Below are positions 1 to 64,000 of a stretch of 64,000 nucleotides of DNA, one piece after another. Positions within the stretch are counted from its first letter, which is position 1, and each line of letters starts with the position of its first letter. Origin of the DNA: Bdellovibrio sp. ArHS. Lineage in GTDB: Bacteria > Bdellovibrionota > Bdellovibrionia > Bdellovibrionales > Bdellovibrionaceae. The stretch covers positions 16,410-80,409 of the forward strand of contig NZ_JTEV01000006.1 of assembly GCF_000786105.1 (NCBI RefSeq). Reading direction: 5' to 3'. A program made the translations under genes and the position numbers. The notes beneath the pieces are model-generated. The model was not told the origin of the DNA. It saw nothing but the letters and a program-made list of their open reading frames with translations, and did not search any database.

Positions 1-294
1 ATGCTGCGCGGAAAGTCCCCACGCCAAGGCCCCCCCATAACTTAAGCCCGCCACCGACACTTTCTGTTCGGGAAAATGTTCTTTGATGAATTTCGCCAGG
101 ACTTCGACTTGAACGGTGAAAAAAAGCTTATCCGAACTTAAATAGACATGGCTCAGGTTGGGAACTACGACGGTATAGGAGGTCGAGAGAGTTTCCGCCA
201 CGGATTCCCAATGATGAACACTTCCTCCATAACCATGAAGAAGAAGTAAAACAGGCCCCTGTCCGCGTTGTCGGAAAGTAATTTTATGAGACAT
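1..294 (-). CDS. alpha/beta-fold hydrolase, N-terminal part (runs off window start)
   Basis: Not in ORF track. Manual translation from ATG at 294: MSHKITFRQRGQGPVLLLLHGYGGSVHHW...VAGLSYGGALAW, with HG oxyanion motif and GxSxG nucleophile elbow. Confidence 0.9.
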   Translation of the reverse strand, partial: MSHKITFRQRGQGPVLLLLHGYGGSVHHWESVAETLSTSYTVVVPNLSHVYLSSDKLFFTVQVEVLAKFIKEHFPEQKVSVAGLSYGGALAWGLSAQH

Positions 295-337
295 CCTAGA
301 TTACTTATCGGTTAAGAAACCGATAAGGTGACTGGAC

Positions 338-751
338 TTAGGACTTACTCTTGTCTTTTTCTTCAGCTTTCTCGTTCAAAAGCATCGTGTCGTTGACGGC
401 TTTGGATTCGATCTGCTTGTTGGTACGGAAACCCCGAATTTTTTTCGTCTGGTTTTCGGCGCGCTCCACTTGTTCTGTCAAGTCCACGGTGACATCACCA
501 AAGCAGCGAACTTGACAGCTTAAACGGCGACCATCAATGAAGTGGCTGGTGCCGATAAGACTGAGCTCTGCTTTATTGGGAGGCAAAATATTGGCTTCAC
601 CTTCCTGAATACGTACGCGGCATTCCGCACAGGACGGAACACCTTTACAGATCGAACGAATTTCCAGGTGATTTTCAGTCGCAATTTGCAAGAGACTCTT
701 ATCCGGAGTTCCCTCGACTTCAATATTTTGCGGTAGAAACTTAATCTTCAT
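338..751 (-). CDS. 2Fe-2S ferredoxin-like protein
   Basis: CKGVPSCAEC...RLSCQ pattern (C-x5-C-x2-C...C) of plant/adrenodoxin-type ferredoxins, plus a charged C-terminal tail. Confidence 0.9.
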   Translation of the reverse strand: MKIKFLPQNIEVEGTPDKSLLQIATENHLEIRSICKGVPSCAECRVRIQEGEANILPPNKAELSLIGTSHFIDGRRLSCQVRCFGDVTVDLTEQVERAENQTKKIRGFRTNKQIESKAVNDTMLLNEKAEEKDKSKS

Positions 752-762
752 AATTTACCTGC

Positions 763-1971
763 TTAGCGAACCACGATTTTCGCGAACTTCTTCTTACCTG
801 CTTTGATTACGAAGCTTTCACCCGTTTTCAAATTCATTTTAAGCTTAGGATCGGAAATCTTCTCGCTGTCAATTTGCACGCCTCCACCTTGGATCAGGCG
901 CGAACCTTCACCGTTGGAAGCGACAAGACCTGCTTTCGCCATCAATGCGGGAAGACCGATCTCGCCCGCTTCGGTAGCAAATTCAGGAACATCATCTGGA
1001 AGTCCTTTATCAACAAAGATGCGATGAAACTCTTCTTCCGCCGCATGGGCCGCCGCTTCCGAGTGGAAACGTTTGATAAGAAACTTCGCCAAATTCACTT
1101 TCACATCGCGCGGATGTTTGCGTTTTTCCGCAACATCCGTCTTTAACTGCGCCAATTGGTTGGCGGTAATATCTGTTAAAAGCTCGTACCAGCGATACAT
1201 CAAATCGTCGGAAATTCGCATCGTCTTTCCGAACATGTCTTTGGGCGTATCGATAACGGAAATATAGTTATCCAACGACTTCGACATTTTATGAACGCCG
1301 TCGATACCTTCCAGAATTGGCATCGTAAGAATACATTGCGCTTCCTGGCCGTAAGATCCCTGCATGTCACGACCGACCAAAAGATTGAACTTCTGATCCG
1401 TCCCGCCCAATTCCACGTCAGCCTTCAAGGCCACCGAGTCATACCCTTGTGTCAAAGGGTACAGGAATTCATGAATACCGATCGGCGTGCCTGAACGATA
1501 ACGTTTGGTAAAATCCTCACGCTCCAACATGCGCGCCACGGTGTACTGGGCTGACATTTTGATGAAATCCTGCGGAGTCATCTTGCCGATCCATGACGAG
1601 TTGTAAACAATCTCTGTCTTTTCAGGATCTAAAATTTTAAAAATCTGTTTCGCGTAAGTGCGACCATTTTCTTCGATCTCTTCACGCGTTAACATCGGTC
1701 GAGTGGTGTTCTTGCCGGAAGGGTCCCCGATCATCGCCGTGAAATCACCGATCAGAAAATAAACTTTGTGTCCTAATTCCTGGAATGTCCTTAGCTTATT
1801 GATGACCACCGTGTGACCGATATGAATATCCGGACGCGTGGGGTCCGCTCCCAACTTAATGTTCAGCGGCTTTCCTTTTTTCAGCTTCTTCAACATATCT
1901 TCGTCGTTGATGAACTCAGCGACACCGAATTTGATTCTTTCAAGCTGCTCACGAGGATCTAAAAAACTCAT
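763..1971 (-). CDS. tyrS: tyrosine--tRNA ligase
   Basis: GADPT, HIGH and KMSKS class I motifs, GGTDQKFN, C-terminal S4-like domain. Confidence 0.98.
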
Positions 1972-1989
1972 AGACTCAAAATCCTTTTT

Positions 1990-3555
1990 CTAGCGGGCGT
2001 GCTCAACACTTCGCGTTTCACGAACAACGGTCACCTTCACGGCCCCCGCTTGAGGCATTTCGCGCTCAATCTTACGAGCGATATCACGTGACAACATCAC
2101 CGCCTGATCGTCCGTAACCTTGCTGCTTTCAACCAAGACCCGCACGTCTTTACCCGCCTGTAGAGCCAGAGTTTTTAGAACGCCGTCAAAGCTGTTGCCG
2201 ATGCTTTCAAGGTCTTCCAAACGATGAATGAAGGAATCCATTTGTGGACGACGTGCCCCTGGACGAGAGCTGGAAAGAATAAACGCCGCATGGACGATCC
2301 ACGCCAGAATAGAGTGCGGTTTTTCTTCTTCATCATGGGCACGAATCGCATGACAGACGTCTTCCGACTCGTTGTACTTCTTCGCAAATTCAGCACCGAC
2401 GAACGCGTAACTGCCTTCGGCTGTGTGATCAATCGCTTTACCGATATTGTGCAATAGGCCCGCGCGGCGAGCGATCTTCACATTCACACCCATTTCGCCA
2501 GCAAGAAGACCGGCGATGTTGGCCACTTCCAAAGCTTGATTCAGGGCATTTTGTCCTTGGTAGGAACGGTATTTCAAACCGCCGATGATTTTCACCAGTT
2601 CAGGATGCATGTTGGCGATCCCCAACTCCATCACATGACGTTCGCCTTCTTCTTTGATTGATTTCATTAATTCCGAGCGCTGCTTTTCCACAACCTCTTC
2701 GATACGGGCCGGATGAACACGACCGTCTTCCATCAGTTTTTCAATTGTTCGGCGAGCCAATTCGCGGCGAACCGGATCGAAACCAGAAATAACCACGGCT
2801 TCCGGAGTGTCATCGACGATCAAGTCCACGCCACACAAAGCTTCCAGTGTACGGATGTTACGGCCTTCACGACCGATGATTTTCCCCTTCATTTCATCGT
2901 TTGGCAAAGCCAGCACACTCACGGTACGCTCAGAGGTGTATTCAGAGGCAAAACGAGACAGGGCCGTCGCCAAGATCCGTTTTGCTTTTTTATCAGCTTC
3001 TTTGTTGGCCTCTTCTTCGATCTGCGCGATTTTTTTCGAAGCTTCTTGTTTGGCTTCATCTTCCAAAGCGCCCAGAAGCTGGCGACGGGCTTCGTCCTGG
3101 CTCATGGCTGCGACCGACTCTAGCTTTTGCTTAAGTTCGCCGATATGGGCTTCGCCTTTTTTCTCAAGATCCTTAATACGATTTTCAGAGATCGCGATCT
3201 TTTCTTCGCGATCTTTCAATGTGTTTAGATAACGCTCGTTTTCTTCCATCTTTTGCTTGAACTGATCTTCGATTTCTTTCAAGCGACGGTCCAATTGCGA
3301 TTCTTTATTTTTCAAAGTGGACTTTTGTTTGTGAATGTCAGCTTCGACATTCTTGCGAGCCCGGCCTTCAAAGTCTTTGGCTTTGGTCTCTGAATCCTTT
3401 TTGATTTTCGCGGCTTCAGACTTCGCCTTGTTCACGATTCTTTCAGCCTCAACCCGCGCAGACTTTTTCTTATTTTCATCCTGAACACGTTTGATGATGA
3501 AAACAATGGCTCCACCCAACAACAACGCAACTATGGCGGTGATTACTAACTCCAT
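1990..3555 (-). CDS. rny: ribonuclease Y homologue (HD metal ligands degenerate)
   Basis: N-terminal TM, coiled coil, KH motif (KGKIIGREGRNIR), HD-like domain, C-terminal RETR. HD reads LLHNIGK. Confidence 0.95.
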   Translation of the reverse strand: MELVITAIVALLLGGAIVFIIKRVQDENKKKSARVEAERIVNKAKSEAAKIKKDSETKAKDFEGRARKNVEADIHKQKSTLKNKESQLDRRLKEIEDQFKQKMEENERYLNTLKDREEKIAISENRIKDLEKKGEAHIGELKQKLESVAAMSQDEARRQLLGALEDEAKQEASKKIAQIEEEANKEADKKAKRILATALSRFASEYTSERTVSVLALPNDEMKGKIIGREGRNIRTLEALCGVDLIVDDTPEAVVISGFDPVRRELARRTIEKLMEDGRVHPARIEEVVEKQRSELMKSIKEEGERHVMELGIANMHPELVKIIGGLKYRSYQGQNALNQALEVANIAGLLAGEMGVNVKIARRAGLLHNIGKAIDHTAEGSYAFVGAEFAKKYNESEDVCHAIRAHDEEEKPHSILAWIVHAAFILSSSRPGARRPQMDSFIHRLEDLESIGNSFDGVLKTLALQAGKDVRVLVESSKVTDDQAVMLSRDIARKIEREMPQAGAVKVTVVRETRSVEHAR

Positions 3556-3561
3556 GATCCT

Positions 3562-4131
3562 TTACTCCTGATACTTCCTGCAATCGACCACACCAGTTTC
3601 CGTGATCAGGTAGTCCATGATCACATCGTGGGTTTCGGTCGGGATGGGGTCCACTGTCACTTGAAAGTCAAAACAGACGCCCACTTTCATCCCGCGGTAC
3701 CAGGACAGGGTCTTATCGTAAAACCCTTTTCCCTTTCCCAGGCGATTGCCATTCTTATTAAAAACCAAACCGGGAATCAGCAGTCCCTGAATATCTTTGA
3801 GGTCTTGTGCCGTCGAATCTGGAGAGGGCTCCAGGACTCCGTAAGGGCCCACCATAAATGTGCGGGCATCAAAGAATTCCAGATGGCCTTCCCGCATGCG
3901 CGGAAAAACCCACTTCAGGTGAGAGATCTGAAAGACCTCTTCCACCTGTGCTTCTTCGGGCAGAGCTCTGTAAGCTCCCCAAACTCCATTTTGCGAATTT
4001 AAAAAATCCTGCAAAACAGAATTAAGCTGCTGCTGATTTTGAACAAGACCTTGCGCGAACTCTTGAGCGCAAAGAGATTTAAAGAAGGAACGACATTCCT
4101 TTTTAGAGCTCCAAGGAAACGACATGGACAC
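3562..4131 (-). CDS. ygfA: 5-formyltetrahydrofolate cyclo-ligase
   Basis: PGLVF...GNRLGKGKGFYDK and HDVIMD motifs; usual position between zapA and rny. Confidence 0.93.
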   Translation of the reverse strand: MSMSFPWSSKKECRSFFKSLCAQEFAQGLVQNQQQLNSVLQDFLNSQNGVWGAYRALPEEAQVEEVFQISHLKWVFPRMREGHLEFFDARTFMVGPYGVLEPSPDSTAQDLKDIQGLLIPGLVFNKNGNRLGKGKGFYDKTLSWYRGMKVGVCFDFQVTVDPIPTETHDVIMDYLITETGVVDCRKYQE

Positions 4132-4151
4132 TCCAAGAGATCAAAACAAAG

Positions 4152-4466
4152 TTAGTTGTTCAAAACCTTGTTGTTCTTGGAATTTTCTAGTTCGACGGAA
4201 AGTTGCATCGCTTTTTCTTCCAGCTTTTCCAGTTCACGATGCGCTTTTCTTTTCAAAAGGATCAGTTCTTCCGCCAAGTTCATCGCTGTCAAAACAGCGG
4301 CATTTTGGAAAGAACCGTTTTTAGTAACTGACATGGCCTGATTCATCTTATTATTTACAAATGTGACGAGCTCTTCGACTGTGGCATCGTCATGAGAGGT
4401 TTTTAATTTGTAAGGGACACCCGCAATTAGAAAATTGTAGGTTTTTTTATCAGATGTCACTAGCAC
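4152..4466 (-). CDS. zapA: cell division protein ZapA (start may be GTG at 4460)
   Basis: IAGVPYKL beta-hairpin, AAVLTAMNLAEEL helix, C-terminal coiled coil; synteny with ygfA-rny. Confidence 0.92.
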   Translation of the reverse strand: MLVTSDKKTYNFLIAGVPYKLKTSHDDATVEELVTFVNNKMNQAMSVTKNGSFQNAAVLTAMNLAEELILLKRKAHRELEKLEEKAMQLSVELENSKNNKVLNN

Positions 4467-4580
4467 CTCAATAGCTGCAGAATCTTGTTAGTACCGATGT
4501 TCTAAACCTTTTAAATTTCTAGAAAAATCCTAGATCAACACTAGAAAAAGTATATCCCTAACGGCCCGATATTCAACAGA

Positions 4581-5168
4581 TTATTTTTTGGAACAGGTGC
4601 AAATAATGCCTAAATCCTTCTTCTTCTCACAACTTATCGAGCGCTTATTTGGCTTGTCGTCAAGCTCATAGTCGTCAACTTCCTTGAAGTTGCGCTTGTA
4701 CGTGGCAACAACGCCGTTAAGCTTCGTGTCATTGTACGAATACTCATCAGATTTGATCGTCGCGTTGAGCAAAAAACTATTAATAATATCTTGTTTGGGA
4801 TTAATTCGCTGATTTGCCGTCAGACCGACGTTGGTCACAACTCCCTTTTCGTCGACTTGCTGCAAAGTGAGCTCGGTTTCAACCTTTTTCCCACCAGAAA
4901 ACTTCGTTCGCAAAATCAGGTTCATCGCCTGCTTTTCAGCATCCAAATAGTGAATCTTTCTTTGACGCAGTTGCGATTGCGAGGTCACGAACTTTTCATC
5001 AGCGATATCTTTGAGACGGTTCAGATCGACCTTAAAAGACAGTTGTTCATCCTGAAATTCGGGAAAACAACGCATCAGATTTTCATAAGAAACAGAGACT
5101 GGTTTGATTCCCTGGGCCCACAGCATCTGAGGCCCAAGAGCTATAATAAAACTTACTACAAGTCGCAT
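4581..5168 (-). CDS. hypothetical secreted protein
   Basis: 195-aa ORF with signal-peptide-like N-terminus and C-terminal Cys cluster (ISC...ICTC). No family recognised. Confidence 0.75.
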   Translation of the reverse strand: MRLVVSFIIALGPQMLWAQGIKPVSVSYENLMRCFPEFQDEQLSFKVDLNRLKDIADEKFVTSQSQLRQRKIHYLDAEKQAMNLILRTKFSGGKKVETELTLQQVDEKGVVTNVGLTANQRINPKQDIINSFLLNATIKSDEYSYNDTKLNGVVATYKRNFKEVDDYELDDKPNKRSISCEKKKDLGIICTCSKK

Positions 5169-5185
5169 GAAACCTTTTCCGTTAA

Positions 5186-6157
5186 TTACATAGGTTCACA
5201 GCTTTCCGCAGAAGAACGATTACAGCCTTCCGCCGCATCGCTCGTGCAATACGAACGTGATTCTGTCTTCCATGTACGTGCCGTCGAACAGTCTTCTCCG
5301 TCCAGGCTAATGAAAGAACGAACCGCATTCAATGAAAATCCAAAGGTTGAAGCATTCTGGGACAGTTGACCAGTTTTCACGGTCACCGCCGCCTGGTTTT
5401 TTCCCTCGGCCTGGACTTTATACACTCCAGGGAAAACCGCGACAAAATCACCCGCGGTCATCGGCGCAGAGACCAGGTAGCGAGGATGCTTTGAAGCGAT
5501 CACGTCGCCAGGGAAGGTGACCCACATTTCTTGAAAAGTCCCGTCATTGGCGAAATTGAAAAGGTCGCGCAAATCATTGGCGGACTTGGCTGAATTCCAA
5601 GCCTTGCAAATCGTGCGCGCACTGCTGGCCACGTCGCCATAAGCGTCAATTCGCGGGCAGACTTCATAAGTGAAGCGTTGAACGAAGTCGCGTTCCCAAA
5701 GTCCTGCTATATAAAGATCTCCGAAATTATCTTTATCCAAGCGGAAAAAATGACGGTTCATCGTAAACATCGTCAGATAAATTTTCTTTTGCTCAACCAA
5801 AGAAGTGAAGTCGCGATACACACGAATCCTCTGGCCCTTCACTTGTGCCGGAACGGTCACGCGCTCCAAATAAAGATTCGTCACTTGCCCTGCCGTGACC
5901 GTCACCAGGTCCGGATAAATACTGTTTTCAAAGCCAACGATGTACGTGCCCGGGGTCAATGCTTGCTGCTTATTCAAATCAAAATAAACGGCAGCATCAC
6001 AGGCGCCACGTTGTTCAGTTTGGCAGCGCACGGCTTTCACCTTTTGAAAGAGCTGCTGACTGCCCGCCTGCCCGTTAACCTGCATCGCACCTAAAGATTG
6101 CGCCTGCGCCAGTCCCGCGAATAACAATGTCGAAATGGCCATCCACCACTTTTTCAT
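5186..6157 (-). CDS. hypothetical secreted protein with Cys-rich C-terminus
   Basis: ATG 6157 follows AAGGAGAG; signal peptide MKKWWMAISTLLFAGLAQA; four Cys in the last 35 aa. Confidence 0.8.
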   Translation of the reverse strand: MKKWWMAISTLLFAGLAQAQSLGAMQVNGQAGSQQLFQKVKAVRCQTEQRGACDAAVYFDLNKQQALTPGTYIVGFENSIYPDLVTVTAGQVTNLYLERVTVPAQVKGQRIRVYRDFTSLVEQKKIYLTMFTMNRHFFRLDKDNFGDLYIAGLWERDFVQRFTYEVCPRIDAYGDVASSARTICKAWNSAKSANDLRDLFNFANDGTFQEMWVTFPGDVIASKHPRYLVSAPMTAGDFVAVFPGVYKVQAEGKNQAAVTVKTGQLSQNASTFGFSLNAVRSFISLDGEDCSTARTWKTESRSYCTSDAAEGCNRSSAESCEPM

Positions 6158-6168
6158 AACTCTCTCCT

Positions 6169-7857
6169 TTAGAACCACTCGTCGCCAGGACGCTTATTGG
6201 AAATTGCTTTGCTGACTCGGGTATCCTGCCCATAGACATCATCGATAAAGCGCATGGAACCATCCTCGCCCTTTTCCACTGTCAAATACAGGAAGTACAC
6301 CGGCATAGGTTTTTTCAGCGTCACCTTTTTATCGATCTCGCCCGGAATATAATTGTCGTTCAAAGGAACATAGTTCTGGATATCATAAAGACTCCAGCCC
6401 GGCTGATCCTGCAACAGATACGCAGCCAACTCTAATGGCTGTTCCAAACGAACGCAGCCCGAACTGCGATGACGTTTGCTTTCGCCGAAAAGATTTTTTT
6501 CGTTCGTATCATGCATGTAAATCGCCCAAGGATTTTGCAGAGGAAACTTTACGACACCCAACGCATTTTCAGGCCCCGGCAACTGGCGGATGTAATACAC
6601 GAAATTGCGCGCTGTCATGCTTCGCCAATCAATAGTGGAAGGGTCCACCTGCTCGTCCGTGGCCTCTTCGATCAAGATCATATTATGCTTGCGCAAATAG
6701 TTCGGATCCTGTTTCAACAACGGCAGCTTATCCCTGATCGCAATACTGCGAGGCACAGTCCAATAAGGATTCAGATTCACGAAGGTGATTTGATCCCGCA
6801 TCGAAGGTGTACGACGGAAAGCCTGACCATTGACGGTATTGAAGTGAAAAACTTTTCCGGAATCGTCAAACAGACGGAATTCTGTCGTCGCCAGATTCAC
6901 GAAAATATGACGGGTTTCCAAATTTTTTGGCAACCAACGCAGCTTTTCCATATTCGCTTCGACCTGTGCGATTCTTTGCCCCGGTGTAAAATTCAAAGCT
7001 CTTAAAACCTCGGAACGCGTGCCAATAATACCATCCGAAGTCAAACCATTGGCCGACTGAAATTTTCTTAGGACGCTGTCAAATTCGCTGTCAAAGGTGT
7101 TCCCACCATTATTCGAAATGGCGTATCCCAACTGATTAAAGCGCGCGCGCAGTTGACTGATGACCGGATCCGTAACACCTAATTTCAAGGCAAATCCTGG
7201 AGAGTTGATTGTCGCCCAACCACCGCTGCTTTTTTGCGCCTTCAAAGTCGCCAAAATCGAAAGTAAATCTTTATAGCGAGGATGCGAAGGTGCGAACGCA
7301 TCCAGATTCGCAACCAAAGAACCCGGACCGTAAGAGACCGCCGCATTCAACTCGGCAAATTCTGTGAACTCTTTTTTCTTAAACTTAATGTCAGTATCAA
7401 TTAATTCGGGGTCAAAGCGCCCCGTAGACAGATGTGTAACATAGCGAACAAGAGCTTCTGACACCAAAAGTTCAAACGTAATCCACTGAACTGCGGGGTT
7501 CTTCGTTGTGGCCTGGAAGCCCTTTTCGATCTGCGCATCCCAATAGTCAGAAGGATTTAAACCATGCTTATCGGCGTTTAACAAAAGCTCTTTCAGAGCC
7601 AGGGCCATATTATTAGGACGACCTGACGAATCCACCCAAATAGCCTGGTAGCCTCTTACGGAATACAGTTTATCCAATCTGTCTGTGCGAAGTAGAAAGC
7701 TTCCCCACTTGGGGTTAATAATCGGATTCGTGCGAGCTCGAGTCACTTGATCCTGGATATAAGCCGGCTGGCTTTGCGCCCATGTCAATTGTGGAGCCAT
7801 GGCGATTAAACTCATGCCCAATACAAATGACTTCGGAAGTATTCTCATCATCTTCAT
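6169..7857 (-). CDS. L,D-transpeptidase, YcbB/LdtD type with scaffold and PG-binding domains
   Basis: PG_binding_1-like segment (VLRKFQSANGLTSDGIIG) and catalytic YMHDT...SSGCVR. Start moved from 7986 to ATG 7857 (RBS AAGAGGG, signal peptide follows). Confidence 0.92.
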   Translation of the reverse strand: MKMMRILPKSFVLGMSLIAMAPQLTWAQSQPAYIQDQVTRARTNPIINPKWGSFLLRTDRLDKLYSVRGYQAIWVDSSGRPNNMALALKELLLNADKHGLNPSDYWDAQIEKGFQATTKNPAVQWITFELLVSEALVRYVTHLSTGRFDPELIDTDIKFKKKEFTEFAELNAAVSYGPGSLVANLDAFAPSHPRYKDLLSILATLKAQKSSGGWATINSPGFALKLGVTDPVISQLRARFNQLGYAISNNGGNTFDSEFDSVLRKFQSANGLTSDGIIGTRSEVLRALNFTPGQRIAQVEANMEKLRWLPKNLETRHIFVNLATTEFRLFDDSGKVFHFNTVNGQAFRRTPSMRDQITFVNLNPYWTVPRSIAIRDKLPLLKQDPNYLRKHNMILIEEATDEQVDPSTIDWRSMTARNFVYYIRQLPGPENALGVVKFPLQNPWAIYMHDTNEKNLFGESKRHRSSGCVRLEQPLELAAYLLQDQPGWSLYDIQNYVPLNDNYIPGEIDKKVTLKKPMPVYFLYLTVEKGEDGSMRFIDDVYGQDTRVSKAISNKRPGDEWF

Positions 7858-7884
7858 ATAAACCCTCTTCGCTACATCCTTACT

Positions 7885-7900
7885 ATCAAGTAGGATGCCA
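7885..7900 (-). promoter_or_regulatory. sigma54-like -24/-12 promoter for the YcbB-type LDT
   Basis: Minus strand TGGCAT-cctac-TTGAT against consensus TGGCAC-N5-TTGCW; 28 bp upstream of ATG 7857; the -12 C is mismatched. Confidence 0.45.
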
Positions 7901-8127
7901 AGCGATGAGGCTTTTGACGGCAGGAAGGACGCGCAAAGAATTGACAGTGCGCCTAAAGCGTCACCAAAAATCTCGAAATGAGACAACCCAAATCGTTCGT
8001 TTCTTCTCTCTTTTAAATAGACACAGAAGAAGCGCTTTCAACCTCGGCGACGGCCACATTTGGTCACCTCGCAAAAAAAATCGACGCTGCTTTTGTGCGT
8101 AATTAAAAATATCCGCGTCCCAGACGA

Positions 8128-8143
8128 TGTCACGCTTCTTGCT
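8128..8143 (+). promoter_or_regulatory. sigma54-like promoter for the SH3-LDT gene
   Basis: TGTCAC-gcttc-TTGCT with correct spacing and one mismatch in the GG doublet. Confidence 0.35.
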
Positions 8144-8196
8144 TAAGGGTTTGTTTCGACAACTAAGGTTTAATTGAAATTGTACGGAGGACGTTC

Positions 8197-9741
8197 ATGA
8201 CAAAGTTCAAAAGCCGCAGACTCTGCTCGGCCGTTTTAAGCGTTTTAATCGCCACCTCACCGGTGATCAGCCAAGCCCAAGCCCAGAGTGTGCAAACCCA
8301 ATCGGCCAACGCGGCAGCAGTGGGAACAGAAAAGTCGCAGTTGAAAGTGGGACAGCGCTACTTCATTTCGGCTGACAATTTGAACGTGCGCAGCAGCAAC
8401 GCCACTTCTGGCAACAACATCGTGGGTAAATTAAATACCAACGACGAAGTGGAAATCTATGATCTGCTGAATGAAGCAACACCTTTAGTACAGGTTAAAA
8501 TCATCAAATCCGCCACCGTCAAAGCCGATGTGGCCCCTGAACTTTTTGTTTCGAAAGACTATCTTTCTGAAAAACAATTGTTAACAGCAGCATCCAAATA
8601 CTTCGTCGTTCAGAACGTGGCGACGGAAATCACCCGCGTTTACGAGCGCTGCACTGAGACGCCTAGCTGCCCTCACAAACTGGTGCTCGAAACGGAAATG
8701 GTCGTAGGTCGCCCTGAAGAGGGAACCAAACAAGATCCTCACGCATTTAAAACCTGGCTGGGACATGCGAAAATTTCTGAATGGATCAAATTCTATCAGG
8801 ATGGCCAAGCTCACTATCCTCACTGGTATCGCGCCGGTCAGGATCTAAAAACAATTCCTAAAGCCATAACCGATGGTGTGTCCAAGCTGGTTAATTCCCG
8901 CAAATGGATGGTCGACGACGGTCGCGGCGGAACAACTATCTATGGAGCTTTCGGCTGGTATGCCGCAAAAGTTTCGCCTGCAGACGAAATCAATGGAATG
9001 AACTATCAGTGGCTGCATGGAACTATCGGTTGGGGCCGAGACGGCTCTGAGTCCATCGAGTTGACTCGTGGATTCCTGATGAATCTTTTCTCGAACCCAG
9101 GTTCTGCCGGCTGTACACGCCTTGAAAACCGCGCCATCGCGTATTTGCGCAGTTTCTTGCCTGTGGGTACGGATATTTATCGTATCTACGCCCGTGAATC
9201 GACACGTGAAAAAGAAGTTATTTCGGGTTTCTTTAAAAAGAAAGTCACTCCACTTCCACGTTACGCGGATAAATATGAAAACCCAGGAAACTGGAACTAC
9301 ATCTTGTTAACAGATGGAGCGCAACAAAGCGGCGGTTTGACTGCGGACGCAAAAACCATTATCGACAAGGCCATTCCAGTTGTGACAAACTACAATTTGA
9401 TTGAAGCCGGTAACTATCAATATGATCAGTATCCAAACGCAACGGCGTTGAACTATACCCGTACAGCCGCGTCTGGAAGAAGTGGTGACCGTTATAGAAT
9501 TGATTCTGGTAAAAAAGAAGACGCTGGCAAAACCAATTTCCGCGGCTACTTCTTAGTGGACGAAGGTCGCCTTCTTGATTACTCTCACCCAGATTCACAA
9601 AGTACAAAAGGCGTGATCAAAGTAAGTGGCCTTGCTGACTTTAGAAACTCAGTCCCCGAGTTCTTGGCAACGACGGGCGCGCACAATCCTCCAGAGATTC
9701 AGTACCAAGCTGAACAGGAAAATGGAGTCGGAGGACGCTAA
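8197..9741 (+). CDS. secreted SH3b-domain L,D-transpeptidase-family protein
   Basis: Signal peptide; SH3b-like ADNLNVRSS...IVGKLNTNDEVEI; YkuD-like VVQNVATEITRVY...MVVG; catalytic WLHGT...SAGCTRLEN. Confidence 0.85.
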   Translation: MTKFKSRRLCSAVLSVLIATSPVISQAQAQSVQTQSANAAAVGTEKSQLKVGQRYFISADNLNVRSSNATSGNNIVGKLNTNDEVEIYDLLNEATPLVQVKIIKSATVKADVAPELFVSKDYLSEKQLLTAASKYFVVQNVATEITRVYERCTETPSCPHKLVLETEMVVGRPEEGTKQDPHAFKTWLGHAKISEWIKFYQDGQAHYPHWYRAGQDLKTIPKAITDGVSKLVNSRKWMVDDGRGGTTIYGAFGWYAAKVSPADEINGMNYQWLHGTIGWGRDGSESIELTRGFLMNLFSNPGSAGCTRLENRAIAYLRSFLPVGTDIYRIYARESTREKEVISGFFKKKVTPLPRYADKYENPGNWNYILLTDGAQQSGGLTADAKTIIDKAIPVVTNYNLIEAGNYQYDQYPNATALNYTRTAASGRSGDRYRIDSGKKEDAGKTNFRGYFLVDEGRLLDYSHPDSQSTKGVIKVSGLADFRNSVPEFLATTGAHNPPEIQYQAEQENGVGGR

Positions 9742-10416
9742 ATGAATTATCCTGCCAGTGTATGTATGGTTGGCGCATCGGGGCTCGTGGGACACGAGCT
9801 CCTTTTGCTTTTAGGGATTCTGGATGAAATCTCCACCGTGAAGGCCATAACCCGGTCCCCGCTGGGACGACTGCCTGTCGGAATTGAAAATATTCTTCTG
9901 GATTTCAACAAACTATCAAGCTATTCGGAAGTTTTGAAAGCTGATATTTTCGTCTGCTGCCTGGGCAGCACGATCAAAAAAGCTGGCAGTCCTGAAATGT
10001 TCCGCCAGGTCGATTACGACTATGTGGTTGAATTCGCTAAAATCGCTGAAAAAGTCGGAGCACAAAAGCTTCTGGTCATTTCGGCGATGGGCGCCGATGC
10101 AAACTCTGCCATTTTCTATAATCGTGTCAAAGGTGAAATGGAAAACGAATTGCGGCAGTTAAAGATCCCTCAGATTGAAGTCTTCAGACCTTCTTTGATT
10201 TTAGGAGATCGCAAAGAACACCGTCGCGGCGAAGAGATCGCACAGAAAATCAGTCCTCTTCTAAAACCACTTCTGGTGGGACCGCTGAAAAAATATCGGC
10301 CGATCACGGCCCGGGATATCGCCAAAGCCATGGCCATCGCGATTCTAAACTTTCACCCGGGCTTTCATGTTTATCCTTCGAACAAAATTCAAGAGATCGC
10401 CGATCAAATTCAGTGA
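9742..10416 (+). CDS. NAD(P)-binding oxidoreductase, atypical SDR (YraR/TIP30-like)
   Basis: GASGLVG Rossmann motif, CCLGSTIKKAGS, VDYDY, FYNRVKG; abuts the LDT stop codon. Confidence 0.9.
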   Translation: MNYPASVCMVGASGLVGHELLLLLGILDEISTVKAITRSPLGRLPVGIENILLDFNKLSSYSEVLKADIFVCCLGSTIKKAGSPEMFRQVDYDYVVEFAKIAEKVGAQKLLVISAMGADANSAIFYNRVKGEMENELRQLKIPQIEVFRPSLILGDRKEHRRGEEIAQKISPLLKPLLVGPLKKYRPITARDIAKAMAIAILNFHPGFHVYPSNKIQEIADQIQ

Positions 10417-10433
10417 GCGGCGTTTTTCACAGT

Positions 10434-11606
10434 TTACTGAAATAAAGAATCCACAAACTCTTGCGACGAGAAGGTGCGCAGATCCTGGATTCTTTCGCCA
10501 ACACCGATCAGCTTGATTGGAATTTGCAGTTCTTGCGCAAGACCCACGGCCACGCCACCCTTTGCCGTTCCATCCATTTTAGTCAGAACCGCACCCGTCA
10601 AGGTCAGCGCATTGTGAAATTCTTTGGCTTGCATTAGGGCGTTCTGACCCGAGTTGGCATCAAGAACGATTAAAGTTTCGTGCGGAGCTTCGGGGATGAC
10701 CTTCGCCATCACACGCTTCATTTTTTTGATCTCTTCCATCAGGTTGGCTTGCGTGTGCAGGCGTCCCGCCGTATCCACAATCACCACATCATAGTTTTGT
10801 GCTTTTCCCTTCGCGACGGCATCAAAGGCCACGGCGCTGGGATCGGTCACTCCCTCTGGAGAAAAGATTTCGACTTGGGCGCGGTCCGTCCAGACCTTCA
10901 ATTGACCGCCAGCGGCCGCCCGGAATGTGTCACCCGCCGCGACTAAAACTTTTTTACCCTGACTGGCCAACTGAGAAGATATTTTCCCGATCGAAGTGGT
11001 TTTTCCTGCACCATTCACTCCGACAATCATCAAAACCGTCGGTCCACTGTCGGCAAGTTTGATTTTTGCAAGAATACCCTGATCTGGTGAACCCGAATGA
11101 GAACCCGCGAAAATATTTTTGATTTCTTCTTTTAAAGCGGCGCGAACCGTGTCGTAATCGGCGCGCTCTTTTTTAGAAAGTTTGTCCTCTAACGCCGCCA
11201 TCAATCTTTGCACCGTTGTTGGACCTAAATCGCTGGTGTAAAGAATCTCTTCAATTTCTTCCAGATGGGCTTTACCAGAGTCGGTTTTAAAAAGACTGCG
11301 GATACGACCGAATAAATTCTCTTCCGTTTTTCTTAAGGCTTCTTTTAAATCGACGGACGGAGCTTCGAGATCAGAGACAATCTGGCCTGTGGAATCCACA
11401 TGCGCCAAGACGGCTTCTCTTTCCTCTTCCACGGTCGGCTCTGTCGGAAGGGGCATTTCTTTTTTGGCTTCATGGGGAAGTGCTTGGGACGGGCCGCGCG
11501 AACGTCGCCAAAAATTTAGAATGATGACGCCAAAAATAACGAAAAGAAGAAGACCTACAACGTAAAATAGAATTTCGATTTGTTGTGCATGTCCGGCTGA
11601 CATCAT
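10434..11606 (-). CDS. ftsY: signal recognition particle receptor FtsY with N-terminal TM anchor
   Basis: GVNGAGKTT, DTFRAAA, DTAGR and TKMDG SRP-GTPase motifs; ATG 11606 follows GGAGG. Confidence 0.97.
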   Translation of the reverse strand: MMSAGHAQQIEILFYVVGLLLFVIFGVIILNFWRRSRGPSQALPHEAKKEMPLPTEPTVEEEREAVLAHVDSTGQIVSDLEAPSVDLKEALRKTEENLFGRIRSLFKTDSGKAHLEEIEEILYTSDLGPTTVQRLMAALEDKLSKKERADYDTVRAALKEEIKNIFAGSHSGSPDQGILAKIKLADSGPTVLMIVGVNGAGKTTSIGKISSQLASQGKKVLVAAGDTFRAAAGGQLKVWTDRAQVEIFSPEGVTDPSAVAFDAVAKGKAQNYDVVIVDTAGRLHTQANLMEEIKKMKRVMAKVIPEAPHETLIVLDANSGQNALMQAKEFHNALTLTGAVLTKMDGTAKGGVAVGLAQELQIPIKLIGVGERIQDLRTFSSQEFVDSLFQ

Positions 11607-11688
11607 AAAATCCTCCAACGGTCTGCGTTATGATGGTTCATGAAACCATCTTTTCTATCGCATTTTCATCTTGGAGACTAGATGAATC

Positions 11689-11724
11689 TAAAAGCTAGGC
11701 CGCGTCTTTTGGCTGCGGCCTAGC
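11689..11724 (-). terminator. intrinsic terminator after mcp
   Basis: 10-bp stem GCTAGGCCGC/GCGGCCTAGC followed by TTTT on the minus strand. Confidence 0.75.
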
Positions 11725-11743
11725 ATTAAAAACAGGAGAGAAC

Positions 11744-13333
11744 TTAGAATCCTGAAACATTCCCGACTTTGCGGTCTGCGGGTTCTTCCAACGGAAGGAC
11801 ATTTTCCATTTCAGTTTTGCGTTTAGCCGCTGCCATTTTTACGGGAGCTTTGAAGGTTTTAAAGGCTTTTGCATGGGACGCAGATAAAGATCGATTTACC
11901 GCTCCGACACCTTGAACCAGCGTGCGTAAATCAATCACCAAATCGGCCAAGGCCACAGCCTGAGCTGACATTTCCTCGGAAGAAGCCGCCACCTCTTCTG
12001 AAGAAGCTGCGTTGCCCTGGGTCGCCTGGTCCAACTGATTCATGGCTTTGGAAATCTGCTCCAGACCGCTGGCCTGCTCTTGGCTGGCCACGGAAATTTC
12101 GTTATTCAGATCTGCCACTTTTTTCACAGAATTAACGATGTCATTCAAAACAGTACCACTTTGGCTGGCAACCCGAGCACCGTTTTCACTCTTCGCCACG
12201 TTATCGTGAATCAGAGATGTGATGTCTTTTGCGGCAGCGGCACTTCTTTGCGCCAAATTTCTGACTGCCTCGGCAACCACTGCAAAACCTTTTCCTTGTT
12301 CCCCCGCACGAGCCGCTTCCACCGCTGCATTGAGGGCCAAAAGATTTGTCTGGAAAGCGATATCATCAATCACGGTGATGATTTCTTCGATTTGTTTGGA
12401 ACCTTTGGCAATCTCTTCCATCGCGCCGATCAATTTGGTGATCTCACTTTCACCATGCTCTGCAGAATCTCTGGACTTCTGTGATAAAGCATTGGCCTCT
12501 TTGGCATGATCCGCATTCAACTTCACCATACTTGAAAGCTCCTCGATCGATGCCACGGTTTCTTCTAAAGACGCCGCGGCCTCGGAGGACCCTGAAGACA
12601 ACTGTTGGCTGGCCGCTGATAGCTGGGTGCCCGAGGCCGATGTCTGATCCGCAGAGTTCGAAATTTCTCCACTGATTCGAGTCAAAGATTTGGCCAAAGA
12701 CGTTGCAAAGATATAGCCCACAGATGTGGCCGCCAAAAAACCAACGGCAATCATAATTATTACCATCGTTTCACCACGCGCGGTGGTTTCCGCTGCCTGG
12801 ACCTTGGCATTCTTTACGGCCTCTTCATGAAAAACTAAAAGGTCTGAAAGAGCCTCATCATGATTGCGACGAAGCAGAGGAATTTCACCATCCAAGATTT
12901 TGTCGACAGAAGCCTGGTCTCCTTTAAGAGCCGCGGCCATCAGCTTCTCGCCACCTTCGACAAACTTTTTCCAAGCGGCGTCCACTTTAGAAAAAAGCGC
13001 TTCTTCATTGGGAAGAAACGGAACTTCCAAATATTTTTTAGTAAGGGTGTCATTAATGACGACAGAGTCTTTAAACTCGTCGTACCACTTTGTCGCTTCC
13101 TGAGGAGTTTTTGCCAAGCTTGCGCGAAGAATTGTTCGATTCAGCTCTTGGGCACGATAGCGAATTCGACCAATGCTATTTACATTTGGCAAGTTCTGGT
13201 TGGCGATAATACTATAGACACCGACCACCGACCGATTGGATTGCCAACCAATACCCCCGACCACCAATAGCAACATGGATATTCCCACAAAAGCCCAAAT
13301 CATCTTAGCTTTTAAGCTGAAGCGCGCAAACAT
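11744..13333 (-). CDS. mcp: methyl-accepting chemotaxis protein with four-helix-bundle periplasmic sensor
   Basis: Two TM helices and signalling hairpin [37 protein letters not shown]. Confidence 0.97.
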
Positions 13334-13369
13334 ACTTTCTTCCCCTACTTGAGTTTAGATTTTTTGAAG

Positions 13370-13404
13370 ACGGTCAAATTCCACCAGTGGTGTATTTATA
13401 CCGT
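13370..13404. promoter_or_regulatory. 35-bp double operator, copy 1 (mcp leader)
   Basis: ACGGTCAAATTCCACCAGTGGTGTATTTATACCGT: two GGT-N8-ACC boxes separated by AGT; 29/35 identical to copy 2. Confidence 0.75.
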
Positions 13405-13416
13405 AATGCGCAGAGG

Positions 13417-13443
13417 TTATCGGAGCGATCCTCAAATTCTTAA
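13417..13443 (-). promoter_or_regulatory. sigma28 (FliA)-type promoter of mcp
   Basis: Minus strand TTAA-N15-TCCGATAA against consensus TAAA-N15-GCCGATAA, upstream of a chemoreceptor. Confidence 0.75.
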
Positions 13444-13458
13444 GCAGGTTGAAAAATA

Positions 13459-13683
13459 TTATTTAAAAAATTCAGATATCTCGACCCGGAAAGCCACGGC
13501 GAGTTTGTGAAGGGTGTAGAGACTGGGCGAGTGATCCCCCGCTTCTAACCGCTGGTAGTTGCGGAGATCAAAGCCAAAATCTTCCATTTTACGCTGAGAT
13601 AGACCTTTCGCCTTGCGGATTCTTTTTATGTTTTCCGCGATTCTCAACATCAGCTTCTGATATTTTGATTCAATAGACGCCAC
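13459..13683 (-). CDS. small XRE-family HTH regulator (controller/C-protein-like)
   Basis: 74 aa, GTG start; ENIKRIRKAKGLSQRKM...YQRLEAGDHSPSLYTLHKLAVAFRV is an HTH_3 pattern. Confidence 0.92.
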   Translation of the reverse strand: MASIESKYQKLMLRIAENIKRIRKAKGLSQRKMEDFGFDLRNYQRLEAGDHSPSLYTLHKLAVAFRVEISEFFK

Positions 13684-13701
13684 CTAATCAAGTTTATATA
13701 T

Positions 13702-13736
13702 ACGGTACAATTGTACCAGTGGTGTTCTTATACCGT
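13702..13736. promoter_or_regulatory. 35-bp double operator, copy 2 (XRE promoter)
   Basis: ACGGTACAATTGTACCAGTGGTGTTCTTATACCGT, containing the perfect palindrome GGTACAATTGTACC; 18 bp upstream of the XRE start. Confidence 0.78.
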
Positions 13737-13806
13737 CATTGGTCGAGATCATGATTTGTGAAAACACATATTGTCGAGGCCCCCAACGGGTGCGGCACGG
13801 CAGAAA

Positions 13807-15999
13807 TTAATGCTGCGCCATACGACGACGCTGCACTTCTTCTTTATAAAAGTTTCGTTCAAAGCGTCTGAAAGACTCTACGCGAACCTCAGATCCCAGA
13901 ACCTCTTTCATGCGCGCCAGGCTTTCTTTTTCCAAGACCCGCATTTTTTCTATGCCCTCTTTGATAAAATCTGGATGGATTTTGCTGCGTTTTTCGTGCA
14001 GCTCTTTCACTAAAGCGTTGGCCGTAGAAATCACCTGAATCGACTTATCCTCGTCGACACGCCAAGTTTTTAAAAGATACTGCGAGGCTGCGCGATAGAG
14101 TTTCTGCTGAAACTGCTCATCCGTATAAATTGCGGGATAGTTTCGGGTATAAATGACGGCATCCGTATAGGAGTCTTTGATCTCTTCGGCCTGTGGAGGA
14201 TTGAACTTACGCTTTTCCAAATCCTCTTGTCGTTTTTTGGCTTCTTGTGCAACCAGACTTTGCATCGGAGCCTGATCCGAGGACATTTTTTCAATGACCA
14301 CCTGACTGAAGAAATACACCAAAGCCCCCATCGCAAGCCCCACAGAGGCCCAACGCAGCTTTTCGGACTGGCGCTTCTTCAGCAAATCCACCGGCTTTGC
14401 CTGCAGGACCGTGGAAGACTGCGCCAAGGAGGCGACTTTTTCTTCGATGGCCTCTTTAATATGATTTTCCACTGTTGCAGAAATATTGCGCCACTGAGTC
14501 GGCTCCATCAGCAAGACAATCTCTTTTTCAACTGCCGCATGAATCTCTTTTATCAAAGAGGTCTTCTTTTGAATGACATCATGAAGAAGATCCTGTTCCA
14601 TTTTAAGCAGACGCTTGGACATTTCAAGACGCATTTCCTCCAGACGTTCTTCTTCGCTTTTAGCCATCTGGGACTTTTCTTTTTCCAGTTTTTCATTCAA
14701 AAATATTTTTTGCGCATCATACTCTTTGAACAAGTGTGACTTCTTTGCTTCTAGGTCACGCACATCCATACTTAAATGCGCTTGTTTTTCCTGAAGCGCT
14801 TGATTGGCTTCTTCCAGCTTTTTTTTATCTTGCGCAAACTGCTGCTGGGCCGCTTTCAGTTCATTCATTTTAGCCTCTTCAAGTTGAAGAAGCTCTCGGA
14901 TACGGGCTTCTTCACTGGCGTGCAGCTCTTGCAAGCGCTGGGCTTCACTTTTTAGCACGGCTTCCGCTCTTTGTTCTTCCAGGAAGCTCTTTTCTGCAAG
15001 TTCAAAGTTCTTTTGTTCAGCGTCTGCAAGAGCCGACTGAGCATTGCGAAGTTTGTCCTCCACTTCGATCAATTCCTTGGCCAAGACCTGCACCGCTTCT
15101 TGATTCAGCTTTAGTTTTTCTTGTACTTCTGAAGTCTGCAGCTGCGAAAATTCCAGAATACGCTGGGCTTCTTCACGGGCTCCCCGCAACAAGCCATCGG
15201 CCTCACTTTGCGCGGCCAGGCGACCGCTTTCCAAAGCCTCACTCTTCATCTTTTCTGCGGCCAAGGTGGCTTCCGAAATAAGATCCTCAGTATCTGTCTT
15301 GGCCTTGTCCTTCAAGGACTGCACATACATGTCGACTTCTTCACGCAGCTCTTGCGCCATCTTGCGGGCTTCGGTCAATAATTGGCGTCCCTGATTTTGA
15401 AAGTCGGACAAAATGGCATCGGCTTCTTTGTGGGCTTCTGCCATTCGCGTCTGATAAAAATATTCCGCCTGAGATTGGGCCTCTCGGGCTTTTTGATAGA
15501 TTGCCTGAACGCGCTTTTCTGCCTGCGTTTCACCTTCCAGAATAATTTGCGCGGCCTTGCGCTTGGCCTCGTGCAAAACCTTTTCAGCCTGAAACTGTGG
15601 AGTATTGGGCGGCGGCATGGCCACCGTATCCGGAAGAACCGGTTCTTCGCTGACAGCCACTTCTTCCGAAGATAAAGGCTCTTCCATTTCAGTGGTATTC
15701 AGATCGAAGGTCAGAAGATATTCGGAACGCCCCAATTGGATTTTATCGGCAAGGACCACATTGACCGGGGTCCCCTGGACAATCTTTGTCCCATTAATAA
15801 AGGTTCCATTGGAAGAATTTTTATCTTCAATCCAAATCTGGTTCCAACGACGACTGACCACCAGATGCACTCGACTGATATGATTATCGTTGAGGGCGAT
15901 ATCACAGTCGACAGAACGGCCGATGGTGAACGAGTCTTTGTTCACCTCTCGGCTGAGCACCTGATCCTTCCTTTGGATTGTGACAATAAACTTATTCAA
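13807..15999 (-). CDS. FHA-domain, long coiled-coil, single-TM protein
   Basis: FHA motifs FTIGRS, ISRVH and SSNGTFING; about 400 aa of E/Q/K/A-rich heptads; TM WASVGLAMGALVYFFSQVVI; C-terminal domain. Confidence 0.88.
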   Translation of the reverse strand: MNKFIVTIQRKDQVLSREVNKDSFTIGRSVDCDIALNDNHISRVHLVVSRRWNQIWIEDKNSSNGTFINGTKIVQGTPVNVVLADKIQLGRSEYLLTFDLNTTEMEEPLSSEEVAVSEEPVLPDTVAMPPPNTPQFQAEKVLHEAKRKAAQIILEGETQAEKRVQAIYQKAREAQSQAEYFYQTRMAEAHKEADAILSDFQNQGRQLLTEARKMAQELREEVDMYVQSLKDKAKTDTEDLISEATLAAEKMKSEALESGRLAAQSEADGLLRGAREEAQRILEFSQLQTSEVQEKLKLNQEAVQVLAKELIEVEDKLRNAQSALADAEQKNFELAEKSFLEEQRAEAVLKSEAQRLQELHASEEARIRELLQLEEAKMNELKAAQQQFAQDKKKLEEANQALQEKQAHLSMDVRDLEAKKSHLFKEYDAQKIFLNEKLEKEKSQMAKSEEERLEEMRLEMSKRLLKMEQDLLHDVIQKKTSLIKEIHAAVEKEIVLLMEPTQWRNISATVENHIKEAIEEKVASLAQSSTVLQAKPVDLLKKRQSEKLRWASVGLAMGALVYFFSQVVIEKMSSDQAPMQSLVAQEAKKRQEDLEKRKFNPPQAEEIKDSYTDAVIYTRNYPAIYTDEQFQQKLYRAASQYLLKTWRVDEDKSIQVISTANALVKELHEKRSKIHPDFIKEGIEKMRVLEKESLARMKEVLGSEVRVESFRRFERNFYKEEVQRRRMAQH

Positions 16000-16902
16000 T
16001 TAAGCACCCCGGGCGATCGCGGCCTTTCCAATTTCCTTATTCAGGGCGTCTTCCGCTAAGGCTTCGACGGCGTCGCGATGTTCGTCAAAGGGTTTTTCAT
16101 GTGCCGGAAAGTTATTGTTGTCGCTGCGATACCACAACAAATCCAATGCACTTTCAAAACGATCGACCATGGAAACGTACGCCCGTTCCGGTGACAAAAT
16201 CACATTCGTCACATGGGACATTAAAGAAAAAATAATACCCACGATCGAGGTTTTCATTGCAAATGAGATCTCATGAAGGAAGCGGTCCATGATATTTTTG
16301 GTGCTCTCCAAATCCTGAAGATTCATGGTTCCCAATTCTTGCAGACCGCCCGCAATACCGATAAAGGTTCCTAAGATACCGCCGACCACAAAAAGCCCCG
16401 GCAAAATAGAAATCAAATCATTCAACCCGACCATGGGGATCACGCCAAAAACACGATTGAAACAAGGATTATGTTGCAAAGTTGCTTTGGTGATATTGAG
16501 GAGTTTGGGATTGCCTTCGCTCCATTTTAAAAACTTCAATTGTTTTAAAATGTCTTTCACCAGCCAGGCACACCCTTGGCGGACCAAAAAGACACGGTCA
16601 CTTGTCGCCATAATTGAGTCTGGCTTACGGCGCTTCATACGATCACGAATTTCAAAAACCTCGTAATACGTTCTTTCCAAAAGCTTCTTGGCAAGAACAT
16701 AAAAAGAAACGTTCTGGGCTTTTCCCGGAATTTCACCTTCGATGAAATGATTCACGCGTTTTTCAAATTCTTTGGCAAACCACTCATGCCGACGGACGGT
16801 GTAATAAATCATGGCCCGGAAAAAAAAGCCGATCATGAACACGGCGCCCATCGCATATGGTAGAAATATAATAAAATACTCTGCTAAAGCTTTTGACGTC
16901 AC
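16000..16902 (-). CDS. MotA/TolQ/ExbB proton-channel family protein (ZorA-like TM core)
   Basis: LPGLFVVGGILGTFIGIAGGL...FAMKTSIVGIIFSL signature; stop codon abuts the FHA gene start. Confidence 0.85.
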   Translation of the reverse strand: MTSKALAEYFIIFLPYAMGAVFMIGFFFRAMIYYTVRRHEWFAKEFEKRVNHFIEGEIPGKAQNVSFYVLAKKLLERTYYEVFEIRDRMKRRKPDSIMATSDRVFLVRQGCAWLVKDILKQLKFLKWSEGNPKLLNITKATLQHNPCFNRVFGVIPMVGLNDLISILPGLFVVGGILGTFIGIAGGLQELGTMNLQDLESTKNIMDRFLHEISFAMKTSIVGIIFSLMSHVTNVILSPERAYVSMVDRFESALDLLWYRSDNNNFPAHEKPFDEHRDAVEALAEDALNKEIGKAAIARGA

Positions 16903-16911
16903 AACCCACCC

Positions 16912-18471
16912 CTATTTCTTTTGATCCATACTAAAACGAATGATCACTCGCTGCGCTTTTTTGCAGTCGTTCTGTTTACAAAACTCTGCCGCCGACGCGA
17001 CATTTCTGTTTTGCACCTTCATCACTTCAAGAAAGCTGCGTCCCGAAACCTTCATCAAACCCAAAAGTTCCTTTTGGTGTGCAAACGAGACATTCTGTTG
17101 ATCCAGCATATAGCTGAAAATGGAATTAGCGCGACGATAGCTAAGATCCATGTTGTATTTGATTGCGGCTTTATCTTCGGGTTTGCTACTTTGCGGGTCG
17201 ATAAAACGCCCCTGATACGTGGGTGAGGCAAAGCCAATCACTTCCACCGCCGAAATCTTGTCAGAGACCTTGGGATTGCCAAAAAGAGACTTCGAATAAA
17301 TCGGCATGGCCTTTTCAAGCACGCCCTTCATTTCCGCTTTCAGGCGGTCCGAGTCACTATCGAAGTAGGCTTGACCGAAATCCAGAACCACATCCCCCGT
17401 TTGCATATCAATGTCGGCTTTCACACCCGCTTTGGCGAAACCCCGTTGAATTTCTCCGGCCACCATTTTGCGCGCTTCAATTTCAGCCTTGGCCTTGGCC
17501 AGCTGTCCTTGGGTTTCCTGCAAAGCCCCTTGCAGGGCCGCGGCTCTTTGGGCTCCGGCCATACGCTCGGCCTGGGCCCGGGCTTCGGCGGCGGCCAGGC
17601 GTGCCTGCGCTTGGGCTTTGGTTTCTGCCAATTGCCCACTAAGACCGGCCACTTCTCCTTCTTTCTTAGCTAAAAGTCCTTGGGTTTTCGTCAGTTCCCC
17701 TTGAGCTTGGCCTAACTGCGTTGTCGCCTCTTGCAGCTGGGACTGATATTGAGCGTTCACTTGCGCCAGCTGTTGCACCTTTTGCTGACTTTCAGCTCGC
17801 GCCTGCGCCATCTTTTGTTCGAACAAGTTCTTCGTGATCTTGTTCATTTTGTAAGCGGCGCGAAGATCGTTCACCCGTTTCTGCAACACAGCCTGCGTCT
17901 GACGAATTTTAAGCTCGCCCTGAGCGATAAGTTGTTTTTTGTCCTGAATATCCTTATTCAGATCGGCAATCTGCGTTTCTTGTGTTTCAATTTCAACGTC
18001 TTGTTCTTTAATCAAGTCATCCCGATTGACTATTTTAGACTTCGCCATCTTATTGGCGTTAAGAACATTGCGCACCATCTGTTGGTACTTATTAAGTGCT
18101 TTGACTTTCTTTTCGTTTTCCAAAGCCTCTTGCACCAAGCGATCCTTTTCGGACTTGGCGTCTTCTTGCAAGAGAGTGAGCTTATCCATAAGCTCCTGAT
18201 ACTCTTGCGCTTCGTCCTTCGTGGCCTGATTAGCCAGATAATCGTTCTTGACTGATTCATACATCTTCAATTGATGCTCCAGCTCTTCGACTTTGATGGA
18301 TAGCTTTTGATTCTCAATCTGACTTCGCAACCCTTCAGTTCCCGTACGTAAACTCGCAGTCACATAAAGCAACAGGAAGATCGTGCTTAAACCCAAGAAC
18401 AAGTCCGAATACGACGTCCAAAAACTGTCTTGCGAATTATGGTCTTTACTCTTGTTGTAATTAAAAGACAT
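16912..18471 (-). CDS. MotB/ZorB-like protein: TM with conserved Asp, long coiled coil, C-terminal OmpA-like domain
   Basis: FWTSYSDLFLGLSTIFLLL TM; about 290-aa coiled coil; OmpA-like FDSDSDRLK...VIGFAS...NMDLSYRRA...RVIIRF. Start moved to ATG 18471. Confidence 0.85.
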   Translation of the reverse strand: MSFNYNKSKDHNSQDSFWTSYSDLFLGLSTIFLLLYVTASLRTGTEGLRSQIENQKLSIKVEELEHQLKMYESVKNDYLANQATKDEAQEYQELMDKLTLLQEDAKSEKDRLVQEALENEKKVKALNKYQQMVRNVLNANKMAKSKIVNRDDLIKEQDVEIETQETQIADLNKDIQDKKQLIAQGELKIRQTQAVLQKRVNDLRAAYKMNKITKNLFEQKMAQARAESQQKVQQLAQVNAQYQSQLQEATTQLGQAQGELTKTQGLLAKKEGEVAGLSGQLAETKAQAQARLAAAEARAQAERMAGAQRAAALQGALQETQGQLAKAKAEIEARKMVAGEIQRGFAKAGVKADIDMQTGDVVLDFGQAYFDSDSDRLKAEMKGVLEKAMPIYSKSLFGNPKVSDKISAVEVIGFASPTYQGRFIDPQSSKPEDKAAIKYNMDLSYRRANSIFSYMLDQQNVSFAHQKELLGLMKVSGRSFLEVMKVQNRNVASAAEFCKQNDCKKAQRVIIRFSMDQKK

Positions 18472-18694
18472 ACAGACGCACCCCACCTGCAACCAAGAAT
18501 AGCAGGGGTTCACGGAAGTCCTATGCCTCAAAAACAGAATCTTGTGTTTTTGTTTATTCAGGATTGTCGAACTCTTCGACGTTCGCAAATCCAGAACAAC
18601 ATTCCCGCGGATTATGAAAACTTTTTCGTCAGTGTCTGTTGTGATTCTGTCAAAGAATATGGCGGGAAATTTATATCGCTGAAAAATGCGTTCG

Positions 18695-18904
18695 CTAATG
18701 AGCAGGCTTCAGATGTGCTGTCTTATTTTTTGTTTGTTCGTCGCTTTTATAAGGACAATGACGGCAGCCTGAATTGCAACAAGAACCGCGACGTTGGTGA
18801 TAGATTTCCGTGAATACGAGATAACCAGTTTCCGGATCTTTATAAGTGTCTTTTCCTTCCTCGCAAGCTTTGCGATGAAGTTCATCAATATGATCAATTC
18901 CCAT
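18695..18904 (-). CDS. small Cys/His-rich protein (DUF5522-like)
   Basis: YKDPETGYLVFTE..H..RGSCCNSGCRHCPY motif. Confidence 0.8.
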   Translation of the reverse strand: MGIDHIDELHRKACEEGKDTYKDPETGYLVFTEIYHQRRGSCCNSGCRHCPYKSDEQTKNKTAHLKPAH

Positions 18905-19484
18905 TTTTTAATTTGGCATAAATAAGAGTGTCGCGTCTTTGACCGTTTTCAATACAGTGTTTACGCAAACGGCCTTCCAATAGATAGCCACAGCGAAGAG
19001 CGACTGAAGCCGAACGTTCGTTTCCTCCTGAACAGCGAATCTCGATGCGGAAAAAACCTTCCTCAAAAAGAACCTTTTCCAATGCTTTGACCGCTTCGCT
19101 GACATAGCCCTGTCCCTCGTGACCACCGACAATCCAGTAGCCAAGCTCACAGCGATTGTGTTCCCAGGCGATGGTATGCACACCGACATTACCCACATAG
19201 ACATCCCCGTCGTTCAGGAAGATACCATAGTCGAACATTTTGAAATCGGTCCATTGTTTATGAGTCATCTCGATATATTCACGTTCGTCGTGGATGCCTT
19301 TCGTCCAAGCGACCCAAGGAAGAAATTTTCCCAGACGCTCGCGATCGGCATCAACGTGACGGAACATCATCGCCGCCAGCTCCATTTTGTGCTTCTTTAA
19401 AGTTACACGGTCCGCAGTGATAGTTTCAGGAAGATGATGAGGGGTCACAGGAACCTCTTGAACTCTTATTTGATTTTTCCGCAA
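18894..19484 (-). CDS. GNAT N-acetyltransferase, RimJ/RimL family
   Basis: ELGYWI...GQGYVSEAV, RIEIRC...NERSASVALRCGYLLEGRLR. Confidence 0.92.
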   Translation of the reverse strand: MRKNQIRVQEVPVTPHHLPETITADRVTLKKHKMELAAMMFRHVDADRERLGKFLPWVAWTKGIHDEREYIEMTHKQWTDFKMFDYGIFLNDGDVYVGNVGVHTIAWEHNRCELGYWIVGGHEGQGYVSEAVKALEKVLFEEGFFRIEIRCSGGNERSASVALRCGYLLEGRLRKHCIENGQRRDTLIYAKLKNGN

Positions 19485-19876
19485 AGATCGGAAAGACGGA
19501 TGCCTGACAAATACTCCATGGAGTTTTTTTCTATGCCGTTGGCCACTTCATCCATGAGTTTTCCCATGTTGCAGCTAACCAGGCATTGTTTCAGCGGTTC
19601 TTTGTCAGGCGTGGCGATCAGCTTTTTATCGCAAACAGCAGTGTAGATCTCTTTCAATGAAATCTCTTTCGGAGATTTTAGGATCTTCACCCCCCCGGAT
19701 TTACCTTTAAAGGATTCCAAAAGTCCCGCTTCGACCAGACGGGAGACCAAGCGGCGAACCACCGTTGGATTCGTGCGAATGCTACTTGCTAATTGATCAG
19801 ACGTCATCAGCTCGCCCTTATGATAAGCCAGGACTGTCATGATATGAACTGAGACAGAGAATCTTTGATCGACCAT
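19466..19876 (-). CDS. Rrf2-family transcriptional regulator (YwnA/HypR-like)
   Basis: RFSVSVHIM, TSDQLASSIRTNPTVVRRL, GKSGG, ISLKEIY and the Cys motif CLVSCN. Confidence 0.92.
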   Translation of the reverse strand: MVDQRFSVSVHIMTVLAYHKGELMTSDQLASSIRTNPTVVRRLVSRLVEAGLLESFKGKSGGVKILKSPKEISLKEIYTAVCDKKLIATPDKEPLKQCLVSCNMGKLMDEVANGIEKNSMEYLSGIRLSDLCGKIK

Positions 19877-19971
19877 GTTGAGATCTTAACCCATTCCCTA
19901 AAAATAAACAATCTTAAGGACTTAGATGTTTAAAGCATTTAAAGCTGTTTTCAGCCACCCTAAATGTGCGT

Positions 19972-20007
19972 TTAATTGTTGCAATTAACCTCATCCCCCG
20001 CTATATT
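19972..20007 (+). promoter_or_regulatory. sigma70-type promoter of the nitroreductase, overlapped by an inverted repeat
   Basis: TTGCAA(19979)-17 bp-TATATT(20002); TTAATTG-ttg-CAATTAA palindrome at 19972-19988 covers the -35. Confidence 0.6.
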
Positions 20008-20047
20008 GTGCTCATATCTGTTACATTTAAGCAGAGCAGGAGAAAAT

Positions 20048-20689
20048 ATGACTCATACAACCATTAAAGAGGCCCTGGATTGGCGTTATGCCACAAAACG
20101 ATATGATCCCACGAAAAAAATCTCGGCAAAGGATTGGGACATTTTAAAGGACTCTTTGCAACTGGCGCCTTCTTCGTACGGTATTCAACCCTGGAAATTC
20201 CTGGTCATTGAAAATCCGGATCTGCGTGAAAAGTTAAAGGCCGTTTCTTGGAATCAGACGCAGGTGACCGAGGCGAGTCACTATGTCGTGTTTCTCTATA
20301 AAGAGGAAGTCGATGAAGCTTATATTCAAAAGTACATCGATCGTATCGCGGAGGTCCGCGCGGTGCCTTCGGCATCTTTGGATGGCTATAAAAATATGAT
20401 GATTGAAAATTTAGCCAAAGCCCCCGATGAAAAAATTCGGGTGTGGTCGCAACGCCAGGCTTACATCGCGATGGGCTTCCTCTTGGAAACCGCCGCCATG
20501 CTAAAAATCGATGCGACTCCGATGGAGGGCTTTGATCCCACCGCCTATGACCAGATCTTGGGTCTGGAAGGGACTGGCTGGAAATCCGTTGCCACTGTTG
20601 CTTTAGGATACCGACACCCCGAAGACTCATTTCAAAATCTCAAAAAAGTCCGCTTCGCAGAAGACTCGATTATTCAGTACGTGAAGTAG
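20048..20689 (+). CDS. NAD(P)H nitroreductase (NfsB/NfnB-like)
   Basis: WRYATKRYD, APSSYGIQPW, IDATPMEGFD; ATG 20048 follows AGGAG. Confidence 0.93.
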   Translation: MTHTTIKEALDWRYATKRYDPTKKISAKDWDILKDSLQLAPSSYGIQPWKFLVIENPDLREKLKAVSWNQTQVTEASHYVVFLYKEEVDEAYIQKYIDRIAEVRAVPSASLDGYKNMMIENLAKAPDEKIRVWSQRQAYIAMGFLLETAAMLKIDATPMEGFDPTAYDQILGLEGTGWKSVATVALGYRHPEDSFQNLKKVRFAEDSIIQYVK

Positions 20690-20699
20690 ATCCCGCCGC

Positions 20700-20739
20700 A
20701 AAAGCCCCAGTGTTCATCCCTCCGACACTGGGGCTTTTT
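20700..20739 (+). terminator. intrinsic terminator
   Basis: AAAAGCCCCAGTGT/ACACTGGGGCTTTT stem followed by a T-run. Confidence 0.85.
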
Positions 20740-20879
20740 ATTGTCCCCAAATAAATTTGTCTACACTTTGATGTGCGCCAACGTCTCAAAATAAGAATCC
20801 CCAAAAGAAATCCCTCTCGGTATTTACCGAGCTTGTCGATAAGTATCATACGGGAACGTCGTTCGAACAGGGACTAAAA

Positions 20880-23800
20880 ATGATTAGACTGGTGTATTCG
20901 GTATTTACAATCATGGGGCTTCTCTTTTGTACTGCTGGCTGCGGAGTCACTGCGCAGATCAGTCAACTCACCAGTAAGACTGAGCCTTCGTCGCCCGTCT
21001 ATGAAGACCTGACAGACGTACCACCCATCACGGTAAACAATCCCCTGGATTTGTCGACGATCACGGCACCGGGAACTGCGCCCTTCACCTATGAAATTGT
21101 TGAAGGGGGTGGCAGCATTTCCGGAACCACCTATACTCCAGGTGCCACAGCCGGTGATGTGATCATCAAAATCACCGATGGCAGCGGCCAGGTCAGTCAT
21201 ATCAAAATCCCCGTTGCCAAAGCGCCGACGATATCTCCGGCGCAAATCTATCTTGGCACCTCGGACACCTTTGATTTTTCCGGTGTTGATGGTGTACCAC
21301 CTTATACCTACTCGGCCACCGGAGGCACAATCACTTCAACGGGTCTCTTCACCGCCGACAGTTCCACAGGCCCCGCAACCGTCACCGTGACTGACAGTCT
21401 GGGAAATACGTTTACTCTGAATTTAACCATCAGATCTCCTCTTTCTTCCTCCATCAGTGCTGCCACAATCGGCCCTTTGAACACCGTGACGATGACTGGT
21501 GTCGATGGGGCTGGAGGATACGGCTACTCTTTGGTATCGGGGCCGGGCTCTATCAACGCCGTCACGGGAGTTTATTCGCCCGGAGGAAGCTCTGGCACAG
21601 CTGTTCTAAGAGTGACGGATGCCGCGGGAAAAACGTCTGATCAGACAGTCACCGTCACGACCTTATTGACGATCTCTCCGGCAAGCAAAACGTTGGTGAT
21701 CAACGGAACCACAACCTTCGTGGCCGCCGGAGGACTTCCGCCGTATTCCTATTCTATGGGGGTAGGTAATGCCGGCACCGTGGGTTTAACCACGGGCGCC
21801 TATCAGGCACCTGCTGTGGCCGCCAGCGAGAGTGTGATTGTAACGGATTCTCTGGGCAATACCGCGACGGCGAATGTAACCGTCAAGCTGACCCTCAAAA
21901 TTTCCGCCAGCAAAACCAAGTTCTATATAAACACGCCCATCACTTTCACTGGTGTGGATGGCATTCCTCCTTATACTTATTCTTTGGTCATGGGCGCCGG
22001 GACCCTGGACAGTACGACAGGAGCTTTTTCTACAACCTCGATCGGAATTAAACGTATTCGTGTCACAGACTCAAGTGGAGCCTCTGCCCTTTCCATGGTT
22101 ACGGCTTATAATCCTCTGACCGCGTCGTCATTCAATGTCGCCATAAACTCCGACATCACTTTTATTCCTTCGGGCGGCATCCCGCCCTACACCGCCACCG
22201 TCGTCAGTGGTGGAGGCTCAGTCAGTGCCTTGAATTACACGGCGCCAAACGCCCTGGGAACTGCAATCTTAAATGTGACCGATGCGGAAGGAAACTCCGT
22301 CAATGTCACAGCCAATATCACACCTCTTCCGGCAATCACTCAGTTTAATGTTTCCGGACCGTATGTTTCAACCACGGTGAATGTGACCGCAGCAGGCACG
22401 GACTATGATAAATGGTGCCTTCTTGAGGGAATCAATTACGTCTCGGCATGCGTGTGGCAGAATGGCACCCTGCCTTCGACTTTTGATACGGGTCATCTTC
22501 TGCGCGAAGGTCGTAGCTACTTTGCCTTTGTCTCGCGTGGCAGCGCCTTCACTAGCGCCACCAGCAACAAGTTCTTCGACTCTGTATTTCCCTTATCATC
22601 GAAAAATAATTTCGGTGAAGCCACCTCTGTTGCCGCGACGAACGACGGGTTTTGGGTCACCGATAGCGCTCTAAATAAAGTTCATAAATACGACAGCAAC
22701 GGGAACTGGCTTATGGCTTTGGGAACTCACACCGCCTCTTCTTCAGCAGGATACTTCCGCTATCCCATCGCAGCGGCTGTTGATGCTGCTGGCAATCTCT
22801 ATGTCGCCGATCAGGGAAATCATCGCGTTCAGGTGTTTTCATCAAGTGGTCAATGGCTGCGTCAGATTCCTTCCGACGGTGTGATCAACTCTGCAACCGA
22901 TGGACACTTCCAAAATCCTTGGTTTGTTTACATCGACAGCGCCGGCAACACCTACATTTCGGATAACGCCCAAAGAGTACAGAAATTTGACGCCACTGGA
23001 ACTTGGCTCTTCAGTTTTGGCAGCGCTGGTAACGGCAATGGCCAATTCACCACGCCGAAAAACATCACCCTGGACAGCGCGGGAAATATCTATGTCTTAG
23101 ACTATGGGAATTCGCGAATTCAGAAGTTTAACCCGACGGGCTCATGGCTCGCCACGTACGGTGGCCCCGGCACCACAAATGGTTTATTCGATGGTTTAGC
23201 AGGTTTGCATGTTGATGCTTCCGGCACGATCTATGTCATGGACAGAAGTCGCCTGCAGCAGTTTAACAGTGCTGGTGTATTTCAATCCTCTTCAACTCTA
23301 AGCTCGGGGACTTTTAGTGTCGAGTATGCCGGGGGGATGTCGATAGCTCCCGATGGCAGTATCTACGCAGTTGAAAGTGCGCGAAGCCTGGTTTCAAAAT
23401 TTAACGCCAGTTTGAACTTCCAGTTTTCTCTTGGCAGTACGGCGACAGACAATGGCAGCTTCTACTACCCTCGCAATATCCATCGTGATTCCTCGGGAAA
23501 TCTTTGGGTCGTCGACAATGGCAGCTGCCGTGTTCAGAAGTTTTCCTCTGCAGGAACCTGGCTTCTGTCTTTTGGAAGTTGCGGAAGCGCCAACGGACAG
23601 CTCCTGCAACCTACGGCCGTTGTCGTCGCCTCGGATGGATCTATTTACGTGGCTGACTCTTTAAATCTTCGCGTGCAAAAATTCGATCCTAGTGGCAGTT
23701 ATGTGTCCCAATTTCCTATTGGTCAAATTGCTGACATGATTATAAGCCCCTCTGACATACTTTACGCCACACGATCGTCGACCGTGGACGCCATCAAATT

Positions 23801-24239
23801 TGATACCAGCGGAAACATTCTGGATACCTATGGAGCTGGCACCCTCGAAACCGTCTCGGGAATAGCTATTGATACAAGTGGAAATATCTATGTCGCTGAG
23901 GAAGTAAAAAGTATTATTCACAAATTTTCTTCGGCCAATGTTTATTTGGGAACCATCGGCAGCAAAGGCTTAGACGACGGGCAATTCTTTAATTTAATGG
24001 ATGTGACGATCGCTCCGAACGGAGACATCATAGCTCTTGATAACCAGCCTCGGGTTCAGGTTCTAGATAGTACCGGTGCATTTAAATCTAAATTCGGAAA
24101 CTACGGCTATCAGGTGGGACAATTTATATATCCCAGAAATATTACGGTCGATCCCACCAATGGGGATCTTTATATTGTTGATTCCCACCGCCAGCGTATT
24201 CAGAAGTTTAATTCCGCCGGACTTCCCCAGATTCAATAG
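20880..24239 (+). CDS. large putative lipoprotein with six Ig-like repeats and NHL-repeat beta-propellers
   Basis: Possible lipobox (TAGC); repeats of about 75 aa with G-x-x-PY-x-YS...TG.Y/FT...VTDSxG; C-terminal half of NHL repeats (YVADQGNHRVQVF, YVLDYGNSRIQKF). Confidence 0.88.
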   Translation: MIRLVYSVFTIMGLLFCTAGCGVTAQISQLTSKTEPSSPVYEDLTDVPPITVNNPLDLSTITAPGTAPFTYEIVEGGGSISGTTYTPGATAGDVIIKITDGSGQVSHIKIPVAKAPTISPAQIYLGTSDTFDFSGVDGVPPYTYSATGGTITSTGLFTADSSTGPATVTVTDSLGNTFTLNLTIRSPLSSSISAATIGPLNTVTMTGVDGAGGYGYSLVSGPGSINAVTGVYSPGGSSGTAVLRVTDAAGKTSDQTVTVTTLLTISPASKTLVINGTTTFVAAGGLPPYSYSMGVGNAGTVGLTTGAYQAPAVAASESVIVTDSLGNTATANVTVKLTLKISASKTKFYINTPITFTGVDGIPPYTYSLVMGAGTLDSTTGAFSTTSIGIKRIRVTDSSGASALSMVTAYNPLTASSFNVAINSDITFIPSGGIPPYTATVVSGGGSVSALNYTAPNALGTAILNVTDAEGNSVNVTANITPLPAITQFNVSGPYVSTTVNVTAAGTDYDKWCLLEGINYVSACVWQNGTLPSTFDTGHLLREGRSYFAFVSRGSAFTSATSNKFFDSVFPLSSKNNFGEATSVAATNDGFWVTDSALNKVHKYDSNGNWLMALGTHTASSSAGYFRYPIAAAVDAAGNLYVADQGNHRVQVFSSSGQWLRQIPSDGVINSATDGHFQNPWFVYIDSAGNTYISDNAQRVQKFDATGTWLFSFGSAGNGNGQFTTPKNITLDSAGNIYVLDYGNSRIQKFNPTGSWLATYGGPGTTNGLFDGLAGLHVDASGTIYVMDRSRLQQFNSAGVFQSSSTLSSGTFSVEYAGGMSIAPDGSIYAVESARSLVSKFNASLNFQFSLGSTATDNGSFYYPRNIHRDSSGNLWVVDNGSCRVQKFSSAGTWLLSFGSCGSANGQLLQPTAVVVASDGSIYVADSLNLRVQKFDPSGSYVSQFPIGQIADMIISPSDILYATRSSTVDAIKFDTSGNILDTYGAGTLETVSGIAIDTSGNIYVAEEVKSIIHKFSSANVYLGTIGSKGLDDGQFFNLMDVTIAPNGDIIALDNQPRVQVLDSTGAFKSKFGNYGYQVGQFIYPRNITVDPTNGDLYIVDSHRQRIQKFNSAGLPQIQ

Positions 24240-24269
24240 ATCCTTTACACAATTCAAACAGGACAAAGA

Positions 24270-24299
24270 AAAAACCCCGAGATTTCTCTCGGGGTTTTT
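24270..24299. terminator. bidirectional terminator
   Basis: AAAAACCCCGAGA/TCTCGGGGTTTTT stem between convergent genes. Confidence 0.85.
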
Positions 24300-24307
24300 G
24301 AGATTTA

Positions 24308-25657
24308 TTATTGTGCATCCATAAAGCTGAAAGATTGTCGAGGAGCCATCTCGTAGATCTGTCCCTCTAGACCCGTATGCAGAGGCGTCGTTTGCGTGCC
24401 GTTGATAGACACCAAAGAGCCCGCCTCCGTTAAACCAATCAACTGTCCGTTGATCTTGTAAGCTCTGACAATACCCGTCGCCATTGGCGACATCGCCAAT
24501 GTGATAAAAGGTGCACCGCTGGTGCAACCAATTTCATAAATCTTCCCATTGGATGTCAAAAGATGAACTGAAAGAATCGAGCGCGAATAGCCATTCACAT
24601 AAAGAATGCTCACAGCCTCTCCTTGCGGAATCTTCATATCTTTGGTGGCAGCAGAACGAGGATCACAAGCAAACTGAATCGACTGAGAGTAAACCTTTGC
24701 AGACCATTGCGCCCCCAAGTGCAAGTCGGCAAGCTGAGCACGTTGCCCTGGTGTTTGACCGTTGTATTCAACAATGGCGTCACCCGCGGACTGAACGATT
24801 TCGCCTTCATTATTCGCGAATAGATAACGAGCTGTCTGTGTGCGATCCGTAGGAATCAAAATCATGTGCTGAGCGCGGGGAACAATCTTACCCACAAATG
24901 GCGCGTTCCCTTGCGCGGTGATCTTGTTGTTCGCAGAAGGTTCCAGCGTGTAAAGCTGTGTTGATTCAGCCATCAACAAAAGTTTTTCTTGGCGATCGAT
25001 TTTCACCGGAACTTCGAAAGCCTCGTCCGCATAAGTCACGGCAGATGCAATCGCATAAGCCTTTAAAGCGGGATGAATGTCAGTCGCATACTTCGCTAGC
25101 TGAGCATAAGTTTCAACCGTCACGGCATAAGATCCACCATCAGAAATTCTTGTATCACATGCACCGCTTAAGCCTTTACGGGCACCTTTAGAACAAGTTG
25201 TGTGAGGATAGCCATCGATATGTCGAGCTTCATGCATGAAAACGCTGGCGCGATCCAAAGCCGAAAAACTTTCTGTCAACATCATCGGACACACGTACAT
25301 GGTGTTGCCGAAACCGTAAACATAAGCTCCGACACCTTTAGGGCAGCTTGCTTGAACGTTGATATCATCGATACGACCAATGAAGTAGTCATACCAGCTA
25401 GAAGCAAAACGGCCCGAGAACAACTCATCCTTGCTCTTCTGCATATTAGGCTCAAAACCTGTCTTACGCATGAACATGATAGTTTGCAGAAGATTCGCCG
25501 TCTGCGAACCGTCGAAGCAATAATCCTTATTCGCAAGTTGTCTGAACTGAGAAAAGTGTGAAGCAATCGTTTGCATTTCACTTTTAGAAATACAATCCGC
25601 AGCAAAACTAACGGAACCGAAAAGCGTGAAGATCAACGCTATCATGAATTTGTTCAT
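24308..25657 (-). CDS. secreted putative zinc metallopeptidase (metzincin-like motif)
   Basis: Signal peptide from ATG 25657 (RBS GGAGGGG); HEARHIDGYPH fits HExxHxxGxxH; beta-rich C-terminal half. Confidence 0.75.
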   Translation of the reverse strand: MNKFMIALIFTLFGSVSFAADCISKSEMQTIASHFSQFRQLANKDYCFDGSQTANLLQTIMFMRKTGFEPNMQKSKDELFSGRFASSWYDYFIGRIDDINVQASCPKGVGAYVYGFGNTMYVCPMMLTESFSALDRASVFMHEARHIDGYPHTTCSKGARKGLSGACDTRISDGGSYAVTVETYAQLAKYATDIHPALKAYAIASAVTYADEAFEVPVKIDRQEKLLLMAESTQLYTLEPSANNKITAQGNAPFVGKIVPRAQHMILIPTDRTQTARYLFANNEGEIVQSAGDAIVEYNGQTPGQRAQLADLHLGAQWSAKVYSQSIQFACDPRSAATKDMKIPQGEAVSILYVNGYSRSILSVHLLTSNGKIYEIGCTSGAPFITLAMSPMATGIVRAYKINGQLIGLTEAGSLVSINGTQTTPLHTGLEGQIYEMAPRQSFSFMDAQ

Positions 25658-25785
25658 AAAATCCCCTCCATTTGATGAACTTCGCGCAGAGTGTAGTCTC
25701 CTCGCAAACAATAGCACTAAAAAACATCCAAATAATGCGGCCTATTACAAAAAACATATATTCTTTATCGAACATGTGTCGTCAC

Positions 25786-26460
25786 TTACCGAGCTACTTC
25801 TTTTAAACGTTTTAGGGCATACTTTTTCAACTGCGCGTCGGAAATCTTTTCAAAAGAAGCCGCGATCTGTTCCTGAGTGACCTCCCCCCGTTGATAACTC
25901 TTTACCAGGTCTTCGATAACCATCCGACGCAGCGACTTTTCCTGCATACTCAAGGTTTCTTCTGGCGAATGAATACGGGGTTTTTCCTGATGACTTAAAG
26001 GAGCCTCAAGAACTTTTTCGAGAGCTTGGTAATTGTGGGGCACACTCAAGCCCAGGACGTACGCCGCAAAAATACTTTCCCTAGCGGGACCCTCCTGACG
26101 CAAGACTGTCGTTGCCAGAAAAAGAGACTCCTCAAGGTTGAGTTGCGAAGATTTAAGACGAAGGCTGGCCTCAAGTTGATCGGGAGAGACTGAGGATTTT
26201 TCGATGTCCTGGGCGCCGGCACTCAGCCAGCGAAGAAACTCATCGCTGACCGCGGAAGCCGTTTGCACATCCTGTGGATGGGCAAAGTTCTCTCCCGGGG
26301 AAGAAGTCGCTTCTGGAGCCTTCCCTTGCTGACTATCAGTCTGCTCTTCTGTCGCCGAGGGCTTGGTGGTGAGAGGGAAGCCTTCATTTTTCTTAAAATA
26401 CCAAAGGCCCGCCATCACAACTAGAAGGATCAACACTCGAATAAAATACTGACGAAACAA
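25786..26460 (-). CDS. hypothetical membrane-anchored protein
   Basis: TTG 26460 follows GGAGG; N-terminal TM (VLILLVVMAGLWYF), low-complexity linker, helical domain. Confidence 0.7.
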   Translation of the reverse strand: MFRQYFIRVLILLVVMAGLWYFKKNEGFPLTTKPSATEEQTDSQQGKAPEATSSPGENFAHPQDVQTASAVSDEFLRWLSAGAQDIEKSSVSPDQLEASLRLKSSQLNLEESLFLATTVLRQEGPARESIFAAYVLGLSVPHNYQALEKVLEAPLSHQEKPRIHSPEETLSMQEKSLRRMVIEDLVKSYQRGEVTQEQIAASFEKISDAQLKKYALKRLKEVAR

Positions 26461-26469
26461 AATGCCTCC

Positions 26470-26506
26470 AAAAAAAGAAAACCCCAAAGTTTCCTCTGGG
26501 GTTTTT
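26470..26506 (-). terminator. intrinsic terminator after smc
   Basis: AAAACCCCA.AG/CT.TGGGGTTTT stem with a long T-tract on the minus strand. Confidence 0.75.
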
Positions 26507-26538
26507 AAAGCTTATCTTTTGCTCAAAGATTCCATCTT

Positions 26539-29500
26539 CTATGTGATGTCTTGAAGAGAAACTGAAACCATCGTCGAAACACCGCGCTCTTGCATCGTCA
26601 CACCGTAAAGTTTCTTAGCCACTTCCATCGTGTGTTTATTATGCGTTACTACGATGATCTGAGAGCGTTTTGCCATCTCACGAACCAAGTCGTTGAAACG
26701 GAAGACGTTCGCATCATCAAGTGGAGCGTCAACCTCATCCAGCAAACAGTATGGAGAAGGTTTTACCAGGAAGATCGAGAAGACCAGCGCCACCGCTGTT
26801 AACGCTTTTTCTCCACCTGACATCAAAGACACGTTTTGCATCTTTTTGCCCGGAGGACGAGCGATGATCTCGATACCCATTTCGCCTTTTTCTTCGTTTT
26901 CGATCAACTCCAACTTCGCTTCCCCACCGCCGAAAAGCACTGGGAATACGCGCGTGAATCTGTCGTTCACAAGATCGAAAGTCTCTTTGAAACGTTTAGA
27001 ACAAATTCTGTTGATACGATCGATCACCTTACGAAGCTGTTCTTTGGCTTCCGTCAGGTCGGCGTGTTGTTTCGTCAAGAACTCATAACGTTGCGCCGTT
27101 TCTTCGTACTCTTCGATCGCGGAAAGATTCACTTCCCCGATCTTAGCCAGTTTTTCACGAAGTTCTTTAAGTTCTGAATCCGCCGTCGAGAAGTCACCTT
27201 CACGATCTGCGTATTTTTCAACAACGTCTGGAAGATTCAGCATATAACGCTCACGAATAGAATCGATGAGGTACTGCTCTTTCATCTTCGCCTGCTCAAG
27301 CTTCAATTGAGAGTCGTTCATTTTGTGCTGTCGTTCATTGCGAGCACGTTGCGAAGACATCGCTTCTTCTTCAATCGTACGCGCGGATTCAGACATCACT
27401 TCGTATTCGTCTTTGGTTCGAGCCACTTGAAGTTTCAAAGTCTCTACTTCTGTCAAAAGACGTTCAAATTCGATTTTCTTTTCTTCCAAAGTCACTTGGC
27501 TCTCAGTCATCTGAGAGTTGTAACCTTCGGCCTCTTCACTCATACGAGCTAGTTGGGTGTCCAAGTCGCTCAATGATTTTGAAACCATTTCAAGCTGTCT
27601 AAGAACGCCGGTGTATTCCTGCGTTTTAGAAGCCGATTTCACCTGAAGATCCGTCACTTCCGCTTGCAAGCCATCGAAGCCCGTACGAGTCGAATTCAAC
27701 TCGGTATTCAAAGACTCGACTTCACCTTCAAGAAGAACTTTCTTTTCACGAGCGGCCACTAAAGCTTCGTTCAACTCTTCAAGTTTTTGTTCCTGAAGTT
27801 CCACTTGCTCAGTGATTTTTTTCAACTCGCGCTCTTGGCGTTCTACCGCCGTTTGCGCGTTCACCAATTCGTTTTCAGCACGCTCAAGATCTTTTCTTAG
27901 TTCCGTTACTTTGATCTCTTGATCGATCTTGCGTTTTTGCGCGCCTTCGAAGTCATTGAGAACATTTGCCAATTGCTCTTCCGTCTTTTTCAAAGACATT
28001 TGTGCCAATTGCAATTTTCCGGCAAATTCGTCTTTTTTCTCGGACAATTCTTTGATTTCACGACGACGCTTCAAAACCCCTGAATCCGCAGATTCAGAAG
28101 AACCACCCGTCAAAACTCCGTCGGCAGTCAACGTGTCACCGTCAAGAGTCACGAATGTCCAGCCTTCGTATTTCGCCCGCAAGTTCAAAGCCGTACGGAT
28201 AGAGTCAACGATCGCCACTCCATCCAGCATATAAGTGACTGTGTTTTTAAACTTATCAGCCGCCTGAACCACATCTTTAAGAATCGCCTGAACACCGTCC
28301 TCGCCCACAGGGGCTTCGGAACGTTGGAACGTCAAACCTTTGTCGTTAGCTGAAAGGAAGCTGGAACGACCTGATTTTTGTTCTTTCAGATGAGTGACCG
28401 CATCGACCGCGATATTCGCATCTGAAGAAAGAAGCATTTGCAGGCGTGAGCCCAAAGCCGCTTCCATCGCCACTTCGTATTCTGCCGGAACTTCAACAAC
28501 CTCTGAAACCGGTTGGAAGTGAGTCACCACCGAACCATCGGCCATCAACTCTTGCGTGCGGGTCTTCTGCCATAGCATGACCTGCTTCACACCCTCTTGG
28601 AAACCTTCGAAGTTGTTTTGCAGATTCTCAAGACCGTACAAACGTGAAGCCACCTCATTCAAAGAATCCTTGAATGATTCAACTTCAGCTCTTTTCTCGG
28701 CGACAGATTCTGTAAGGATTTTTTTATTCGCTTCAAAAGAATCGACATCCGAAGCCAGGTCCAACTGCATTTGGCGTTCTTTTTCAAGCTCACCGAAGAC
28801 CTTCTTACGACGCGCTTCGAACTCGACTTGTTTTTCGCGAAGTTCGTTAACGACTTGCTGTTCGTTGTCTTGACGCTCGGTCAGATCCGCGATTTGCGCA
28901 GACAAAGAATTCACCCGGGCATCCAAAGAAGACTCGGACTGTCCCATGGCGAACAATTCGCGACGTTTCGTCGTTAACTCTTCATCCACTTCCGCAATGC
29001 GCGAATTGAAGTTCTGATAGATGTCGTTTTTTTCTGTGAAGGCCGCAGTCAAAGACTCGGACTCTTCTTTAAGTTCCGCCACTTGCGCTTCAAGTTGCGC
29101 TTTATCACGAGCCAAAAGTTCCTGACGAGCTTGCTGTTCTTGCAAGATCGTGCCGGTCATTTGTTCGTTACGGCGAGCCTGCTCGATTTCGAAACGAAGC
29201 TCTTGGATCTCCATCTCTTTTTTCTGAACAGAAGATTGTTTTAAATAGAATTCATTTTGTTGTTCTTCCACCGCTTTTTCTTTTTCAAGAATTTGCAGTT
29301 TTAGAACCTCCAACTGACCTTGCAAAGTCGAAAGGTTGGTTTCCCCTTCCACTTCCATGCTTTGGGCCTCATTGAAGATGGCTTGTGCTTCATCCGCGGC
29401 ACGCTTCAACTCGATATATTGAGCCGAAGACAACCAAAGATCCAAATCTTCGATTTGGTTTTTAATATTGCGGTAACGCTCGGCACGCTGAGCTTGTCTT

Positions 29501-30126
29501 TGCAAGGAATCAATCTGGCGTTTCAACTCGCCGATGATGTCCTGCAAACGAACCAAGTTTTGATCTGTGGCCTGCAGTTTACGTTGAGATTCTTTCTTAC
29601 GAGCTTTGAACTTCGTGATACCGGCCGCTTCTTCAATCAGCATGCGACGGTCTTCCGGTTTCGCCGTGATGATCTTACCGATCATACCTTGAGCGATGAT
29701 CGAGAAACCTTTAGAACCCGCACCGGTATCCATAAAGATCTCTTGCACGTCTTTCAAACGTGCTGGTTCTTTATTGATGAAGTACTCCCCTTCGCCATTA
29801 CGGTGAAGGCGACGAGTCACCATGATTTCGGAGTGTTTGATGTATTTTGCTGGGAAAGCGCCACCGTCGTTTTCAAGCGTCAAAGACACTTCACACATAC
29901 CTAGTGGAGCATAGCCTTCTGCGCCGCCAAAGATGACGTCCGTCATTTGGGAACCACGAAGGTCCTTTGCAGACATTTCACCCATAACCCACATGAGGGC
30001 ATCGACGATATTGGATTTACCGCAACCATTCGGACCCACGATACCAGTGATACCAGCGTCAAAGTGAATGACGGTGCGATCTTTAAAGGACTTAAAACCA
30101 ATCAGTTCAATTTTTTTGATTCTCAC
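26539..30126 (-). CDS. smc: chromosome segregation protein SMC
   Basis: Walker A GPNGCGKSN, hinge domain (FVTLDGD...GVLTGG), signature MSGGE, Walker B LLDEVDAPLD; 1195 aa. Confidence 0.98.
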   Translation of the reverse strand: MRIKKIELIGFKSFKDRTVIHFDAGITGIVGPNGCGKSNIVDALMWVMGEMSAKDLRGSQMTDVIFGGAEGYAPLGMCEVSLTLENDGGAFPAKYIKHSEIMVTRRLHRNGEGEYFINKEPARLKDVQEIFMDTGAGSKGFSIIAQGMIGKIITAKPEDRRMLIEEAAGITKFKARKKESQRKLQATDQNLVRLQDIIGELKRQIDSLQRQAQRAERYRNIKNQIEDLDLWLSSAQYIELKRAADEAQAIFNEAQSMEVEGETNLSTLQGQLEVLKLQILEKEKAVEEQQNEFYLKQSSVQKKEMEIQELRFEIEQARRNEQMTGTILQEQQARQELLARDKAQLEAQVAELKEESESLTAAFTEKNDIYQNFNSRIAEVDEELTTKRRELFAMGQSESSLDARVNSLSAQIADLTERQDNEQQVVNELREKQVEFEARRKKVFGELEKERQMQLDLASDVDSFEANKKILTESVAEKRAEVESFKDSLNEVASRLYGLENLQNNFEGFQEGVKQVMLWQKTRTQELMADGSVVTHFQPVSEVVEVPAEYEVAMEAALGSRLQMLLSSDANIAVDAVTHLKEQKSGRSSFLSANDKGLTFQRSEAPVGEDGVQAILKDVVQAADKFKNTVTYMLDGVAIVDSIRTALNLRAKYEGWTFVTLDGDTLTADGVLTGGSSESADSGVLKRRREIKELSEKKDEFAGKLQLAQMSLKKTEEQLANVLNDFEGAQKRKIDQEIKVTELRKDLERAENELVNAQTAVERQERELKKITEQVELQEQKLEELNEALVAAREKKVLLEGEVESLNTELNSTRTGFDGLQAEVTDLQVKSASKTQEYTGVLRQLEMVSKSLSDLDTQLARMSEEAEGYNSQMTESQVTLEEKKIEFERLLTEVETLKLQVARTKDEYEVMSESARTIEEEAMSSQRARNERQHKMNDSQLKLEQAKMKEQYLIDSIRERYMLNLPDVVEKYADREGDFSTADSELKELREKLAKIGEVNLSAIEEYEETAQRYEFLTKQHADLTEAKEQLRKVIDRINRICSKRFKETFDLVNDRFTRVFPVLFGGGEAKLELIENEEKGEMGIEIIARPPGKKMQNVSLMSGGEKALTAVALVFSIFLVKPSPYCLLDEVDAPLDDANVFRFNDLVREMAKRSQIIVVTHNKHTMEVAKKLYGVTMQERGVSTMVSVSLQDIT

Positions 30127-30330
30127 GAAACATTCCCCTCATACCGCCTTTGGCCCAGCTAGACCAAAGACCATTTCAATCTCGCGAGAGTTAGAAACTA
30201 TGTCAACAACAGGCTTACAAAAGAGGAAGGGAAGCTGAAAACTTAGGCAGAGTTAGGAGGGTATTTTTCGCGTCGCAATATTGGCGAGGAAGATATCTGC
30301 TCAGCTCTTACGCATATCAAAATAGACAAT

Positions 30331-30352
30331 GGCGCACCATGAGTGGTGCGCC
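30331..30352 (-). terminator. probable terminator after the repeat lipoprotein
   Basis: GGCGCACCA/TGGTGCGCC 9-bp stem with a 4-nt loop. Confidence 0.6.
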
Positions 30353-30378
30353 GCATATCTTTTCGGAAATTCAAGGTT

Positions 30379-30900
30379 TTATTGGCAGCGGATGATTTGG
30401 CCTGATTGGTTCATCAATGTGTAACCTGCACAGTTCATTTGCACACCGCAGTTAGTCCATTGATAGCCGTCGGTCATGTAGCCGCTACAAACCTGGCTGG
30501 TATAACCGCCCGTGTTGTAGCTTGAACAAAGCGAAGTGTTCGCTTGCTGAATCATCTGTCCGTTCACGTATTGATAACAAAGTCCGTTTTGATACACATA
30601 GCTACCTGTATTTGTGGAGCACAGTGAAGTATTCGCCTGCTGAATCAACTGGCCATTGATATTTTGATAACACAGACCGTTTTGCATGACGTAAGAACCG
30701 CCGTTGTTGTAACAAAGCGATGTGTTCGCCTGTTGAATCAACTGACCGTTCACGTTTTGATAGCAAAGACCGTTTTGCATAACGTAACCAGTATTGACTG
30801 TGGAGCTTTTGTTGTCCTTGCTACAGTTCACTAGGAATACTGACAAAGAAACAAGAGCCAGGGCTTTAAAAATTTTCGAAAAGATATTTGTTGTTTTCAT
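30379..30900 (-). CDS. small lipoprotein with three tandem two-Cys repeats
   Basis: Lipobox FLVNC; three copies of Y-V-x-QNGLCYQxxNGQxIQQANTSLC; ATG at 30900. Confidence 0.85.
   Translation of the reverse strand: MKTTNIFSKIFKALALVSLSVFLVNCSKDNKSSTVNTGYVMQNGLCYQNVNGQLIQQANTSLCYNNGGSYVMQNGLCYQNINGQLIQQANTSLCSTNTGSYVYQNGLCYQYVNGQMIQQANTSLCSSYNTGGYTSQVCSGYMTDGYQWTNCGVQMNCAGYTLMNQSGQIIRCQ
30553..30790. repeat. intragenic tandem repeat, three copies of about 90 bp
   Basis: DNA-level recurrence of ...ttcgc(c/t)tg(c/t)tgaatca...ccgtt... matching the three protein repeats; boundaries approximate. Confidence 0.85.
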
Positions 30901-30930
30901 ATATTTTTTTCCTTGATGACTAATCCTTAG

Positions 30931-30946
30931 AGCAAGGGGTCTGCCA
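30931..30946 (-). promoter_or_regulatory. sigma54 -24/-12 promoter
   Basis: Minus strand TGGCAG-acccc-TTGCT, near-consensus, 30 bp upstream of ATG 30900. Confidence 0.75.
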
Positions 30947-30999
30947 AGAACGCTGGCACGGAAACTTTCCATATGATTCCGACATGTTATCTAAGTGTG

Positions 31000-31101
31000 G
31001 AATCAATGTGAGACACGCCAAAACTGTCTGTTCTATCGACAGTGCCGACAATGGGCATTCCCGAAAGCGTCACTATCCTGAAGGGTGTGTCGAAGTGAGA
31101 C
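31000..31101. promoter_or_regulatory. pair of GTCTCA-N3-TGAGAC-like palindromic sites (candidate enhancer)
   Basis: GAATCA-atg-TGAGAC (31000-31014) and GTGTCG-aag-TGAGAC (31087-31101), 54 and 141 bp upstream of the sigma54 box. Confidence 0.5.
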
Positions 31102-31165
31102 ATGGATTTTATCTAAGATTAATAGAGATACGTAGGTGAAGTAACCGGGCACAGGCCATTGCTTT

Positions 31166-31204
31166 AAAAGACAAAGCCACTTCTTATAAGTGGCTTTGTC
31201 TTAT
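31166..31204 (-). terminator. intrinsic terminator after ppdK
   Basis: 15-bp stem AAGACAAAGCCACTT/AAGTGGCTTTGTCTT. Confidence 0.85.
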
Positions 31205-31244
31205 TTGATATAACTGCTATTCCGACCCTATCGAGCCGAGCTCT

Positions 31245-33959
31245 CTAATGAAGCTTCTTACCTAAAAGTGCCGCACGAGCTGCTGCCAAGCGGGCAATAG
31301 GTACACGGAAAGGAGAACAAGACACATAATCCAGTCCGACCTTATGGAAGAACTCGATCGATTCAGGATCACCACCGTGCTCACCGCAGACGCCGACTTT
31401 AAGATCAGGCTTAGTACGACGACCTAGCTCCGTACCCATTTTCACCAACGAACCAACACCAGTTTGATCGATGGACATAAAAGGATCTTTAGGCAAGATG
31501 CCCGAAGACACATACGAACCTAAGAAGCGACCCGAGTCATCACGAGAAAGACCCAACGTCGTCTGAGTTAAGTCATTGGTCCCGAAGCTGAAGAAGTCCG
31601 CATGCTCAGCAATGGCGTCAGCTGTGATCGCCGCGCGCGGAAGCTCAATCATCGTTCCTACAAGATAATCAAACTTCGCCCCTTTTTCTTGCTGCACCTT
31701 TTTCATTTCATTGATCGCCAAGATGCGAAGGATGTCTAATTCCTTATCCGTCGCCACCAGCGGAATCATGATTTCCGGAACAAGCTTTTTACCTTCGGCA
31801 ATCATCATACAAGCCGCTTCCGCGATCGCGCGCACTTGCATTTGATAGATCTCTGGGAAAGTGATTGCCAAACGGCAGCCACGATGACCCAGCATCGGAT
31901 TGAACTCATGCAAGGACTTCACTTTCGCGCGCAGACGCTCATAGTCTGTGCCCAAACGCTTGGCCAGATCTTTCGTCTCTTCATCTGTGTGCGGAACGAA
32001 CTCATGTAAAGGTGGATCCAACAAACGAATCGTTACTGGCAAGCCGTCCATAATCTTGAACAATTGATAGAAGTCATCACGTTGCATTGGCAACAATTTC
32101 ACCAAGGCTTTTTCGCGATCGGACTTATTGTCAGCAATAATCATTTCGCGAACCGCATCGATACGATCTGCGCCGAAGAACATATGCTCAGTACGGCAAA
32201 GACCGATCCCTTCAGCGCCAAAGTTACGCGCGGTTTGTGCATCTTTCGGCGTGTCCGCATTGGTGCGAACTTTTAATTTACGAACTTGATCGGCGATCTT
32301 CATGATGCGCTCAAAGTTGCCATCAAGTTTAGGCTCGATCGTTTTTACTTCGCCCAAATACACTTCACCGGTTGAACCATCCAAAGTGATCACATCGCCC
32401 TTCTTCAGAACGTAGCCCTTCACTTTCATGGTTTCTGTGCGATAGTCGACTTCTACTTCACCACAACCAGCAACGCAGCACTTACCCATACCGCGAGCCA
32501 CAACCGCCGCGTGGGACGTCATACCTCCGCGAGTTGTGAAGATCCCTTGCGCCGCCACCATGCCCGCGATGTCTTCCGGAGACGTTTCGACGCGAACTAG
32601 GATGACTTTCTTACCTTGCTCTTTCCACTCGACCGCTTCTTCAGAGGTGAATACGATTTGACCGTTCACACCACCTGGTGACGCCGGCAAACCTTTCGCA
32701 AGAAGAGTTTTTTGCGCTTTAGGATCCAAAGTAGGATGCAGAAGCTGATCCAAAGCTCCTGGATCGAGGCGCAACAAGGCTTCATCTTGCGTGATCAGCT
32801 TTTCGTCGATCATGTCACAAGCAATTTTCAAAGCCGCCGCCGCGGTACGTTTTCCGTTACGCGTTTGCAGCATCCACAAAACACCACGTTCAATTGTGAA
32901 CTCGATGTCCTGCATATCGCGATAGTGCGCTTCCAATTTTTTATAAATATCTACAAGCTGCTTATAAGCCTCTGGCAGAGCTTCTTCCAAAGACTTCATG
33001 CCCGAGCCTTCCGCGGCAATTTTGGTAATCGGTTGTGGCGTACGGATACCTGCCACAACGTCCTCACCCTGAGCATTAATCAGGAACTCACCATAGAAAG
33101 CTTTTTCACCTGTCGAAGGATTGCGCGTAAACGCCACACCCGTCGCAGAGTCGTCGCCCATGTTTCCGAACACCATGGATTGAACATTGACAGCCGTTCC
33201 CCATGCAGCAGGAATGCTGTGCAGTTCACGGTAAGTGATCGCGCGAGGCGTATTCCAAGAACGGAAAACCGCGGAAACCGCGCCCCACAACTGCTCCCAA
33301 GGATCTGTTGGGAAGGACTGTCCAGTCATCTGATGAACAAGCTCTTTGAATTTTTTTACAAGAACTTTCCAATCATCCACTGTCAGCTCTGTATCCAGCT
33401 TGTAGTGCTTTTCTTCCTTCAGGTCTTCCAGCGTCACTTCCAGAAGTGACGAGTTCATACCCATCACAACATCAGAGTACATTTGAATGAAGCGACGATA
33501 AGAGTCCCACGCAAAACGCGCGTTATTTGAAGACTTTGCCAAACCCTCGACGGTCTGATCATTCAAACCCAAGTTCAAAATCGTATCCATCATGCCTGGC
33601 ATAGAAGCGCGAGCCCCAGAGCGTACAGAGACAAGAAGTGGATTGTTCACATCACCAAATTTTTTACCGATCTTGGTTTCAACTTTCGCCATCGCGGCTG
33701 TCACAGCGGGACGAACCCACTCGGGAAGCTTGCCACCGGCTTCATAGAAGTGTGCACAGATCTCTGTCGAGATTGTGAAGCCCGGAGGAACAGGAATCCC
33801 CAGAGAGGTCATCTCTGCCAGATTGGCCCCTTTACCGCCCAGGATGTTTTTCATTCCCGCATTGCCTTCGGCTTCGCCGGCAGCAAAGAAGTACACGAAC
33901 TTCTGCGGAATCGTAGATGTTGAAGAAGCTTTTTCAGCCGTGTTTACATTCTGGTGCAT
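31245..33959 (-). CDS. ppdK: pyruvate, phosphate dikinase
   Basis: GGKGANLAEM, SVRSGA...PGMMDT, phospho-His motif GGMTSHAAVVARG, GIGLCRTEHMF, FSFGTNDLTQ. Confidence 0.98.
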   Translation of the reverse strand: MHQNVNTAEKASSTSTIPQKFVYFFAAGEAEGNAGMKNILGGKGANLAEMTSLGIPVPPGFTISTEICAHFYEAGGKLPEWVRPAVTAAMAKVETKIGKKFGDVNNPLLVSVRSGARASMPGMMDTILNLGLNDQTVEGLAKSSNNARFAWDSYRRFIQMYSDVVMGMNSSLLEVTLEDLKEEKHYKLDTELTVDDWKVLVKKFKELVHQMTGQSFPTDPWEQLWGAVSAVFRSWNTPRAITYRELHSIPAAWGTAVNVQSMVFGNMGDDSATGVAFTRNPSTGEKAFYGEFLINAQGEDVVAGIRTPQPITKIAAEGSGMKSLEEALPEAYKQLVDIYKKLEAHYRDMQDIEFTIERGVLWMLQTRNGKRTAAAALKIACDMIDEKLITQDEALLRLDPGALDQLLHPTLDPKAQKTLLAKGLPASPGGVNGQIVFTSEEAVEWKEQGKKVILVRVETSPEDIAGMVAAQGIFTTRGGMTSHAAVVARGMGKCCVAGCGEVEVDYRTETMKVKGYVLKKGDVITLDGSTGEVYLGEVKTIEPKLDGNFERIMKIADQVRKLKVRTNADTPKDAQTARNFGAEGIGLCRTEHMFFGADRIDAVREMIIADNKSDREKALVKLLPMQRDDFYQLFKIMDGLPVTIRLLDPPLHEFVPHTDEETKDLAKRLGTDYERLRAKVKSLHEFNPMLGHRGCRLAITFPEIYQMQVRAIAEAACMMIAEGKKLVPEIMIPLVATDKELDILRILAINEMKKVQQEKGAKFDYLVGTMIELPRAAITADAIAEHADFFSFGTNDLTQTTLGLSRDDSGRFLGSYVSSGILPKDPFMSIDQTGVGSLVKMGTELGRRTKPDLKVGVCGEHGGDPESIEFFHKVGLDYVSCSPFRVPIARLAAARAALLGKKLH

Positions 33960-34228
33960 AAGTCTCCCTCCAGAAAAGTAAAATGATGTTTGCTATATAG
34001 AGGTATAAAACACTTCTAAGTGCTTAATATCAATGAAATATATTAATAAGTCTTCGCATTGAGTTATAGAGCCCGTGCTCAATCACAAAAGCCGAGAAAA
34101 GATTTAGAAATTCACTTTAAAAATAAAGGACTTAGGTGTTTTATCGCGCCCTCTCATCGTGACGCGATCGTAAATAGAACTGTCTGTGACCTATCGGCAA
34201 GCCCCCGTTGGGAGCGGTGTTCGCAAAT

Positions 34229-34256
34229 AAAAAAGGGCTTCCGCAGAAGCCCTTTT
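34229..34256 (-). terminator. terminator of the gliding-type operon
   Basis: AAAAGGGCTTC/GAAGCCCTTTT stem, T-rich on both strands. Confidence 0.8.
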
Positions 34257-34284
34257 CATTTCGTTATGTCATTTGTGGTTGCAG

Positions 34285-35295
34285 CTATTCCATGTCAATA
34301 GCTTCAAAGTCGATCGTCAAACCAACTCCCGGTCCTTGAACATTCCACACAATACCCTCTGATAGCAGAATAGAGTTCGTGGAGGGCTCATAAACCCAAC
34401 CCTCGGTCAAACTGTTCGGAATCACCTGCGTCCCGTAAGAAACTTTGATAGTTTTCACATCAGGAGTACGGCTGAGTTTCACAGTTCCCGCGGTTCTTTT
34501 CACAATGTCTTTCGCAAACTCTGCCAGTTTCACACCGTAGTCTGGAGAGCAAAGGCTTAAGATGTTTTTTTGCGCCTTATCGCCGTTCACGACAGACTCC
34601 AAGAACACTTCCAATTTATTATCCAGGTCTTCCGAACCGTCGCAGGATTTTTCCTCGGCCAATGTTCGGATAACTCCATAGCCCAATACGCGTGCGGCAT
34701 CGCCTTTTTTCGTCGCCAAAACTTTCAGAAAGTCTTGGGGCGCCAGTTGCGATTGATCCTTGGCATCCGTGATAAAAATCACCGCCAAAAAAGCGTCCTG
34801 GCGATAGAATCCAAGGTTCGCCCCTAGCTCCAATGAAGGGGAAAGCGCTTCCACGACGGGACCGAACATTTCTTCCGTCGGACTTCCGTTTGTGCCCACA
34901 AGCATCCGACGAGCCAGATTCGCAACCAAGTCCGGAGTCGTCTTTTCAACGTAAACCGGGCTTCCGACAAGTTTGCCACAACGACTACGACATTCATCCA
35001 TATCCGTCGTGACAACACCAATGTGATAATCCAGGATAGACACCTTGGAAATCGCATCTGCAAAGGCGAAAGCATTGCGGCTTAAATTGTTCTGTGCATC
35101 CGCCATACTTCCCGAGTCATCAATCACAAATAAGATATCCACTTTGGGATTAAAAACCGTAAAGTCTTTAGGCTTTTCCTGAAATTCTTCATTCTTGAAG
35201 ATCGCCTTGCCGATCAAGTCCGGAGAATCACTTCCGCAACCTGACAAAGCTCCGAAGGCCGCTGCAAAACAAAGAACTTTAGATAGAAGTTTCAT
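34285..35295 (-). CDS. von Willebrand factor A domain lipoprotein (CglB-like)
   Basis: Lipobox LSGC; MIDAS motif DILFVIDDSGSM; FITDAKDQS. Confidence 0.85.
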   Translation of the reverse strand: MKLLSKVLCFAAAFGALSGCGSDSPDLIGKAIFKNEEFQEKPKDFTVFNPKVDILFVIDDSGSMADAQNNLSRNAFAFADAISKVSILDYHIGVVTTDMDECRSRCGKLVGSPVYVEKTTPDLVANLARRMLVGTNGSPTEEMFGPVVEALSPSLELGANLGFYRQDAFLAVIFITDAKDQSQLAPQDFLKVLATKKGDAARVLGYGVIRTLAEEKSCDGSEDLDNKLEVFLESVVNGDKAQKNILSLCSPDYGVKLAEFAKDIVKRTAGTVKLSRTPDVKTIKVSYGTQVIPNSLTEGWVYEPSTNSILLSEGIVWNVQGPGVGLTIDFEAIDME

Positions 35296-35299
35296 GTCT

Positions 35300-36904
35300 T
35301 TACTCCTTCACGCTGGCTTTCGCGCAGCCTTTCTTAACGTCCACTTTGAAGTTAGAAAGCTCGTCGAACCAGATTTCTTTATCGTTTGCAAAGCTCATCG
35401 CATATTTATTCGTAGAACCTGTAGAGCCCAGTTTCGCCTCGGTCGTTCCAACGTTCTTGATGAATTTGGAAGCGGCATCCACTTGCTGGATCATTTCTAC
35501 TTCGACGATGCGCAGACGTTGCATCACTTGTTTCGAGTCCTCAAGTTCAGATTTCGCAAGCTCCTGAACACGTTGCAGACCCGCACCTTGAGTCATTTGC
35601 GCGCGAGTTTGCACCTGATTTTTCAAAGTCTCAAACTGCCCCTGCAAGTTTCCGAATGTCAAAGAGCGCGCATAAAGCTGCTCGGCCAATTCAGATTCCT
35701 TCATCAGATAAGCATGTCTTTTCACCAATAACGTCAGCACTTCATCTTTGGAAGCATGGGCTGGAATCAAGTGCGCATCTTTGCCCAATTTTTCCAAGCT
35801 GACAGGCCCCACAGACAAAGTCTTCATCAGATTTGCAACGGCCGGTTGATTTGGATCGACCGTCAATTTTTCCAGAGCGACCAGGTGCTCTCCGAACTGA
35901 GGCTTGATTGCTTTCATCGTTTCCAACACGTGAGGATAATCACACACCTTCAAGCTGCTGAACGAGCTTAGAAGATAAGACTCAATACCCACCCAGCCCT
36001 TAAAGTGCGGGTAAGTCAAAGTTTTGGTGATCGCGATCGCATTCTGCGGCTCGCCTTTTCTCATATAGGCCCAAGCCATCTCTTCTTGTGACTGGAACCA
36101 GTAGTCGGATTTTTTGCCGATCTTTTTGTAGTACTGAATTGCCGCGTCCAGGAAACCATTTTGATAAAGCAAACGACCTGCGGTGATCGTCATCAGATCT
36201 TTATCGATCGGATTGTTTTTCGCCTTCATCAAATGCGCTAATACCTGAGCCGCTTTGCCTGCATCCCCGCGGATACCGAGATTCAAAACCAATTGCCATT
36301 GCAAAAGATTTCTTTCAACGGAATCAACAGGTGTCTTCTTGATAAGTTCTGTCAAAGCCGCGATGTCTTCATTCACATAGCTTTTTTGCAGAAGCACAGC
36401 CATCTCGGCCCCGACACCGAACACTTGTGTCCAGTAAGGATTCCAGGTGACTTGCGCCATGCCCCAGACAGGATCTTTATCGTTTAAGTTTTCCTTCCAC
36501 AGACTGATCACCGTGCTATCAATTTTTTCAGGCTGCGCGATATTCAAAAGCGCTTCCACACCTGTCAGCTTCAAACCGTTTTTATAGTTCAAGAAAGCTT
36601 CCAAAGCTTTCCCCGTCTCGGTTTGCTGGAATGAAGAACCATTGAAAGCGGTCGCCCATTGGAACAATGCTTTTTCGTAGTTCTTTTCAACCAGGAACTG
36701 GAAGAAGATATTTTGTTCGGCCGTAGAAGGGTTCACCGCCTTTTTTAGCTTTGCAACTTCTTCGCTTTCCACGAATTGCGCTGCGGCTTGGCTGGTCTTC
36801 CCTTCAAGGATGCTCATCAAGTCGTCTTCCGCGAAGGCAACCGTCTGAGCTCCCAGAACTAAAGAGGCAACAGTTAAGGATTTAACAAACATCATAGCAT
36901 CCAA
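35300..36904 (-). CDS. secreted TPR protein (Glt-associated)
   Basis: Signal peptide; TPR-like helices (GRLLYQNGFLDAAIQYYKKI, EEMAWAYMRKGEPQNAI). Confidence 0.8.
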   Translation of the reverse strand: MDAMMFVKSLTVASLVLGAQTVAFAEDDLMSILEGKTSQAAAQFVESEEVAKLKKAVNPSTAEQNIFFQFLVEKNYEKALFQWATAFNGSSFQQTETGKALEAFLNYKNGLKLTGVEALLNIAQPEKIDSTVISLWKENLNDKDPVWGMAQVTWNPYWTQVFGVGAEMAVLLQKSYVNEDIAALTELIKKTPVDSVERNLLQWQLVLNLGIRGDAGKAAQVLAHLMKAKNNPIDKDLMTITAGRLLYQNGFLDAAIQYYKKIGKKSDYWFQSQEEMAWAYMRKGEPQNAIAITKTLTYPHFKGWVGIESYLLSSFSSLKVCDYPHVLETMKAIKPQFGEHLVALEKLTVDPNQPAVANLMKTLSVGPVSLEKLGKDAHLIPAHASKDEVLTLLVKRHAYLMKESELAEQLYARSLTFGNLQGQFETLKNQVQTRAQMTQGAGLQRVQELAKSELEDSKQVMQRLRIVEVEMIQQVDAASKFIKNVGTTEAKLGSTGSTNKYAMSFANDKEIWFDELSNFKVDVKKGCAKASVKE

Positions 36905-37602
36905 CCCATTTGTACAGAGGCCACGTTGGTCAACATGTTCTCAGTTTTGTTGTAGTATTCAGCTTTGTATTGTTGCGCACGGTATTCCAAGCGAGTTGTC
37001 AGGTTTGAATTCACCCAGAAACCAAAACCAATTCCCAACGTCGCCGCAGGGCTGGTTCCATTAGAAAGTTCCATCTGGCCATAACCCGCTGTCAAATAAG
37101 TGTCGAAGTGCGCAACCCCGTATTTACCGAAGCTCAACTTGCCCACGATTGGATACCAGTTCACCAAACCTAAAGTCTCAGATTTTGGATAAATCACCTG
37201 AGGGAATAGGTAACTCGGCTCTTTGGGATTTTGCGCCGCATTTTGGCTGGCTTTATCAACTGCGGACTTACCTTCTGGCGTCAACGAGTTGAAAGAATAG
37301 TTGTACTTCACGCCCACACTCCAACTTGGATTGATGTGATAGTGAACGTTCAAACCGGCGTTGGTTGTGCGATTGTATGAATCGCCATTGAAAACACCTG
37401 AAAACTCGGGAGCCACTTCAAAGCGATTGGTTCTTGGCGTAAAGCGATTCTGAACGACTTCGTTTTCCACTTCCGGATTCAAGGCTTTCGCTTTCAAATA
37501 TAGAGCTTCGTTGCCACCGAAAGAATCCACTTCTTGCTCAACCGATTGAGCGAAAGCCATAGAAGAAACAAAAAGAGCAAAAATAAAGCTTAAAGATTTC
37601 AT
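36892..37602 (-). CDS. outer-membrane beta-barrel protein (GltA/B/H-like)
   Basis: VVQNR motif, alternating beta-strands, aromatic C-terminus (QMGWML), located in an Agl/Glt cluster. Confidence 0.82.
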   Translation of the reverse strand: MKSLSFIFALFVSSMAFAQSVEQEVDSFGGNEALYLKAKALNPEVENEVVQNRFTPRTNRFEVAPEFSGVFNGDSYNRTTNAGLNVHYHINPSWSVGVKYNYSFNSLTPEGKSAVDKASQNAAQNPKEPSYLFPQVIYPKSETLGLVNWYPIVGKLSFGKYGVAHFDTYLTAGYGQMELSNGTSPAATLGIGFGFWVNSNLTTRLEYRAQQYKAEYYNKTENMLTNVASVQMGWML

Positions 37603-38759
37603 GGAGTCGCCGCCTTTACATTAATACGAAGAGTGTGCGTTGTTTTAACGGACTGAGAGCCCAAGGTGTTTTCCACTTCCATTTTAATATCGTAAACTGC
37701 ATCTGCAGTTGGTGCCGTCAAACCTGCCGTGGTGATCACACCTGAACAATCCAATTGGAATTTCGCTGTGTAGTTTGATTTACACGTCAAAGAACTTCCG
37801 GGAAGAATGGCGCCGACGTTGTCCATTGACACCATTCTTAGAACTCCGCTTGCTGAAGAATCATAGATTGTGAACGCGATTTGCGCGGTCTCGCCGATCT
37901 TCAAAGCCGGAACGGACTCCATCGTGATGCGGGTTGTTTTCGGGCGAGCTTGGATCGTTACGTCCCGCTTATACAACTCAGATTTCACGCCATGCTTGGA
38001 AATAGCCTGCAAAGCAAAGCAGTAATAAGAACCAGAAAGGTTGTCGGCATTTCTCAGATCGATTTCCAGACGTCCTTCATACTTGTTCGGAGTCGAAGCC
38101 GATTTAGAGATATTGCGAACACTGACCAGGTGAGCAATAGAGTCACGGTAACTGTTGATGGCACAGTCACGAACATCCAAAGACACATCACCTTCGCTTA
38201 AAGCGTCGATATCTTCCAATGTGTATTCCATGGTGTGAGTCGTTCCCGTGACCAAAGTGCTGTTGCCAGTGATCGTTTGCACAATCGGCTTGGAATAAAC
38301 ATTCACCACCATCAACGAGATGGTTTTCTTTTCCACTGAAATGAGTGGATACTTCGGTGAAGAATCCGTAGCCAATGTGATGCGCAAAGGAAGTTCGATA
38401 CTTGGCAGACCGGCCACGACCGCTTTCTTTGGAATCCATTTAAAAGCACCCGTTGCTTCATCGAAGGTGGCTCCTTCGAAATCTGCCATGTTATCAATGC
38501 TCAGTTTGAAAGTGACACCTTCAACCATGACCCGACCGTTGATTTTAAACTCAACCGGGCTGCCCACGCGGCCGTTGACGACCATCGGAGCGTCAATGAA
38601 CATCGCATCCTTAGAGAAAGGTTTTTCTTGAACGGGTTTTTCCGCTTCGGGAGCACGTCCTTCACGAACCGCTTCGGGAGCATCTTTCAAAGGATCCTGC
38701 TGCATTTCGCAGGCAGTTAAAAACATCAAGCCTGTTAATAAAGCCAATACTAATTTCAT
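37599..38759 (-). CDS. lipoprotein with Ig-like domains
   Basis: Lipobox LTAC; He_PIG-like segment (GATFDEATGAFKWIP); all-beta sequence. Confidence 0.78.
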   Translation of the reverse strand: MKLVLALLTGLMFLTACEMQQDPLKDAPEAVREGRAPEAEKPVQEKPFSKDAMFIDAPMVVNGRVGSPVEFKINGRVMVEGVTFKLSIDNMADFEGATFDEATGAFKWIPKKAVVAGLPSIELPLRITLATDSSPKYPLISVEKKTISLMVVNVYSKPIVQTITGNSTLVTGTTHTMEYTLEDIDALSEGDVSLDVRDCAINSYRDSIAHLVSVRNISKSASTPNKYEGRLEIDLRNADNLSGSYYCFALQAISKHGVKSELYKRDVTIQARPKTTRITMESVPALKIGETAQIAFTIYDSSASGVLRMVSMDNVGAILPGSSLTCKSNYTAKFQLDCSGVITTAGLTAPTADAVYDIKMEVENTLGSQSVKTTHTLRINVKAATP

Positions 38760-38762
38760 TGT

Positions 38763-39893
38763 CTACCCCTGCCCTTGTCTGCGCAATACAAACGGATAAG
38801 TTACTTTCACGTCCACGCCTCCTTGAGGCACGGGGAACTTCCACGTTTTCAAACGCATTGTAATACAATCTTCGACACCCTTGTTCGCCATCGAAGAACT
38901 TTCAACTGAAGCTGATTTCACTAGACCATTGCCGCCGATGGTGAAACCCATCGCCACACGTCCGCTTAAGTTCGGAGTGCCTTGCAATGCCTGCTCGTAA
39001 CAGAATCGGACTTGGCCCAAGTTACGACGAATGACTTCGTCGATAGCGGAACGATCCAAACCTTGCGCAACTTCGGCTTCCGCACCCAGTGGAACTGGTG
39101 CTCCACCGGCAGAACCCACTAAAGAAAGACTTCCGTAACCAGCTTGGCCACCGCCTTTGCCTTTAGTTCCGTAGCCACCGCCACCCTGAATATTTCCACC
39201 CGTTCCCAAAGGAGCCGAAGTGATGCCTTTACCATAAAGTGATGTTTGCACACCGCCACTGCCACCCGTACCACCCAAACCGATACCGGCTGTGGTGTTC
39301 ACGGCGCCCAGATTCAAGCCCCCGCGTTGTTTACCAGAACGCAGACTTCCCAAAGCGGAAAGAGCACCCGAACGTTTAACCAGTTCCGCGCGCTTCGTTG
39401 GCATTTTTGTCGCAGTAGGATCTGCCGCCATATTGGTCGTTGGCTCCACCGTCTTACGCTTCATCTCTTTAGTCTGAACGATCTTCACGACCTGTTGCTT
39501 CAATTCTTCAGTGACTTTCGCGTTTTCACGAGGAGCAAACTGATAGATCGAAAGCAAAAGAAGGAACACCGCAAAGGCGAAAAGCATGGATGCTTTCAGA
39601 TCCTTCTTTGAATCCGTGCGAACGGAACCATCAACGGGGACGTTTTTAATTGCTTGCACCAGGCGCAAAGAACCGAAATTACCCAGCGGGAATTTTCGAT
39701 CCTTCATTTCATCGAAATCCAGGTCCGCAAGCTTAGAGAACTTGATTTTATCTTTCGTCAAAGCCGCAGTGTCAGTTACAACTTCCAGACGTTTTGTATC
39801 AAAACGCTGAATCAACTGCGCCTTCTTTTCCGTTACCGGAATCTGACGAGTCACATTTCCTGCATTGTCTTCTAAAATGAGTCTAAGATTCAT
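38763..39893 (-). CDS. AgmX/PglI/GltG-like protein with TonB C-terminal domain
   Basis: Single TM, Gly-rich linker, GLDRSAIDEVIRRNLGQVRFCYE...GRV...VEDCI...WKFPVPQGG.V.VTYPF. Confidence 0.88.
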   Translation of the reverse strand: MNLRLILEDNAGNVTRQIPVTEKKAQLIQRFDTKRLEVVTDTAALTKDKIKFSKLADLDFDEMKDRKFPLGNFGSLRLVQAIKNVPVDGSVRTDSKKDLKASMLFAFAVFLLLLSIYQFAPRENAKVTEELKQQVVKIVQTKEMKRKTVEPTTNMAADPTATKMPTKRAELVKRSGALSALGSLRSGKQRGGLNLGAVNTTAGIGLGGTGGSGGVQTSLYGKGITSAPLGTGGNIQGGGGYGTKGKGGGQAGYGSLSLVGSAGGAPVPLGAEAEVAQGLDRSAIDEVIRRNLGQVRFCYEQALQGTPNLSGRVAMGFTIGGNGLVKSASVESSSMANKGVEDCITMRLKTWKFPVPQGGVDVKVTYPFVLRRQGQG

Positions 39894-40144
39894 TTGCCCT
39901 TCACCTCACCCAAAGTCGCTGATTGCTTCATGCGATCTTTGAAGTCTGCTCTAACGCCAATCAAACTATTTAGTACTTTGTCTTCTTCAACAGTCGTCAC
40001 GGCCTCATCGGAAAAGTGATACTGACCGCTGACCAAAAGGTCTTCAAAGTTCATGTCAGTTTTTTTTGCCGGTTTCGCTTCTGGAGCGGCAAAAGCCACT
40101 GTCGCTGTTAAAGCTAATACCATCATCAATGCGTATTTCATCAT
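39890..40144 (-). CDS. small secreted GltF/CglF-like protein
   Basis: 84 aa; signal peptide; KTDMNFEDLLVSG and RADFKDRM resemble GltF-type motifs; operon position fits. Confidence 0.7.
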   Translation of the reverse strand: MMKYALMMVLALTATVAFAAPEAKPAKKTDMNFEDLLVSGQYHFSDEAVTTVEEDKVLNSLIGVRADFKDRMKQSATLGEVKGK

Positions 40145-43134
40145 TGTTTATCCCCTTTCACTTCACCGTCTTTTTTAGCCAGTGTCGCCAAACGTCCCTG
40201 CAGATACTCGACCATGCTTTTACGTTGGGCTTTCTTTTCCACAGCAATCGCTTCTTCGATCGCGCTTGCTGCAAATGGATTTTGTTTCAAATTCGTACGT
40301 GCCTTTTCCATCTCTGCCAAAGAAGGCTTTTGTTGAGCTGTGACGGAGGCCTTGATCTCGGTGACGGTCCCGGTCCAAGCGATCTTTTGATCCTCTGGAG
40401 CAATCGCCGCTACGGCCTCAACTTCTTCAACAATATAGTTGGCCCAATTGTAGTTTTGGTTGGCGAAAGTTTTGTAAGAATCCAAAGCGGTTTTTTGGCT
40501 CCAGAATTCTTTTACTTTTGTTTCCGCCATCATCGCCGTGTTCTGATTCGGCGCCACTTGCTGAGAAAGAATCGTCAGATATTCGTTTTCTTGTTCCGGC
40601 GTCAGACCCGCAGGCATTGGCAAAGCCAACGCCTCGTTATAGAAGCGTGAGTTTTCCTTGGCCACTAGATCCAAAGCCAACAACTGAGATGACCAGTCAC
40701 CGGTTGCAATTGCACGGTTGGCCACGCTGTCGATTTTTTCCAGAAGCTTCACGCGGGCTTTAAGTCCCATCGCGATCGTGTTCTGGTTTTTCGTATCGAT
40801 ATTGTGGGCTGCCGCCTGTTTGCCCAAATCTTTAAGATCAGCCAAAACCAAGATTTTTTCGATCATCACAAAGGCATCTTGTTTTGAGCCGCCTTTGTCT
40901 TTCAAAGCCTTTTCCAAAACCTTGCGGTCTTTTGTCAGACCATAAACTTCCAAAGCGGCGCGTGCGTAAAGGCCCGCATTGTTTTTGAAGTAAGGTTTGT
41001 AGGTGTCGAAGTCTTTCGCCGGCGTTTTCGACAAACGAATCAACTGTGTTGCAATTAAAGCCTTCTTTTCGTCGTCTTTAGATTGCTTCAGGTATTGAGT
41101 GTAGTAAGTCGCTGGGCTCTTATCCGCCAGCTCAGAATATAGAGCTAACTTAAGAACCTTTTCTTCCTGAGACAAAGAACTGAACTGCATTTGTTCTGCG
41201 GCCGCCAGAGCTGTCGCAAAATCCAACTCAAGCTCGGCAAACCACACCTTGCGTCCCAAAGCAAATTCGCGCTCTTCTGTGGTCAAGGCTTTTTCACGTA
41301 AAAGATCTTCCGTCGCAACCCGGGCTTCGGTGATTTTATTCAACTTCTCATTCAGCAAGATTTTATTTTTTAGGTAAATCTTCCTGTCTTCAGGTGTCGC
41401 CGATGCCATGTTGAAGCTTGCTAGAACTGCCAAAGCTTGATCCGGTTGGGCTTCCGCCAATTTCGCGGATTGAGTCAACACGGACTTTTCGTGGATCTGT
41501 TGGAACTCCCCTTTTTTGTCGACAAATTTCGAAGCATAAAGAGCAGACCATTGTTGAATGCGCGCATCGTCTTTAAGGAGAGCCAAGGCATCCAAGGACA
41601 ATTCTGCGGCCTGCACTTTAATCTGATTGGAACCTTTGCCATTGATCGCCAAGTCGTTCAACTGAACCGCTGCCGCTGCGTAATCAGCCTTTTGGTAGAT
41701 TGCATAGGCCTTTTGGTACTGAACATCGAAAGACTTTTGTTTAAGTACCGATTTGTTCAAGTAATCGTCTTGAGCCGCAAGCAAAAGCTTTTCGTCTTTT
41801 GATTTTTCCGCGTTTTCGATCCCCAAAAGCAAATTCTTCTCAAGCTTTTCAGCCTGTACTTTCTGCTGAGCCGAATCTTTCTCCGCAGAGTATTTTGCCA
41901 AAATCATTTTATTCGCTGAAGCCGTCCACAAAGCCGCCTGCGCGTACTGTCCTGCGGTCGCCGCTGCCTGAGAACCCCAAACGTACATATCTTCATCTTC
42001 TGGGAAAACTTTGAAATATTCGTCATAGGCGCCTAGCAGCTCGGCACTAGGTTTGCTGTTTTCTATGCGATTCCAGCCGACCACGAATTGACGAAGTCCT
42101 TTTGCGGACTCTTCACACGACGTCGCCGTGCAATCCGTCGCCCCCCAAAGGTTCAAGCCCATTTGGTAGGCCTTGAAAGCCGCCGGAATATTTTTAAGAT
42201 CGAAATTCAACTGAGCCATGCGCACTTGCGCCTCAAGACGCATTTTAGGATCAGCTTGTTTTTGATAAACGAAATCCCACACTTTTAAAGACGGCTCTTT
42301 TTGCCCCAAACGCAGACCTTCGCGAGCCAACATTGTCACTTGCTGAAGTTTGAACTGCTCTGGAGAAAGTGCAAATAAAGTCTCGGCATCGCCGTCTTTG
42401 ATTCCACGTGCGGCCATGAAAGTCGCCAAGTCACGCGAAACCTCTTCCAAGAACTGCACGTCCGCAACACCGCGAGAAGCCACCATGCGAGACTGCAATT
42501 TTGGATTTTTAAGAATCCCCTGAAGCTTCACAATAGAAGTTTCAAGATCCCCCATACGGAAAGAACACCAGGCCTCGCGGTATGCAGCCAAACCTTGAGA
42601 GCTCGCGCCTTCCGTTGCCAAAACTTTTCCGTAAAGTTCTTGGGCCTTTTTAAAATCAGATTTTCTAAAAGCCATTTCTGCCAAAGACAGATTGGCCTCG
42701 GCCATCTCGATCGGAGATGAAGAGGAACTTAACATCGCTTGGTAGCTTTTTTCCGCTAGCTCATTGCGGCCTTGAAGCTCATAAAGATGGCCCATTTGTA
42801 AATGCACCTTCGCCACAGAGTTTGGCGAAACCTTCGTCAAAGCCTCTGTGTAATACGAAAGAGCCTTTTCGCGGTCTTTTTCACCCGCTTTACAAACCAC
42901 GCAACCGTCATTCAATTCTTTCATCGAAAGCTGACGAGCGCGTTCGGCATGCAGATCCGCCAAACGCAAAAGAACTCCGGCTCTGGCAGGATCTGCCGGA
43001 GCCAAGCCCAATTGCACTTGAGTTAGTTTTTGAATTAGGAGGTCTTGAGTCGACCCTGATTGAGTCGCAGATGTTTGCGCTGACGCTGCCACACCCACTG
43101 ACAAAGAGAAAATTAAAAGTCCTTTTTTCATCAT
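40141..43134 (-). CDS. large secreted TPR protein (GltD/AgmU-like)
   Basis: LLRLADLHAE, HLQMGHLYELQG and AAYREAWCSFRMG TPR units; 997 aa. Confidence 0.83.
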   Translation of the reverse strand: MMKKGLLIFSLSVGVAASAQTSATQSGSTQDLLIQKLTQVQLGLAPADPARAGVLLRLADLHAERARQLSMKELNDGCVVCKAGEKDREKALSYYTEALTKVSPNSVAKVHLQMGHLYELQGRNELAEKSYQAMLSSSSSPIEMAEANLSLAEMAFRKSDFKKAQELYGKVLATEGASSQGLAAYREAWCSFRMGDLETSIVKLQGILKNPKLQSRMVASRGVADVQFLEEVSRDLATFMAARGIKDGDAETLFALSPEQFKLQQVTMLAREGLRLGQKEPSLKVWDFVYQKQADPKMRLEAQVRMAQLNFDLKNIPAAFKAYQMGLNLWGATDCTATSCEESAKGLRQFVVGWNRIENSKPSAELLGAYDEYFKVFPEDEDMYVWGSQAAATAGQYAQAALWTASANKMILAKYSAEKDSAQQKVQAEKLEKNLLLGIENAEKSKDEKLLLAAQDDYLNKSVLKQKSFDVQYQKAYAIYQKADYAAAAVQLNDLAINGKGSNQIKVQAAELSLDALALLKDDARIQQWSALYASKFVDKKGEFQQIHEKSVLTQSAKLAEAQPDQALAVLASFNMASATPEDRKIYLKNKILLNEKLNKITEARVATEDLLREKALTTEEREFALGRKVWFAELELDFATALAAAEQMQFSSLSQEEKVLKLALYSELADKSPATYYTQYLKQSKDDEKKALIATQLIRLSKTPAKDFDTYKPYFKNNAGLYARAALEVYGLTKDRKVLEKALKDKGGSKQDAFVMIEKILVLADLKDLGKQAAAHNIDTKNQNTIAMGLKARVKLLEKIDSVANRAIATGDWSSQLLALDLVAKENSRFYNEALALPMPAGLTPEQENEYLTILSQQVAPNQNTAMMAETKVKEFWSQKTALDSYKTFANQNYNWANYIVEEVEAVAAIAPEDQKIAWTGTVTEIKASVTAQQKPSLAEMEKARTNLKQNPFAASAIEEAIAVEKKAQRKSMVEYLQGRLATLAKKDGEVKGDKQ

Positions 43135-43157
43135 CGAGACCCCCTCCGTCCCTAAAA

Positions 43158-43655
43158 CTACTTCAGCACAACTGCAAATTTAATATCGCTGTATCCCGCT
43201 TGGTTCATCCCCAGTATGACCTGGTTCAGGAACTCATACTTCACTCGGCGGTCAGCTTGAATCGTTGCCACCCCCGGGAAGGCTTCATTCGGGTGAAGCT
43301 CCTGGTACTTCTTACGAAGTTCCAAAAGTTCCGCAGTGATCGTATCTGCGGTGACTAATTTATCTTCAACGTAAATCTTGCCTTCGTCGATTTTGATTAC
43401 CGGATTTCTTTCCAAAACAGCGCCAAGATGGGCCTTCGGAAGCTCCTGGTTTTTGCCAATCATCAGGATTTCACCAGTGCTGGAGAAATTCATAAGAAGG
43501 AAGATCACTAGGATAGAGAACGCATCGATCAAGGCCGTCAAAAGAAGATCAGCCGCGATGTTGCGTTTTCCTTTAGCTCCACGAGGATTGATAATAGAGT
43601 GTCCCTCTAAAGTCCCCGTTAAGACTGATGTCTTTAAAATGCCATCAGAAATCAC
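43158..43655 (-). CDS. ExbD/TolR family protein (AglS-like)
   Basis: LTALIDAFSILVIFLL TM with conserved Asp; IQADRRVKYE. Confidence 0.92.
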   Translation of the reverse strand: MISDGILKTSVLTGTLEGHSIINPRGAKGKRNIAADLLLTALIDAFSILVIFLLMNFSSTGEILMIGKNQELPKAHLGAVLERNPVIKIDEGKIYVEDKLVTADTITAELLELRKKYQELHPNEAFPGVATIQADRRVKYEFLNQVILGMNQAGYSDIKFAVVLK

Positions 43656-43665
43656 AAAACCCCCA

Positions 43666-44121
43666 TTATAAAGGAGAAACGCCTAAATCGTTCATTCCGC
43701 TCTTCTTCAGCTGATCCATAACGTCGATAATTTCTTCGTAGGAAGTCGCTGCCGTCGGCTGAATCAAACCCGTATTCAGAGAAGGCTCGACAGCTTTTAA
43801 GTTTGTCAGAGCTTTTTCCAAACCTTCGTAATTCACCTTTTTATCAACTTGCGCCACGCGAAACTTACGAAGACCCGCTGGAACCAAAGAGCTTTGTTGC
43901 ACTTCAAGGTCCAAGTCTCCGGCAGGCGTCATGCGAATCCACACAAGAGGACTTTTCTTCGTGTCTTCTTGCGCCTGACCACCGACGGCCTGTTTCACGT
44001 CCATCGATCCCACGTTCAACCACACAGCGGTGATCAACAGGAAACAGATCGACACTGACAACAAGTCAATGAACGGAATAAGGTTAACTTCAAAATCCAA
44101 ATGCTTTTTAGAGTGTTTCAT
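43666..44121 (-). CDS. ExbD/TolR family protein (AglQ-like)
   Basis: VNLIPFIDLLSVSICFLL TM with conserved Asp; SYEEIIDVMD. Confidence 0.92.
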   Translation of the reverse strand: MKHSKKHLDFEVNLIPFIDLLSVSICFLLITAVWLNVGSMDVKQAVGGQAQEDTKKSPLVWIRMTPAGDLDLEVQQSSLVPAGLRKFRVAQVDKKVNYEGLEKALTNLKAVEPSLNTGLIQPTAATSYEEIIDVMDQLKKSGMNDLGVSPL

Positions 44122-44135
44122 AAACCCTCTTAAGC

Positions 44136-44840
44136 TTACGCATTCACTTCAGTGTGGCGCTCAGACTTGTTGGTTTTGATTTGGTAAGATGTCATTGGGT
44201 CGTAAGAGTAGCTCAACCAGTTGTAAACTTTCAAACCACCTTGATTCAAATCTTCAGCCAAACGATTCGCTCTGTTCTGCAAAATTGCGTAAGCAACTAG
44301 AGCTGGGATCGCGGCGATCAAACCGTAAGCCGTCGCATTCATCGCTTCAGAGATACCGGCAGAAAGCAAAGATGCTTTTTCCGCTGGGTTTGCGAATGCC
44401 ACTGCGGCGAATGACTTGATCATACCTGTGATAGTACCAAGAAGACCTGTCAAAGTTGCGACGTTACCAAGCATCGTCAAAAAACCTGTGCGGTAATCAA
44501 GATGACCGTTTTCTTCAAGAAGAACTTCGTCCATTTTACCTTGGATTTCTTCTTTGCCACCCAAGTTGCGTGCAGCCAATGCACCCGCAGCGATAGCACG
44601 AGCGACAGGATTTTCAGTCGCACCTGCTTGCGCTTTAGAGATCACAGCATCCATTTCTCCGCGGCGAATAGACTCTTCAAAGCCCATTGCAAATGCTGTT
44701 TGATTCAACTTGCGACGCACGAAAAGCGCGTAAGTTCTTTCAATGATAATAGCGATTGATGCTACTTGGATGAGCAAGATCGGCCACATCCAGAATCCAC
44801 CGTGTTCAAATGCTTGGGCAACTTTCGTTAGGAATTCCAT
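44136..44840 (-). CDS. MotA/TolQ/ExbB family protein (AglR-like)
   Basis: GGFWMWPI, ATLTGLLGTITGMI, GISEAMNATAYGL; ATG 44840 follows GGAGGGG. Confidence 0.93.
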   Translation of the reverse strand: MEFLTKVAQAFEHGGFWMWPILLIQVASIAIIIERTYALFVRRKLNQTAFAMGFEESIRRGEMDAVISKAQAGATENPVARAIAAGALAARNLGGKEEIQGKMDEVLLEENGHLDYRTGFLTMLGNVATLTGLLGTITGMIKSFAAVAFANPAEKASLLSAGISEAMNATAYGLIAAIPALVAYAILQNRANRLAEDLNQGGLKVYNWLSYSYDPMTSYQIKTNKSERHTEVNA

Positions 44841-45135
44841 ATTTCCCCTCCAATATGTTTGTGGTAAGAACGACTTACTCACGTATTCGCCAAAGATTAC
44901 AGACCATGGTCTAGGGGTTTGCAAAGCGAAATGCACATTGACACGGCCTATTAACTACAAAAACTTAACTTTTACTTGTCATAATTCTGTAAAACGCCGG
45001 GCAGTTTAATCTGTAATGTTCGCGGAACGACGAAGGGATTTAAAGCTGTCGTGTCAGCTTCTGTGAAAGAAGCCACCCAAGCGACTTTGAGATCACAAGG
45101 CGCCGCAACAACCTGGCGGCACCTTGCACTAAGGA

Positions 45136-46476
45136 CTACTGATTAAATGTTTTCAATTTTGCGGCCACGTAGGCGTTCAACTGACTCATTGGCACTCGCT
45201 CTTGAGTCATCTTATCGCGATGACGAACGGTCACAGCCTGATCATTGATCGTATCAAAATCGACTGTCACACAATAAGGAGTTCCCACTTCGTCTTGGCG
45301 ACGATAGCGTTTTCCGATCGACGCTGTTTCGTCGTAAGTCACGTCAAAGTCTTCCGCCAACTGATTGCGCAGTTTTTCTGCAATCGAAGTCAGTTCTTCT
45401 TTTTTAGACAGTGGCAACACCGCAACCTTAAATGGCGCGATATCAGGATGCAGACCCAAAACCACGCGCACATCTTCTTTACCCGCTTCATCCGTCGTGA
45501 TTTCTTCGCGATAAGCATCACAAAGAAAGGCCAGGAATAGGCGGTCACAACCCACGGCTGTTTCGATCACATAAGGAATGTACTTTTCTTTGTTCGCCTC
45601 GTCGAAGTACTCCAGATTTTTACCGGAAAACTTCGAATGTTGGGACAAGTCGAAATCGGAACGATTGTGGATACCTTCAAGCTCTGAAAAACCCATAGGG
45701 AATTTATATTCAACATCCACCGCCGCGCGCGCATAGTGCGCCAGCTTATCGTGATCTTTGAATTTTAAATTCTCGGGACGAATGCCATATTTAATGTAGA
45801 AGTTCCAACGGGTCTCTTTCCACTCGGTAAAGTATTTTTCATCCGTTCCTGGTTTCACGAAATATTGCATTTCCATCTGTTCAAATTCACGCGTACGGAA
45901 AATAAAGTTTCCGGGCGTGATTTCGTTACGGAAAGATTTACCAATAGCCGCAATACCAAAAGGAATCTTGTAACGCGAGGACTGCTGACAGTTTTGGAAA
46001 TTCACGAAGTGCCCTTGCGCCGTTTCCGGACGCAAGTAAATCACACTGGCAGAGTCTTCCAGCGGACCCATGTGAGTTTTGAACATCAAGTTGAAATTTC
46101 TTTCCTCAGAAAGATTCTTGCTACCACAGTTCGGGCACTTTTTGTCTTTAAGATAAGATTCGGTGTTGTCAGCCCGGAAGCGCGTTTTACACTCTTTACA
46201 ATCCACCAAAGGATCGCTGAATCCGTCCACGTGACCAGAGGCTTTCCACACCGTGGGATGCATCAGAATAGCCGCATCAAGCCCCACGATATCAGATCGA
46301 CGAGTCATGGCATTCCACCACGCACGCTTCACATTCAACTTCATCAAAGAACCCAAAGGGCCATAATCCCAGCAACTAGCTAGACCCCCATAGATTTCAC
46401 TCGATTGAAAAACAAAACCACGACGTTTGCTAAGACTTACAACAGTATTGAGGTCTTCACAGTGCTTAATTTTCAT
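45136..46476 (-). CDS. glyQS: glycine--tRNA ligase, homodimeric alpha2 type
   Basis: [40 protein letters not shown], anticodon domain [15 protein letters not shown]; start moved to ATG 46476. Confidence 0.97.
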
Positions 46477-46593
46477 GCTGGGCTCCAAAAAAGGTAAGAA
46501 ATACCAGTTATGTACTCTTACATTTGGTCCAGAAGCAGTCAAGGAAACAGGGTCTGCTTGCCTAAAGGACCTGAGGTCAGCGAAGCTAATCTC

Positions 46594-46950
46594 ATGCAGT
46601 GCATCCGAAAAAATCATGCCCTTTTACTACTAGGTCTTTTGCTCCTTTTACCTAAGGCGCACTCTGAATCTGTCACAAAGTTTGTTACAAAAGAGGAAAA
46701 GATCCGCGAAGAGATGATTGTCATATCCCGCGAACTGGGCGTGACCTGCACTGAGTGCCACAATGTTCAAAATTTCCGCAATGATTCCAAAAAATCTTTC
46801 AAAGTCAGCAAAGAACATATGAAGCTGACTCAAATGTTGAAAGAAAACGGCTTCGACGGAAAAAAAGGCCCCGCGGCCACCTGCTACATGTGTCATCGTG
46901 GGAAACTTATGCCGGATTATAAAGAGCCCGTCTCTGCCAAAGCTCAATAG
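46594..46950 (+). CDS. small diheme c-type cytochrome (reaction-centre cytochrome c subunit-like)
   Basis: Signal peptide; two CxxCH motifs (CTECH, CYMCH) with Met-containing helices before them. Confidence 0.85.
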
Positions 46951-47082
46951 CGAAATGAAACTTCCTTAAAAAATAATTCGAACCTACTTGCCACCTACGC
47001 CGTCTAAATTCCATCGGCCCGATGCCCGCCTATTGACACTCGGTTTTTATAGGTAAAAATATTCGTGCGCGAAAGGACCACC

Positions 47083-50000
47083 ATGAATTTGATAGACCTC
47101 TCAATTCGCCGCCCCGTCTTTGCCTGGGTTCTGATGTTTGCTCTTATTGTTTTTGGCGCCATCTGTATGAACCGAATGGGGATCAGCCAATTGCCAGACG
47201 TCGACTTTCCGGTCATCAGTGTTTCTGTCGATTACGAAGGTGCCGCTCCTGAAATTGTTGAGGCCGAGTTGATTGATCCCATCGAAGAAAGACTTTTGGC
47301 TATTGAAGGCATCAAGGAAATGCGCTCCTCCGCCCGCCAAGGCTCTGGCTCAGTGACTCTGGAGTTCGACATCAATCGCAACGTCGATGTGGTTCTACAG
47401 GAAGTACAAACCGCCCTCAGCCGAATGCGCTGGCCTCCGGGCGTGGACCCGGCCACCGTCCGGAAACAAAATCCTGAAGAAGATCCCATCATTATTCTCT
47501 CTATCTATGGCGAATCCGATCTACGCGAGATGATCAACTGGACTGAAAACTACCTGCTGGATCAGATCCGCTTTTTACCGGGCGTTGGGGAGGTCAGCAT
47601 CCAGGGCTTCAGTCAAAGAAATCTGCGCATCTGGGTGGACCCGAAAAAACTGGAAGCTCTTTACCTGACCCTCGCGGATGTCATTGAAGCTATTAGCTCT
47701 CAACACATCGAAAGCGCTGCCGGGCAATTCACTGAAAAAGAACGCGAACTGCGCGTGCGTTGGCTGGGTGAAGCCACCAACGTCAATGAAGTCGGCAATA
47801 TCCAAATTCTTCGCCGCGGTGGTCAGCGCATCCATGACAGAAATATCTATATCCGCGATGTCGCACGGGTCGAAGACGGTCTTTCTGACATTCGCCGTGT
47901 CGCCCGCGTGGATGGGCGCCAGGCCATTTCAATCTCGGTAAAAAAACAACGCGGCACCAACGAAGTCACGGTGGCTCAGGAAGTTCGTAAAAAACTGGAA
48001 TCCATCAAAGGCAGCTTTCCTGAAGGCTTCAACTTTCGAGTGAACGTCGACTTCACCCTTCCGACCGATGCCACCGTGCACTTGACGATTGAAAAGCTGT
48101 GGGTTGCCGCCTTGATCACCATTCTGGTTTGTTTCTTTTTTCTGGGAAGCATTCAGGCCGCTGTTAATATTTTGTTTTCAATCCCGACCTCCATCGTTGG
48201 AACTTTCATTATACTTTATTTTTCCGGATTCACTCTGAACCTGTTCACACTCTTAGCTTTGACACTTTCAATTTCGATTGTCGTCGACGATGCAATCATG
48301 CTTTTGGAAAACATCGTGCGCCACTATCGTATGGGAAAAGGCTCGGCGCGCGCGGCTTCAGATGGCTCGAAGGAAGTTTTGCCGGCAGCCATTGCCGCCA
48401 CCCTCGCGGTCATCGCGGTTTTCCTGCCCGTGATTTTCATGGATGGTATTATCGGAAAATTCTTCTTTCAGTTTGGCGTAACGATGAGCGCCGCTGTCTC
48501 ACTATCATTGCTTGAAGCGGTCACCATCACTCCCATGCGAGCCGCAGCCTTGCTCAGCACCGAACCCAAAGTTTCTAAACTGGAACATTTTTTAGATGTT
48601 CTTTTTGAAAAATTCTCTCACGCTTATCAACGCGTGCTTAAGGGAACTTTGCGCTTTAAATACGTCATCGTGGGTGGCTCTTTGGTGTTCTTTGTCGTTT
48701 CCTTGATTCTGGTCAGCAAAGTTCGTCAGGAGTTCGTTCCTGCCCAGGACCAAAATTTCATCATTATCAATGGCCAGATGCCGCCGGGAACGGCCCTGGA
48801 AAAAACCAGTGCTGAAGCGACTAAGGTTGAAGCGATCATTAAACAAGACGCCAACGTCGAAGGCTTTGTGATTTCCGTGGGCGGCGGCGGCGGAAGCTCA
48901 AACGTCAATCAGTTCTTTCTTCCCGTGGCCTTAAAGCCTCGCGCTGAGCGCGCCGAGGGACACTTGCAAATCATGAACAGATGGCGCCAGGAATTTAAAA
49001 AACTTAAGAACATGCGCATCTCCATGCGCGACATTTCGGCCCGCAATCTTTCCACCGGTCGGCAAAATCCGCTTGCGATCAATCTGCGCGGACCGGATCT
49101 CAGCGTCCTTTTCGCAAAATCCAACGAACTGATGGCGCGCCTTGAAAGCGAAAAGCTCGCGGTGGATCTAGACACGGATTTCCGCATGGGGATTCCGGAA
49201 CTGGTGCTTCTGCCTCAGCGAGGTGCGATGGCCGCGCGAGGCGTGTCCGTCGAAGATGTCGGAAAAATTCTTTCTGCTGGCGTGGGTGGACAGCGTGAAG
49301 GTCGCTACACTGCCGACGGAAGACGTTACGACATTCGCTTTAAGTTCTTAGAAGAACAGATCCAAAAGCCCGAAGATTTCAAGCGTCTGTATGTGCGCAA
49401 TAATTTTGGCAACCTCATCCCGCTTTCGCAGTTGGTCGACATTAAAGAGGAAAAAGCGATTCAAGGAATTTCGCGCGTGAACCGACAAAGAGCGATCTCG
49501 GTCTTCGGGAACTTGTCTCCCGGGCAATCCCAGGCCCAGGTGCTTGATCGCGCTAGTGCGATCGCCAAAGAGATTCTTCCTGCCGGATATTCTTTCGCTT
49601 TGGAAGGGGCTTCGGCCGGTTTTGCGGATTCTTTCAAAAGTCTGTATTCCGCGATGATGGTCGGCATTTTGGTCGCATATCTGATTTTGGCCGTACAGTT
49701 CAATTCCTTCATTCATCCGATTTCAGTGTTGGTCGCCTTGCCTTTCAGCGTGACGGGAGCCTTGGTCGCCCTATGGATGTTTGATATTTCATTGAACCTG
49801 TTCAGCTTTATTGGTTTGATTGTTCTGATGGGTATCGCCAAAAAGAACTCGATTCTGCTAGTGGAATTTACCAACCAAGTTCGTCATCGTGGGGAAAAAG
49901 ACATTTCCAAGGCGCTTCTGGAGGCCTGCCCCGTCCGTCTGCGCCCTATCTTAATGACGTCGGTGGCGACGGTGGCGGCGGCTCTGCCACTGGTGATCGG

Positions 50001-50187
50001 CTCTGGTATTGGCTCAGAGACCCGCATTCCCATGGGCCTTTCCATTATCGGTGGAACGATTGTCTCGACACTTTTAACTTTGTTCGTCGTGCCGGCGCTG
50101 TACTTAATGCTTTCTCCTTTGGAAAGCAAAAGAACCCACAAGTTGGATGACGACTTCACACCGCCGACGACGGTGCCCGCAAAATGA
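47083..50187 (+). CDS. RND efflux permease (AcrB/CzcA-like)
   Basis: SIRRPV, VVDDAI (TM4), KKNSILLVEF (TM10), RLRPILMT; two-fold internal repeat; 1034 aa from ATG 47083. Confidence 0.96.
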   Translation: MNLIDLSIRRPVFAWVLMFALIVFGAICMNRMGISQLPDVDFPVISVSVDYEGAAPEIVEAELIDPIEERLLAIEGIKEMRSSARQGSGSVTLEFDINRNVDVVLQEVQTALSRMRWPPGVDPATVRKQNPEEDPIIILSIYGESDLREMINWTENYLLDQIRFLPGVGEVSIQGFSQRNLRIWVDPKKLEALYLTLADVIEAISSQHIESAAGQFTEKERELRVRWLGEATNVNEVGNIQILRRGGQRIHDRNIYIRDVARVEDGLSDIRRVARVDGRQAISISVKKQRGTNEVTVAQEVRKKLESIKGSFPEGFNFRVNVDFTLPTDATVHLTIEKLWVAALITILVCFFFLGSIQAAVNILFSIPTSIVGTFIILYFSGFTLNLFTLLALTLSISIVVDDAIMLLENIVRHYRMGKGSARAASDGSKEVLPAAIAATLAVIAVFLPVIFMDGIIGKFFFQFGVTMSAAVSLSLLEAVTITPMRAAALLSTEPKVSKLEHFLDVLFEKFSHAYQRVLKGTLRFKYVIVGGSLVFFVVSLILVSKVRQEFVPAQDQNFIIINGQMPPGTALEKTSAEATKVEAIIKQDANVEGFVISVGGGGGSSNVNQFFLPVALKPRAERAEGHLQIMNRWRQEFKKLKNMRISMRDISARNLSTGRQNPLAINLRGPDLSVLFAKSNELMARLESEKLAVDLDTDFRMGIPELVLLPQRGAMAARGVSVEDVGKILSAGVGGQREGRYTADGRRYDIRFKFLEEQIQKPEDFKRLYVRNNFGNLIPLSQLVDIKEEKAIQGISRVNRQRAISVFGNLSPGQSQAQVLDRASAIAKEILPAGYSFALEGASAGFADSFKSLYSAMMVGILVAYLILAVQFNSFIHPISVLVALPFSVTGALVALWMFDISLNLFSFIGLIVLMGIAKKNSILLVEFTNQVRHRGEKDISKALLEACPVRLRPILMTSVATVAAALPLVIGSGIGSETRIPMGLSIIGGTIVSTLLTLFVVPALYLMLSPLESKRTHKLDDDFTPPTTVPAK

Positions 50188-50567
50188 TGCGACAGACGAA
50201 GCGAACATTGTATTTTGTTCTGGGCTGGCTCTTTTTAGCGCTGGCGATGATGGGGGTGTTTCTGCCGCTCTTGCCAACCACGCCGTTTCTTTTGCTGACG
50301 GCGTTTTGTTTTTCCCGCAGTTCCGAGCGTTGGCATCGTTGGCTGATCAATCAACCGCACTTGGGTCCTCTGATTTTAGATTGGCAGTTTCATGGGGTGA
50401 TACGCCCTCGCGCCAAAATTCTGGCTACTTCTTTAATGGTGCCGCTGGTCAGCCTATCGCTCTTCTTTGGAGCAGTCCCCCTTTACGCCAAATGGTGTGC
50501 AGGACTGATTTGCGCCGCGGTTTTGGTTTTTATCTGGACCCGTCCTTCGAAAAAATCCACGAACTAA
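50184..50567 (+). CDS. ybaN: YbaN/DUF454 inner-membrane protein
   Basis: GVFLPLLPTTPFLLL...FSRSSERWHRWL...GP signature; ATGA overlap with the RND gene. Confidence 0.9.
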   Translation: MMRQTKRTLYFVLGWLFLALAMMGVFLPLLPTTPFLLLTAFCFSRSSERWHRWLINQPHLGPLILDWQFHGVIRPRAKILATSLMVPLVSLSLFFGAVPLYAKWCAGLICAAVLVFIWTRPSKKSTN

Positions 50568-50643
50568 ATTTGTCACCCAGGCCTAAGTTCAACATTTCAA
50601 TTTGAGAACACCGACTTCAAGTCCAACTCAGCCCTTTCCCACA

Positions 50644-50659
50644 AAGCACGCGCCTTGCT
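50644..50659 (+). promoter_or_regulatory. sigma54-like promoter
   Basis: AAGCAC-gcgcc-TTGCT, with the first G of the -24 doublet missing; ATTTCA-att-TGAGAA palindrome at 50594-50608 upstream. Confidence 0.4.
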
Positions 50660-50686
50660 TTAGAAAACGATATGCAAAGGAGCCTC

Positions 50687-51169
50687 ATGCTAGGCAATGC
50701 CGCATTATTTCTCATTTTGGGACTGATCTGGGTCGGAAAACTTCTGAGTTCTCCGACGGATATCGCGCGCGCGCCGCAAAGCCTTCAGCCAACGGCAAGA
50801 GCCCTTTATTCTTTGGTCAGTGGCACCGACGATTGCCCGACTCGCATTGAGTGGGTGGCGGAATGCCAGGGCTTCACGCTGAATGCAGTGTCTACCACAT
50901 CTTCTCGGACTCAACACTTTTGCCACGCTAATAAAGGTCCGCAGACCGAGCTTGAAAAAGTCGAACGCGGGCAAAAACGCATTCTTTCGGAAGTCACAAA
51001 ATCAGAAAATATGATTCATAAAAATCAGACGATCATCTTCATGAATAACAACAACTCTGTCAGTCTTTCCCAGGAAGACACGGTGATCGTTGATGAAACG
51101 GGAAAATTTCTTTGGGAACATAGCCAGAACGGACGGGGCTTCAGTTGCCTGTTTGCCCGCGAAAACTAA
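50687..51169 (+). CDS. hypothetical membrane-anchored/secreted protein
   Basis: ATG 50687 follows AAGGAG; hydrophobic N-terminus; four Cys. Confidence 0.7.
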   Translation: MLGNAALFLILGLIWVGKLLSSPTDIARAPQSLQPTARALYSLVSGTDDCPTRIEWVAECQGFTLNAVSTTSSRTQHFCHANKGPQTELEKVERGQKRILSEVTKSENMIHKNQTIIFMNNNNSVSLSQEDTVIVDETGKFLWEHSQNGRGFSCLFAREN

Positions 51170-51172
51170 TCT

Positions 51173-51562
51173 CTACTTATTCAAAATAGTCTTGTAAGCT
51201 GTTTCAATGAACTCGATGGATTCTCGGTCACAACGCCGAAGTGCTGTTTGATAGGCTTCCGTGACCAACTTGATGGAAGCTCCCGCAGGCACCCCCAGAA
51301 CTTCGTACGCATCCCAGCTGTGGCCATTGTAATTAAACATCACATTTAAAGACTTTACTTTTTTATGTTCTACGTCAGGGTGACGACGCGAGGGTTCGAG
51401 AGTCTGAGGCGGCTCCTCAGAAGTGATTAAAGATGGCGCGCTGTCCTTCGCTGCCATATTGAGCTGCGTTGGACGGCGCGATCCCCCGCGCGAGAGCAAG
51501 TACCAGAAGACAAAAGCTCCTGCTCCCACTAAATTCAATGTCAAAAAGTCTTGGCTATTCAT
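51173..51562 (-). CDS. membrane-anchored protein with C-terminal J-like domain lacking HPD
   Basis: N-terminal TM; WDAYEVLGVPAGAS...VTEAYQTAL matches DnaJ helices I-II; the loop reads RRCDR. Confidence 0.75.
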   Translation of the reverse strand: MNSQDFLTLNLVGAGAFVFWYLLSRGGSRRPTQLNMAAKDSAPSLITSEEPPQTLEPSRRHPDVEHKKVKSLNVMFNYNGHSWDAYEVLGVPAGASIKLVTEAYQTALRRCDRESIEFIETAYKTILNK

Positions 51563-51612
51563 CCACTTTCTATTATTCGTTGGGAGCTTAAATTTATCAA
51601 GGAGTCACCTTC

Positions 51613-52407
51613 ATGGCTGCACCAAATCCATTCGAGAAACAGACCCCCATTCCCGGAGTGAAACATATTATTGCCGTTTCTTCAGGCAAAGGCGGCGTCG
51701 GCAAAAGCACCGTCGCGACCAATATCGCTATGGCTTTAGGCAAAAAGAGCCGTGTGGGTCTGCTGGACGCGGATATTTACGGTCCAAGTATTCCTCGCAT
51801 GTTAGGAACTTTGGGACAAAAGCCGCAAATCAATCCCGAAACGAACCAACTTGAGCCGATCACTCGGTACGGAATTAAGTTGATGAGCATCGGTTTCCTA
51901 GTCGATGAAAATGCGGCTGTCGTATGGCGCGGCCCGATGCTTTTTAAAGCCATGGATCAGTTTCTTCGCGATGTAAACTGGGGCGAGCTGGACTATCTGG
52001 TTGTCGATCTTCCCCCTGGCACCGGCGACATTCAACTGACATTGGCCCAAAAGGTTCCAGTCAGTGGCGCGGTTGTGGTTTCCACTCCGCAGAACGTGGC
52101 CTTGCTTGATGTAAAAAAAGCCGTCGACATGTTCGAGCGTGTGGGTGTGCCTTTGTTAGGCATGGTTGAAAACATGGCTTATATGATCAATCCTGCGAAC
52201 GGTGAAAAAATCCAATTGTTCCCTAAGGGAGAAATGGACACTTATGCTCACGCCAAAGGAATGAAGAAATTGGGAGCTGTGCCTTTCAATCCTTCCGTGG
52301 GGCTGGCTTGCGAAGCCGGCATTCCTATTGTTGAAGCCAACAGCAACGGCGCTGAGGCGCAAGAGTTCATGGCCATTGCCAACAATATTCGCGAAATTCT
52401 TCCTTAA
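51613..52407 (+). CDS. mrp: Mrp/NBP35/ApbC-family P-loop ATPase lacking the CxxC motif
   Basis: SSGKGGVGKST, LDADIYGPS, WRGPM, VDLPPGTGD, STPQ, ENM; no N-terminal domain. Confidence 0.95.
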   Translation: MAAPNPFEKQTPIPGVKHIIAVSSGKGGVGKSTVATNIAMALGKKSRVGLLDADIYGPSIPRMLGTLGQKPQINPETNQLEPITRYGIKLMSIGFLVDENAAVVWRGPMLFKAMDQFLRDVNWGELDYLVVDLPPGTGDIQLTLAQKVPVSGAVVVSTPQNVALLDVKKAVDMFERVGVPLLGMVENMAYMINPANGEKIQLFPKGEMDTYAHAKGMKKLGAVPFNPSVGLACEAGIPIVEANSNGAEAQEFMAIANNIREILP

Positions 52408-52418
52408 AAAAATTCATC

Positions 52419-52453
52419 GGTGAAGAGGTCTTCTTCCTCTTCACCTTCTTTTT
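52419..52453 (+). terminator. intrinsic terminator after mrp
   Basis: GGTGAAGAGG/CCTCTTCACC stem followed by TTCTTTTT. Confidence 0.85.
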
Positions 52454-52548
52454 CTGGCCAAAATCGTTTCATCCTAAAACAAAAAGTCTTGCTGTTTCTC
52501 AGACAGAAACGGGATTCCGACGTATTTTGAGAATCGAAAGTGCCCCCC

Positions 52549-52578
52549 TTGAAAATAAAACTTTGGTCGAGCTATCCT
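52549..52578 (+). promoter_or_regulatory. sigma70-like promoter of the riboswitch RNA
   Basis: TTGAAA-18 bp-TATCCT, predicting a start near 52585. Confidence 0.5.
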
Positions 52579-52657
52579 AAAAGAGTTGAAACCGCAGGGC
52601 TCGGAAGACTTACCTTCGAGTAAGTGAATGCTTTAGGGCCAGCTAAGGAGGACACAG

Positions 52658-52702
52658 ATGAAGAATCGTATTCACGATCATCATGATGAACCACCGAAGT
52701 GA
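52658..52702 (+). CDS. candidate 14-aa peptide MKNRIHDHHDEPPK
   Basis: Perfect SD TAAGGAGG (52644-52651) 6 nt before ATG. Confidence 0.45.
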   Translation: MKNRIHDHHDEPPK

Positions 52703-52833
52703 CGAGGCGTCACCAGGATTATTACGCAGAGGTTCCGGGTTCAGGCCTCTTAAAAAAATGATGAACTGGTTGGATCTATCGAATAACTCATAAGGAGGTT
52801 CCTAGGGTTATACTCGTTAGGATTTAGATCCTT

Positions 52834-52919
52834 CCTTTGCCTCAAGGCAAACCGTCGGAAACGGCGGGACGCAAAGCTAGAGGGGTGTCGGTTCGTCCAC
52901 GCCAGCCAGCTGCCAAAGG
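52834..52919 (+). promoter_or_regulatory. cyclic di-GMP-I (GEMM) riboswitch aptamer
   Basis: GGCAAA-CCGTCG-GAAA-CGGCGG-GACGCAAAGC...CAGCCAGCTGCC core; P1 CCTTTG/CAAAGG; GNRA-capped P2. Confidence 0.93.
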
Positions 52920-52949
52920 TGAGTCACCTGAGGAATCAGAGGTGTGCAT

Positions 52950-52994
52950 ATGGAAGGTATCAATACATACAAGGATTGGTTTCATTCCCCTTAG
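52950..52994 (+). CDS. candidate riboswitch-controlled 14-aa peptide MEGINTYKDWFHSP
   Basis: SD GAGGT (52939-52943) 6 nt before ATG; 30 nt after aptamer P1; stop codon runs into the terminator. Confidence 0.55.
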   Translation: MEGINTYKDWFHSP

Positions 52995-53034
52995 CCTGTG
53001 AGTTATCAATGACGATTCCTCGCAGGCACTTTTG
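52994..53034 (+). terminator. intrinsic terminator of the riboswitch RNA
   Basis: GCCTGTGAG/CTCGCAGGC stem followed by ACTTTTGTTTTT. Confidence 0.75.
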
Positions 53035-53057
53035 TTTTTGGGGATCTCGTTTTCTAA

Positions 53058-54176
53058 TTATTTACAGATAGAATAGCCGAATGCACCCGCCAGTTTATAG
53101 CGATTGGTATCTTCTTTAAAATTCTGTCGTGAGCGAAGAAAGCCCACACCCTCTTTCAAGTGAGAAACAAAGTCTTTGGCCTCGTAAGCCATGCCCGTCA
53201 AATAAACCAAGGACGCCGTCTTAGCGCCGAAACTGGCTTTTTGTGAACAACCTAAAAAGGCCGCCATGATATTGTGCCTGTTCCAATCATTCACGCTGTA
53301 GCCATACAGAGTGATTTTGATCTGATTCTTGTCGACCAACGAGCGAAAGACCATGTAGTTGTATTTGGCGGTTTGTAAATCTGAAAACTCAGCAAAGATC
53401 TGCTCTTTGGATTTTGGCGAATTCAAATCCTGCACCAAAAGGCGATCCTCAATCCCCTGTAACCAGCCCGTTAAACCCGAAGGGCCACTGCTGCCCATGA
53501 CGGTTAAGGCCGATAGAAGCAAAGCCGGATTGTCCTGCTGGAACTCTTCTAGGAACGCTTCTTCCAGCTTCAATTCGCCACCGATAACGGTTCGAGAAAG
53601 TTTTGCTAAAAGAGCATAAGAATAATCTAAAGACGTTGGCGTCAATGGCTTCTGAAGCTTTTCAAATTGTTTCAAAACCAGACGGTCCCCGGCAAAGCAG
53701 GCGTTGGAATCCACGTTCGACAATTCCCCTTTTAGGCGAACGCGATAACAAGAAGGCTCTAGGCTTTTCCACCAAAGGCGATTGAGAGGATTTCTGACGT
53801 TTTCAGTATTTTCAGAGAAAAAGAAAGGTTGGCGAATGGACTGAATCTGCGCAGTCCCACGGCATTTTTGTTCCACGCTGAGAGAGTTTTTAATGCCGCC
53901 AATAAGTTCATAAATAATTTTTCGCTGCTGCGAAAGAATCTCAGGACTTTCCAAGGAAGTTCGCGACAGGTATCCCGTCAATGGGACCGCTTTAGCATGG
54001 AAGTCAAAAGCGGAACAATTTTTCAACAAAGAAACTCGTTGTGCCAGAATCAGATTCAACCGATCTATCAAGGCACTGTTTTGAAGCTGTTGAGTCTCTT
54101 CAAAAGAAACAGCCCGCCCGGCAAAAGCCAGGCAGGATGAAAAAAGAATGAAGAAAGTGAGTAGAGCACTTTTCAT
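53058..54176 (-). CDS. hypothetical secreted protein
   Basis: Signal peptide MKSALLTFFILFSSCLAFA; 372 aa; several Cys; no family recognised. Confidence 0.75.
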   Translation of the reverse strand: MKSALLTFFILFSSCLAFAGRAVSFEETQQLQNSALIDRLNLILAQRVSLLKNCSAFDFHAKAVPLTGYLSRTSLESPEILSQQRKIIYELIGGIKNSLSVEQKCRGTAQIQSIRQPFFFSENTENVRNPLNRLWWKSLEPSCYRVRLKGELSNVDSNACFAGDRLVLKQFEKLQKPLTPTSLDYSYALLAKLSRTVIGGELKLEEAFLEEFQQDNPALLLSALTVMGSSGPSGLTGWLQGIEDRLLVQDLNSPKSKEQIFAEFSDLQTAKYNYMVFRSLVDKNQIKITLYGYSVNDWNRHNIMAAFLGCSQKASFGAKTASLVYLTGMAYEAKDFVSHLKEGVGFLRSRQNFKEDTNRYKLAGAFGYSICK

Positions 54177-54185
54177 TTTAAGAAA

Positions 54186-54707
54186 TTACCTTTCAGACTG
54201 TTCCGCAGCTGCGGCGGCTACCGCCGCTCCACCGACAACAAGGGCTCCGGCTGCCGCCGCACCAGTGGCAACGTCCTTAGCCTTTTCTCGCTTTTGAATT
54301 TCGTCCTGGCGTTTCGCACTAGCCTGAAGATCACTGCGCGTGTTGGCCGTACGAATTTGCGCTTGAGCGGAAGATGAAAGTCTCATCAGGATGGTTTCGT
54401 CACCGATCTTAATAGGCAAAACATCACCGATCATGTGGGGATTGAGTTCCAAGGAACCCGCCGTGTTTTGCACAACACCTTTAATATCCTGGGATTCGAT
54501 TTCCAGGATCATTTGTTTGCCACAGACGTTGTTCTTCGCGATGTCCAGGCGAAGAACCAACAAGGTCTCTTCTGTCTTTTCAATGGAAACAGTGGCTCCA
54601 CAGCTCACTTTTTCCACCGCCAGGACCATGCTGGCCGCGTGGGCAGAAAGGGATGTTAAACTTGTCGTCACAGATAACAGGGCACCGGCAATAGCTTTGA
54701 GTTTCAT
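54186..54707 (-). CDS. hypothetical secreted protein with C-terminal Gly/Ala-rich hydrophobic segment
   Basis: RBS AAGGAGAG, signal peptide, VATGAAAAGALVVGGAAVAAAA tail. Confidence 0.75.
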   Translation of the reverse strand: MKLKAIAGALLSVTTSLTSLSAHAASMVLAVEKVSCGATVSIEKTEETLLVLRLDIAKNNVCGKQMILEIESQDIKGVVQNTAGSLELNPHMIGDVLPIKIGDETILMRLSSSAQAQIRTANTRSDLQASAKRQDEIQKREKAKDVATGAAAAGALVVGGAAVAAAAAEQSER

Positions 54708-54743
54708 AGTTCTCTCCTTTTATTTATATGCACTCAAAAGCAT

Positions 54744-54759
54744 TGCGAGAGCTGTGCCA
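54744..54759 (-). promoter_or_regulatory. sigma54 -24/-12 promoter
   Basis: Minus strand TGGCAC-agctc-TCGCA, 36 bp upstream of ATG 54707. Confidence 0.65.
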
Positions 54760-54882
54760 CGGTCCAGAGAGCATAGCGAACATCCTGCTTGATCTTATGA
54801 AAATGTCTGCCAATCCCAGCTGTAGAACAGTTTTACACGGATCGCGAAAAAGCGACCGGAATTGTCATAGTGACTAACCCCG

Positions 54883-54898
54883 TGGCATTTTTTTCGCT
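54883..54898 (+). promoter_or_regulatory. sigma54 -24/-12 promoter
   Basis: TGGCAT-ttttt-TCGCT, 53 bp upstream of ATG 54952. Confidence 0.55.
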
Positions 54899-54951
54899 CG
54901 AAATTCAATAGATTCAGTCTCAGAAGGTCGCATATTTGCACGGCTTCTTTT

Positions 54952-56049
54952 ATGATGAAAAAGACCTTCTTTACCCTACCCCTACTGCTATTACTTGTCC
55001 TGGCGCCGCCCGTCCAGGCACAAAACTTTCGGGCCTATTTTGAAGAAAGAAACAGGATCAATGCAACAGACAATCAAAGTGTCATTCGCACGGCCCACGA
55101 AAAGTTTCATCACGCCCCTTATGTGATTGTTGATAAAAAAAAGCAGGTCGCGACCTATTTTTCCGCCCAAGGTGAAGTGCTTACTTCTTCTGTCATCAAA
55201 GTTAAATCCGGCGATGAACTCGATCAGGGGGGCGCGGGAATTTACGTTTATGAAGGACAGCGCTCTGGCACCCACTATTTGAAAGCGCAAAAAGATGCCC
55301 AGGTTCGCAGCGTGTTTCAGGGCTCGTTGCAAATCCCCTCGGGTGTCTTTGTCTATGTTCTGCCGGCTTCAGATGACCACAAATTCCGCATTCGCAATCA
55401 CATTCTGACCTTTAATGCCGCACAGGTCCTGCGCAACCGGGAGGCTTTCAACTACTCTCCCTTCAATCCGCAAAGTTTGCAGATCACTTATAGCGTCGAC
55501 GAAGCCGATGAGTTCAAACGCACTTATGTGAGGACCCTGGAAAAGGAAAAAGAATCGCTCATGCAACTCCTTAAATTAGAGGACGATGAATACAATATGC
55601 TGGCAGAGTTTGCGTATGGTGTTCTTTCTCCAGAGACAAACTATGGCCAAAGCCTTAAGTATCAGCTGAAGCAGTCCATTCCCGTGCTTGTCTCGATCGC
55701 CAAAGGCAACGGTTTTGATACCGACGAAAACAGCCGAGGCCCTACGCAGATCAAAGACATTCCCGACTCGGTCGAAGAAAAATATAAACTGACGAAAGGT
55801 ACTTTAAAATACCCCAGGAACGCGGCCATCGCGACTTTGGCTTTTGCTGCGGAATTGCTTAAAGAACTTCGCAATCGGGCGCCTCAACATGACGACATTC
55901 GGGAAGAGACTTTGCAAGATTACTTGTATTATCTTTATCAGGGACGGCATCAGTCGATCATTCAGGGGACGGCGACACCAGATAGAAATATTGCCATTCG
56001 AAAAATCAAAGAGGCGATCACGCATTTGAACTTCGAATATCGCAAATAA
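54952..56049 (+). CDS. secreted protein with divergent lysozyme/SLT-like C-terminal domain
   Basis: Signal peptide; LSPETNY, SRGPTQI, PRNAAIATL and YLYYLYQG occur in the order of the SLT motifs. Confidence 0.6.
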   Translation: MMKKTFFTLPLLLLLVLAPPVQAQNFRAYFEERNRINATDNQSVIRTAHEKFHHAPYVIVDKKKQVATYFSAQGEVLTSSVIKVKSGDELDQGGAGIYVYEGQRSGTHYLKAQKDAQVRSVFQGSLQIPSGVFVYVLPASDDHKFRIRNHILTFNAAQVLRNREAFNYSPFNPQSLQITYSVDEADEFKRTYVRTLEKEKESLMQLLKLEDDEYNMLAEFAYGVLSPETNYGQSLKYQLKQSIPVLVSIAKGNGFDTDENSRGPTQIKDIPDSVEEKYKLTKGTLKYPRNAAIATLAFAAELLKELRNRAPQHDDIREETLQDYLYYLYQGRHQSIIQGTATPDRNIAIRKIKEAITHLNFEYRK

Positions 56050-56076
56050 AAAAGGCGATCTTGCGATCGCCTTTTT
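56048..56076. terminator. bidirectional terminator
   Basis: AAAAAGGCGATC/GATCGCCTTTTT stem between convergent genes. Confidence 0.88.
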
Positions 56077-56099
56077 CATTCAAATGAATTTTAAAATCT

Positions 56100-57671
56100 T
56101 TATTGATTGGCTTCGGCCACCGGAATAAGAATTCGCGCGCCCACCATTAAAGAAGAGGGGTTGCGGATTTTATTCTTTTCTTTGATATCAGACATCGAAA
56201 CGTTGTAGCGTTCCGCGATACCAAGAAGATTTTCGCCGCGTTTAACGACATGCACTTTGGCCTTGGCTTTAGCCACCGACTTTGTTGCTTCACGTGCGGA
56301 AGAACTGTCTGGAGTTGGCACTCGGATCTTCATTCCAACCTTCAAAGTCCGACCGCGTTTGATCTGATTTAAACGCTGAAGTTCAGACACGCTGGTAGAA
56401 TATTTGCGCGCAATCGTGAACAAAGAATCACCGGACTGAACGATGTAATAACGTCCATCAGTACTTACGCTGACACTGCGAGTTTCTGTTTTTGACTGTT
56501 TCGCCACTTGCGACGCCGAACGACTTCTTAAAGGCGTGCGATCGGGAACTTGGATTCTCATACCTACGCGCAACGGTTTGCGACGAGGAAGATCATTCAA
56601 GTCACGAAGATAAGCCACCGTTGTGCGGTAACGACGCGCCACCGTGCTTAAGGTATCGCCCTGACGAATGCGATAGACTTGAGTGTCGCCCGAATCAGCC
56701 ACGAATTGCACGTTTTGCACAACACTTTCATTCGCGGCGATCAAAGCCTGCTCAGATGTCCCTGGAGGAATACGCAGAACCAGTTCAGATCCCTTCACCG
56801 GAGCCACTTCCCCTTTATACTTCGGGTTCAAGGCTTTGAAGTCTTCGTAGTTCAGGTTCAACTTGTCTGCCATTGCACGAAGGTTGACGGGTTTATCTAA
56901 AGTGATGTGGTCAAATTCGATTGGCGGAAGATAGTCGATTTCACCAAAGCCGTACTTATCCGGTTCTTTGGCAATCAACTTCGCAGCGATAAATTTTGGT
57001 ACGTAGTTGATTGTCTCGGCAGGAAGTCTTCTTTTGCGAGCCAACTCCCAGAAGTCACGCGTGTAATGATTCATCACTTCGCGCTTCACGCGGTTTTCGC
57101 CGACGTTATAAGAAGCCATCGCCAAATACCAAGAGCCGAAGACACTGTAAAGACCCTTGAAGTATTCCGCCGCTGCCTGAGTTGCGAAAACAGGGTCACG
57201 TCTTTCATCCACAAACGCATTGATATCCAGACCGTAGCGTTTACCCGTTCCACGAATAAACTGCCAGTAACCAACAGCGGAAGCATGCGATGTCGCTTTT
57301 GAACTAAATCCGGATTCAATAAGAGCGATGTAAAAAAGATCTTCAGGAAGTCCGTTATCACGCAAAACTTTTTTCATCAGTTTTTCATAACGTGTCGAAC
57401 GTGCTAGGTATCTTTCCATATGAGGACGTCCGCGTCCTTGAAAGTAGGCAATCCATTTTTCAACCAAAGGATTCACTTCTGTGGGAATGGATTCCAATTC
57501 TTGGTCGACCACTTTGGGACCTTCAGGATCTGAAAGACGGAATGAACCGATATCTTTCATTTCTCCATCACCAGACCGGGTTCCCGCGGCACCGTTTGCT
57601 CCAGTGCTGCCTTTATGCGCACATCCCGCCATAAAGGCCAGAACCAAACTCAATGTTAAAAGTCTCCTCAT
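56100..57671 (-). CDS. mltD: membrane-bound lytic murein transglycosylase D with three LysM domains
   Basis: Lipobox MAGC; IALIESGF, AVGYWQF, MASYNVGE, ETINYVPK; three LysM repeats (YRIRQGDTL, YIVQSGDSL, HVVKRGENL). Confidence 0.95.
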   Translation of the reverse strand: MRRLLTLSLVLAFMAGCAHKGSTGANGAAGTRSGDGEMKDIGSFRLSDPEGPKVVDQELESIPTEVNPLVEKWIAYFQGRGRPHMERYLARSTRYEKLMKKVLRDNGLPEDLFYIALIESGFSSKATSHASAVGYWQFIRGTGKRYGLDINAFVDERRDPVFATQAAAEYFKGLYSVFGSWYLAMASYNVGENRVKREVMNHYTRDFWELARKRRLPAETINYVPKFIAAKLIAKEPDKYGFGEIDYLPPIEFDHITLDKPVNLRAMADKLNLNYEDFKALNPKYKGEVAPVKGSELVLRIPPGTSEQALIAANESVVQNVQFVADSGDTQVYRIRQGDTLSTVARRYRTTVAYLRDLNDLPRRKPLRVGMRIQVPDRTPLRSRSASQVAKQSKTETRSVSVSTDGRYYIVQSGDSLFTIARKYSTSVSELQRLNQIKRGRTLKVGMKIRVPTPDSSSAREATKSVAKAKAKVHVVKRGENLLGIAERYNVSMSDIKEKNKIRNPSSLMVGARILIPVAEANQ

Positions 57672-57743
57672 GAGTCCTCTCCTATCTGACACACAGATTT
57701 CAGGCTACAAAACTCAGAGCCTTTTTTCAATAAAGTATCTCCC

Positions 57744-59972
57744 TTATTTTGCCTTTTTATTCTGCACATCCTGCCATAGGACGGGTTTCAGAGTGAAACT
57801 GCCCTCCTCGACGAGACCATAGAGCAAAATATTACGCAGAATGGCTTTCACGTAGAAGCTCGTCTCATTCCACGGCAACTCATCAAACCATATTTCGTCG
57901 CGCACATTGCTTGATTTTTGGGACAGCAGCTCGGAAATCTCCACCCGACCTTCCATCCACGTCCGCATTCGGTAGGGTCCTGCGTTATAGGCCGCCAAAG
58001 CGAATGGCACATTATTCTCAAACTGGTCCAACATCTGGGAAATATAAAAAGATCCCATCGGAATATTTACTTCGGGGCGGAACATATCCTCGGGAAGCTC
58101 GACTTTCATCCCGAGTTTTTTAGAAACTTCCTGGGCTGTCGGCGGAATCATCTGCATCAATCCCAATGCGTTGGATGTGGACACCGCCTGCAAATTAAAT
58201 GCACTTTCCTGACGAGTTAAGCTGCGCAGAAAGTTGATATGGATGCCATAGCGTTCCGCTTCCGCCTGATAAAGCGACGTGTAAACTTCAGGATACCCCA
58301 ATTTAACAAACTGCTCCCGACGCAAGCGAGGGTCCGCTTCCATCGCTGATCCGACAAGACGAATCGCCATCATATACTGTTGACGGTCCGCCAACTTTTC
58401 CGCCAACGCGACCTTCAATGTCGGGTCCTTCATGAAAGGCAGTGCCGCCAATTCCGATTGTGCTTCACTGACCCACCCCGCATCGGACAAAGACTTAAAT
58501 CGCTTCCACATCTTTTTCTGTGGGCCCGCTAAAAACAATTCGCTTTGTAACTTGGGCGCTTTGTCCTTCAGGTCTGGCCACGTCAGTTTGCCGTTTTGTG
58601 ATTCTGCTTTTAAGCGCAGTCCATAGTACGAAAAAGGATATTTTTCGATGAGTTCAGCCGCCACCTGTTGCGCTTTTTCAGGATTTGTCTGCTGCAGACT
58701 GCGCACAAACCAATACCGCGCATTCAGATCATAGCGATCCCGGTTTTGCAGAAGCAATTTTTCCAGCACCGCACTGGCCGAAGAATAATCCTTGCGGCGA
58801 AAATGAATCAGCGCCGAACGCAGCATCGCTTCGGCCGCCTCGTCGGACCCATTATGATAAGCCATCAGTGCCGCGAAACTTTCCAAAGCCCGGTCGTATT
58901 GCCCCAAAAAATGCGCCGAACGACCGACAATCCAAAGAGCACTGGTCGATTGCAATCCGCCGGGATTTTTCTGCAATACGGTCTGCGCCAAAGACATGGA
59001 ACCACTGTAGTCACCGCGTCGATGCAGATTTTGCGCCCATTCTATCAACCGACTTCCGTCGGCCTGTTCCATTTCGTCAAGCGCTTTGATCTTGGCCAGC
59101 TTTTCGGAAAGTGCGTTGTAAATTTCTAACGGCTTGTCGCGCAGGCGCTTTGCGGAACGACTGCCGGGATATTGATTTAAAATCGTGATCACATCTTTGA
59201 GCGCCGAAATAGAATCGTCCTGCTTGAGTGATTGGCGCAGACGCTCTTCAATCTTCATCTCTTCCGTCATCACCTCAACCGCAGCTTCCGGAGCCAGTTT
59301 TGGGGCCGTCACGCCTTTCGCCTTAAGCAAGAAATCCAATTTATCCTGAAGATATTTTGAATCTTTCTGATCTTGCGCCTCTTCGTACAAAAACTGCGCT
59401 TCGCCATAGTTCACTTTCAATAGCGCCAGATCTCCGAGCAATTGGAAAATCGTGGATTTCTGCTCTTTGCTCAGTTTCAAACCGCTGCCCAGAAGATCTT
59501 CTAAAAGAGGACCCGCCTTGTGATGCTTCTGAGTGACCTGATCTTCCAGATAAGCCAGTCGTAAAGCCACCCAGTTTTCCGTCACAGTGTCTGACCATGG
59601 GCCGTCCTGAAAAAGATCTTTATGACTATAAATCGTCGTCAAAGCCTTTTCCACCGCCGTAAAATTGGTTTTCTTTTTTTGCGCCTGATTCAAACAATGC
59701 AACCAGGTTTGTGCCACCCACCCGCGCAAATCTTTTTGCGTAGAAAAAACCGACGGAGCCAGGTTCACGCACTCGGCCCATTTCAAATGTATCTCGTAGT
59801 CCTTCAACTGCGATAGTGGCGATAGTTTCGTTTTCTTATGCGAAGTGGCCTGATAAAGATCGACACTTTTTTTGGCACTCAGATCCTTTAAGACGTCCAC
59901 CTTCTGCACCTGAGCAAAAACGGTGGCACTGCAGAGCAAGGTGGTCATAAAGACTGTCGTTTTCATTTTCAC
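57744..59972 (-). CDS. slt: soluble lytic transglycosylase Slt70-like with TPR superhelix
   Basis: TPR helices; TRQESAF, ALGLMQM, ALAAYNAGP, ETSFYVK. Confidence 0.93.
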   Translation of the reverse strand: MKMKTTVFMTTLLCSATVFAQVQKVDVLKDLSAKKSVDLYQATSHKKTKLSPLSQLKDYEIHLKWAECVNLAPSVFSTQKDLRGWVAQTWLHCLNQAQKKKTNFTAVEKALTTIYSHKDLFQDGPWSDTVTENWVALRLAYLEDQVTQKHHKAGPLLEDLLGSGLKLSKEQKSTIFQLLGDLALLKVNYGEAQFLYEEAQDQKDSKYLQDKLDFLLKAKGVTAPKLAPEAAVEVMTEEMKIEERLRQSLKQDDSISALKDVITILNQYPGSRSAKRLRDKPLEIYNALSEKLAKIKALDEMEQADGSRLIEWAQNLHRRGDYSGSMSLAQTVLQKNPGGLQSTSALWIVGRSAHFLGQYDRALESFAALMAYHNGSDEAAEAMLRSALIHFRRKDYSSASAVLEKLLLQNRDRYDLNARYWFVRSLQQTNPEKAQQVAAELIEKYPFSYYGLRLKAESQNGKLTWPDLKDKAPKLQSELFLAGPQKKMWKRFKSLSDAGWVSEAQSELAALPFMKDPTLKVALAEKLADRQQYMMAIRLVGSAMEADPRLRREQFVKLGYPEVYTSLYQAEAERYGIHINFLRSLTRQESAFNLQAVSTSNALGLMQMIPPTAQEVSKKLGMKVELPEDMFRPEVNIPMGSFYISQMLDQFENNVPFALAAYNAGPYRMRTWMEGRVEISELLSQKSSNVRDEIWFDELPWNETSFYVKAILRNILLYGLVEEGSFTLKPVLWQDVQNKKAK

Positions 59973-61471
59973 TCCTCACCTCCGACGACTTCCGCGTTTT
60001 CAAAAGGAAGGTTCGGGAAAACAGATTTCTTCAAATACACAATGGAGGGCTCACGCGCCTGACGGAAAACAATTTGTAATTTCCAATAAGCCTCTTTTAC
60101 GACAACATCAACATCTGTTGAATCCATCGGATCACAGAAATAAATCATCGCGTCCGGCAACAAGCTTTTCGAACACAGATTGTAATCCAGTTTTGTAAAA
60201 GAACGCAAAACCCAAGGCCAAGGCCATTGTTCTTTCATACCGATCTGGACGGGCTGCGAAAATAATTCGGGGTTCTTACGAACTTCCTCCAGAATATACT
60301 CCTGCAGTTTTTCCAACTCATAGGTGGAATTCACGTAGATATACGGATGCGCAAAATCCAGCGGATGTGCATACGAAGACAGGTACATGCTGCGAAGATT
60401 GAAGAACGCTAAAACAGCGACGACAGACACAGCGACCCACTTCAGCGCGGCACGCGTGAAAAACGACTGCAGGGAATATGCTAAGACAAGATAGAATCCC
60501 CAAACCAGAGACAGGATGCACCAGACCGTTTTATAAGGAATCAGCGAATAAATAAAAAGTTGAGAAAGCGAAAAGACGCTGACGACACGAAGAGATTTGT
60601 TTTTGGAAAACATCCCGGGAACAGAAAGGGCCACACCCAGCAGAGCCAGGGGCTCGGCCTGCCACAAAACCTTCAGCCAATAAAAAAACTCTTTTTCGTG
60701 TCCTTTACCGTGCACACCTGTTTGCAGCCAAGGAACAATGGCTTTAAAGAAGTCAGCCAGCCCCATCATGTTTTTAAAGAAACCGGTAAATAGTTGCACA
60801 AAGAGAATCACCAGAATCAAGGTCAACCAGGATAACTTTTGACTCCAGGCGGACTTCAGTTTTGACCAGGCAAAGATTTCTTGCAATGTGGCTGGCCCCA
60901 ACGACAGAAGCCCCAAGAGCCAACAAAAGCCCGTGACGGTGAAGGTCTCTTTCAGAACCATCATTCCCACAACTCCCGTCAACACCAAGGCGAAGGCTTT
61001 GCCGTCTGGTTTTTCAAACCAACGCAAGAACCCCATGGCGAATAGCAATTGAAAAAAAACAAAGGGTGATTCATGAATCCCGGACCGACCAAAAAAAAGA
61101 ACGGCGGGGCTTAATAACAGAAACACGGCCATCGTATTTAAGACCGTGCCCTTCTTTAACAAGGGAAAAAAGAAAAGCATGATGCTGAACACACTGAAGG
61201 TTGCCGGCACCGCCCGCAGGGTTTCCACACTGGCGCCCCACAGAAATTCGAAGAATTGAATCAGGTAAAACAAGAGCGGACCGTGATAATTTGTGGGGTC
61301 GTACTTGTAATACCCCAGGGCCTGCATCTGGATTACAAACCAGCCGTTAATACTTTCATCAAAGTGAATAGGCTTGTTGCCCAAGTCATAAAAACGCGTC
61401 ACGACTGTCAACAGCAGTAGTGCTACCCATAACAGAGCCCCATAGTATTGCGTGACCTTTGCAAATTTCAT
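59969..61471 (-). CDS. polytopic GT-C-fold glycosyltransferase (PMT/ArnT-like; TIGR03663/Agl23-like)
   Basis: IHFDESING...YDPTNYHGP luminal loop, KET motif, 11-12 TM segments; ATGA overlap with slt. Confidence 0.8.
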   Translation of the reverse strand: MKFAKVTQYYGALLWVALLLLTVVTRFYDLGNKPIHFDESINGWFVIQMQALGYYKYDPTNYHGPLLFYLIQFFEFLWGASVETLRAVPATFSVFSIMLFFFPLLKKGTVLNTMAVFLLLSPAVLFFGRSGIHESPFVFFQLLFAMGFLRWFEKPDGKAFALVLTGVVGMMVLKETFTVTGFCWLLGLLSLGPATLQEIFAWSKLKSAWSQKLSWLTLILVILFVQLFTGFFKNMMGLADFFKAIVPWLQTGVHGKGHEKEFFYWLKVLWQAEPLALLGVALSVPGMFSKNKSLRVVSVFSLSQLFIYSLIPYKTVWCILSLVWGFYLVLAYSLQSFFTRAALKWVAVSVVAVLAFFNLRSMYLSSYAHPLDFAHPYIYVNSTYELEKLQEYILEEVRKNPELFSQPVQIGMKEQWPWPWVLRSFTKLDYNLCSKSLLPDAMIYFCDPMDSTDVDVVVKEAYWKLQIVFRQAREPSIVYLKKSVFPNLPFENAEVVGGEE

Positions 61472-61489
61472 TGTTAACTATCGTTAAAG

Positions 61490-62221
61490 ATGGATTCTTC
61501 AGTGTCAACCTTGCATTGCTCGTTCGTGATTTATCTGCATAAAGATGCGGCCTTCATTCCTACGTTCATCAAAGATCTGCGCAGTTTTTTTCAGAAATTC
61601 CCACTGAATTACGAGGTGGTGGCGGTCATCGAAAAAAATGCCAAAGAGGCCTTTAACATTATGAAGTCGGCGCAGACAGAGTCTTCTTCTCGAGAACACA
61701 TTCAGATTTTGTACAATGATAGATATTTGGGGCGAGCGGAAAGTTTACGGCGAGCCTTCACCAAGTCGCAAGCGCCCTTTGTTTTAGTGACAGACCCATT
61801 GCTCTCGACTCCTTTGGGAGATCTTTTTAAAATTCTGCAAAATCTTATGACCGACACCTCGGTGGCGATGTGCTGGGGCGAGCGGGTCTCTAAGAAAGAC
61901 AGCCTTTTTCATCGCCGAACGGGGCCCCGTCATTCGGTCGAGCACTTGTTCACAGGAATTTTTAAAGACATCAAACGAGGCTTCGGCTCTTTGGACCCCT
62001 TCTGCGAAATAGGTGGCTTCTCGAAACGAGCTTGGAACGAAATAGAACCGCATCTTCCGAAAAAACTGAATGGGTGGTATTTACATCCGGACCTGCACAA
62101 AGCTTTTTCTAAAAGTGGCGAAAAGATTCTGGAGATTCCGATCTGGGATTCAGGAGCAACATCTCTGTCCTATGGACTCGTAAAAGCTCGGTGGAATCTT
62201 TTTGCGAAAAGCCTTCTATAA
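61490..62221 (+). CDS. degenerate family 2 glycosyltransferase (Dol-P-Man synthase-like)
   Basis: SFVIYLH, YEVVAV, GRAESLRRAF, VLVTDPLLSTP (DAD replaced), DPFCEIGGF, EIPI. Confidence 0.7.
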   Translation: MDSSVSTLHCSFVIYLHKDAAFIPTFIKDLRSFFQKFPLNYEVVAVIEKNAKEAFNIMKSAQTESSSREHIQILYNDRYLGRAESLRRAFTKSQAPFVLVTDPLLSTPLGDLFKILQNLMTDTSVAMCWGERVSKKDSLFHRRTGPRHSVEHLFTGIFKDIKRGFGSLDPFCEIGGFSKRAWNEIEPHLPKKLNGWYLHPDLHKAFSKSGEKILEIPIWDSGATSLSYGLVKARWNLFAKSLL

Positions 62222-63190
62222 AACCTGTTTCAATGCGAGCAAGGCTTCATGAAGATAATAATCCAGCCAGCGCACCGAACCTAAGGGCGTTTTTTGCTTA
62301 GCTAAATACCCCATGTGCCCGCCTCGCGCCTCGACATGCAAAACCGTACTTTTGGAAAACGAGGCCTTCATATAGCTTTCTACCGAAACGAAGGGATCGT
62401 CTTGAGCCGTCAACACATACGTCGGCGTCTGAATTTTGGGCACATAGTGAATGGCCGAGCAGTTTTGATAATAGTCAAAACGATCCTTAAAACCCGCTGC
62501 AGGTGCGGTGTAGATTTGATCCATATCCCAAATAGTCGACCAAGCCGGAATGTCATATCTTTTCGGAATCAACCCTTGGCGATATTTTTCTTCCACGTTC
62601 TTTCGCAATCGTAAGACGAAGCGCAAATCATAAAGGCGATTAAAGCCTGTTTTTAAAAGCTGAGAGCCCTGCAAAAGGTCGATGGGCGCATTCACCGCAA
62701 TAGCTCCATCGGGCTTTTCTTCTCCACGAAAACCGCCCAAAAGACAAAGCAGAATATTTCCACTCATGGAAAAGCCGACCGCCACCTGCTTTTTACCAGG
62801 AAACAATTCGCGAAGCTTTTTTAAGACACAGGACATGTCATCGGCCCGACCGGAATGATAGGGATTTCGCGCATAAGCCGCCCCGGCACCCGCCCCCCGA
62901 TGGTTCACCAACACCACCGAATGTCCCAACTGCTGACAGACCCTGGCCGTTCTTTGCATGTAATCTGAAGTCACATCCCCCGACAGTCCATGATAGATGC
63001 TGACCACGGTGTCGGAAATGCCAGGGAGATGATAACAAAAAAGTCGATCCCCATCCGGAAGATCGACTTCAAATTTATTGCCAAAATGTGTGAGCTCGGG
63101 AGATTTTAAAAAATGAGACCATAAAGTCTGCCCGTGGCCGCTGTCGGCCCAAAAGGGAGCTTTACATGGAATCAAATCTAATCTTTGCAA
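62216..63190 (-). CDS. YheT-family alpha/beta hydrolase
   Basis: HGLSG, NHRGAG, GFSMSG nucleophile, DDPF, GGHMGY catalytic His. Confidence 0.92.
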   Translation of the reverse strand: MQRLDLIPCKAPFWADSGHGQTLWSHFLKSPELTHFGNKFEVDLPDGDRLFCYHLPGISDTVVSIYHGLSGDVTSDYMQRTARVCQQLGHSVVLVNHRGAGAGAAYARNPYHSGRADDMSCVLKKLRELFPGKKQVAVGFSMSGNILLCLLGGFRGEEKPDGAIAVNAPIDLLQGSQLLKTGFNRLYDLRFVLRLRKNVEEKYRQGLIPKRYDIPAWSTIWDMDQIYTAPAAGFKDRFDYYQNCSAIHYVPKIQTPTYVLTAQDDPFVSVESYMKASFSKSTVLHVEARGGHMGYLAKQKTPLGSVRWLDYYLHEALLALKQVL

Positions 63191-63666
63191 TAGAATTTCC
63201 CGTTTACGAAAACATAACCATCAGGGCGTTTGCCACGAGGGTCATGGTGAAGCCAATGCAACAAGCCACCTTTATTTGTCCAAATAAATTGGCCACCCAT
63301 TGCCACGACGTCGCCCACTTTCACTGGAACACGCGGGCACATGTCTGAATTATACACTGCTTGCATATTCTTGCCATTGGAAAGACGGACAGTCCATTTT
63401 TGATGAGCTAAACCATTGTTGTCATCGGGCAAGATTTTTACGACAACCATGCTGCCACCTTCGACGAAATCAACACGACGTTGATCACTGATGGCTCTGA
63501 CAATATCCGCATCGCTGGATTTTTCATCGATCAACGAAGATTGTGAATTTTCAATTTGTTCAGAAACCGGATTGATTTCCTGACGATTTTTACGTTTTGC
63601 TTCAACCGTCTCATAAGAAGATAGAACAAAGACAACACTAAGAACGACAGCCCATTTCATATTCAT
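63178..63666 (-). CDS. DUF3465-like secreted OB-fold protein
   Basis: VVKILPDDNNGLAHQKW...CPRVPVKVGD.V..GGQFIWTNKGGLLHWLHHDP...PDG. Confidence 0.85.
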   Translation of the reverse strand: MNMKWAVVLSVVFVLSSYETVEAKRKNRQEINPVSEQIENSQSSLIDEKSSDADIVRAISDQRRVDFVEGGSMVVVKILPDDNNGLAHQKWTVRLSNGKNMQAVYNSDMCPRVPVKVGDVVAMGGQFIWTNKGGLLHWLHHDPRGKRPDGYVFVNGKFYCKD

Positions 63667-63813
63667 TAGTCCCCCCCGGGATATGAGGACAGAGTGTGGC
63701 CGCTTTAAGACACAAAGACAATTTCAAAAATAAAAAAATGGGGTGGAAAGTTTCCTTGTCGACGCTACGCTGTAAATTTTATAAAGCGCATTAACAGCGC
63801 TCAATTTAAAATC

Positions 63814-64000
63814 TTACTTATATTCGATCTTTTCTATAGTGACATACTCTTCACCGGCGGGCTTCACGATGCGAACCTCATCTCCGGCCTTCTTGCCAAG
63901 TAAAGCCTTGGCAACGGGAGACTTCCACGAAATCTTTCCGTTTTTGGGGTCAAACTCATCTTCCCCGACGATTTGATAAACCACTTCCTCTCCCTCTTCA
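63814..64000 (-). CDS. greB: transcription elongation factor GreB (C-terminal part; runs off window end)
   Basis: Not in ORF track. Manual translation: [49 protein letters not shown]...IEYK*. ISWxSP is typical of GreB. Confidence 0.88.

Follow-up and report, generated by a model that had tools for sequence, protein, structure and literature searches.

A degenerate RNase Y and its HD-intact paralog in Bdellovibrio: a candidate enzyme/pseudoenzyme pair

Introduction

The decay of mRNA is initiated by RNase Y in many bacteria. In the RNase J1/J2 complex of Bacillota, RNase J2 has a largely structural role. These two paralogs have been reported to interact and to differ in active-site metal content and in activity (PMC7864078). 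In Trypanosoma brucei, prozyme, the dead paralog of AdoMetDC, is reported to be conserved as part of a functional heteromer (PMC5201418, PMC6221367). Bd1817 from B. bacteriovorus (PDB 3TM8) is a degenerate HD-GYP protein in which the terminal Asp is replaced by Asn and which is inactive on the expected substrate (PMC8177086). The same report defines the minimal ligand motif of the HD superfamily as H..HD..D. Divergent KH domains without GXXG have lost nucleic-acid binding and make protein contacts instead (PMC3413153). In B. subtilis RNase Y, single mutations in the HD motif nearly abolish activity (PMC10303841), and RNase Y dimers and tetramers form via the transmembrane (TM) and N-terminal regions (PMC9775385).

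The present analysis concerns an rny gene (copy A) of Bdellovibrio sp. ArHS in the window, a stretch of 64,000 nucleotides of contig NZ_JTEV01000006.1, and a second rny copy (paralog B) in the same genome. Copy A is like canonical RNase Y (Rny/YmdA of B. subtilis; TIGR03319) in length and architecture, with about 45% identity; it likewise scores above the family cut-off and occupies the locus that is used for rny by single-copy relatives in the phylum. It differs from canonical RNase Y in the replacement of five of the seven HD ligands and in the co-existence of a paralog with an intact site. Like RNase J1/J2, A and B are duplicates of an RNA-decay nuclease, their interaction being a proposal; J1/J2, in contrast, have the beta-CASP metallo-beta-lactamase fold, and no reciprocal loss of an RNA-binding motif has been described in their active partner. 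The role proposed for copy A resembles that of prozyme, a dead paralog partnering an active one. The prozyme systems, however, are eukaryotic metabolic enzymes in which activation works by relief of autoinhibition, whereas a split between RNA binding and cleavage is proposed here. Bd1817 shares with copy A the HD superfamily and the genus, and its D-to-N change is the universal first step in copy A. It is nevertheless an HD-GYP protein of c-di-GMP signalling with two bound irons, and copy A has lost four further ligands. The likeness to divergent KH domains of the Dim2/Pno1 type belongs to paralog B, whose KH-like fold without GXXG is known here from sequence and model; Dim2p was among the Foldseek fold matches of the KH region. 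The A/B pair is not described in the literature found on Bdellovibrio RNase Y, rny1/rny2 or RNase Y pseudoenzyme paralogs.

Gene context and domain layout of copy A

Copy A occupies positions 1990–3555 on the reverse strand of the window, the strand of all features given below. TIGR03319, Pfam and its orthologs identify it as an RNase Y paralog of full length; its HD site is degenerate. The stop codon TAG is at 1990–1992. The RNase_Y model TIGR03319 matched residues 5–521 (model positions 2–514) with 607 bits against a curated cut-off of 454, and Pfam recognized RNase_Y_N, KH_1 and HD. Orthologs from Bdellovibrio/Pseudobdellovibrionaceae are 77–100% identical.

Open reading frames and synteny place the gene in an apparent zapA-5FCL-rny-tyrS operon that begins with a zapA-like gene (4152–4466). 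A promoter-like site by this gene (4576–4549) is weak and not above shuffled sequences. The frame at 3562–4131, 6 nt upstream of rny, is presumably a 5-formyltetrahydrofolate cyclo-ligase (5FCL)-like gene, as judged from the zapA-ygfA arrangement. The 6S RNA that lies between zapA and the 5-FCL gene in the E. coli arrangement was sought at the locus and was not found. Downstream, at a distance of 18 nt, is an open reading frame for a tyrosyl-tRNA synthetase-like protein (tyrS, 763–1971), whose synteny with rny extends over many families of the phylum. The 5FCL-like neighbour adjoins rny in single-copy genomes and copy 1 of two-copy genomes, never copy 2. Copy A stands in the ancestral locus and by position is the ortholog of the ancestral rny; B, never found there, is a relocated duplicate. 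For RNase E/G the genome has just a short homolog, a frame of 509 aa, and RNase J was not found in the genome.

All parts of the RNase Y architecture are present in copy A, namely a TM helix, a long helical region, and KH, HD and C-terminal domains. The N-terminal TM helix (residues 1–25, MELVITAIVALLLGGAIVFIIKRVQ; 3481–3555) is a hydrophobic stretch that is helical in the AF2 model. It is followed by the long helical or coiled-coil region (residues 26–205; 2941–3480; RNase_Y_N, PF12072, 110 bits), modelled as helices 3–148 and 153–202. The KH domain (residues 206–285; 2701–2940; KH_1, E = 1.4e-8) is canonical, and its GXXG loop is intact as G228-R-E-G231 (2863–2874), a state shared by 73 of 74 named RNase Y sequences and all 120 A orthologs. 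The HD domain (residues 331–430; 2266–2565) keeps its fold, with a degenerate metal site; it matched PF01966 (E = 8.7e-13) and TIGR00277 (56 bits), was modelled as helices, and gave Foldseek matches to YqeK, 2pq7, 3ccg and 2ogi. Conservation of an SSSRPGARR loop (residues 428–436; 2248–2274) extends from canonical RNase Y to A and B, with S428, R431, P432, G433, R435 and R436 invariant in the alignment of A and B. The C-terminal alpha/beta domain (residues 431–521; 1993–2265) has AF2 strands at 459–467, 471–478 and 506–513 and resembles C-terminal domains of CDF transporters. Foldseek searches with the full-length model were swamped by long-helix and multidomain matches and served solely as confirmation of three folds (KH, HD and C-terminal). 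In the AF2 models, both A and B keep the KH-like and HD folds. Protein and profile sequence searches of the PDB found no solved RNase Y, giving only weak HD matches (Cas10/Csm1).

Loss of metal ligands from the HD site

The HD region of copy A reads NQALEVA (Q340), GLLHNIGK (H369, N370), EGSYA (Y383), IRAHDEEE (H407, D408) and HAAFIL (F425). An earlier first-pass annotation of this DNA had quoted these motifs in an intact frame, and the motifs, their coordinates and the frame of 521 aa were all verified. The active-site consensus that it gave, H, HD, H, HH, D, also agrees with the data: mapping of ligand loss across rny, as it had advised, found the canonical state in 73 of 74 named RNase Y sequences from Bacillota, Spirochaetota, Myxococcota and other phyla, with the A orthologs degenerate. 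The same state was found in 124 canonical sequences and in all single-copy genomes sampled in the phylum. The statement that every metal ligand is substituted was too broad, since the five listed changes are present but H369 and H407 are retained. Conservation of the TM, coiled-coil and KH regions was borne out.

The five replacements differ in how far they are fixed. Q340 (2536–2538) replaces the first ligand His, with Q in 70 and H in 50 A orthologs; the canonical and B sequences all have H. By alignment, H369-N370 (2446–2451) replaces the HD dyad (H368-D369 of B. subtilis), position 370 being N in 71, E in 30, D in 9, S in 8 and A in 2 A orthologs and D in all canonical and B sequences. N370 corresponds to B. 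subtilis D369 in an alignment with a B. subtilis sequence that reproduces the published 520 aa and the HD at 368–369. Y383 (2407–2409) stands for the His of EGSH in 110 of 120 A orthologs, with H in all B sequences. H407-D408 (2332–2337) replaces the HH pair; H407 is invariant, and position 408 is D in 69, Q in 24, H in 13 and N in 10 A orthologs; every B sequence has H there. F425 (2281–2283) replaces the terminal Asp, which none of the 120 A orthologs keeps (N50/Y37/F33) and which is present in 121 of 121 B sequences. Among the 75 columns that reach at least 90% conservation across canonical RNase Y, copy A has changes in five of seven ligand columns compared with six of 68 others (Fisher p = 0.0005). 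The A orthologs form a stepwise series of ligand loss from HHDKHHHN through HHDKHHEN to QHNKYHDF.

The intact H..HD..H..HH..D set is therefore missing from copy A, and of the minimal superfamily set one of four ligands is left (Q340, H369, N370, F425). Five of seven ligands have been lost, among them the counterpart of B. subtilis D369, so that the residues left cannot build the canonical dinuclear HD site. Copy A is probably catalytically dead, a predicted pseudonuclease, and because of these losses it is to be filed as a homolog and positional ortholog of RNase Y and not as the functional enzyme. An alternative is that copy A is still a nuclease, with a remodelled site of H369, H407 and D408 and the oxygen donors Q340 and N370, perhaps binding a mononuclear Mg2+. 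Several replacements are potential ligands (Q, N and D, and E, Q, N and S in other clades), the HD domain is under purifying selection, and Bd1817 with its terminal Asn binds two iron ions (PMC8177086). In addition, three genomes of family f1 (G277, G316 and G319) in which no B was found have an A that keeps six of seven ligands and carries D425N, so that this single change is probably tolerated. Nevertheless, the replacements vary by clade (QHNKYHDF, HHERYHQN, HHSRYHNN, YHYIHQQS), as under relaxed constraint and not as in a new defined site, and all are one nucleotide away from His or Asp codons. Y383 and F425 are poor ligands, the D369 equivalent is essential in B. subtilis (PMC10303841), and Bd1817 with its D-to-N change is inactive (PMC8177086). 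A remodelled nuclease site is accordingly considered improbable.

Selection on the two copies

The dN/dS of copy A is about 0.03–0.05 for the whole gene, 0.03–0.04 for the HD domain, 0.04–0.06 for the coiled-coil region and 0.007–0.011 for the KH domain, the lowest in the gene; these values are approximate because dS within the genus is high (0.5–1.2). Copy B likewise has 0.03–0.05 for the whole gene, and the two copies are reciprocal by domain: KH 0.007 in A versus 0.022 in B, and HD 0.028 in A versus 0.013 in B. As expected of a pseudoenzyme, copy A has lost catalytic residues while purifying selection has been kept. The loss of catalytic residues could also mean that copy A is turning into a pseudogene as selection relaxes. 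That explanation has a negligible probability, being refuted by the whole-gene and KH values; moreover, the frame is intact, its length is constant across more than 100 orthologs, and copy A has persisted in two families since the duplication, which is old. The dN/dS check that the first-pass annotation had called for thus excludes simple decay, the HD domain included.

Purifying selection on the HD domain is also compatible with a pocket that binds a nucleotide or second messenger without hydrolysis and so might regulate RNA decay, by analogy with degenerate HD-GYP, EAL and GGDEF receptor domains. Conservation covers the HD fold and many residues lining the pocket, the ligand columns have become fixed as QHNKYHD[F/Y] in the genus clade (70 sequences), and the inactive HD-GYP protein Bd1817 is a precedent from Bdellovibrio (PMC8177086). 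Against this, no result of the analysis points to a ligand, and the pocket residues vary between A clades, which argues against one conserved ligand. Such a sensor is compatible with the other readings and replaces none of them; it is thought a shade less probable even than a remodelled nuclease.

Paralog B and reciprocal defects

Paralog B is located on contig C5, has 527 aa and is 34% identical to A. A search for a second, intact rny had been suggested in the first-pass annotation; B was found and all seven of its HD ligands (H, HD, H, HH, D) are intact, but its KH GXXG loop is broken. The loop reads DPNG in place of GREG, and two KH arginines are also gone. B scores 423 bits against TIGR03319, below the cut-off of 454, and Pfam detected no KH domain in B (E = 0.065) or, among the matches listed, in its 120 orthologs. 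The seven ligands are present in 121 of 121 B orthologs, with the first glycine (G228) missing in 120 of 121 and a loop of the form D-P/A-x-G. Among canonical conserved columns, A keeps 96% (25/26) in the KH domain versus 38% in B, and 71% in the HD domain versus 95% in B. RNA binding by the KH domain of B has probably been lost, as judged from these motifs.

Distribution and phylogeny

In all two-copy genomes sampled from families f1 and f2, the HD site of copy 1 shows D425N or a heavier loss and copy 2 combines an intact HD site with a broken GXXG loop, whereas both motifs are intact in the single-copy genomes sampled. Among named loci, the degenerate copies are all from Bdellovibrio/Pseudobdellovibrionaceae. 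The tree shows A as one clade and B as another on a long stem. The f2 genomes branch in the same order in the A and B clades, a sign that the two copies have been inherited together since a single duplication. In the phylum sample, all 26 genomes of the genus and 35 of the 36 genomes of the family contain B, so that copy A is co-inherited with an active-looking paralog, as the partner of a pseudoenzyme would be. KH-loop loss in the HD-intact copy has been observed in Bdellovibrionales.

An independent duplication was found in family f24, where the copy at the ancestral locus has an eroded HD site (HHDKHHNN, HHDHSHEN, HHDLHHSN) and that of the other copy is spared. Grouping every eroded copy in one clade was rejected by the AU test (p = 0.0003), with groups defined after the tree had been seen. 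The second copy in f24 keeps its GxxG loop, which argues against a pair by showing that HD erosion needs no KH loss in the partner. Exceptions also exist. Genome G211 (order level, f8, 98% complete) has a B-type copy alone, which suggests that B could work without A unless the assembly misses A. In genome G321, A is eroded (HHAMYQHS) and a B went undetected in the fragmented assembly (390 contigs, 92% complete).

A proposed A/B pair

The reading favoured here, and considered slightly more probable than not from the sequence comparisons, is that A and B form an obligate hetero-oligomer in which A would serve RNA binding and B cleavage. A would contribute the membrane anchor, coiled coil, canonical KH domain, HD fold and RPGARR loop, its metal site being gone, and B would supply the intact dinuclear H..HD..H..HH..D site, its own KH domain being without the GXXG phosphate-docking loop. 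The two proteins would assemble at the membrane, RNA would be captured and positioned by the KH domain of A, probably also by its HD surface, and would be cleaved by the HD site of B. The mutual dependence of the paralogs may have arisen by complementary degeneration after duplication. The A copies of G277, G316 and G319, which keep six of seven ligands where no B was found, also speak for such a pair. Because RNase Y is oligomeric via its TM and N-terminal regions, a hetero-oligomer is the most likely mechanism, and a physical A-B interaction is presumed. The N-terminal regions, which mediate self-association in B. subtilis, are however the least similar parts of A and B, and this counts against a pair.

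That divergence would suit a stand-alone A, a membrane RNA-binding protein acting as scaffold or regulator with no obligate complex with B. Its task might be to shield transcripts or sequester them, to bring in other decay factors, or to compete for the substrates of B. The intact TM, coiled coil and KH domain of A and the strong purifying selection agree with such a role, and a scaffold would not obviously be provided otherwise in a genome with a short RNase E/G homolog as described and without RNase J. It leaves unexplained the loss of GXXG in B in step with the catalytic loss in A and the co-inheritance of A and B in almost all f1/f2 genomes. Furthermore, the ancestral protein was a homo-oligomer, which makes heteromers the default after duplication (PMC9775385). 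A stand-alone role is therefore regarded as rather unlikely, though far from negligible. The first-pass annotation had seen in copy A a non-cleaving RNA-binding protein or scaffold that is kept; the missing ligands, retained KH domain and purifying selection agree with this, but a complementary enzyme/pseudoenzyme pair appears better supported than a scaffold on its own.

The proposed pair also bears on canonical RNase Y. Its catalytic unit may be inter-subunit, the KH domain of one protomer presenting RNA to the HD domain of the other, an arrangement put forward tentatively and with less confidence than the pair itself. One KH/HD pair per dimer would then be enough and the other pair would be free to decay.

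Implications

In annotation pipelines, the apparently dead copy A is called 'ribonuclease Y' and the likely active B merely 'RNase Y domain-containing protein'. If the A/B pair is real, the Bdellovibrio gene annotated 'ribonuclease Y' would encode a non-catalytic subunit, and functional annotation would be corrected in a model predatory bacterium. An example from bacterial RNA decay would join the short list of enzyme/pseudoenzyme heteromers, with convergence and stepwise ligand loss as evidence. Complementary erosion that evolved twice may be a natural experiment on the mechanism of RNase Y, and paralogs with reciprocal defects, RNA-binding-only and catalysis-only, would offer a ready-made genetic dissection of the enzyme. 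The pair predicts inter-subunit complementation. If true, this would for the first time constrain the architecture of the active RNase Y oligomer, which, like the catalytic part of the enzyme, has no known experimental structure.

The degenerate HD site of copy A

The rny gene of the window (copy A; 1990..3555, minus strand) is an intact ORF of 521 aa that matches the NCBIfam ribonuclease Y equivalog TIGR03319 over its whole length with 607 bits (cut-off, 454 bits) and contains the Pfam domains RNase_Y_N, KH_1, and HD. Its nearest relatives, which are 98% identical and named 'ribonuclease Y', come from Bdellovibrio bacteriovorus and Bdellovibrio sp. HCB117. The gene is part of a tight co-directional string (763-4466, minus strand) consisting of a zapA-like gene (4152-4466), a 5-formyltetrahydrofolate-cyclo-ligase-like (5-FCL-like) gene (3562-4131), rny, and tyrS (763-1971), with gaps of 20, 6, and 18 nt. 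In the window, the interval between the zapA-like and 5-FCL-like genes yielded no 6S RNA (ssrS); this differs from the E. coli arrangement zapA-ssrS-ygfA, where the 6S RNA gene lies between the two. Across the 64-kb window, just one Rfam family exceeded its threshold: RF01051, a c-di-GMP-I riboswitch aptamer at 52836-52917 on the plus strand (60.6 bits; gathering score, 35).

Canonical RNase Y was represented by named loci from a one-genome-per-species collection. Of these 80 loci, 74 lie outside Bdellovibrio and Pseudobdellovibrionaceae (Bacillota, Spirochaetota, Myxococcota, Bradymonadales, Thermodesulfobacteriota, Coriobacteriia, and others). All 74 have H, HD, K, H, HH, and D at the HD columns, with a KH loop of GREG in 73 and GKEG in one, and the same HD state occurs in 124 canonical sequences from the phylum and a 50%-clustered protein library. 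The degenerate copies among the named loci were placed in Bdellovibrio and Pseudobdellovibrionaceae. In copy A (window protein numbering, codon coordinates verified), the canonical H at column 340 is Q, H-D at columns 369-370 is H-N, H at column 383 is Y, H-H at columns 407-408 is H-D, and D at column 425 is F. The first-pass annotation had listed these substitutions, and they are borne out in an intact ORF at five of seven ligand columns; its title, according to which every ligand is substituted, was overstated, as H369 and H407 are retained. N370 aligns with D369 of B. subtilis RNase Y, in a sequence that matches the published 520 aa with HD at 368-369. Of 75 columns conserved at 90% or more in canonical RNase Y, copy A is changed at 5/7 ligand columns vs. 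6/68 others (Fisher p = 0.0005), and its losses are concentrated on the metal ligands. Dinuclear HD sites are recognized by the extended motif H..HD..H..H(H)..D (PMC8177086). Single mutations in the HD motif of B. subtilis RNase Y almost abolish activity, and H368A/D369A serves as an inactive allele (PMC10303841).

The C-terminal alpha/beta domain of copy A (residues 431-521; 1993-2265, minus strand) resembles, in a Foldseek search, the cytoplasmic C-terminal domain of the cation-diffusion-facilitator (CDF) proteins MamM and YiiP, with TM-scores of ~0.6-0.7 relative to the target. The CDF-like fold might be a hint to the function of the RNase Y C-terminal domain.

A paralog with an intact HD site and a degenerate KH loop

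The RNase Y model matched one further ORF at full length in the window's genome, on contig C5, with 423 bits, below the 454 cut-off. This paralog B (L002, 1486-3069, plus strand) is a 527-aa ORF, 34% identical to A over the full length. The second, intact rny that the first-pass annotation had proposed to look for was found as far as the HD site is concerned, with all seven ligands present (FHCGEV, MLHDIGK, EGGHA, KAHH, IAADAV), but the KH region of B is degenerate. The GXXG loop is DPNG and the flanking arginines are gone (IGREGRNIR in A, CDPNGNNIK in B), and the Pfam KH domain is below detection (E = 0.065). A precomputed KH match is present in all listed A orthologs and in 0/120 listed B orthologs. 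In single-chain AF2 models of moderate confidence (mean pLDDT 77.5 for A and 75.5 for B), the KH topology beta-alpha-alpha-beta-beta-alpha and the HD helices are alike in both proteins, and B has a longer non-helical loop at the GXXG position. Acidic substitutions in the KH GXXG loop have been reported to abolish binding in a domain that is still folded (PMC3413153).

The pattern is maintained among 120 A orthologs (77-100% identity) and 121 B sequences. The loop is GREG in 120/120 A, and its first glycine is replaced in 121/121 B (D in 120, N in 1). All 121 B have H, D, H, H, and D at columns 340, 370, 383, 408, and 425. The A orthologs have Q (70) or H (50) at 340; N (71), E (30), D (9), S (8), or A (2) at 370; Y (110), H (9), or I (1) at 383; D (69), Q (24), H (13), N (10), A (2), or E (2) at 408; and N (50), Y (37), or F (33), never D, at 425. 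A and B retain the canonical conserved columns reciprocally: 96% in A vs. 38% in B for KH and 71% vs. 95% for HD. Erosion of HD within the A clade is stepwise and differs by clade. The most distant members read HHDKHHHN, others HHDKHHEN, HHERYHQN, or HHSRYHNN, and all 70 sequences at least 85% identical to the window protein read QHNKYHD[F/Y], with 2/7 ligands left. A remodelled site that is still active is very improbable, since the replacements vary between clades and are single-nucleotide neighbours of His and Asp codons.

For 26 genomes of the genus, selection on A and B was estimated as dN/dS (NG86) from codon alignments, for all qualifying pairs and for pairs with dS < 0.9; the values are approximate because dS is high (0.5-1.2). 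Whole-gene values were 0.052 (all) and 0.028 (dS < 0.9) for A and 0.052 and 0.032 for B. The KH or KH-like region gave 0.011 and 0.007 in A and 0.042 and 0.022 in B, and HD gave 0.044 and 0.028 in A and 0.022 and 0.013 in B. On these approximate values, every domain of both proteins is far below neutrality and the relative constraint on KH and HD is reciprocal. Copy A is under purifying selection (0.028-0.052), which excludes the whole-gene relaxation that the first-pass annotation named as its refuting case, and a decaying gene is scarcely credible. The HD domain of A, predicted to be dead, is retained for some purpose; A and B do not differ in the RPGARR loop or at many of the residues that line the pocket. 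That the pocket serves in ligand sensing is very improbable.

Duplication history

Ligand loss was mapped across a phylum sample of 301 genomes, as the first-pass annotation had proposed: single-copy genomes are intact in both KH and HD motifs and A-type copies are eroded. Two rny copies occur in 35/36 genomes of the window's family (f1), in most of the sister family f2, and in an unrelated family, f24; all other rny-bearing lineages have one. In every two-copy genome, copy 1, the high-scoring copy with GREG, carries D425N or a worse state, and HD is intact in copy 2. The GXXG of copy 2 is broken in f1 and f2 (GENR, GPER, GHEL, ADNQ, GPNR, GENK). In the ML tree, A of f1 and f2 is one clade inside single-copy Bdellovibrionales, and B of f1 and f2 is one clade with 100% support and a stem of ~1 substitution per site. 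The six f2 genomes branch in identical order in both clades, a sign of a single duplication and subsequent co-inheritance. A, the first copy in f2 and in f24, and the lone rny of single-copy genomes in many families all lie in the zapA-5FCL-rny-tyrS neighbourhood, and copy 2 never does; A is thus the ancestral gene's positional ortholog, with B a relocated, fast-evolving duplicate. Copy A is an RNase Y homolog and positional ortholog, yet one that lacks the family's catalytic motif.

The f24 pair is a separate duplication event. Its copy 1 clusters with intact single-copy genes of f12, and AU tests, for groups named after the tree was seen, rejected a single clade of all second copies (p = 0.002) and of all eroded copies (p = 0.0003), ruling out one origin for the latter. 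The ancestral-locus copy of f24 has again lost D425 and H408, and the second copy has kept its HD site, with the GxxG loop still present.

In G056 (family f3; L049/L059), the sole rny found is interrupted by an in-frame TGA that falls between positions 342 and 344 of the model. Each half looks canonical (GREG; HDKHHHD), and the interruption may reflect a sequencing error, recent pseudogenization, or recoding. Single RNase Y homologs of family f22 (L045-L047) match only model positions ~180-514 (KH, HD, and C-terminal domain), with both motifs intact and a very long branch; they seem to be without the N-terminal TM and coiled-coil region.

A putative A/B hetero-oligomer

RNase Y of B. subtilis is a dimer/tetramer that self-associates via its TM and N-terminal regions, and KH domains adjoin a central hole in an AlphaFold dimer model (PMC9775385). 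Duplication of an oligomeric RNase Y would give mixed oligomers by default, and complementary degenerative changes could then make A and B mutually dependent, with A binding RNA and B cleaving. We lean towards such a hetero-oligomer because the RNA-binding loop is kept in one partner and the metal site in the other, because both are conserved and co-inherited, and because three f1 genomes without a detected B (G277, G316, G319) keep 6/7 ligands in A. Against it, A and B diverge in their N-terminal regions, G211 seemingly has the B-type only, and in G321, a fragmented assembly, A is eroded and B was not detected. The first-pass reading, a stand-alone non-catalytic RNA-binding protein or scaffold, is possible but unlikely. 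In G211 (family f8, same order, 98% complete), L048 is a B-type copy with KH loop GPND and an intact HD site, and no A-type copy was found; if genuine, this would mean that B does not need A to function there. Besides A and B, the window's genome encodes a single RNase E/G homolog (509-aa frame), and RNase J was not found in it.

The putative hetero-oligomer may be likened to the RNase J1/J2 pair of Bacillota (PMC7864078) and to prozyme-type pseudoenzyme partners. Copy A also resembles Bd1817, an inactive HD-GYP protein of the same genus whose terminal Asp is replaced by Asn (PMC8177086). Source names already record two RNase Y genes for B. bacteriovorus (UniRef 'Ribonuclease Y 2'). NCBI names A 'ribonuclease Y' and B 'Rnase Y domain-containing protein', so that the degenerate copy gets the enzyme's name and the intact-HD copy does not. 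Other public names of B are 'DUF3552 domain-containing protein' and even 'HAD superfamily hydrolase'. A literature search found no description of the lost ligands, of the degenerate KH, or of how the two complement each other. Enzyme/pseudoenzyme paralog pairs are of a known kind, and A and B would be a previously unnoted case in the RNase Y family.

Follow-up and report, generated by a model that had tools for sequence, protein, structure and literature searches.

A putative controller-protein-type XRE regulator with matching double operators at its own gene and behind the FliA promoter of a chemoreceptor gene in Bdellovibrio

RESULTS

The XRE gene lies between an FHA-domain gene and a chemoreceptor gene

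We examined a 64,000-nucleotide stretch of the Bdellovibrio sp. ArHS genome (NZ_JTEV01000006.1:16410-80409; hereafter the window), in which a small XRE-family gene had been predicted to be bracketed by two copies of a double operator and wired to a chemoreceptor (MCP). The genes of the locus are all on the minus strand, in the order MotB/OmpA-like, MotA-like, FHA-domain, 74-amino-acid (aa) XRE, MCP, and ftsY. The features are as follows.

11744-13333, minus strand: MCP gene, 529 aa, with 4HB_MCP/TarH sensor and MCPsignal domains (Pfam)
13370-13404, minus strand: second operator copy, in the MCP leader, ACGGTATAAATACACC-ACT-GGTGGAATTTGACCGT, with the conserved box 1 at 13389-13402 and the variable box 2 at 13372-13385
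13417-13443, minus strand: FliA (sigma-28) type MCP promoter, read from the sequence, with TTAAG at 13439-13443, 15 nt, and CCGATAA at 13417-13423
13459-13683, minus strand: XRE gene, 74 aa, GTG start, HTH_3 domain
13691-13696, minus strand: −10-like hexamer TAAACT of the XRE gene, 5 nt past the operator and 7 nt before the GTG
13702-13736, minus strand: the XRE gene's own 35-bp double operator, ACGGTATAAGAACACC-ACT-GGTACAATTGTACCGT, with the distal box at 13721-13734 and the proximal box at 13704-13717
13807-15999, minus strand: FHA-domain gene, 730 aa

Other neighboring genes encode a GNAT acetyltransferase, a nitroreductase, and an L,D-transpeptidase. Within ~10 kb on either side of the XRE gene we found neither phage genes nor, as had been anticipated, any restriction-modification (R-M) genes. 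R-M genes were also not found at the annotated related loci described below, and mobile-element genes were not found in the window.

The three genes upstream of the XRE gene (MotB/OmpA-like, MotA/ExbB-like, and FHA coiled-coil; 13807-18588, minus strand) form an operon with PADLOC matches to ZorB1 (4.6e-29) and ZorA (1e-10). Because the FHA gene is found in 37 of the 41 genomes of the genus, this operon looks like a core, stator-like operon and not a defense island.

The genome contains two full operator sites

The two 35-bp direct repeats that were predicted to flank the XRE gene are present at 13370-13404 and 13702-13736 and are identical at 29 of 35 positions. Each has the two-box structure of the original prediction, which reads GGT-N8-ACC, AGT, GGT-N8-ACC on the plus strand. 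Weak similarity between the copies reaches a few bases past the 35-mers. A search of the window for the site pattern with up to 2 mismatches returned only these two sites (four strand-matches, versus 0.03 expected from dinucleotide shuffles). When the scan was extended to the whole genome (3.54 Mb), these two remained the only full sites, and one additional match with 2 mismatches was at the level of the reversed-pattern control.

We obtained the same picture with position weight matrices (PWMs). A PWM trained on own-promoter sites of the XRE family, from which the MCP site was left out, assigns 51.7 bits to the MCP site, and nowhere else in the genome does the score reach 12 bits. In a single-box scan, the four boxes score 22.5-28.2 bits, and the next best matches (19.5 and 16.2 bits) lie inside coding frames. 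Because the genome holds no further full site, we take the predicted regulon in Bdellovibrio sp. ArHS to be xre plus mcp. A scan of a viral contig collection for the operator gave no matches.

The architecture of the XRE gene's own promoter is conserved across 19 loci

We compared 19 loci, one in the window, nine in other Bdellovibrio genomes, and nine on metagenome contigs. Their XRE proteins are 57-86% identical to that of the window, and the genes occupy at least seven different neighborhoods; the relatives retrieved from the genome collection all belong to Bdellovibrio. A 35-bp site is found upstream of the XRE gene at all 19 loci, and the flanks of distant members cannot be aligned. The own-site consensus across loci is ACGGTAnAAnnACACC-ACT-GGTnnAnnnnnACCGT. 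With one identical duplicate left out, the other 18 own sites yield the consensus ACGGTAnAAnnACACCACTGGTnnAnnnnnACCGT, in which the outer trinucleotides are ACG and CGT. Conservation is stronger in the 5′ box than in the 3′ box (mean information 1.69 versus 1.13 bits per position), and at one locus (m105) the 3′ box of the own site has lost its GGT/ACC.

Past the site, at a distance of 5-6 nt, all 19 loci carry a hexamer [TC]A[AG]A[AC]T, mostly TAAACT, in which A2 and T6 are invariant and which is followed after 6-8 nt by the start codon. The spacing between site and start codon is 17-18 nt at 18 loci and 19 nt at the remaining one, with no Shine-Dalgarno sequence. In the window, the operator ends 18 nt before the XRE GTG and no Shine-Dalgarno sequence lies between them, exactly as originally described. 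From this arrangement, the xre mRNA is predicted to be leaderless. With the start codon taken as +1, the distal box extends from about −51 to −38 and the proximal box from about −34 to −21, and the proximal box covers a weak −35 element (CTGGTA, 3/6 matches). We also considered a sigma-70 extended −10 (TGgTACAAT) within the proximal box as the main promoter and rejected it, since only about half of the own sites conserve it.

The XRE protein ranks closest to R-M controller proteins

The XRE protein contains an HTH_3 domain (Pfam, E = 9.5e-9) and no sensor domain. In a single-sequence search against solved structures, the top two matches are the R-M controller (C) proteins C.BclI (2.6e-6) and C.AhdI (5e-4). 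A profile of the 19 family members has as its top matches C.AhdI (1.3e-6), QseC (1.7e-6), and C.BclI (2.8e-6). The AlphaFold model of the protein (pLDDT 89.7), when compared with the PDB by Foldseek, gives C.BclI and C.AhdI as its first four matches (TM ~0.8, rmsd ~1.1 Å), and three PADLOC R-M "Control_protein" models match the protein end to end. The likeness is modest (~30 bits, 30-32% identity), and other XRE proteins score only slightly lower. PHROG "transcriptional repressor" families match at 5.6e-10. Because these other XRE proteins follow so closely, the placement among C proteins is a ranking and not a proof. The proposed C-protein type is upheld in that R-M controllers are closest both by sequence and by predicted fold, by small margins.

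Public gene calls often start the protein at an internal Met12 (63 aa) or give a 42-aa product. Codons 2-11 show synonymous changes and keep the peptide (A/G)S(I/L)E.KY.KL (SIETKYxKL), also in homologs that start with ATG. Because codons 1-11 are conserved and the spacing from operator to start is fixed, comparison across the family indicates that the 74-aa form with the GTG start is the correct one over the internal ATG.

Two other identities for the XRE protein were examined and rejected. An antitoxin of a type II toxin-antitoxin system (HigA/MqsA type) would be expected to have a small partner, and there is no small partner open reading frame; the genes on either side encode an MCP of 529 aa and an FHA protein of 730 aa, and the MqsA and HigA matches are weak and below cutoffs. 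A prophage CI/Cro immunity repressor is not consistent with the lack of phage genes within ~10 kb on either side and of the operator in viral contigs. A search of a phage collection with the XRE protein returned generic XRE matches only, the best of them 41% identical.

A second operator copy follows the FliA promoter of the MCP gene

The gap of 125 nt between the XRE and MCP genes contains an MCP promoter, TTAAG-N15-CCGATAA, that matches the attack-phase FliA consensus. In Bdellovibrio bacteriovorus, the mapped consensus of attack-phase FliA promoters is TTAAG-N16-CCGATA (PMC3627812). The second operator copy starts 12 nt after CCGATAA, and so lies just downstream of the mcp −10 element, where it had been placed by the original prediction.

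This second site is also kept behind the sigma-28 promoter of the MCP gene in relatives. The CCGATAA −10 element is present in all MCP-linked relatives, and the succession of a −10 element, 12-15 nt, and ACGGTAnAAnnACACC (box 1) is found at 8 MCP promoters in two unrelated contexts and at 2 promoters of receiver genes. The arrangement is kept at seven further FHA-XRE-MCP-ftsY loci, at an XRE-MCP pair elsewhere on the chromosome (m106, and probably also L120), and before genes for single-domain (CheY-like) receivers (G031 and m105), where box 1 lies behind a TAAAAT element. Box 1 is intact in 10 of 10 target sites compared, as well as in two further loci (L064 and L120). In the target site, box 2 varies, being displaced by 1-2 nt, altered, or, in G025, m106, G031, and m105, absent. 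Strong constraint at the MCP site is limited to the first box, and because of the drift of box 2, formation of a tetramer at this site is doubtful.

A metagenome scan for target-type sites (GTTTACGGTAnAAnnACACCA) gave 21 matches, 19 of them to unrelated DNA of other organisms. Two matches adjoin an XRE gene, namely the already known m106 and the new L120, where the XRE gene is followed by an MCP gene.

We also asked whether the MCP site is followed by a second controller-dependent promoter. The window has a TAAACT there, and we rejected this candidate because relatives do not conserve it and its spacing is wrong by 7 nt.

Among the ~22 MCP-like genes of the genome, only the one beside the XRE gene is predicted to be wired to this XRE regulator. 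Paralogous MCP loci of the genus (L056, L039, and L057, which include position C6:149004 in the genome of the window) have a (C/G)CCGATAT −10 element and a conserved leader, ATTACAA(A/T)(A/T)AT(A/C)AAAGGA, and no controller box.

Presence and absence of the XRE gene and of its sites

The XRE gene and its sites tend to occur together in relatives. Two genomes in which no XRE gene was found (G002 and G023, one of them only 88% complete) carry an MCP ortholog (71-73% identical) with a decayed box, which reads ACCGCAGAAATACACCGCTGGTTGAATTCTGCCGT in G002; this pattern of co-loss is drawn from these two genomes. In one distant species, the FHA gene is followed by an MCP gene (56% identical) and ftsY, with neither an XRE gene nor a box. 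In ten congeners, the FHA gene directly abuts ftsY, and these genomes therefore represent an empty site that lacks both the XRE and MCP genes. Conversely, XRE homologs in seven loci of other context have the upstream copy only. These presence and absence patterns fit a coevolution of the XRE protein with its sites.

In several relatives, the FHA and XRE genes are separated by a gap of ~470 nt (L061/L063, 2533-3000; L005-L009, about 1360-1440). It holds a conserved element, GAAAAACAAAG(G/T)CTAGTTTTGT, which is absent from the window.

Members of the XRE family also lie beside other signaling genes

Family members in other settings are 57-74% identical to the XRE protein of the window. Three of them (m069, m070, and m108) are divergent from genes for single-domain receivers, with the operator in the gap of ~70 nt, and the m108 member also lies upstream of a PAS-HisKA-CZB sensor kinase. 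The m072 and m074 members are divergent from another small HTH gene and the m109 member from an unannotated 97-aa gene, and TrbC is found near one distant member. Because the receiver genes beside family members are only ~30% identical to one another, the recurrent link to signaling genes is not simple synteny. As far as gene neighborhoods indicate, the module of the window is one instance of a Bdellovibrio family that is also found beside receiver-domain and sensor-kinase genes.

The m072 and m107 members precede a conserved operon of four unknown genes. The four genes (L072, 1470-4336; L107, 2790-5258) are on the same strand, encode proteins of about 118-165, 212, 210, and 230 aa, and have no Pfam families except a weak HTH_26 in the first protein; they may be cargo of the controller. 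A Pfam search of the genes downstream of L067, L072, and L074 was uninformative. At L070/L071 (50-2221), a diversity-generating retroelement (DGR; HTH_17, bAvd, RVT_1) adjoins the divergent receiver-XRE pair.

DISCUSSION

The module resembles C.PvuII-type controllers and differs from them in specificity and cargo

Controller proteins are the textbook example of how dangerous restriction enzymes can be expressed late and in a self-limiting manner, and to our knowledge only a few orphan controllers, such as QseC, have been studied. The sites of the C.PvuII-like group, as described by Sorokin et al., are 35 bp long. Two operator copies, the better of which is the 5′ one, lie on either side of a conserved asymmetric trinucleotide, the outer trinucleotides are complementary, and the distance to the start codon has a sharp peak at 17-18 nt that is linked to leaderless mRNAs (PMC2632904). 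The 35-bp double operator of the Bdellovibrio family and its gap of 17-18 nt to a start codon without a Shine-Dalgarno sequence match this published architecture, as the original prediction had suggested. With C.AhdI, C.BclI, C.Esp1396I, and C.PvuII the family shares a small, all-helical XRE protein (74 aa here), the 35-bp two-box operator with complementary outer trinucleotides (ACG...CGT here) and a conserved asymmetric center, the better 5′ box, a gap (17-19 nt here) to a start codon without a Shine-Dalgarno sequence, and a proximal box that lies over the −35 region.

There are also clear differences. The Bdellovibrio box is GGT-N8-ACC instead of GACT-N3-AGTC, the center is ACT instead of GTG, and box centers are 17 bp apart in the Bdellovibrio site. 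The Bdellovibrio promoters have a clear, conserved −10 element, whereas C promoters are usually without one. Moreover, no R or M gene is linked, and the cargo is a chemoreceptor gene with its own sigma-28 promoter.

The behavior of known C proteins offers a guide to what the two sites may do. In the AhdI and Esp1396I systems, the distal site activates and the proximal site represses (PMC2275141, PMC2691842). C.Esp1396I also represses the M promoter via a single site (PMC2691842), and the MCP gene has a comparable separate single site at a second promoter, at which repression is predicted. C.Kpn2I works as a roadblock (PMC6237814).

Many C homologs without R-M genes were already listed in a 2008 survey (PMC2632904). 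QseC/QseC2 of the Mesorhizobium ICEMlSymR7A is a C-like system outside R-M that forms an epigenetic switch (PMC8789080). QseC is the second-best match of the family profile in the PDB (1.7e-6) and, like the Bdellovibrio protein, is C-like without a link to R-M. Its dual operators, leaderless mRNA, and control of an adjacent regulatory gene unrelated to R-M resemble the Bdellovibrio module, for which the leaderless mRNA and the control are predictions, and some Bdellovibrio members likewise face a divergent gene across the operator. The two differ in that QseC resides on an integrative and conjugative element and controls an antiactivator via overlapping divergent promoters, whereas the Bdellovibrio target is downstream and has its own alternative-sigma promoter and a second operator copy.

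Lambda CI at OR/PRM and 434-type Cro/CI offer a wider comparison. Shared features are the HTH repressor fold, neighboring operators that differ in affinity, an autoregulated transcript without a leader (predicted here), and a geometry that allows activation by one dimer and repression by the next. In contrast to these repressors, the Bdellovibrio XRE protein lacks a C-terminal domain for oligomerization or cleavage, is not accompanied by a Cro gene in the window or by prophage genes, and has relatives in the phage collection that are at most 41% identical.

A proposed mechanism for the control of one attack-phase chemoreceptor

We think it probable, from the sites and their conservation, that the XRE protein is a domesticated controller of the C-protein lineage that regulates its own gene and represses one attack-phase chemoreceptor. 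Dimers would bind each GGT-N8-ACC box, in which the half-site centers are 11 bp apart. Because the proximal box covers the −35 region and the distal box lies just upstream of it, we infer that a dimer on the proximal box, over the weak −35 element, would lead at least to self-repression. By analogy with C.AhdI and C.Esp1396I, and given the weak −35 element, the XRE protein may act first as an activator at the distal box and afterwards as a repressor at the proximal box. No sensor domain is present in the protein, so what determines its level is probably its own feedback together with how efficiently the presumably leaderless xre mRNA is translated.

For the MCP gene, we propose that a single dimer bound to box 1 (about +6 to +21 of the FliA promoter) would block initiation or escape from the promoter and could also halt any read-through that comes from xre. 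Production of the MCP would then require active FliA together with a low level of the controller. The timing or bistability of an xre-mcp switch, which was the core of the original prediction, is plausible. We can also conjecture a more far-reaching version, which we hold to be improbable as a whole: a heritable, bistable, QseC-like switch would split an isogenic population of attack-phase cells by MCP display; the XRE and MCP genes would form a transferable cassette in which the controller delays or gates the receptor on arrival in a new genome; and elsewhere CheY-like receivers and a sensor kinase would be gated by the same family, making its members dedicated controllers of signaling genes in Bdellovibrio.

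Alternative explanations

The XRE protein could instead be a plain, Cro-like autorepressor with no activation step, in which case both of its own boxes would occlude RNA polymerase, the likeness to C proteins would be superficial, and the MCP gene would be constitutively repressed to a set level. We regard this alternative as unlikely, while recognizing that many kinds of XRE repressor score nearly as well as C proteins, that the match to the PHROG "transcriptional repressor" families is at 5.6e-10, and that the proximal box of the window contains the alternative extended −10, TGgTACAAT. The motif TGnTAnnnT, however, occurs in about half of the 19 own sites, compared with TA(A/G)ACT at a fixed distance from the start in all of them. 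The weakness of the −35 region (CTGGTA, 3/6), the 35-bp length of the site, the asymmetric conservation of its boxes, and the 17-18-nt spacing, which are of the C.PvuII type, also speak against a plain repressor.

A second alternative borrows the layout of operons in which a controller gene precedes its cargo. The MCP would be made mainly by read-through from the xre promoter, the second site would be an internal roadblock or attenuator, and the controller would have a net positive effect at low levels. No terminator-like hairpin was found on the minus strand between the XRE stop and the MCP start, and because of this some co-transcription is possible; in R-M systems, C genes are co-transcribed with their cargo (PMC2632904, PMC2275141), and the roadblock action of C.Kpn2I (PMC6237814) provides a precedent for the second site. 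Yet the 125-nt gap contains a near-consensus FliA promoter that is kept in MCP-linked relatives with box 1 at a fixed distance, and the receiver-gene contexts also have box 1 behind a separate TAAAAT element. We therefore give such an operon a low probability, and we continue to favor a controller that represses the MCP gene at the gene's own promoter.

It is still less probable that the copy on the MCP side acts as RNA, as a hairpin in the 5′ untranslated region that affects stability or translation independently of the XRE protein. The predicted folding energies are −10 to −12.7 kcal/mol (z-scores −2.2 to −3.1), and relatives with box 2 displaced by 1-2 nt still have the outer ACGGU/ACCGU stem. 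RNA folding is expected of any DNA palindrome. Moreover, the loci that keep box 1 only (G025, m106, G031, and m105) cannot fold the hairpin, which argues that the conserved function is DNA recognition and not an RNA fold. Transcription of xre is predicted to start downstream of the own-promoter copy, and the element decays in G002 and G023, in which no XRE gene was found.

Finally, the reading that the original prediction had set against itself, in which the repeats are mere scars (a target-site duplication or a tandem-duplication remnant of XRE insertion) with an empty-site allele and no regulatory role at the MCP gene, is most improbable: the copies are direct repeats that flank the gene, weak similarity continues a few bases outside the 35-mers, and the XRE and MCP genes form an accessory cassette that is missing from many congeners (the FHA gene abuts ftsY in 10 genomes), but a functionless target-site duplication is contradicted by empty sites that lack both genes and not the XRE gene alone and by the seven loci with the upstream copy only, and three unrelated contexts selectively keep the downstream box 1 at a constant distance from the −10 element.

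Implications of a controller with chromosomal cargo

The attack-phase program of Bdellovibrio is otherwise ascribed almost wholly to FliA. Repression of an MCP gene by a second regulator that acts just behind its FliA promoter would offer a candidate explanation for how a bacterial predator varies its chemoreceptor set from cell to cell or from phase to phase. While C homologs without R-M genes were known, the features that appear to be new are the operator specificity GGT-N8-ACC, the clear −10 element, the chromosomal, nontoxic cargo (a chemoreceptor or CheY-like gene), and the second operator just behind an alternative-sigma promoter. We suggest that the module provides a simple, testable case of a C-type switch rewired onto host signaling genes. 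As a compact, orthogonal repressor-operator pair, it could also serve the growing genetic toolbox of Bdellovibrio.

The GGT-N8-ACC box adds a new operator specificity to a well-studied fold. A paralog in Bdellovibrio sp. HCB290 (L067, 2950-3010; 49% identical), whose downstream genes have no Pfam match, carries a different double site, ACGACCTTTAGAGGTCGT-GGTCCTTTTAAGGTCGT, with GTG at its center. This site stops 17 nt short of the ATG, and a CACACT hexamer comes after it.

Follow-up and report, generated by a model that had tools for sequence, protein, structure and literature searches.

A merRNA orthologue in Bdellovibrio sp. ArHS with a c-di-GMP-I aptamer, a probable micro-ORF, a predicted pseudoknot, and candidate competing pairing boxes

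The window analyzed here, a 64,000-nucleotide stretch of the genome of Bdellovibrio sp. ArHS, contains an RNA gene on its forward strand, downstream of a gene of the mrp/apbC type. The mrp open reading frame (51613–52407; Pfam ParA/NUBPL, 6.5e-96) is followed by a terminator at 52419–52454 (+), a hairpin with a 10-pair stem, six of the pairs being G-C, and then the T run TTCTTTTTCT, which sets mrp apart from the RNA gene. In the 35 Bdellovibrio genomes used for the comparisons within the genus, conservation begins abruptly at a box upstream of the promoter, ACGTATTTTGAGAATCG (52518–52536, +), part of which (TTGAGAAT) recurs in other genera, and which may represent an UP element or an activator site. 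A promoter scan recovered a sigma-70-type promoter at 52549–52578 (+), within a block that is near-invariant in the genus, with TTGAAA at -35, an 18-nt spacer, and TATCCT at -10. The unit ends in an intrinsic terminator (52994–53039, +), which has a stem of 9+3 pairs, formed by GCCUGUGAG and CUCGCAGGC at 52994–53027, and the T run CTTTTGTTTTT at 53029–53039. This stem is 99% paired, with eight pairs changed on both sides, and was overlooked by a simple scan because its loop is 16 nt long.

In the genus, the conservation of the sequence stops after the T run of the terminator. The next long open reading frame (53058–54176) lies on the minus strand, and is convergent. Among the 55 loci compared, this gene is present at this position only in the genome of the window, and the downstream gene differs even between relatives that are 98% identical over the RNA. 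No conserved protein gene was found 3' of the aptamer in the loci compared, the 14-codon ORF2 described below being a separate candidate frame, and control of the downstream gene was rejected because this gene is not conserved. The locus is a self-contained unit, with a conserved promoter, some 450 nt of RNA, and its own terminator, located 3' of mrp, and with no conserved gene behind it. The initial annotation had proposed a stand-alone transcript of about 450 nt with its own promoter and terminator, no conventional downstream gene, and a convergent next long ORF, and the promoter, the terminator, and the arrangement of the neighboring genes bear out this predicted unit.

The coordinates published for merRNA in B. 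bacteriovorus HD100 (1,074,185–1,073,741, minus strand; 445 nt) project by pairwise alignment onto 52595–53044 (+) of the window, that is, 450 nt, with an identity of approximately 85–86% (86% over positions 1–442 of 450 by blast). In the genome G012, which we take to be HD100, the match to the window has its two ends at the coordinates published for merRNA. The projected 5' end lies 17 nt 3' of the -10 box, whereas the geometry of the promoter would place the start near 52585. In HD100, as in the window and most of the relatives, mrp is the immediate upstream neighbor on the same strand. The segment from about 52585 or 52595 to 53040 is thus almost certainly, on the comparison of sequences, a merRNA orthologue, a stand-alone RNA predicted to bind c-di-GMP. 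It resembles HD100 merRNA in its length, its mrp neighbor, its own promoter and terminator, and the c-di-GMP-I aptamer in its 3' half, and its parts recur in the merRNA of the laboratory strains HD100 and 109J. The homology with merRNA had been suspected from the sequence, and the features cited for it, a 445-nt RNA with a c-di-GMP riboswitch, massive expression in the attack phase, and a proposed function as a c-di-GMP store, agree with the published description (Karunker et al. 2013; PMC3627812). The HD100 promoter is active alone on plasmids, and outperformed the other native attack-phase promoters in the test (bioRxiv 10.1101/2025.05.17.654431).

Karunker et al. (2013; PMC3627812) treated merRNA as non-coding, sought a reading frame only 3' of the riboswitch, and did not detect conservation beyond the genus Bdellovibrio. 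Here, matches to the 3' module cover 170 of the 182 family genomes and 37 of 41 genera, and about 75 of the relatives in these approximately 170 genomes were aligned or read; 30 Bdellovibrio sequences form the alignment used below (A1). The RNA itself was already known, and what is new, in another species, is the upstream micro-ORF, the pseudoknot, the competing boxes, the 3' box inside a second candidate mini-frame, and the family-wide 3' module. The orthologue, the micro-ORF, the pseudoknot, and the proposed switch together provide the best explanation of the locus, which is held with high confidence.

One alternative is that the RNA is a cis element of a neighbor, either part of the mrp transcript, as its 3' UTR or a product of its processing, or a switch of terminator readthrough, giving an antisense transcript to the convergent gene. 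The linkage to mrp, which is kept family-wide and in four of the five other families sampled, and the attenuator-like position of the ORF2 stop, which abuts the terminator stem, would both fit this proposal. It is made highly improbable by the separate terminator of mrp, by the promoter block, which is conserved and works alone, and by the turnover of the downstream gene among close relatives.

The aptamer was identified by cmscan at 52836–52917 (+), where the RF01051 model aligns over its full length (1–87) with 60.6 bits (gathering score, 35; E = 2.2e-09), and no other copy is present in the genome. The variant c-di-GMP-I-GGC (RF03167) scored 53.9 bits, under its threshold of 59. P1 is formed by 52834–39 with 52914–19, P2 occupies 52852–67 and carries a GAAA loop, and P3 spans 52875–52911. 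Double changes were found in all six pairs of P2, and P3 also covaries. A G at the Vc2 G20 position indicates c-di-GMP, and an A indicates 3',3'-cGAMP. Position 11 of the model, which is equivalent to Vc2 G20, unpaired and just 5' of the G-C pairs, corresponds to 52846, which is a G, as had been read from the sequence at the outset. This G and A 52873, the equivalent of A47, are invariant in 30 orthologues, and the equivalent of C92 is C 52913, assigned by position only. The aptamer, then, is conserved, with covarying pairs, and position 20 holds the G that is typical of the c-di-GMP type.

Docking of the P2 tetraloop into a P3 receptor is a common, but not a defining, feature of the c-di-GMP-I class. 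In this aptamer, the GAAA loop is present, and the receptor consensus CUAA falls in a 4-nt gap of the alignment, so that a GNRA tetraloop docked into an 11-nt-type P3 receptor was not found, in line with the initial annotation, which had noted the lack of the usual receptor. The distal portion of P3 is variable, and is cut down to a few pairs in several orthologues.

As the minimum free energy fold of the whole RNA was judged unreliable at 450 nt, only local folds were used. Of the many short hairpins noted initially, covariation supports that of the 5' domain, both stems of the pseudoknot, P2 and P3, the hairpin around SD2, and that of the terminator. Overall, 96.2% of the cells of the tested structure are paired, and 34 pairs show double changes; none of 500 shuffles reached the observed values, and slid controls were only 30–42% paired. 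The 5' stem-loop domain (52598–52640, +) consists of an outer helix, GGCUC/GGGCC, and a hairpin, AGACUUAC/GUAAGU, in which five of the six pairs have changes on both sides; an extra hairpin is inserted in the loop in four A1 orthologues (L018, L020, L021, and L023).

In front of the sensor, the covariation supports a predicted H-type pseudoknot at 52728–52766 (+). Stem S1 pairs AGAGGU (52728–33) with GCCUCU (52745–50), S2 pairs GUUCA (52739–43) with UGAAC (52762–66), and the loop L3 (52751–61) is A-rich. Double-sided changes affect four of the six pairs of S1 and five of six in S2, and the same pseudoknot can be drawn, by reading rather than computation, with different sequences in two other genera (L074 and L069). 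An identity with the PreQ1-I class (RF00522) was rejected: the score reaches 15.8 bits where 39 is required, the match is limited to P1, UUC, and the A-tail, L1 varies freely among the orthologues, and a G rather than a C precedes the P1 3' strand.

Between the 5' domain and the pseudoknot lies a short open reading frame, sORF1 (52658–52702, +), which comprises 14 codons, MKNRIHDHHDEPPK, and ends in a UGA in the context AAG UGA CG. Its start codon is preceded, at a distance of 6 nt, by the Shine-Dalgarno (SD) sequence SD1, AAGGAGG (52645–52651, +), which is conserved in all the orthologues. The frame was found in all 35 Bdellovibrio genomes examined and in many other genera, and is absent in one sampled genus (g60). 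Within Bdellovibrio, the ATG and TGA are invariant, indels occur in multiples of three only, and 26 nucleotide versions encode 15 peptides. The pN/pS ratio is 0.30 in the frame versus 1.20 in the +1 frame, and entropy is highest at the third positions. A codon-degenerate sORF1 pattern was recovered once per genome in 51 genomes of six genera, with no control hits, and lies just 5' of the aptamer match wherever the coordinates were compared. On this comparative evidence, the RNA is not simply non-coding, given that its 5' half holds an SD-led, 14-codon ORF under purifying selection at the amino acid level, and sORF1 is probably translated. None of the papers listed by a literature search for small ORFs or ribosome profiling in Bdellovibrio dealt with this genus.

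This pattern of selection bears on the original proposal that the RNA is purely a sponge or store of c-di-GMP, in which the aptamer and the abundance are all that counts, and the remainder is a scaffold for stability. The class of aptamer has a high affinity, the abundance in HD100 is extreme (PMC3627812), and the 5' stem-loop, pseudoknot, and terminator could merely protect the RNA. A scaffold, however, leaves the codon-level selection on sORF1 unexplained, together with the SD-like boxes, which are invariant, and the 3' box, which is near-invariant, across the sampled genera. The anatomy of merRNA thus argues against a pure sponge, which is considered unlikely; the internal organization beyond that of a sponge that was initially suggested is present here in the form of the conserved, apparently coding micro-ORF, the covarying pseudoknot, and the competing pairing boxes. 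The sponge idea, which is the only function put forward for merRNA, had according to a 2019 report never been put to a direct test (bioRxiv 10.1101/617340), and our literature search found no later test of the store proposal.

The end of sORF1 carries the conserved motif D-H-x-D-x-x-P-K-UGA, and in sister families, sORFs with proline-rich ends are also found 5' of the aptamer. In the clade of HD100, sORF1 lacks prolines (MRTHEHHDDELK), and this loss, together with the absence of sORF1 in g60, indicates that a role in arrest would not be universal. The stop codon is contained in a hairpin, GUGACG-AGG-CGUCAC (52699–52713, +; helix 4), which is 76% paired overall, with its outer three pairs well kept and its inner pairs not; the hairpin is missing in several other genera, where AAGUGACG is retained. 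Readthrough or frameshifting past the UGA was rejected because the indels just 3' of it are not multiples of three (a 1-nt indel in the stop hairpin, for example), and attenuation by histidine, for the HDHHD peptide, was rejected because only one His is kept in several genera.

A short SD-led frame with conservation at the amino acid level is a feature of leader and arrest peptides, and is found in sORF1, with its stop inside a hairpin and the pseudoknot next to it; there is no downstream gene, and the search for an alternative pairing that involves the ORF gave none. The function proposed as the most likely is that of a cis-acting leader or arrest-type frame, whose ribosome would remodel or protect the RNA downstream, the alternative being a free micropeptide. 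The chances that sORF1 acts in cis as a leader, rather than as a free peptide, are judged to be evenly balanced.

The mgtA and mgtCBR leaders of Salmonella, which sense Mg2+, contain leader ORFs rich in proline codons (mgtL and mgtP), the translation of which selects alternative stems. The merRNA orthologue similarly combines a ligand-sensing structure and a short, proline-rich ORF in one leader RNA, although the Salmonella leaders control downstream genes, whereas here nothing is conserved 3' and the ligand would be c-di-GMP. Dual-function RNAs, which are both regulators and mRNAs, such as SgrS/SgrT, RNAIII/hld, and SR1/SR1P, are also abundant structured RNAs that encode a very small peptide, as predicted here, and none of these is known to contain a riboswitch aptamer.

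Downstream of the pseudoknot, a second SD-like sequence, box 2 (CAUAAGGAGG, or CAAAGGAGG in most relatives; 52789–52798, +), has no start codon after it. Its AAGGAGG is invariant across the family, and occurs in other families of the order. Strong Shine-Dalgarno sequences without a start codon are known as STAB-SD from a very stable RNA, the cryIIIA leader of Bacillus thuringiensis, and have a stabilizing role in Gram-positive bacteria. Box 2 is similar, with a stabilizing role here being only an idea, but differs in that it additionally mimics the 3' strand of P1. Box 2 is followed by the hairpin UCCUAG...UUAGGA (52800–52822, +; helix 7), which is 98% paired with two double-change pairs, and then by the invariant pyrimidine strand CCUUCCUUUGCC (52830–52841, +).

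By complementarity and energy, the pyrimidine strand has four potential partners, that is, box 2 (which is predicted to pair with 52830–52839, in a helix denoted P0), GGCAAA (52846–51), CAAAGG (P1, 52914–19), and GGAAGG (52953–58). Both alifold and the free folds adopt the competitor pairings, with the aptamer fold only 4.5–6.5 kcal/mol above them. All the competing boxes are invariant, so that the P0-versus-P1 switch is supported by complementarity and energies, and not by covariation. A covariation proof of P0 was rejected, given that all the changes within the family are one-sided, from C to U, and an apparent triple compensation relative to one distant family may reflect the same purine motif in a shifted register. 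A ligand-dependent change from P0 or the hairpin to P1 is judged slightly more likely than not.

In the mechanism proposed here, the RNA would be produced massively during the attack phase, as it is in HD100, and would bind c-di-GMP, which would close P1 (CCUUUG with CAAAGG). This closure would have to beat three competitors for the pyrimidine strand, that is, box 2 (CAAAGGAGG), the UUUGCC/GGCAAA hairpin, in which G20 is buried, and the GGAAGG in the first codons of ORF2, and the competition implies that the ligand would alter the exposure of the SD-like purine boxes and the 3' sequences. The level of c-di-GMP would thus be coupled to the engagement of ribosomes, or translation, on merRNA, and the RNA would additionally buffer the ligand. 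The Vc2 riboswitch of Vibrio cholerae, which precedes tfoY, also stabilizes an upstream small RNA (bioRxiv 10.1101/617340). As in Vc2, the c-di-GMP-I aptamer lies here on the 3' side, with the upstream part as the product, and the ligand could act on stability; the merRNA orthologue has a micro-ORF, whereas none has been described for Vc2.

Behind the aptamer, the SD2 hairpin, CAC-CUGA-GGAA-UCAG-AG-GUG (52925–52944, +; helix 13), holds SD2 (GAGGUG) in its 3' arm, and is supported by a double change from G-C to A-U in five sequences. In free folds, AGGUG (52917–21), which adjoins P1, can compete for the CACCU of this hairpin. The candidate frame ORF2 follows (52950–52994, +), with 14 codons, MEGINTYKDWFHSP, and a stop that touches the terminator stem. 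The RNA could be a translational riboswitch for this tiny gene, with the aptamer controlling ORF2 by hiding SD2 or the start region. SD2 is located 5 nt 5' of the AUG, in a covarying hairpin that adjoins the P1 3' strand, and in the free fold, GGAAGG in codons 2–3 pairs with CCUUCC, which flanks P1. The frame is intact in seven length classes (30, 33, 36, 39, 42, 45, and 57 nt), but broken in five others (28, 38, 40, 41, and 44 nt), the stop is missing in one Bdellovibrio clade, and the central part of the peptide lacks conservation. The codons GAU UGG UUU CAU UCC CCU, moreover, show no synonymous change in the alignments read, whereas the same codon families vary freely in sORF1. ORF2 is not established as a clear coding gene, and the control of its translation by the aptamer is possible, if on balance improbable.

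These codons form part of the 3' box GGAUUGGUUUCAUUCCCCU (52973–52991, +), which is near-identical across other genera, and whose 16-nt core, AUUGGUUUCAUUCCCC, is identical in all 30 A1 sequences. The lack of synonymous variation in the box, in the alignments and the sequences read, points to constraint at the RNA level. A near-invariant, apparently single-stranded stretch directly 5' of a terminator is the usual layout of seed-type sRNAs, and the anti-SD-like UUCCCCUU could pair with ribosome-binding sites, which would make the 3' box, or the pyrimidine box, an mRNA-pairing seed or protein site in a trans-acting regulatory RNA, with its exposure gated by the aptamer. This reading is rather doubtful, given that the genome has no extended site complementary to the 3' box (the only match besides its own gene has three mismatches, and a reversed control also gave one), although short seeds could escape such a search.

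Returning to the coupling of c-di-GMP to ribosome engagement, a joint and more speculative reading is that merRNA is a c-di-GMP-gated, ribosome-engaging RNA rather than a passive sponge. As the most abundant transcript of the attack-phase cell apart from rRNA, it would, in the non-growing predator, park or titrate ribosomes, or make a very abundant 14-residue His/Asp peptide. The perfectly SD-led micro-ORF, with its stall-prone, proline-rich end and weak UGA-C stop, would be joined by the strong, start-less second SD, freed once c-di-GMP closes P1, and a change in c-di-GMP on contact with the prey would free the ribosomes. This reading is distinctly unlikely to hold in full, and if true, would link a second messenger directly to the translational capacity of the cell as it passes from attack to growth.

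Since 2013, merRNA has been an oddity, a riboswitch with nothing to regulate and with an abundance equal to that of all the mRNAs combined. It can now be seen as a class of RNA conserved across a whole family of predatory bacteria, with a translated-looking 14-codon frame and candidate competitors for the closure of the aptamer, and these elements, with the pseudoknot, make its function approachable by experiment, which the abundance alone did not. The merRNA promoter is also a standard tool for expression in Bdellovibrio, which makes the sequence directly behind it practically useful.

The RNA is an autonomous unit that lies in a 650-nt gap between a mrp/apbC-type P-loop ATPase gene (51613-52407, + strand; Pfam ParA/NUBPL, 6.5e-96), which has its own terminator at 52419-52454 (+ strand, terminator scan), and a convergent ORF of 372 codons (53058-54176, - strand) with no match in Pfam. 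The promoter and terminator proposed in the initial annotation are both present. The former (TTGAAA-18-TATCCT, 52549-52578) was picked up by the promoter scan, while the latter, a stem at 52994-53027 followed by a T run at 53029-53039, is clear in the sequence, and was skipped by the terminator scan because its loop is 16 nt long. In the alignment of 35 Bdellovibrio loci, conservation begins sharply at around 52518 (ACGTATTTTGAGAATCG, followed by the -35/-10 block), and ends directly after the terminator T run, behind which nothing is conserved among the loci compared. The 372-codon gene was found by tblastn at the same place in none of the other compared loci, including relatives 98% identical over the RNA, and it appears to have arrived recently, in this lineage alone.

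In genome G012, which we take to be that of B. bacteriovorus HD100, the match to this RNA lies at 1,073,746 to 1,074,185 on the minus strand. The published merRNA of HD100 is 445 nt long, and extends over 1,073,741-1,074,185 on the minus strand (Karunker et al. 2013, PMC3627812), with pairwise alignment placing its ends at positions 52595 and 53044 of the window, at approximately 85% identity. The published 5' end thus falls 17 nt past the -10 hexamer, and the promoter geometry points to a start near 52585. Exact-word matches to one box of the RNA are nearly all in Bdellovibrio records, and its nearest relatives, in B. bacteriovorus s4 and in Bdellovibrio sp. HCB117, share 94% identity over the 621-nt query and 98% over the RNA. 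Given the agreement of the HD100 coordinates and these relatives, the locus is orthologous to merRNA and belongs to a different Bdellovibrio species, which bears out the homology suspected initially. The initial description of merRNA, as a 445-nt attack-phase RNA with a c-di-GMP riboswitch, proposed to be a c-di-GMP store, also proved correct. The storage role was put forward by Karunker et al. (2013), who found a read coverage approximately equal to that of all the protein-coding genes combined (PMC3627812). The HD100 merRNA promoter, carried on plasmids, drives reporters, and among the native attack-phase promoters tested it was the strongest (bioRxiv 10.1101/2025.05.17.654431). In Bdellovibrio sp. 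ArHS, the RNA would likewise be expressed, and highly abundant in the attack phase.

While merRNA itself is already known, its conserved micro-ORF, its pseudoknot, and the family-wide conservation of its 3' module, with the linkage to mrp, are new with respect to the published RNA. The 2013 study found no conservation of merRNA outside Bdellovibrio (PMC3627812). The nucleotide search conducted here matched the RNA in 170 of the 182 genomes and 37 of the 41 genera of the GTDB family, and beyond the genus the match covers mostly query positions 197-443, that is, box 2, the aptamer, the 3' tail, and the terminator. Over the window and loci L003-L041 and L068-L079, most Bdellovibrio genomes have mrp immediately upstream of the RNA and in the same orientation. 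So do other genera of the family and, outside it, four of the five genomes sampled from further families of the order (58-92% amino-acid identity), and the linkage is deep.

The c-di-GMP-I aptamer (RF01051) at 52836-52917 on the + strand scores 60.6 bits over the full model (gathering score 35). No other Rfam family passes its threshold anywhere in the 64-kb window, and the aptamer occurs once in the 3.54-Mb genome. The base equivalent to G20 of Vc2 had been read as G, and this was confirmed by the alignment of model position 11, the unpaired G that precedes the two G-C pairs closing the P2 side, to 52846. The usual P3 receptor is indeed absent, its consensus CUAA being a 4-nt gap in the Rfam alignment, and the P2 loop is GAAA. 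The identity of position 20 matters because Bdellovibrio produces both c-di-GMP and 3',3'-cGAMP, via Bd0367 (bioRxiv 10.64898/2026.01.30.702909), and the G found here fits a preference for c-di-GMP over 3',3'-cGAMP as the ligand. Under permissive filters, c-di-GMP-I-GGC (RF03167) scores 53.9 bits at 52837-52918, slightly below its threshold of 59, and outcompetes RF01051 by E-value in the clan competition.

The structure evaluated on the 30-sequence Bdellovibrio alignment comprises a 5' domain, a stop-codon hairpin, a pseudoknot, the box 2 hairpin, the Rfam aptamer with P1, the SD2 hairpin, and the terminator. Standard pairs make up 96.2% of the cells, a share that drops to 30-42% if one side is displaced by 1-3 columns, and both-sided changes were observed in 34 pairs, with none of 500 shuffles matching any observed measure. 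In the H-type pseudoknot, stem S1 (AGAGGU, 52728-52733, with GCCUCU, 52745-52750) has double changes in four of six pairs, and stem S2 (GUUCA, 52739-52743, with UGAAC, 52762-52766) in five of six (both + strand), with an A-rich loop 3 between the stem strands. The same fold can be drawn with unrelated sequences in two other genera (loci L074 and L069), by eye rather than by computation. The pseudoknot gives a weak look-alike match to PreQ1-I (15.8 bits, threshold 39), with agreement only in P1, UUC, and the A-tail, and this identity was rejected; the pseudoknot is not a preQ1-I riboswitch because L1 varies among the orthologues. Whole extra hairpins are inserted, in a lineage-specific manner, in the 5' hairpin loop at four loci (alignment columns 33-61; L018, L020, L021, and L023), and at another locus in the interval from the pseudoknot to box 2 (columns 246-271; L024), two places that seem to tolerate added structure.

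Upstream of the pseudoknot, a Shine-Dalgarno sequence (AAGGAGG, 52645-52651, + strand) is followed, after a 6-nt spacer, by the ATG of a 14-codon frame, sORF1 (MKNRIHDHHDEPPK, 52658-52702, + strand), which ends AAG TGA CG. The frame is present in all 35 Bdellovibrio loci, with an invariant ATG and TGA, and its only indels are two independent 6-nt deletions. Its 26 nucleotide versions encode 15 peptides, with synonymous codons for Arg (CGT/CGA/CGG/AGA), Ile (ATT/ATA/ATC), Asp (GAT/GAC), and Pro (CCA/CCG). When 11 sequences from other genera are added, the last nine codons have a pS of 0.68 and a pN of 0.20 (ratio 0.30), in contrast with a ratio of 1.20 in the +1 frame and a +2 frame full of stops, and the entropy peaks at the third positions (8.3 bits, vs. 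5.3 and 4.4); the pN/pS values are pairwise and ignore shared ancestry, although the effect is large, as is the contrast with the frame controls. A search with the purely codon-degenerate pattern D-H-x-D-[KE..]-x-P-K-stop gave exactly one match in each of 51 genomes, from six genera (reversed control 0), just upstream of the aptamer match wherever the coordinates were compared. The frame is thus under coding-type selection, and it is very probable, from this pattern of substitution, that sORF1 is translated and that its amino-acid sequence matters.

Variants in further genera include MRRRKFDHRDKSPK, MKRIHDHNDKAPK, MYRRIFDHHDVPPK, and MKEKIHDFHDEPFK, the HD100 clade has MRTHEHHDDELK, without the proline, and one sampled genus has no frame of this type. 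Other families of the order (loci L037-L041) have, upstream of their mrp-linked aptamers, SD-led micro-ORFs of different sequence that end in runs of proline. These are MAKVKIFRLDPPPE, MKLHSKQWNLFPPPI, MPSKSMWISDPPPE, ...RLDSPPK, and MVTVLCQISESPP, and L038 has two such frames in tandem. The hairpin around the sORF1 stop codon is only partly retained (76% paired in the 30-sequence alignment), and the end AAG UGA CG (52699-52706) persists even in genera that lack this hairpin. In E. coli, a UGA with C as the next base forms a weak stop context. The 2013 merRNA study confined its search for a conserved frame to the region downstream of the riboswitch (PMC3627812), and a literature search found no published report of small ORFs in Bdellovibrio.

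After P1, a covarying hairpin (52925-52944, + strand) has as its 3' arm a second Shine-Dalgarno sequence, SD2 (GAGGUG), and five nt further on, the AUG at 52950 opens a candidate 14-codon frame, ORF2 (MEGINTYKDWFHSP, + strand), the last base of whose UAG is the first of the terminator stem. This frame is intact where the AUG-to-box spacing is 30, 33, 36, 39, 42, 45, or 57 nt, and broken at 28, 38, 40, 41, and 44 nt, and its stop is lost in one clade. The ORF2 end, GAU UGG UUU CAU UCC CCU, falls inside the nearly invariant 3' box (52973-52991), the 16-nt core of which (AUUGGUUUCAUUCCCC) is identical in all 30 aligned sequences. No synonymous change was seen in the box codons in the alignments and the sequences read by eye, whereas in sORF1 the Asp and His codons change freely, and the constraint on the 3' box thus acts at the RNA level. 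No extended complementary target of the box was found in the genome, where the only other match has three mismatches and is no better than the reversed control.

The pyrimidine strand CCUUCCUUUGCC (52830-52841) provides the 5' half of P1 (CCUUUG, pairing with CAAAGG, 52914-52919), and is complementary to three further elements. The first is box 2, an SD-like CAAAGGAGG approximately 40 nt upstream (here CAUAAGGAGG, 52789-52798), which repeats the 3' strand of P1 and is followed by no start codon. The second, GGCAAA (52846-52851), gives the hairpin UUUGCC-UCAA-GGCAAA, which buries G20 and two neighbouring pairs, and the third, GGAAGG (52953-52958), forms ORF2 codons 2-3. RNAalifold and free folding prefer the GGCAAA and GGAAGG pairings, and forcing the aptamer fold costs 4.5-6.5 kcal/mol in three different windows, a calculated gap that a nanomolar ligand could pay. 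The competing boxes are invariant or have only one-sided C-to-U changes, and the proposed switch therefore draws on complementarity, position, and energy, not on covariation. Within the genus, the pyrimidine-box region has its best duplex partner in GGAUCUA (52772-52778), which can pair with UAGAUCC (52825-52831) over seven bp and would then enclose box 2 and its hairpin.

The RNA would bind c-di-GMP, with the ligand closing P1 against the built-in competitors and altering the exposure of the SD-like boxes and the 3' sequences. The buffering of c-di-GMP would accompany the abundance of the RNA, but leaves its anatomy unexplained. The 5' micro-ORF would be translated and, with its conserved end, would probably have a cis-acting role, as a leader or as a frame of the arrest type, although a function as a free peptide is equally possible. 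For the combination of a riboswitch with a proline-rich leader ORF, the closest mechanistic precedent is the Salmonella mgtA/mgtCBR leader. The closest precedent for a c-di-GMP-I aptamer acting on upstream RNA is Vc2 (bioRxiv 10.1101/617340).

Several genomes of the family have two aptamer matches (1.4 kb apart in genome G133, for example). One Bdellovibrio genome, G020, carries on other contigs two additional copies of approximately 140 nt, 94% identical (C69:4207-4347 and C89:16903-17042), which contain only the 3' module, that is, the aptamer end, the ORF2/3' box, and the terminator.

Follow-up and report, generated by a model that had tools for sequence, protein, structure and literature searches.

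The c-di-GMP-I riboswitch in the window (the whole stretch of 64,000 nucleotides analysed here, from Bdellovibrio sp. ArHS) is followed by a 14-codon reading frame, MEGINTYKDWFHSP-TAG, at nt 52950–52994. The best explanation of this frame, to which we give a probability of roughly one half, is that it is a riboswitch-associated leader ORF, most likely translated, which acts in cis; the aptamer would then not be a true orphan. An ORF behind the aptamer, with its start buried by a helix that extends P1 and its stop placed on the terminator, would be a concrete thing for the riboswitch to control. All features described below lie on the forward strand unless noted otherwise.

The aptamer spans nt 52836–52917. 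It matches Rfam RF01051 over model positions 1–87; the covariance model gives 60.6 bits, where the gathering score is 35 (E = 2.2e-9), and it is the single copy in the Bdellovibrio sp. ArHS genome. The closing stem P1 is formed by CCUUUG (nt 52834–39), which is the exact complement of CAAAGG (nt 52914–19); this complementarity bears out the preliminary description, which had taken CAAAGG as the 3′ strand of P1. The P2 stem covaries, and its pairs show 9–17 double changes within the genus in the RNAalifold alignment. Judged by the score over the full model, the closing P1 and the covarying stems, nt 52836–52917 is a c-di-GMP-I riboswitch.

The riboswitch is part of a longer RNA, at about nt 52595–53041, the ends of which are approximate. 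A search of the genus with nt 52560–53060 found this RNA in 42 of 44 genomes, at 74–97% identity. The match in genome G001, nt 1073746–1074220 of the reverse strand, agrees in position with the merRNA published for B. bacteriovorus HD100 (nt 1,073,741–1,074,185, reverse strand; PMC3627812), and the HD100 locus shows 86% identity to the window over 477 nt (query positions 1–477). Because these coordinates coincide, nt 52595–53041 of the window is identified by homology as the merRNA orthologue. A consensus scan found a promoter-like element, TTGAAA-18-TATCCT, upstream of merRNA at nt 52549–52578. Its hexamers are kept in the genus alignment, and the published 5′ end of merRNA maps about 15–20 nt 3′ of it. 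The gene upstream of merRNA encodes an Mrp/NUBPL-type ATPase.

MerRNA is the massively expressed riboswitch RNA of HD100 described by Karunker et al. in 2013 (PMC3627812). It is 445 nt long, its attack-phase reads are as many as those of all mRNAs together, and the role of a c-di-GMP sponge was proposed for it (PMC3627812). The present locus resembles it in the order of promoter, leader of about 240 nt, c-di-GMP-I aptamer and terminator, with no gene behind (PMC3627812). The HD100 report regards the RNA as non-coding and denies a conserved ORF after the riboswitch, on the basis of two genomes only (PMC3627812), whereas about 190 loci were at hand here, in which a maintained mini-ORF stands on either side of the aptamer and a covarying helix, P0, is present. 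The RNA itself is thus already known. The literature searched holds no account of the maintained post-aptamer ORF, of its linkage to P0 and the terminator or of the order-wide single-copy distribution. Many GGA motifs also occur in the sequence, which prompted the idea of a CsrA sponge.

RF01051 is present in 265 of the 384 genomes and 77 of the 121 genera of the order, almost always once per genome. At the order-wide loci (L046–L195) an intrinsic terminator is nearly always found within about 150 nt of the aptamer. Because the single aptamer and its terminator are spread across the order, the merRNA-type unit is, by this comparison, far older and wider than the genus, and the distribution is much wider than in the original report.

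The intrinsic terminator of the window lies at nt 52994–53039. In the predicted fold its stem, GCCUGUGAG / CUCGCAGGC (nt 52994–53027), starts at the G of the stop codon of the post-aptamer ORF and is followed by a U tract. The stem covaries strongly, with 9–17 double changes per pair at four stem pairs in the genus alignment; past the terminator, genus members share no conserved sequence. In 92 of 96 loci the stem begins −2 to +1 nt from where the stop codon ends, so that the ORF end overlaps the terminator, as is expected of a leader attenuator. There is no same-strand gene downstream. The next ORFs are convergent, on the reverse strand: nt 53058–54176, of 372 residues with a signal-peptide-like N-terminus, and nt 54186–54707, of 173 residues with an Ala-rich C-terminus. 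Neither of them matched a Pfam family. Classical attenuation of a downstream gene was rejected for this genus, since the next genes are convergent and nothing on the same strand is left to attenuate.

The codons of the post-aptamer ORF are ATG GAA GGT ATC AAT ACA TAC AAG GAT TGG TTT CAT TCC CCT TAG. The SD GAGGT (nt 52939–52943) precedes the ATG at nt 52950 with a gap of 6 nt, and the last four sense codons, F-H-S-P, form the tract Y2, UUUCAUUCCCCU (nt 52980–52991). The HD100 orthologue of the frame reads MEGTNTYKDWFHSP. Within the genus, the frame M-E-G-x-x-T-Y-K-D-W-F-H-S-P is kept in 41 of 42 genomes, across indels of +3, +6, +3 and −3 nt; one locus, L043, is frameshifted. A clade of 11 species of the genus has lost the stop and reads on to 24 codons, and C-terminal extensions of 2–10 residues are tolerated in relatives.

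For the wider comparison, loci were sampled by their aptamer, which avoids ascertainment through the ORF, and about 150 further loci were fetched across the order. The test of the frame covers the family of the window and one neighbouring family, 159 loci. The motif CATTCCCCT, allowing one mismatch at most, is found 3′ of the aptamer in 145 of them. The start was picked as the ATG with the best SD, blind to frame. This ATG is in frame with CAT-TCC-CCT in 121 of the 145 loci and out of frame in 24. Counted by distinct combinations of genus and distance, 44 of 63 are in frame (binomial against 1/3, p = 3.5e-9); counted by genera, 27 of 33 are (p = 1.4e-8). The in-frame distances from ATG to motif run 12, 15, 18 and so on up to 72 nt. 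A stop codon directly follows CCT in 116 of the 145 loci, being TAG in 68, TAA in 46 and TGA in 2. Since selection on RNA structure only predicts neither length changes in threes nor the interchange of stop codons, the comparison indicates that the reading frame is maintained as a frame across the family. It is probably also translated by ribosomes.

The frames of relatives are 7–24 codons long and end in F-H/Y/N-S-P-stop. They span from MERFHSP, MERFYSP, MKKKDFSFHSP and MSLKNRFHSP to MEVESSVTKVTQNYIMDWFHSP, each directly followed by a stop. A textbook GGAAGGAG-N5-AUG precedes the frames of 7–11 codons in about 10 genera. In assemblies of 10 contigs or fewer, 40 of 40 loci are in frame, and all 24 out-of-frame loci come from fragmented assemblies; this is suggestive of assembly errors, yet one genus dominates and confounds the comparison, which is not relied on. 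A scan of metagenomes with the invariant 24-mer AAGGAGGTTCCTAGGGTTANACTC found just two loci, both with the same ORF. The preliminary description had proposed that the supposedly non-coding RNA encodes a peptide, and had named as checks whether ORF length, SD and pairing are conserved with synonymous-biased changes and whether ORF and SD are conserved where the aptamer is. SD, frame and stop are indeed kept over 33 genera, the pairing is kept as well within the genus, and 121 of 145 motif-bearing loci among the 159 of the family comparison are in frame. The other checks came out differently: the length varies between 7 and 24 codons, neither synonymous bias nor amino-acid-level selection was seen, and several other families of the order retain the aptamer, GGAAG and the terminator and have no ATG or ORF.

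Sequence constraint on the 3′ ORF is of another kind. Y2 is nucleotide-invariant at the 145 of 159 family loci save for the C of CAU, and no synonymous codon is used for any of F, H, S and P. The changes seen near the ORF end are non-synonymous: H to Y or N, W to R or K, and D to E. Codon periodicity is absent from the ORF in the genus alignment (entropy 0.26/0.30/0.31 by codon position), where six codons do not vary at any of their three positions. The N-terminus is unconstrained, and some genera are reduced to MERFHSP. Because there is neither synonymous variation nor codon periodicity, and six codons are invariant, the alignments place the sequence constraint on the RNA; what looks like a coding constraint is only that the frame stays open. 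Among the features of a small ORF, nt 52950–52994 shows an SD with a start, a frame kept across indels and a conserved stop; synonymous bias and third-position variability were not found in it, with an upstream ORF serving as the control.

That upstream ORF, MKNRIHDHHDEPPK, has 14 codons and lies at nt 52658–52702, behind the SD AAGGAGG at nt 52645–52651. At least 12 genera keep its peptide, with the pattern M.xRI[HFY]DH[HRN]D[EK].PK-stop, and other genera have the ends ...DPKPK, ...ADPAPE and ...ACESRAPK before the stop. Its entropy by codon position in the genus alignment is 0.38/0.34/0.67, highest at the third, and its 6-nt deletions stay in frame. The upstream ORF looks truly coding by these features. 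Because a second ORF of merRNA carries this classical coding signature, merRNA is plausibly engaged by ribosomes.

The start region of the post-aptamer ORF is paired with a sequence in front of the aptamer. The 5′ strand of this helix, P0, is Y1, (GAU)CCUUCC, at nt 52827–52835, which overlaps the 5′ strand of P1 by 2 nt. The 3′ strand is R2, GGAAGG, at nt 52952–52957. The P0 duplex is formed by GAUCCUUCC (nt 52827–35) with GGAAGG-U-AUC (nt 52952–61), at −12.7 kcal/mol by RNAduplex. GGAAGG is always present; it makes up codons 1–3 (AUGGAAGG) in some genera, including that of the window, and is the SD in others. P0 was examined by an alignment-free test on 88 representatives from the order, in which the duplex with the own partner was compared with duplexes with partners from other genera. 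The own partner gave the better duplex in 68 of 88 (Wilcoxon p = 1.8e-7). Compensatory changes lead from CUUCC:GGAAG to CUUUC:GAAAG and from CCUUCC:GGAAGG to CCCUCC:GGAGG. In genus g38 the change is from UCCUUC:GAAGGA to UACUUCC:GGAAGUA, and the peptide changes from MEG to MEV with it. By this evidence P0 covaries across the order, hides the start region, and abuts and extends P1. It is the best-supported candidate for the gating helix, and was missed by the preliminary description.

RNAalifold on 41 genus sequences returned P0, the covarying terminator, hairpins at the SD and within the ORF, and a closing helix of an SD-like element, R1, with Y2. Because these helices cover each of them, the SD, the start and the end of the ORF would all be paired in the folded RNA. 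R1, AAGGAGGU (nt 52792–52799), is a perfect match to an SD, but no start codon follows it in this genome. All genus sequences share it unchanged, and across the order it lies about 35 nt before P1; its GAGG pairs with CCUU of the ORF end in the RNAalifold structure. Alternative partners of R1 were also noted, namely CCUUCCUU (nt 52830–37), which covaries in L062 (AAGAGGA/UCCUCUU), or CCCCUU of the ORF end. In the stop-less clade, a T-to-C change converts a G-U pair of the helix between R1 and the ORF end to G-C.

These structures leave room for an alternative in which only the RNA matters and the frame is never read. AUGGAAGG, UUUCAUUCCCCU and UAG/UAA would then be kept for P0, the R1:Y2 helix, the internal hairpin and the base of the terminator, and the open frame would be a by-product. 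The motif without synonymous change and the ORF without codon periodicity agree with it, as do the covariation of P0, which dictates Gly or Val at codon 3, the burial of the whole ORF in the RNAalifold structure, the 24 out-of-frame loci of 145, the clade without a stop and the sister families without the ORF. It predicts, however, neither the multiples of three in the distance from AUG to motif over 12–72 nt (p = 3.5e-9 and 1.4e-8), nor the replacement of TAG, TAA and TGA by one another at a single site, nor the canonical GGAAGGAG-N5-AUG before frames of 7–11 codons in about 10 genera. This alternative is the likeliest among the rivals of a translated leader ORF, and we hold it to be rather unlikely.

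The SD of the ORF is enclosed in a hairpin of its own, CACCUGA-GGAA-UCAGAGGUG (nt 52925–52944), with GAGGU at nt 52939–43. Its helix, CACCUGA:UCAGAGGUG, is paired in 98.5% of cells over the 41 genus sequences, and slid registers reach 19–65%. Between genera, UGA:UCA changes to CGA:UCG and CACCU to CGCCU, and one clade adds a G-C pair with the GGAA loop retained. The SD and the start are thus found in helices linked to P1, as in OFF riboswitches (98.5% pairing for the SD hairpin; p = 1.8e-7 for P0).

The preliminary description named CAAAGG (nt 52914–52919), AGGTG (nt 52917–52921), CACCT (nt 52925–52929), TCAGAGGTG (nt 52936–52944), GAGGT and the ATG at nt 52950, all of which are found at these positions, and proposed that AGGUG, overlapping the 3′ strand of P1, competes as an anti-anti-SD for the CACCU strand that otherwise sequesters the SD. 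Five-base complementarities of the AGGUG:CACCU kind are expected by chance in a single sequence. In the genus AGGUG:CACCU is paired in 94.4% of cells over the 41 sequences, compared with 19–65% for slid registers. Each of the two helices has one compensatory change, G-C to A-U at 155:159 (with a neighbouring pair broken) and G-C to A-U at 164:174, and both changes occur in the same clade of 10 sequences and count as one event. At the position that the helices share, the change from C to U is compatible with both of them, as it should be in a switching strand, within that single event. In other genera AGGUG:CACCU shrinks to about 3 bp. The SD thus lies in a conserved hairpin with compensations within and between genera, but the AGGUG:CACCU pairing relies on one event.

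Equilibrium folding with ViennaRNA was run with P1 imposed and the interior of the aptamer masked and, for comparison, without constraints. No consistent change of accessibility with ligand state was found: mean unpaired probabilities were 0.38 and 0.38 for the SD and 0.36 and 0.33 for the AUG, and free folding misfolds the aptamer. This modelling neither supports nor refutes the switch. With the aptamer domain folded, the initiation region is hidden in the predicted helices, as it would be in an OFF design; such a design is plausible, and we infer the direction of c-di-GMP switching. In many relatives (L012, L016–L021, L023–L026 and others), a TCA is inserted after CAAAGG, in the region equivalent to nt 52920–52960 of the window. 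The insertion creates an extra ATG (…AAAGGTCATGAGTC…) and a frame of 35–50 codons, MSHLRNQRCAYGR…, across the platform. As its length and end are not conserved, this frame is probably spurious.

In the leader ORF model, c-di-GMP would lock P1, P1 would stack on P0, P0 and the SD hairpin would be stabilised, and initiation would be blocked. Without the ligand, the pyrimidine tract could pair with another partner, such as the upstream AAGGAGG, or the freed 3′ strand of P1 could take up CACCU, and the ORF would be read. A ribosome at the Pro-stop would have to open the 5′ arm of the terminator and would cover the invariant UUCCCCUU tract. The 3′ end of the RNA and the aptamer domain would be remodelled or destabilised in this way, changing merRNA stability, c-di-GMP release or ribosome occupancy. 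Because a ribosome at the Pro-stop would melt the terminator arm and cover the pyrimidine tract, the output is probably in cis, and a diffusible peptide is the less likely output.

The place of the stop can also be understood as damage control. SD-like and AUG sequences that serve the structure would recruit ribosomes unavoidably, selection would keep only a stop before the terminator so that the 3′ end is spared, and translation would be without regulatory meaning. The position of the stop agrees with this, as in 92 of 96 loci it lies in the base of the terminator or directly ahead of it; the peptide sequence is unconstrained, and the out-of-frame variants still reach a stop within the terminator. 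Yet the strong canonical spacing of SD and AUG is kept or rebuilt in many genera, where the AUG is not lost, and sister families manage without an AUG, so that avoiding a start appears easy. We regard this explanation as unlikely.

The preliminary description had favoured a 14-residue micropeptide acting in trans, made only at low c-di-GMP as a lifecycle signal or enzyme modulator. Such a product would draw on the conserved ORF, SD and stop, on the C-terminal D/E-W/R-F-H-S-P common to relatives, and on the extreme abundance of the RNA in attack phase, at which even weak translation would yield much peptide (PMC3627812). The peptide itself speaks against this. Its length ranges over 7–24 residues, its N-terminus is unconstrained, with some genera having just MERFHSP, and C-terminal extensions of 2–10 residues are tolerated. 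The shared part is the C-terminal F-H-S-P only, which comes from a nucleotide-invariant RNA motif without synonymous variation and gives no sign of amino-acid selection. A trans-acting peptide is therefore quite improbable. An ORF that arose by coincidence from RNA constraints alone is rejected, since it cannot explain indels in threes and the interchange of stops.

Several known systems resemble the proposed leader ORF. Translational OFF riboswitches, including Vc2 upstream of tfoY in Vibrio cholerae, have P1 linked to elements that pair with the SD or start, as here, and c-di-GMP binding to Vc2 also controls RNA stability (10.1101/617340). Unlike Vc2, the frame here has 7–24 codons and ends at its own terminator, no protein gene is regulated, and the switching is what we infer. 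In the mgtA leader of Salmonella, with mgtL (PMC6460261), and in the EF-P-dependent coupling at attenuators (PMC5021804), a short ORF with critical Pro codons is combined with a riboswitch and a terminator-type hairpin, as in merRNA. The position of the ribosome can decide the RNA structure because the short ORF shares the leader with a riboswitch beside such a hairpin. By analogy, the proposed cis output would fit both the stability control of Vc2 (10.1101/617340) and the mgtA/mgtL logic (PMC6460261, PMC5021804). The present case differs from mgtL in that no gene follows in this genus, the ORF comes after the aptamer, and stalling is hypothetical. SR1 of B. subtilis, with its peptide SR1P, is likewise an abundant structured sRNA that combines an RNA-level role with a conserved small ORF (PMC5013986). 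SR1P is kept at the peptide level and has a partner protein (PMC5013986), whereas in the present ORF the frame and the RNA are constrained and the amino acids are not.

A bolder form of the leader ORF model is that the frame ending in F-H-S-P-stop stalls the ribosome and that the aptamer controls initiation on this frame by way of P0 and the SD hairpin, so that merRNA would be a translation-coupled c-di-GMP device and not a passive sponge. We put this forward as a speculative extension, itself unlikely. A ribosome parked at the Pro-stop would hold the terminator arm and UUCCCCUU open, and would thereby set the half-life of merRNA and the release of bound c-di-GMP; in addition or instead, a sizeable share of ribosomes might be sequestered in the non-growing attack phase. 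If true, the level of the second messenger and the translational capacity would be tied together by this RNA when the cell passes from attack to growth. TnaC is a peptide that stalls termination and ends in Pro-stop. It shares with the present ORF a short frame, a last sense codon CCU (Pro) before the stop and, a few residues before it, Trp and Asp. Here W, D and P are spaced differently and the peptide has no known ligand, so that the resemblance is only a lead.

MerRNA is among the most abundant bacterial RNAs relative to the mRNA pool. For more than ten years it has been viewed as a c-di-GMP sponge that encodes nothing and whose riboswitch is an orphan. The presence of a gated ORF in it would bear on the timing of the attack-to-growth switch of Bdellovibrio. 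It is also a caution for annotation, in that riboswitches called orphan and sRNAs called non-coding may hide frames of 7–15 codons.

Other parts of the order show variants behind the aptamer. Loci of genus g53 in family f7 (L049, L051, L066, L067 and L155), and L195 of g52, have a strong SD, AGGAGG, after the aptamer. Their frames are rich in consecutive prolines (MDITPIFRPPTPP… and MLNPKPNTRPIPP-stop; …FRPPTPP… and …IPP-stop). Ribosomes stall at such motifs in an EF-P-dependent way, which suggests that proline has come into convergent use where leader frames behind the aptamer end. Loci of genus g106 in family f12 (L046, L052, L055–L060, L063–L065 and L068) have no ORF. The loop of their linker hairpin, GGGCCUAG, has its complement in CUAGGCCC, directly beside the terminator stem CCCGCG…CGCGGG. 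The pairing looks like a pseudoknot or an antiterminator, and these relatives may act on termination instead. Genome G155, of genus g38, has three aptamer matches. One of them, L109, precedes an ordinary gene for a signal-peptide protein (MKNLKLKLVVVMSFISLNSFAQSS…), which is the classical layout of riboswitch and gene.
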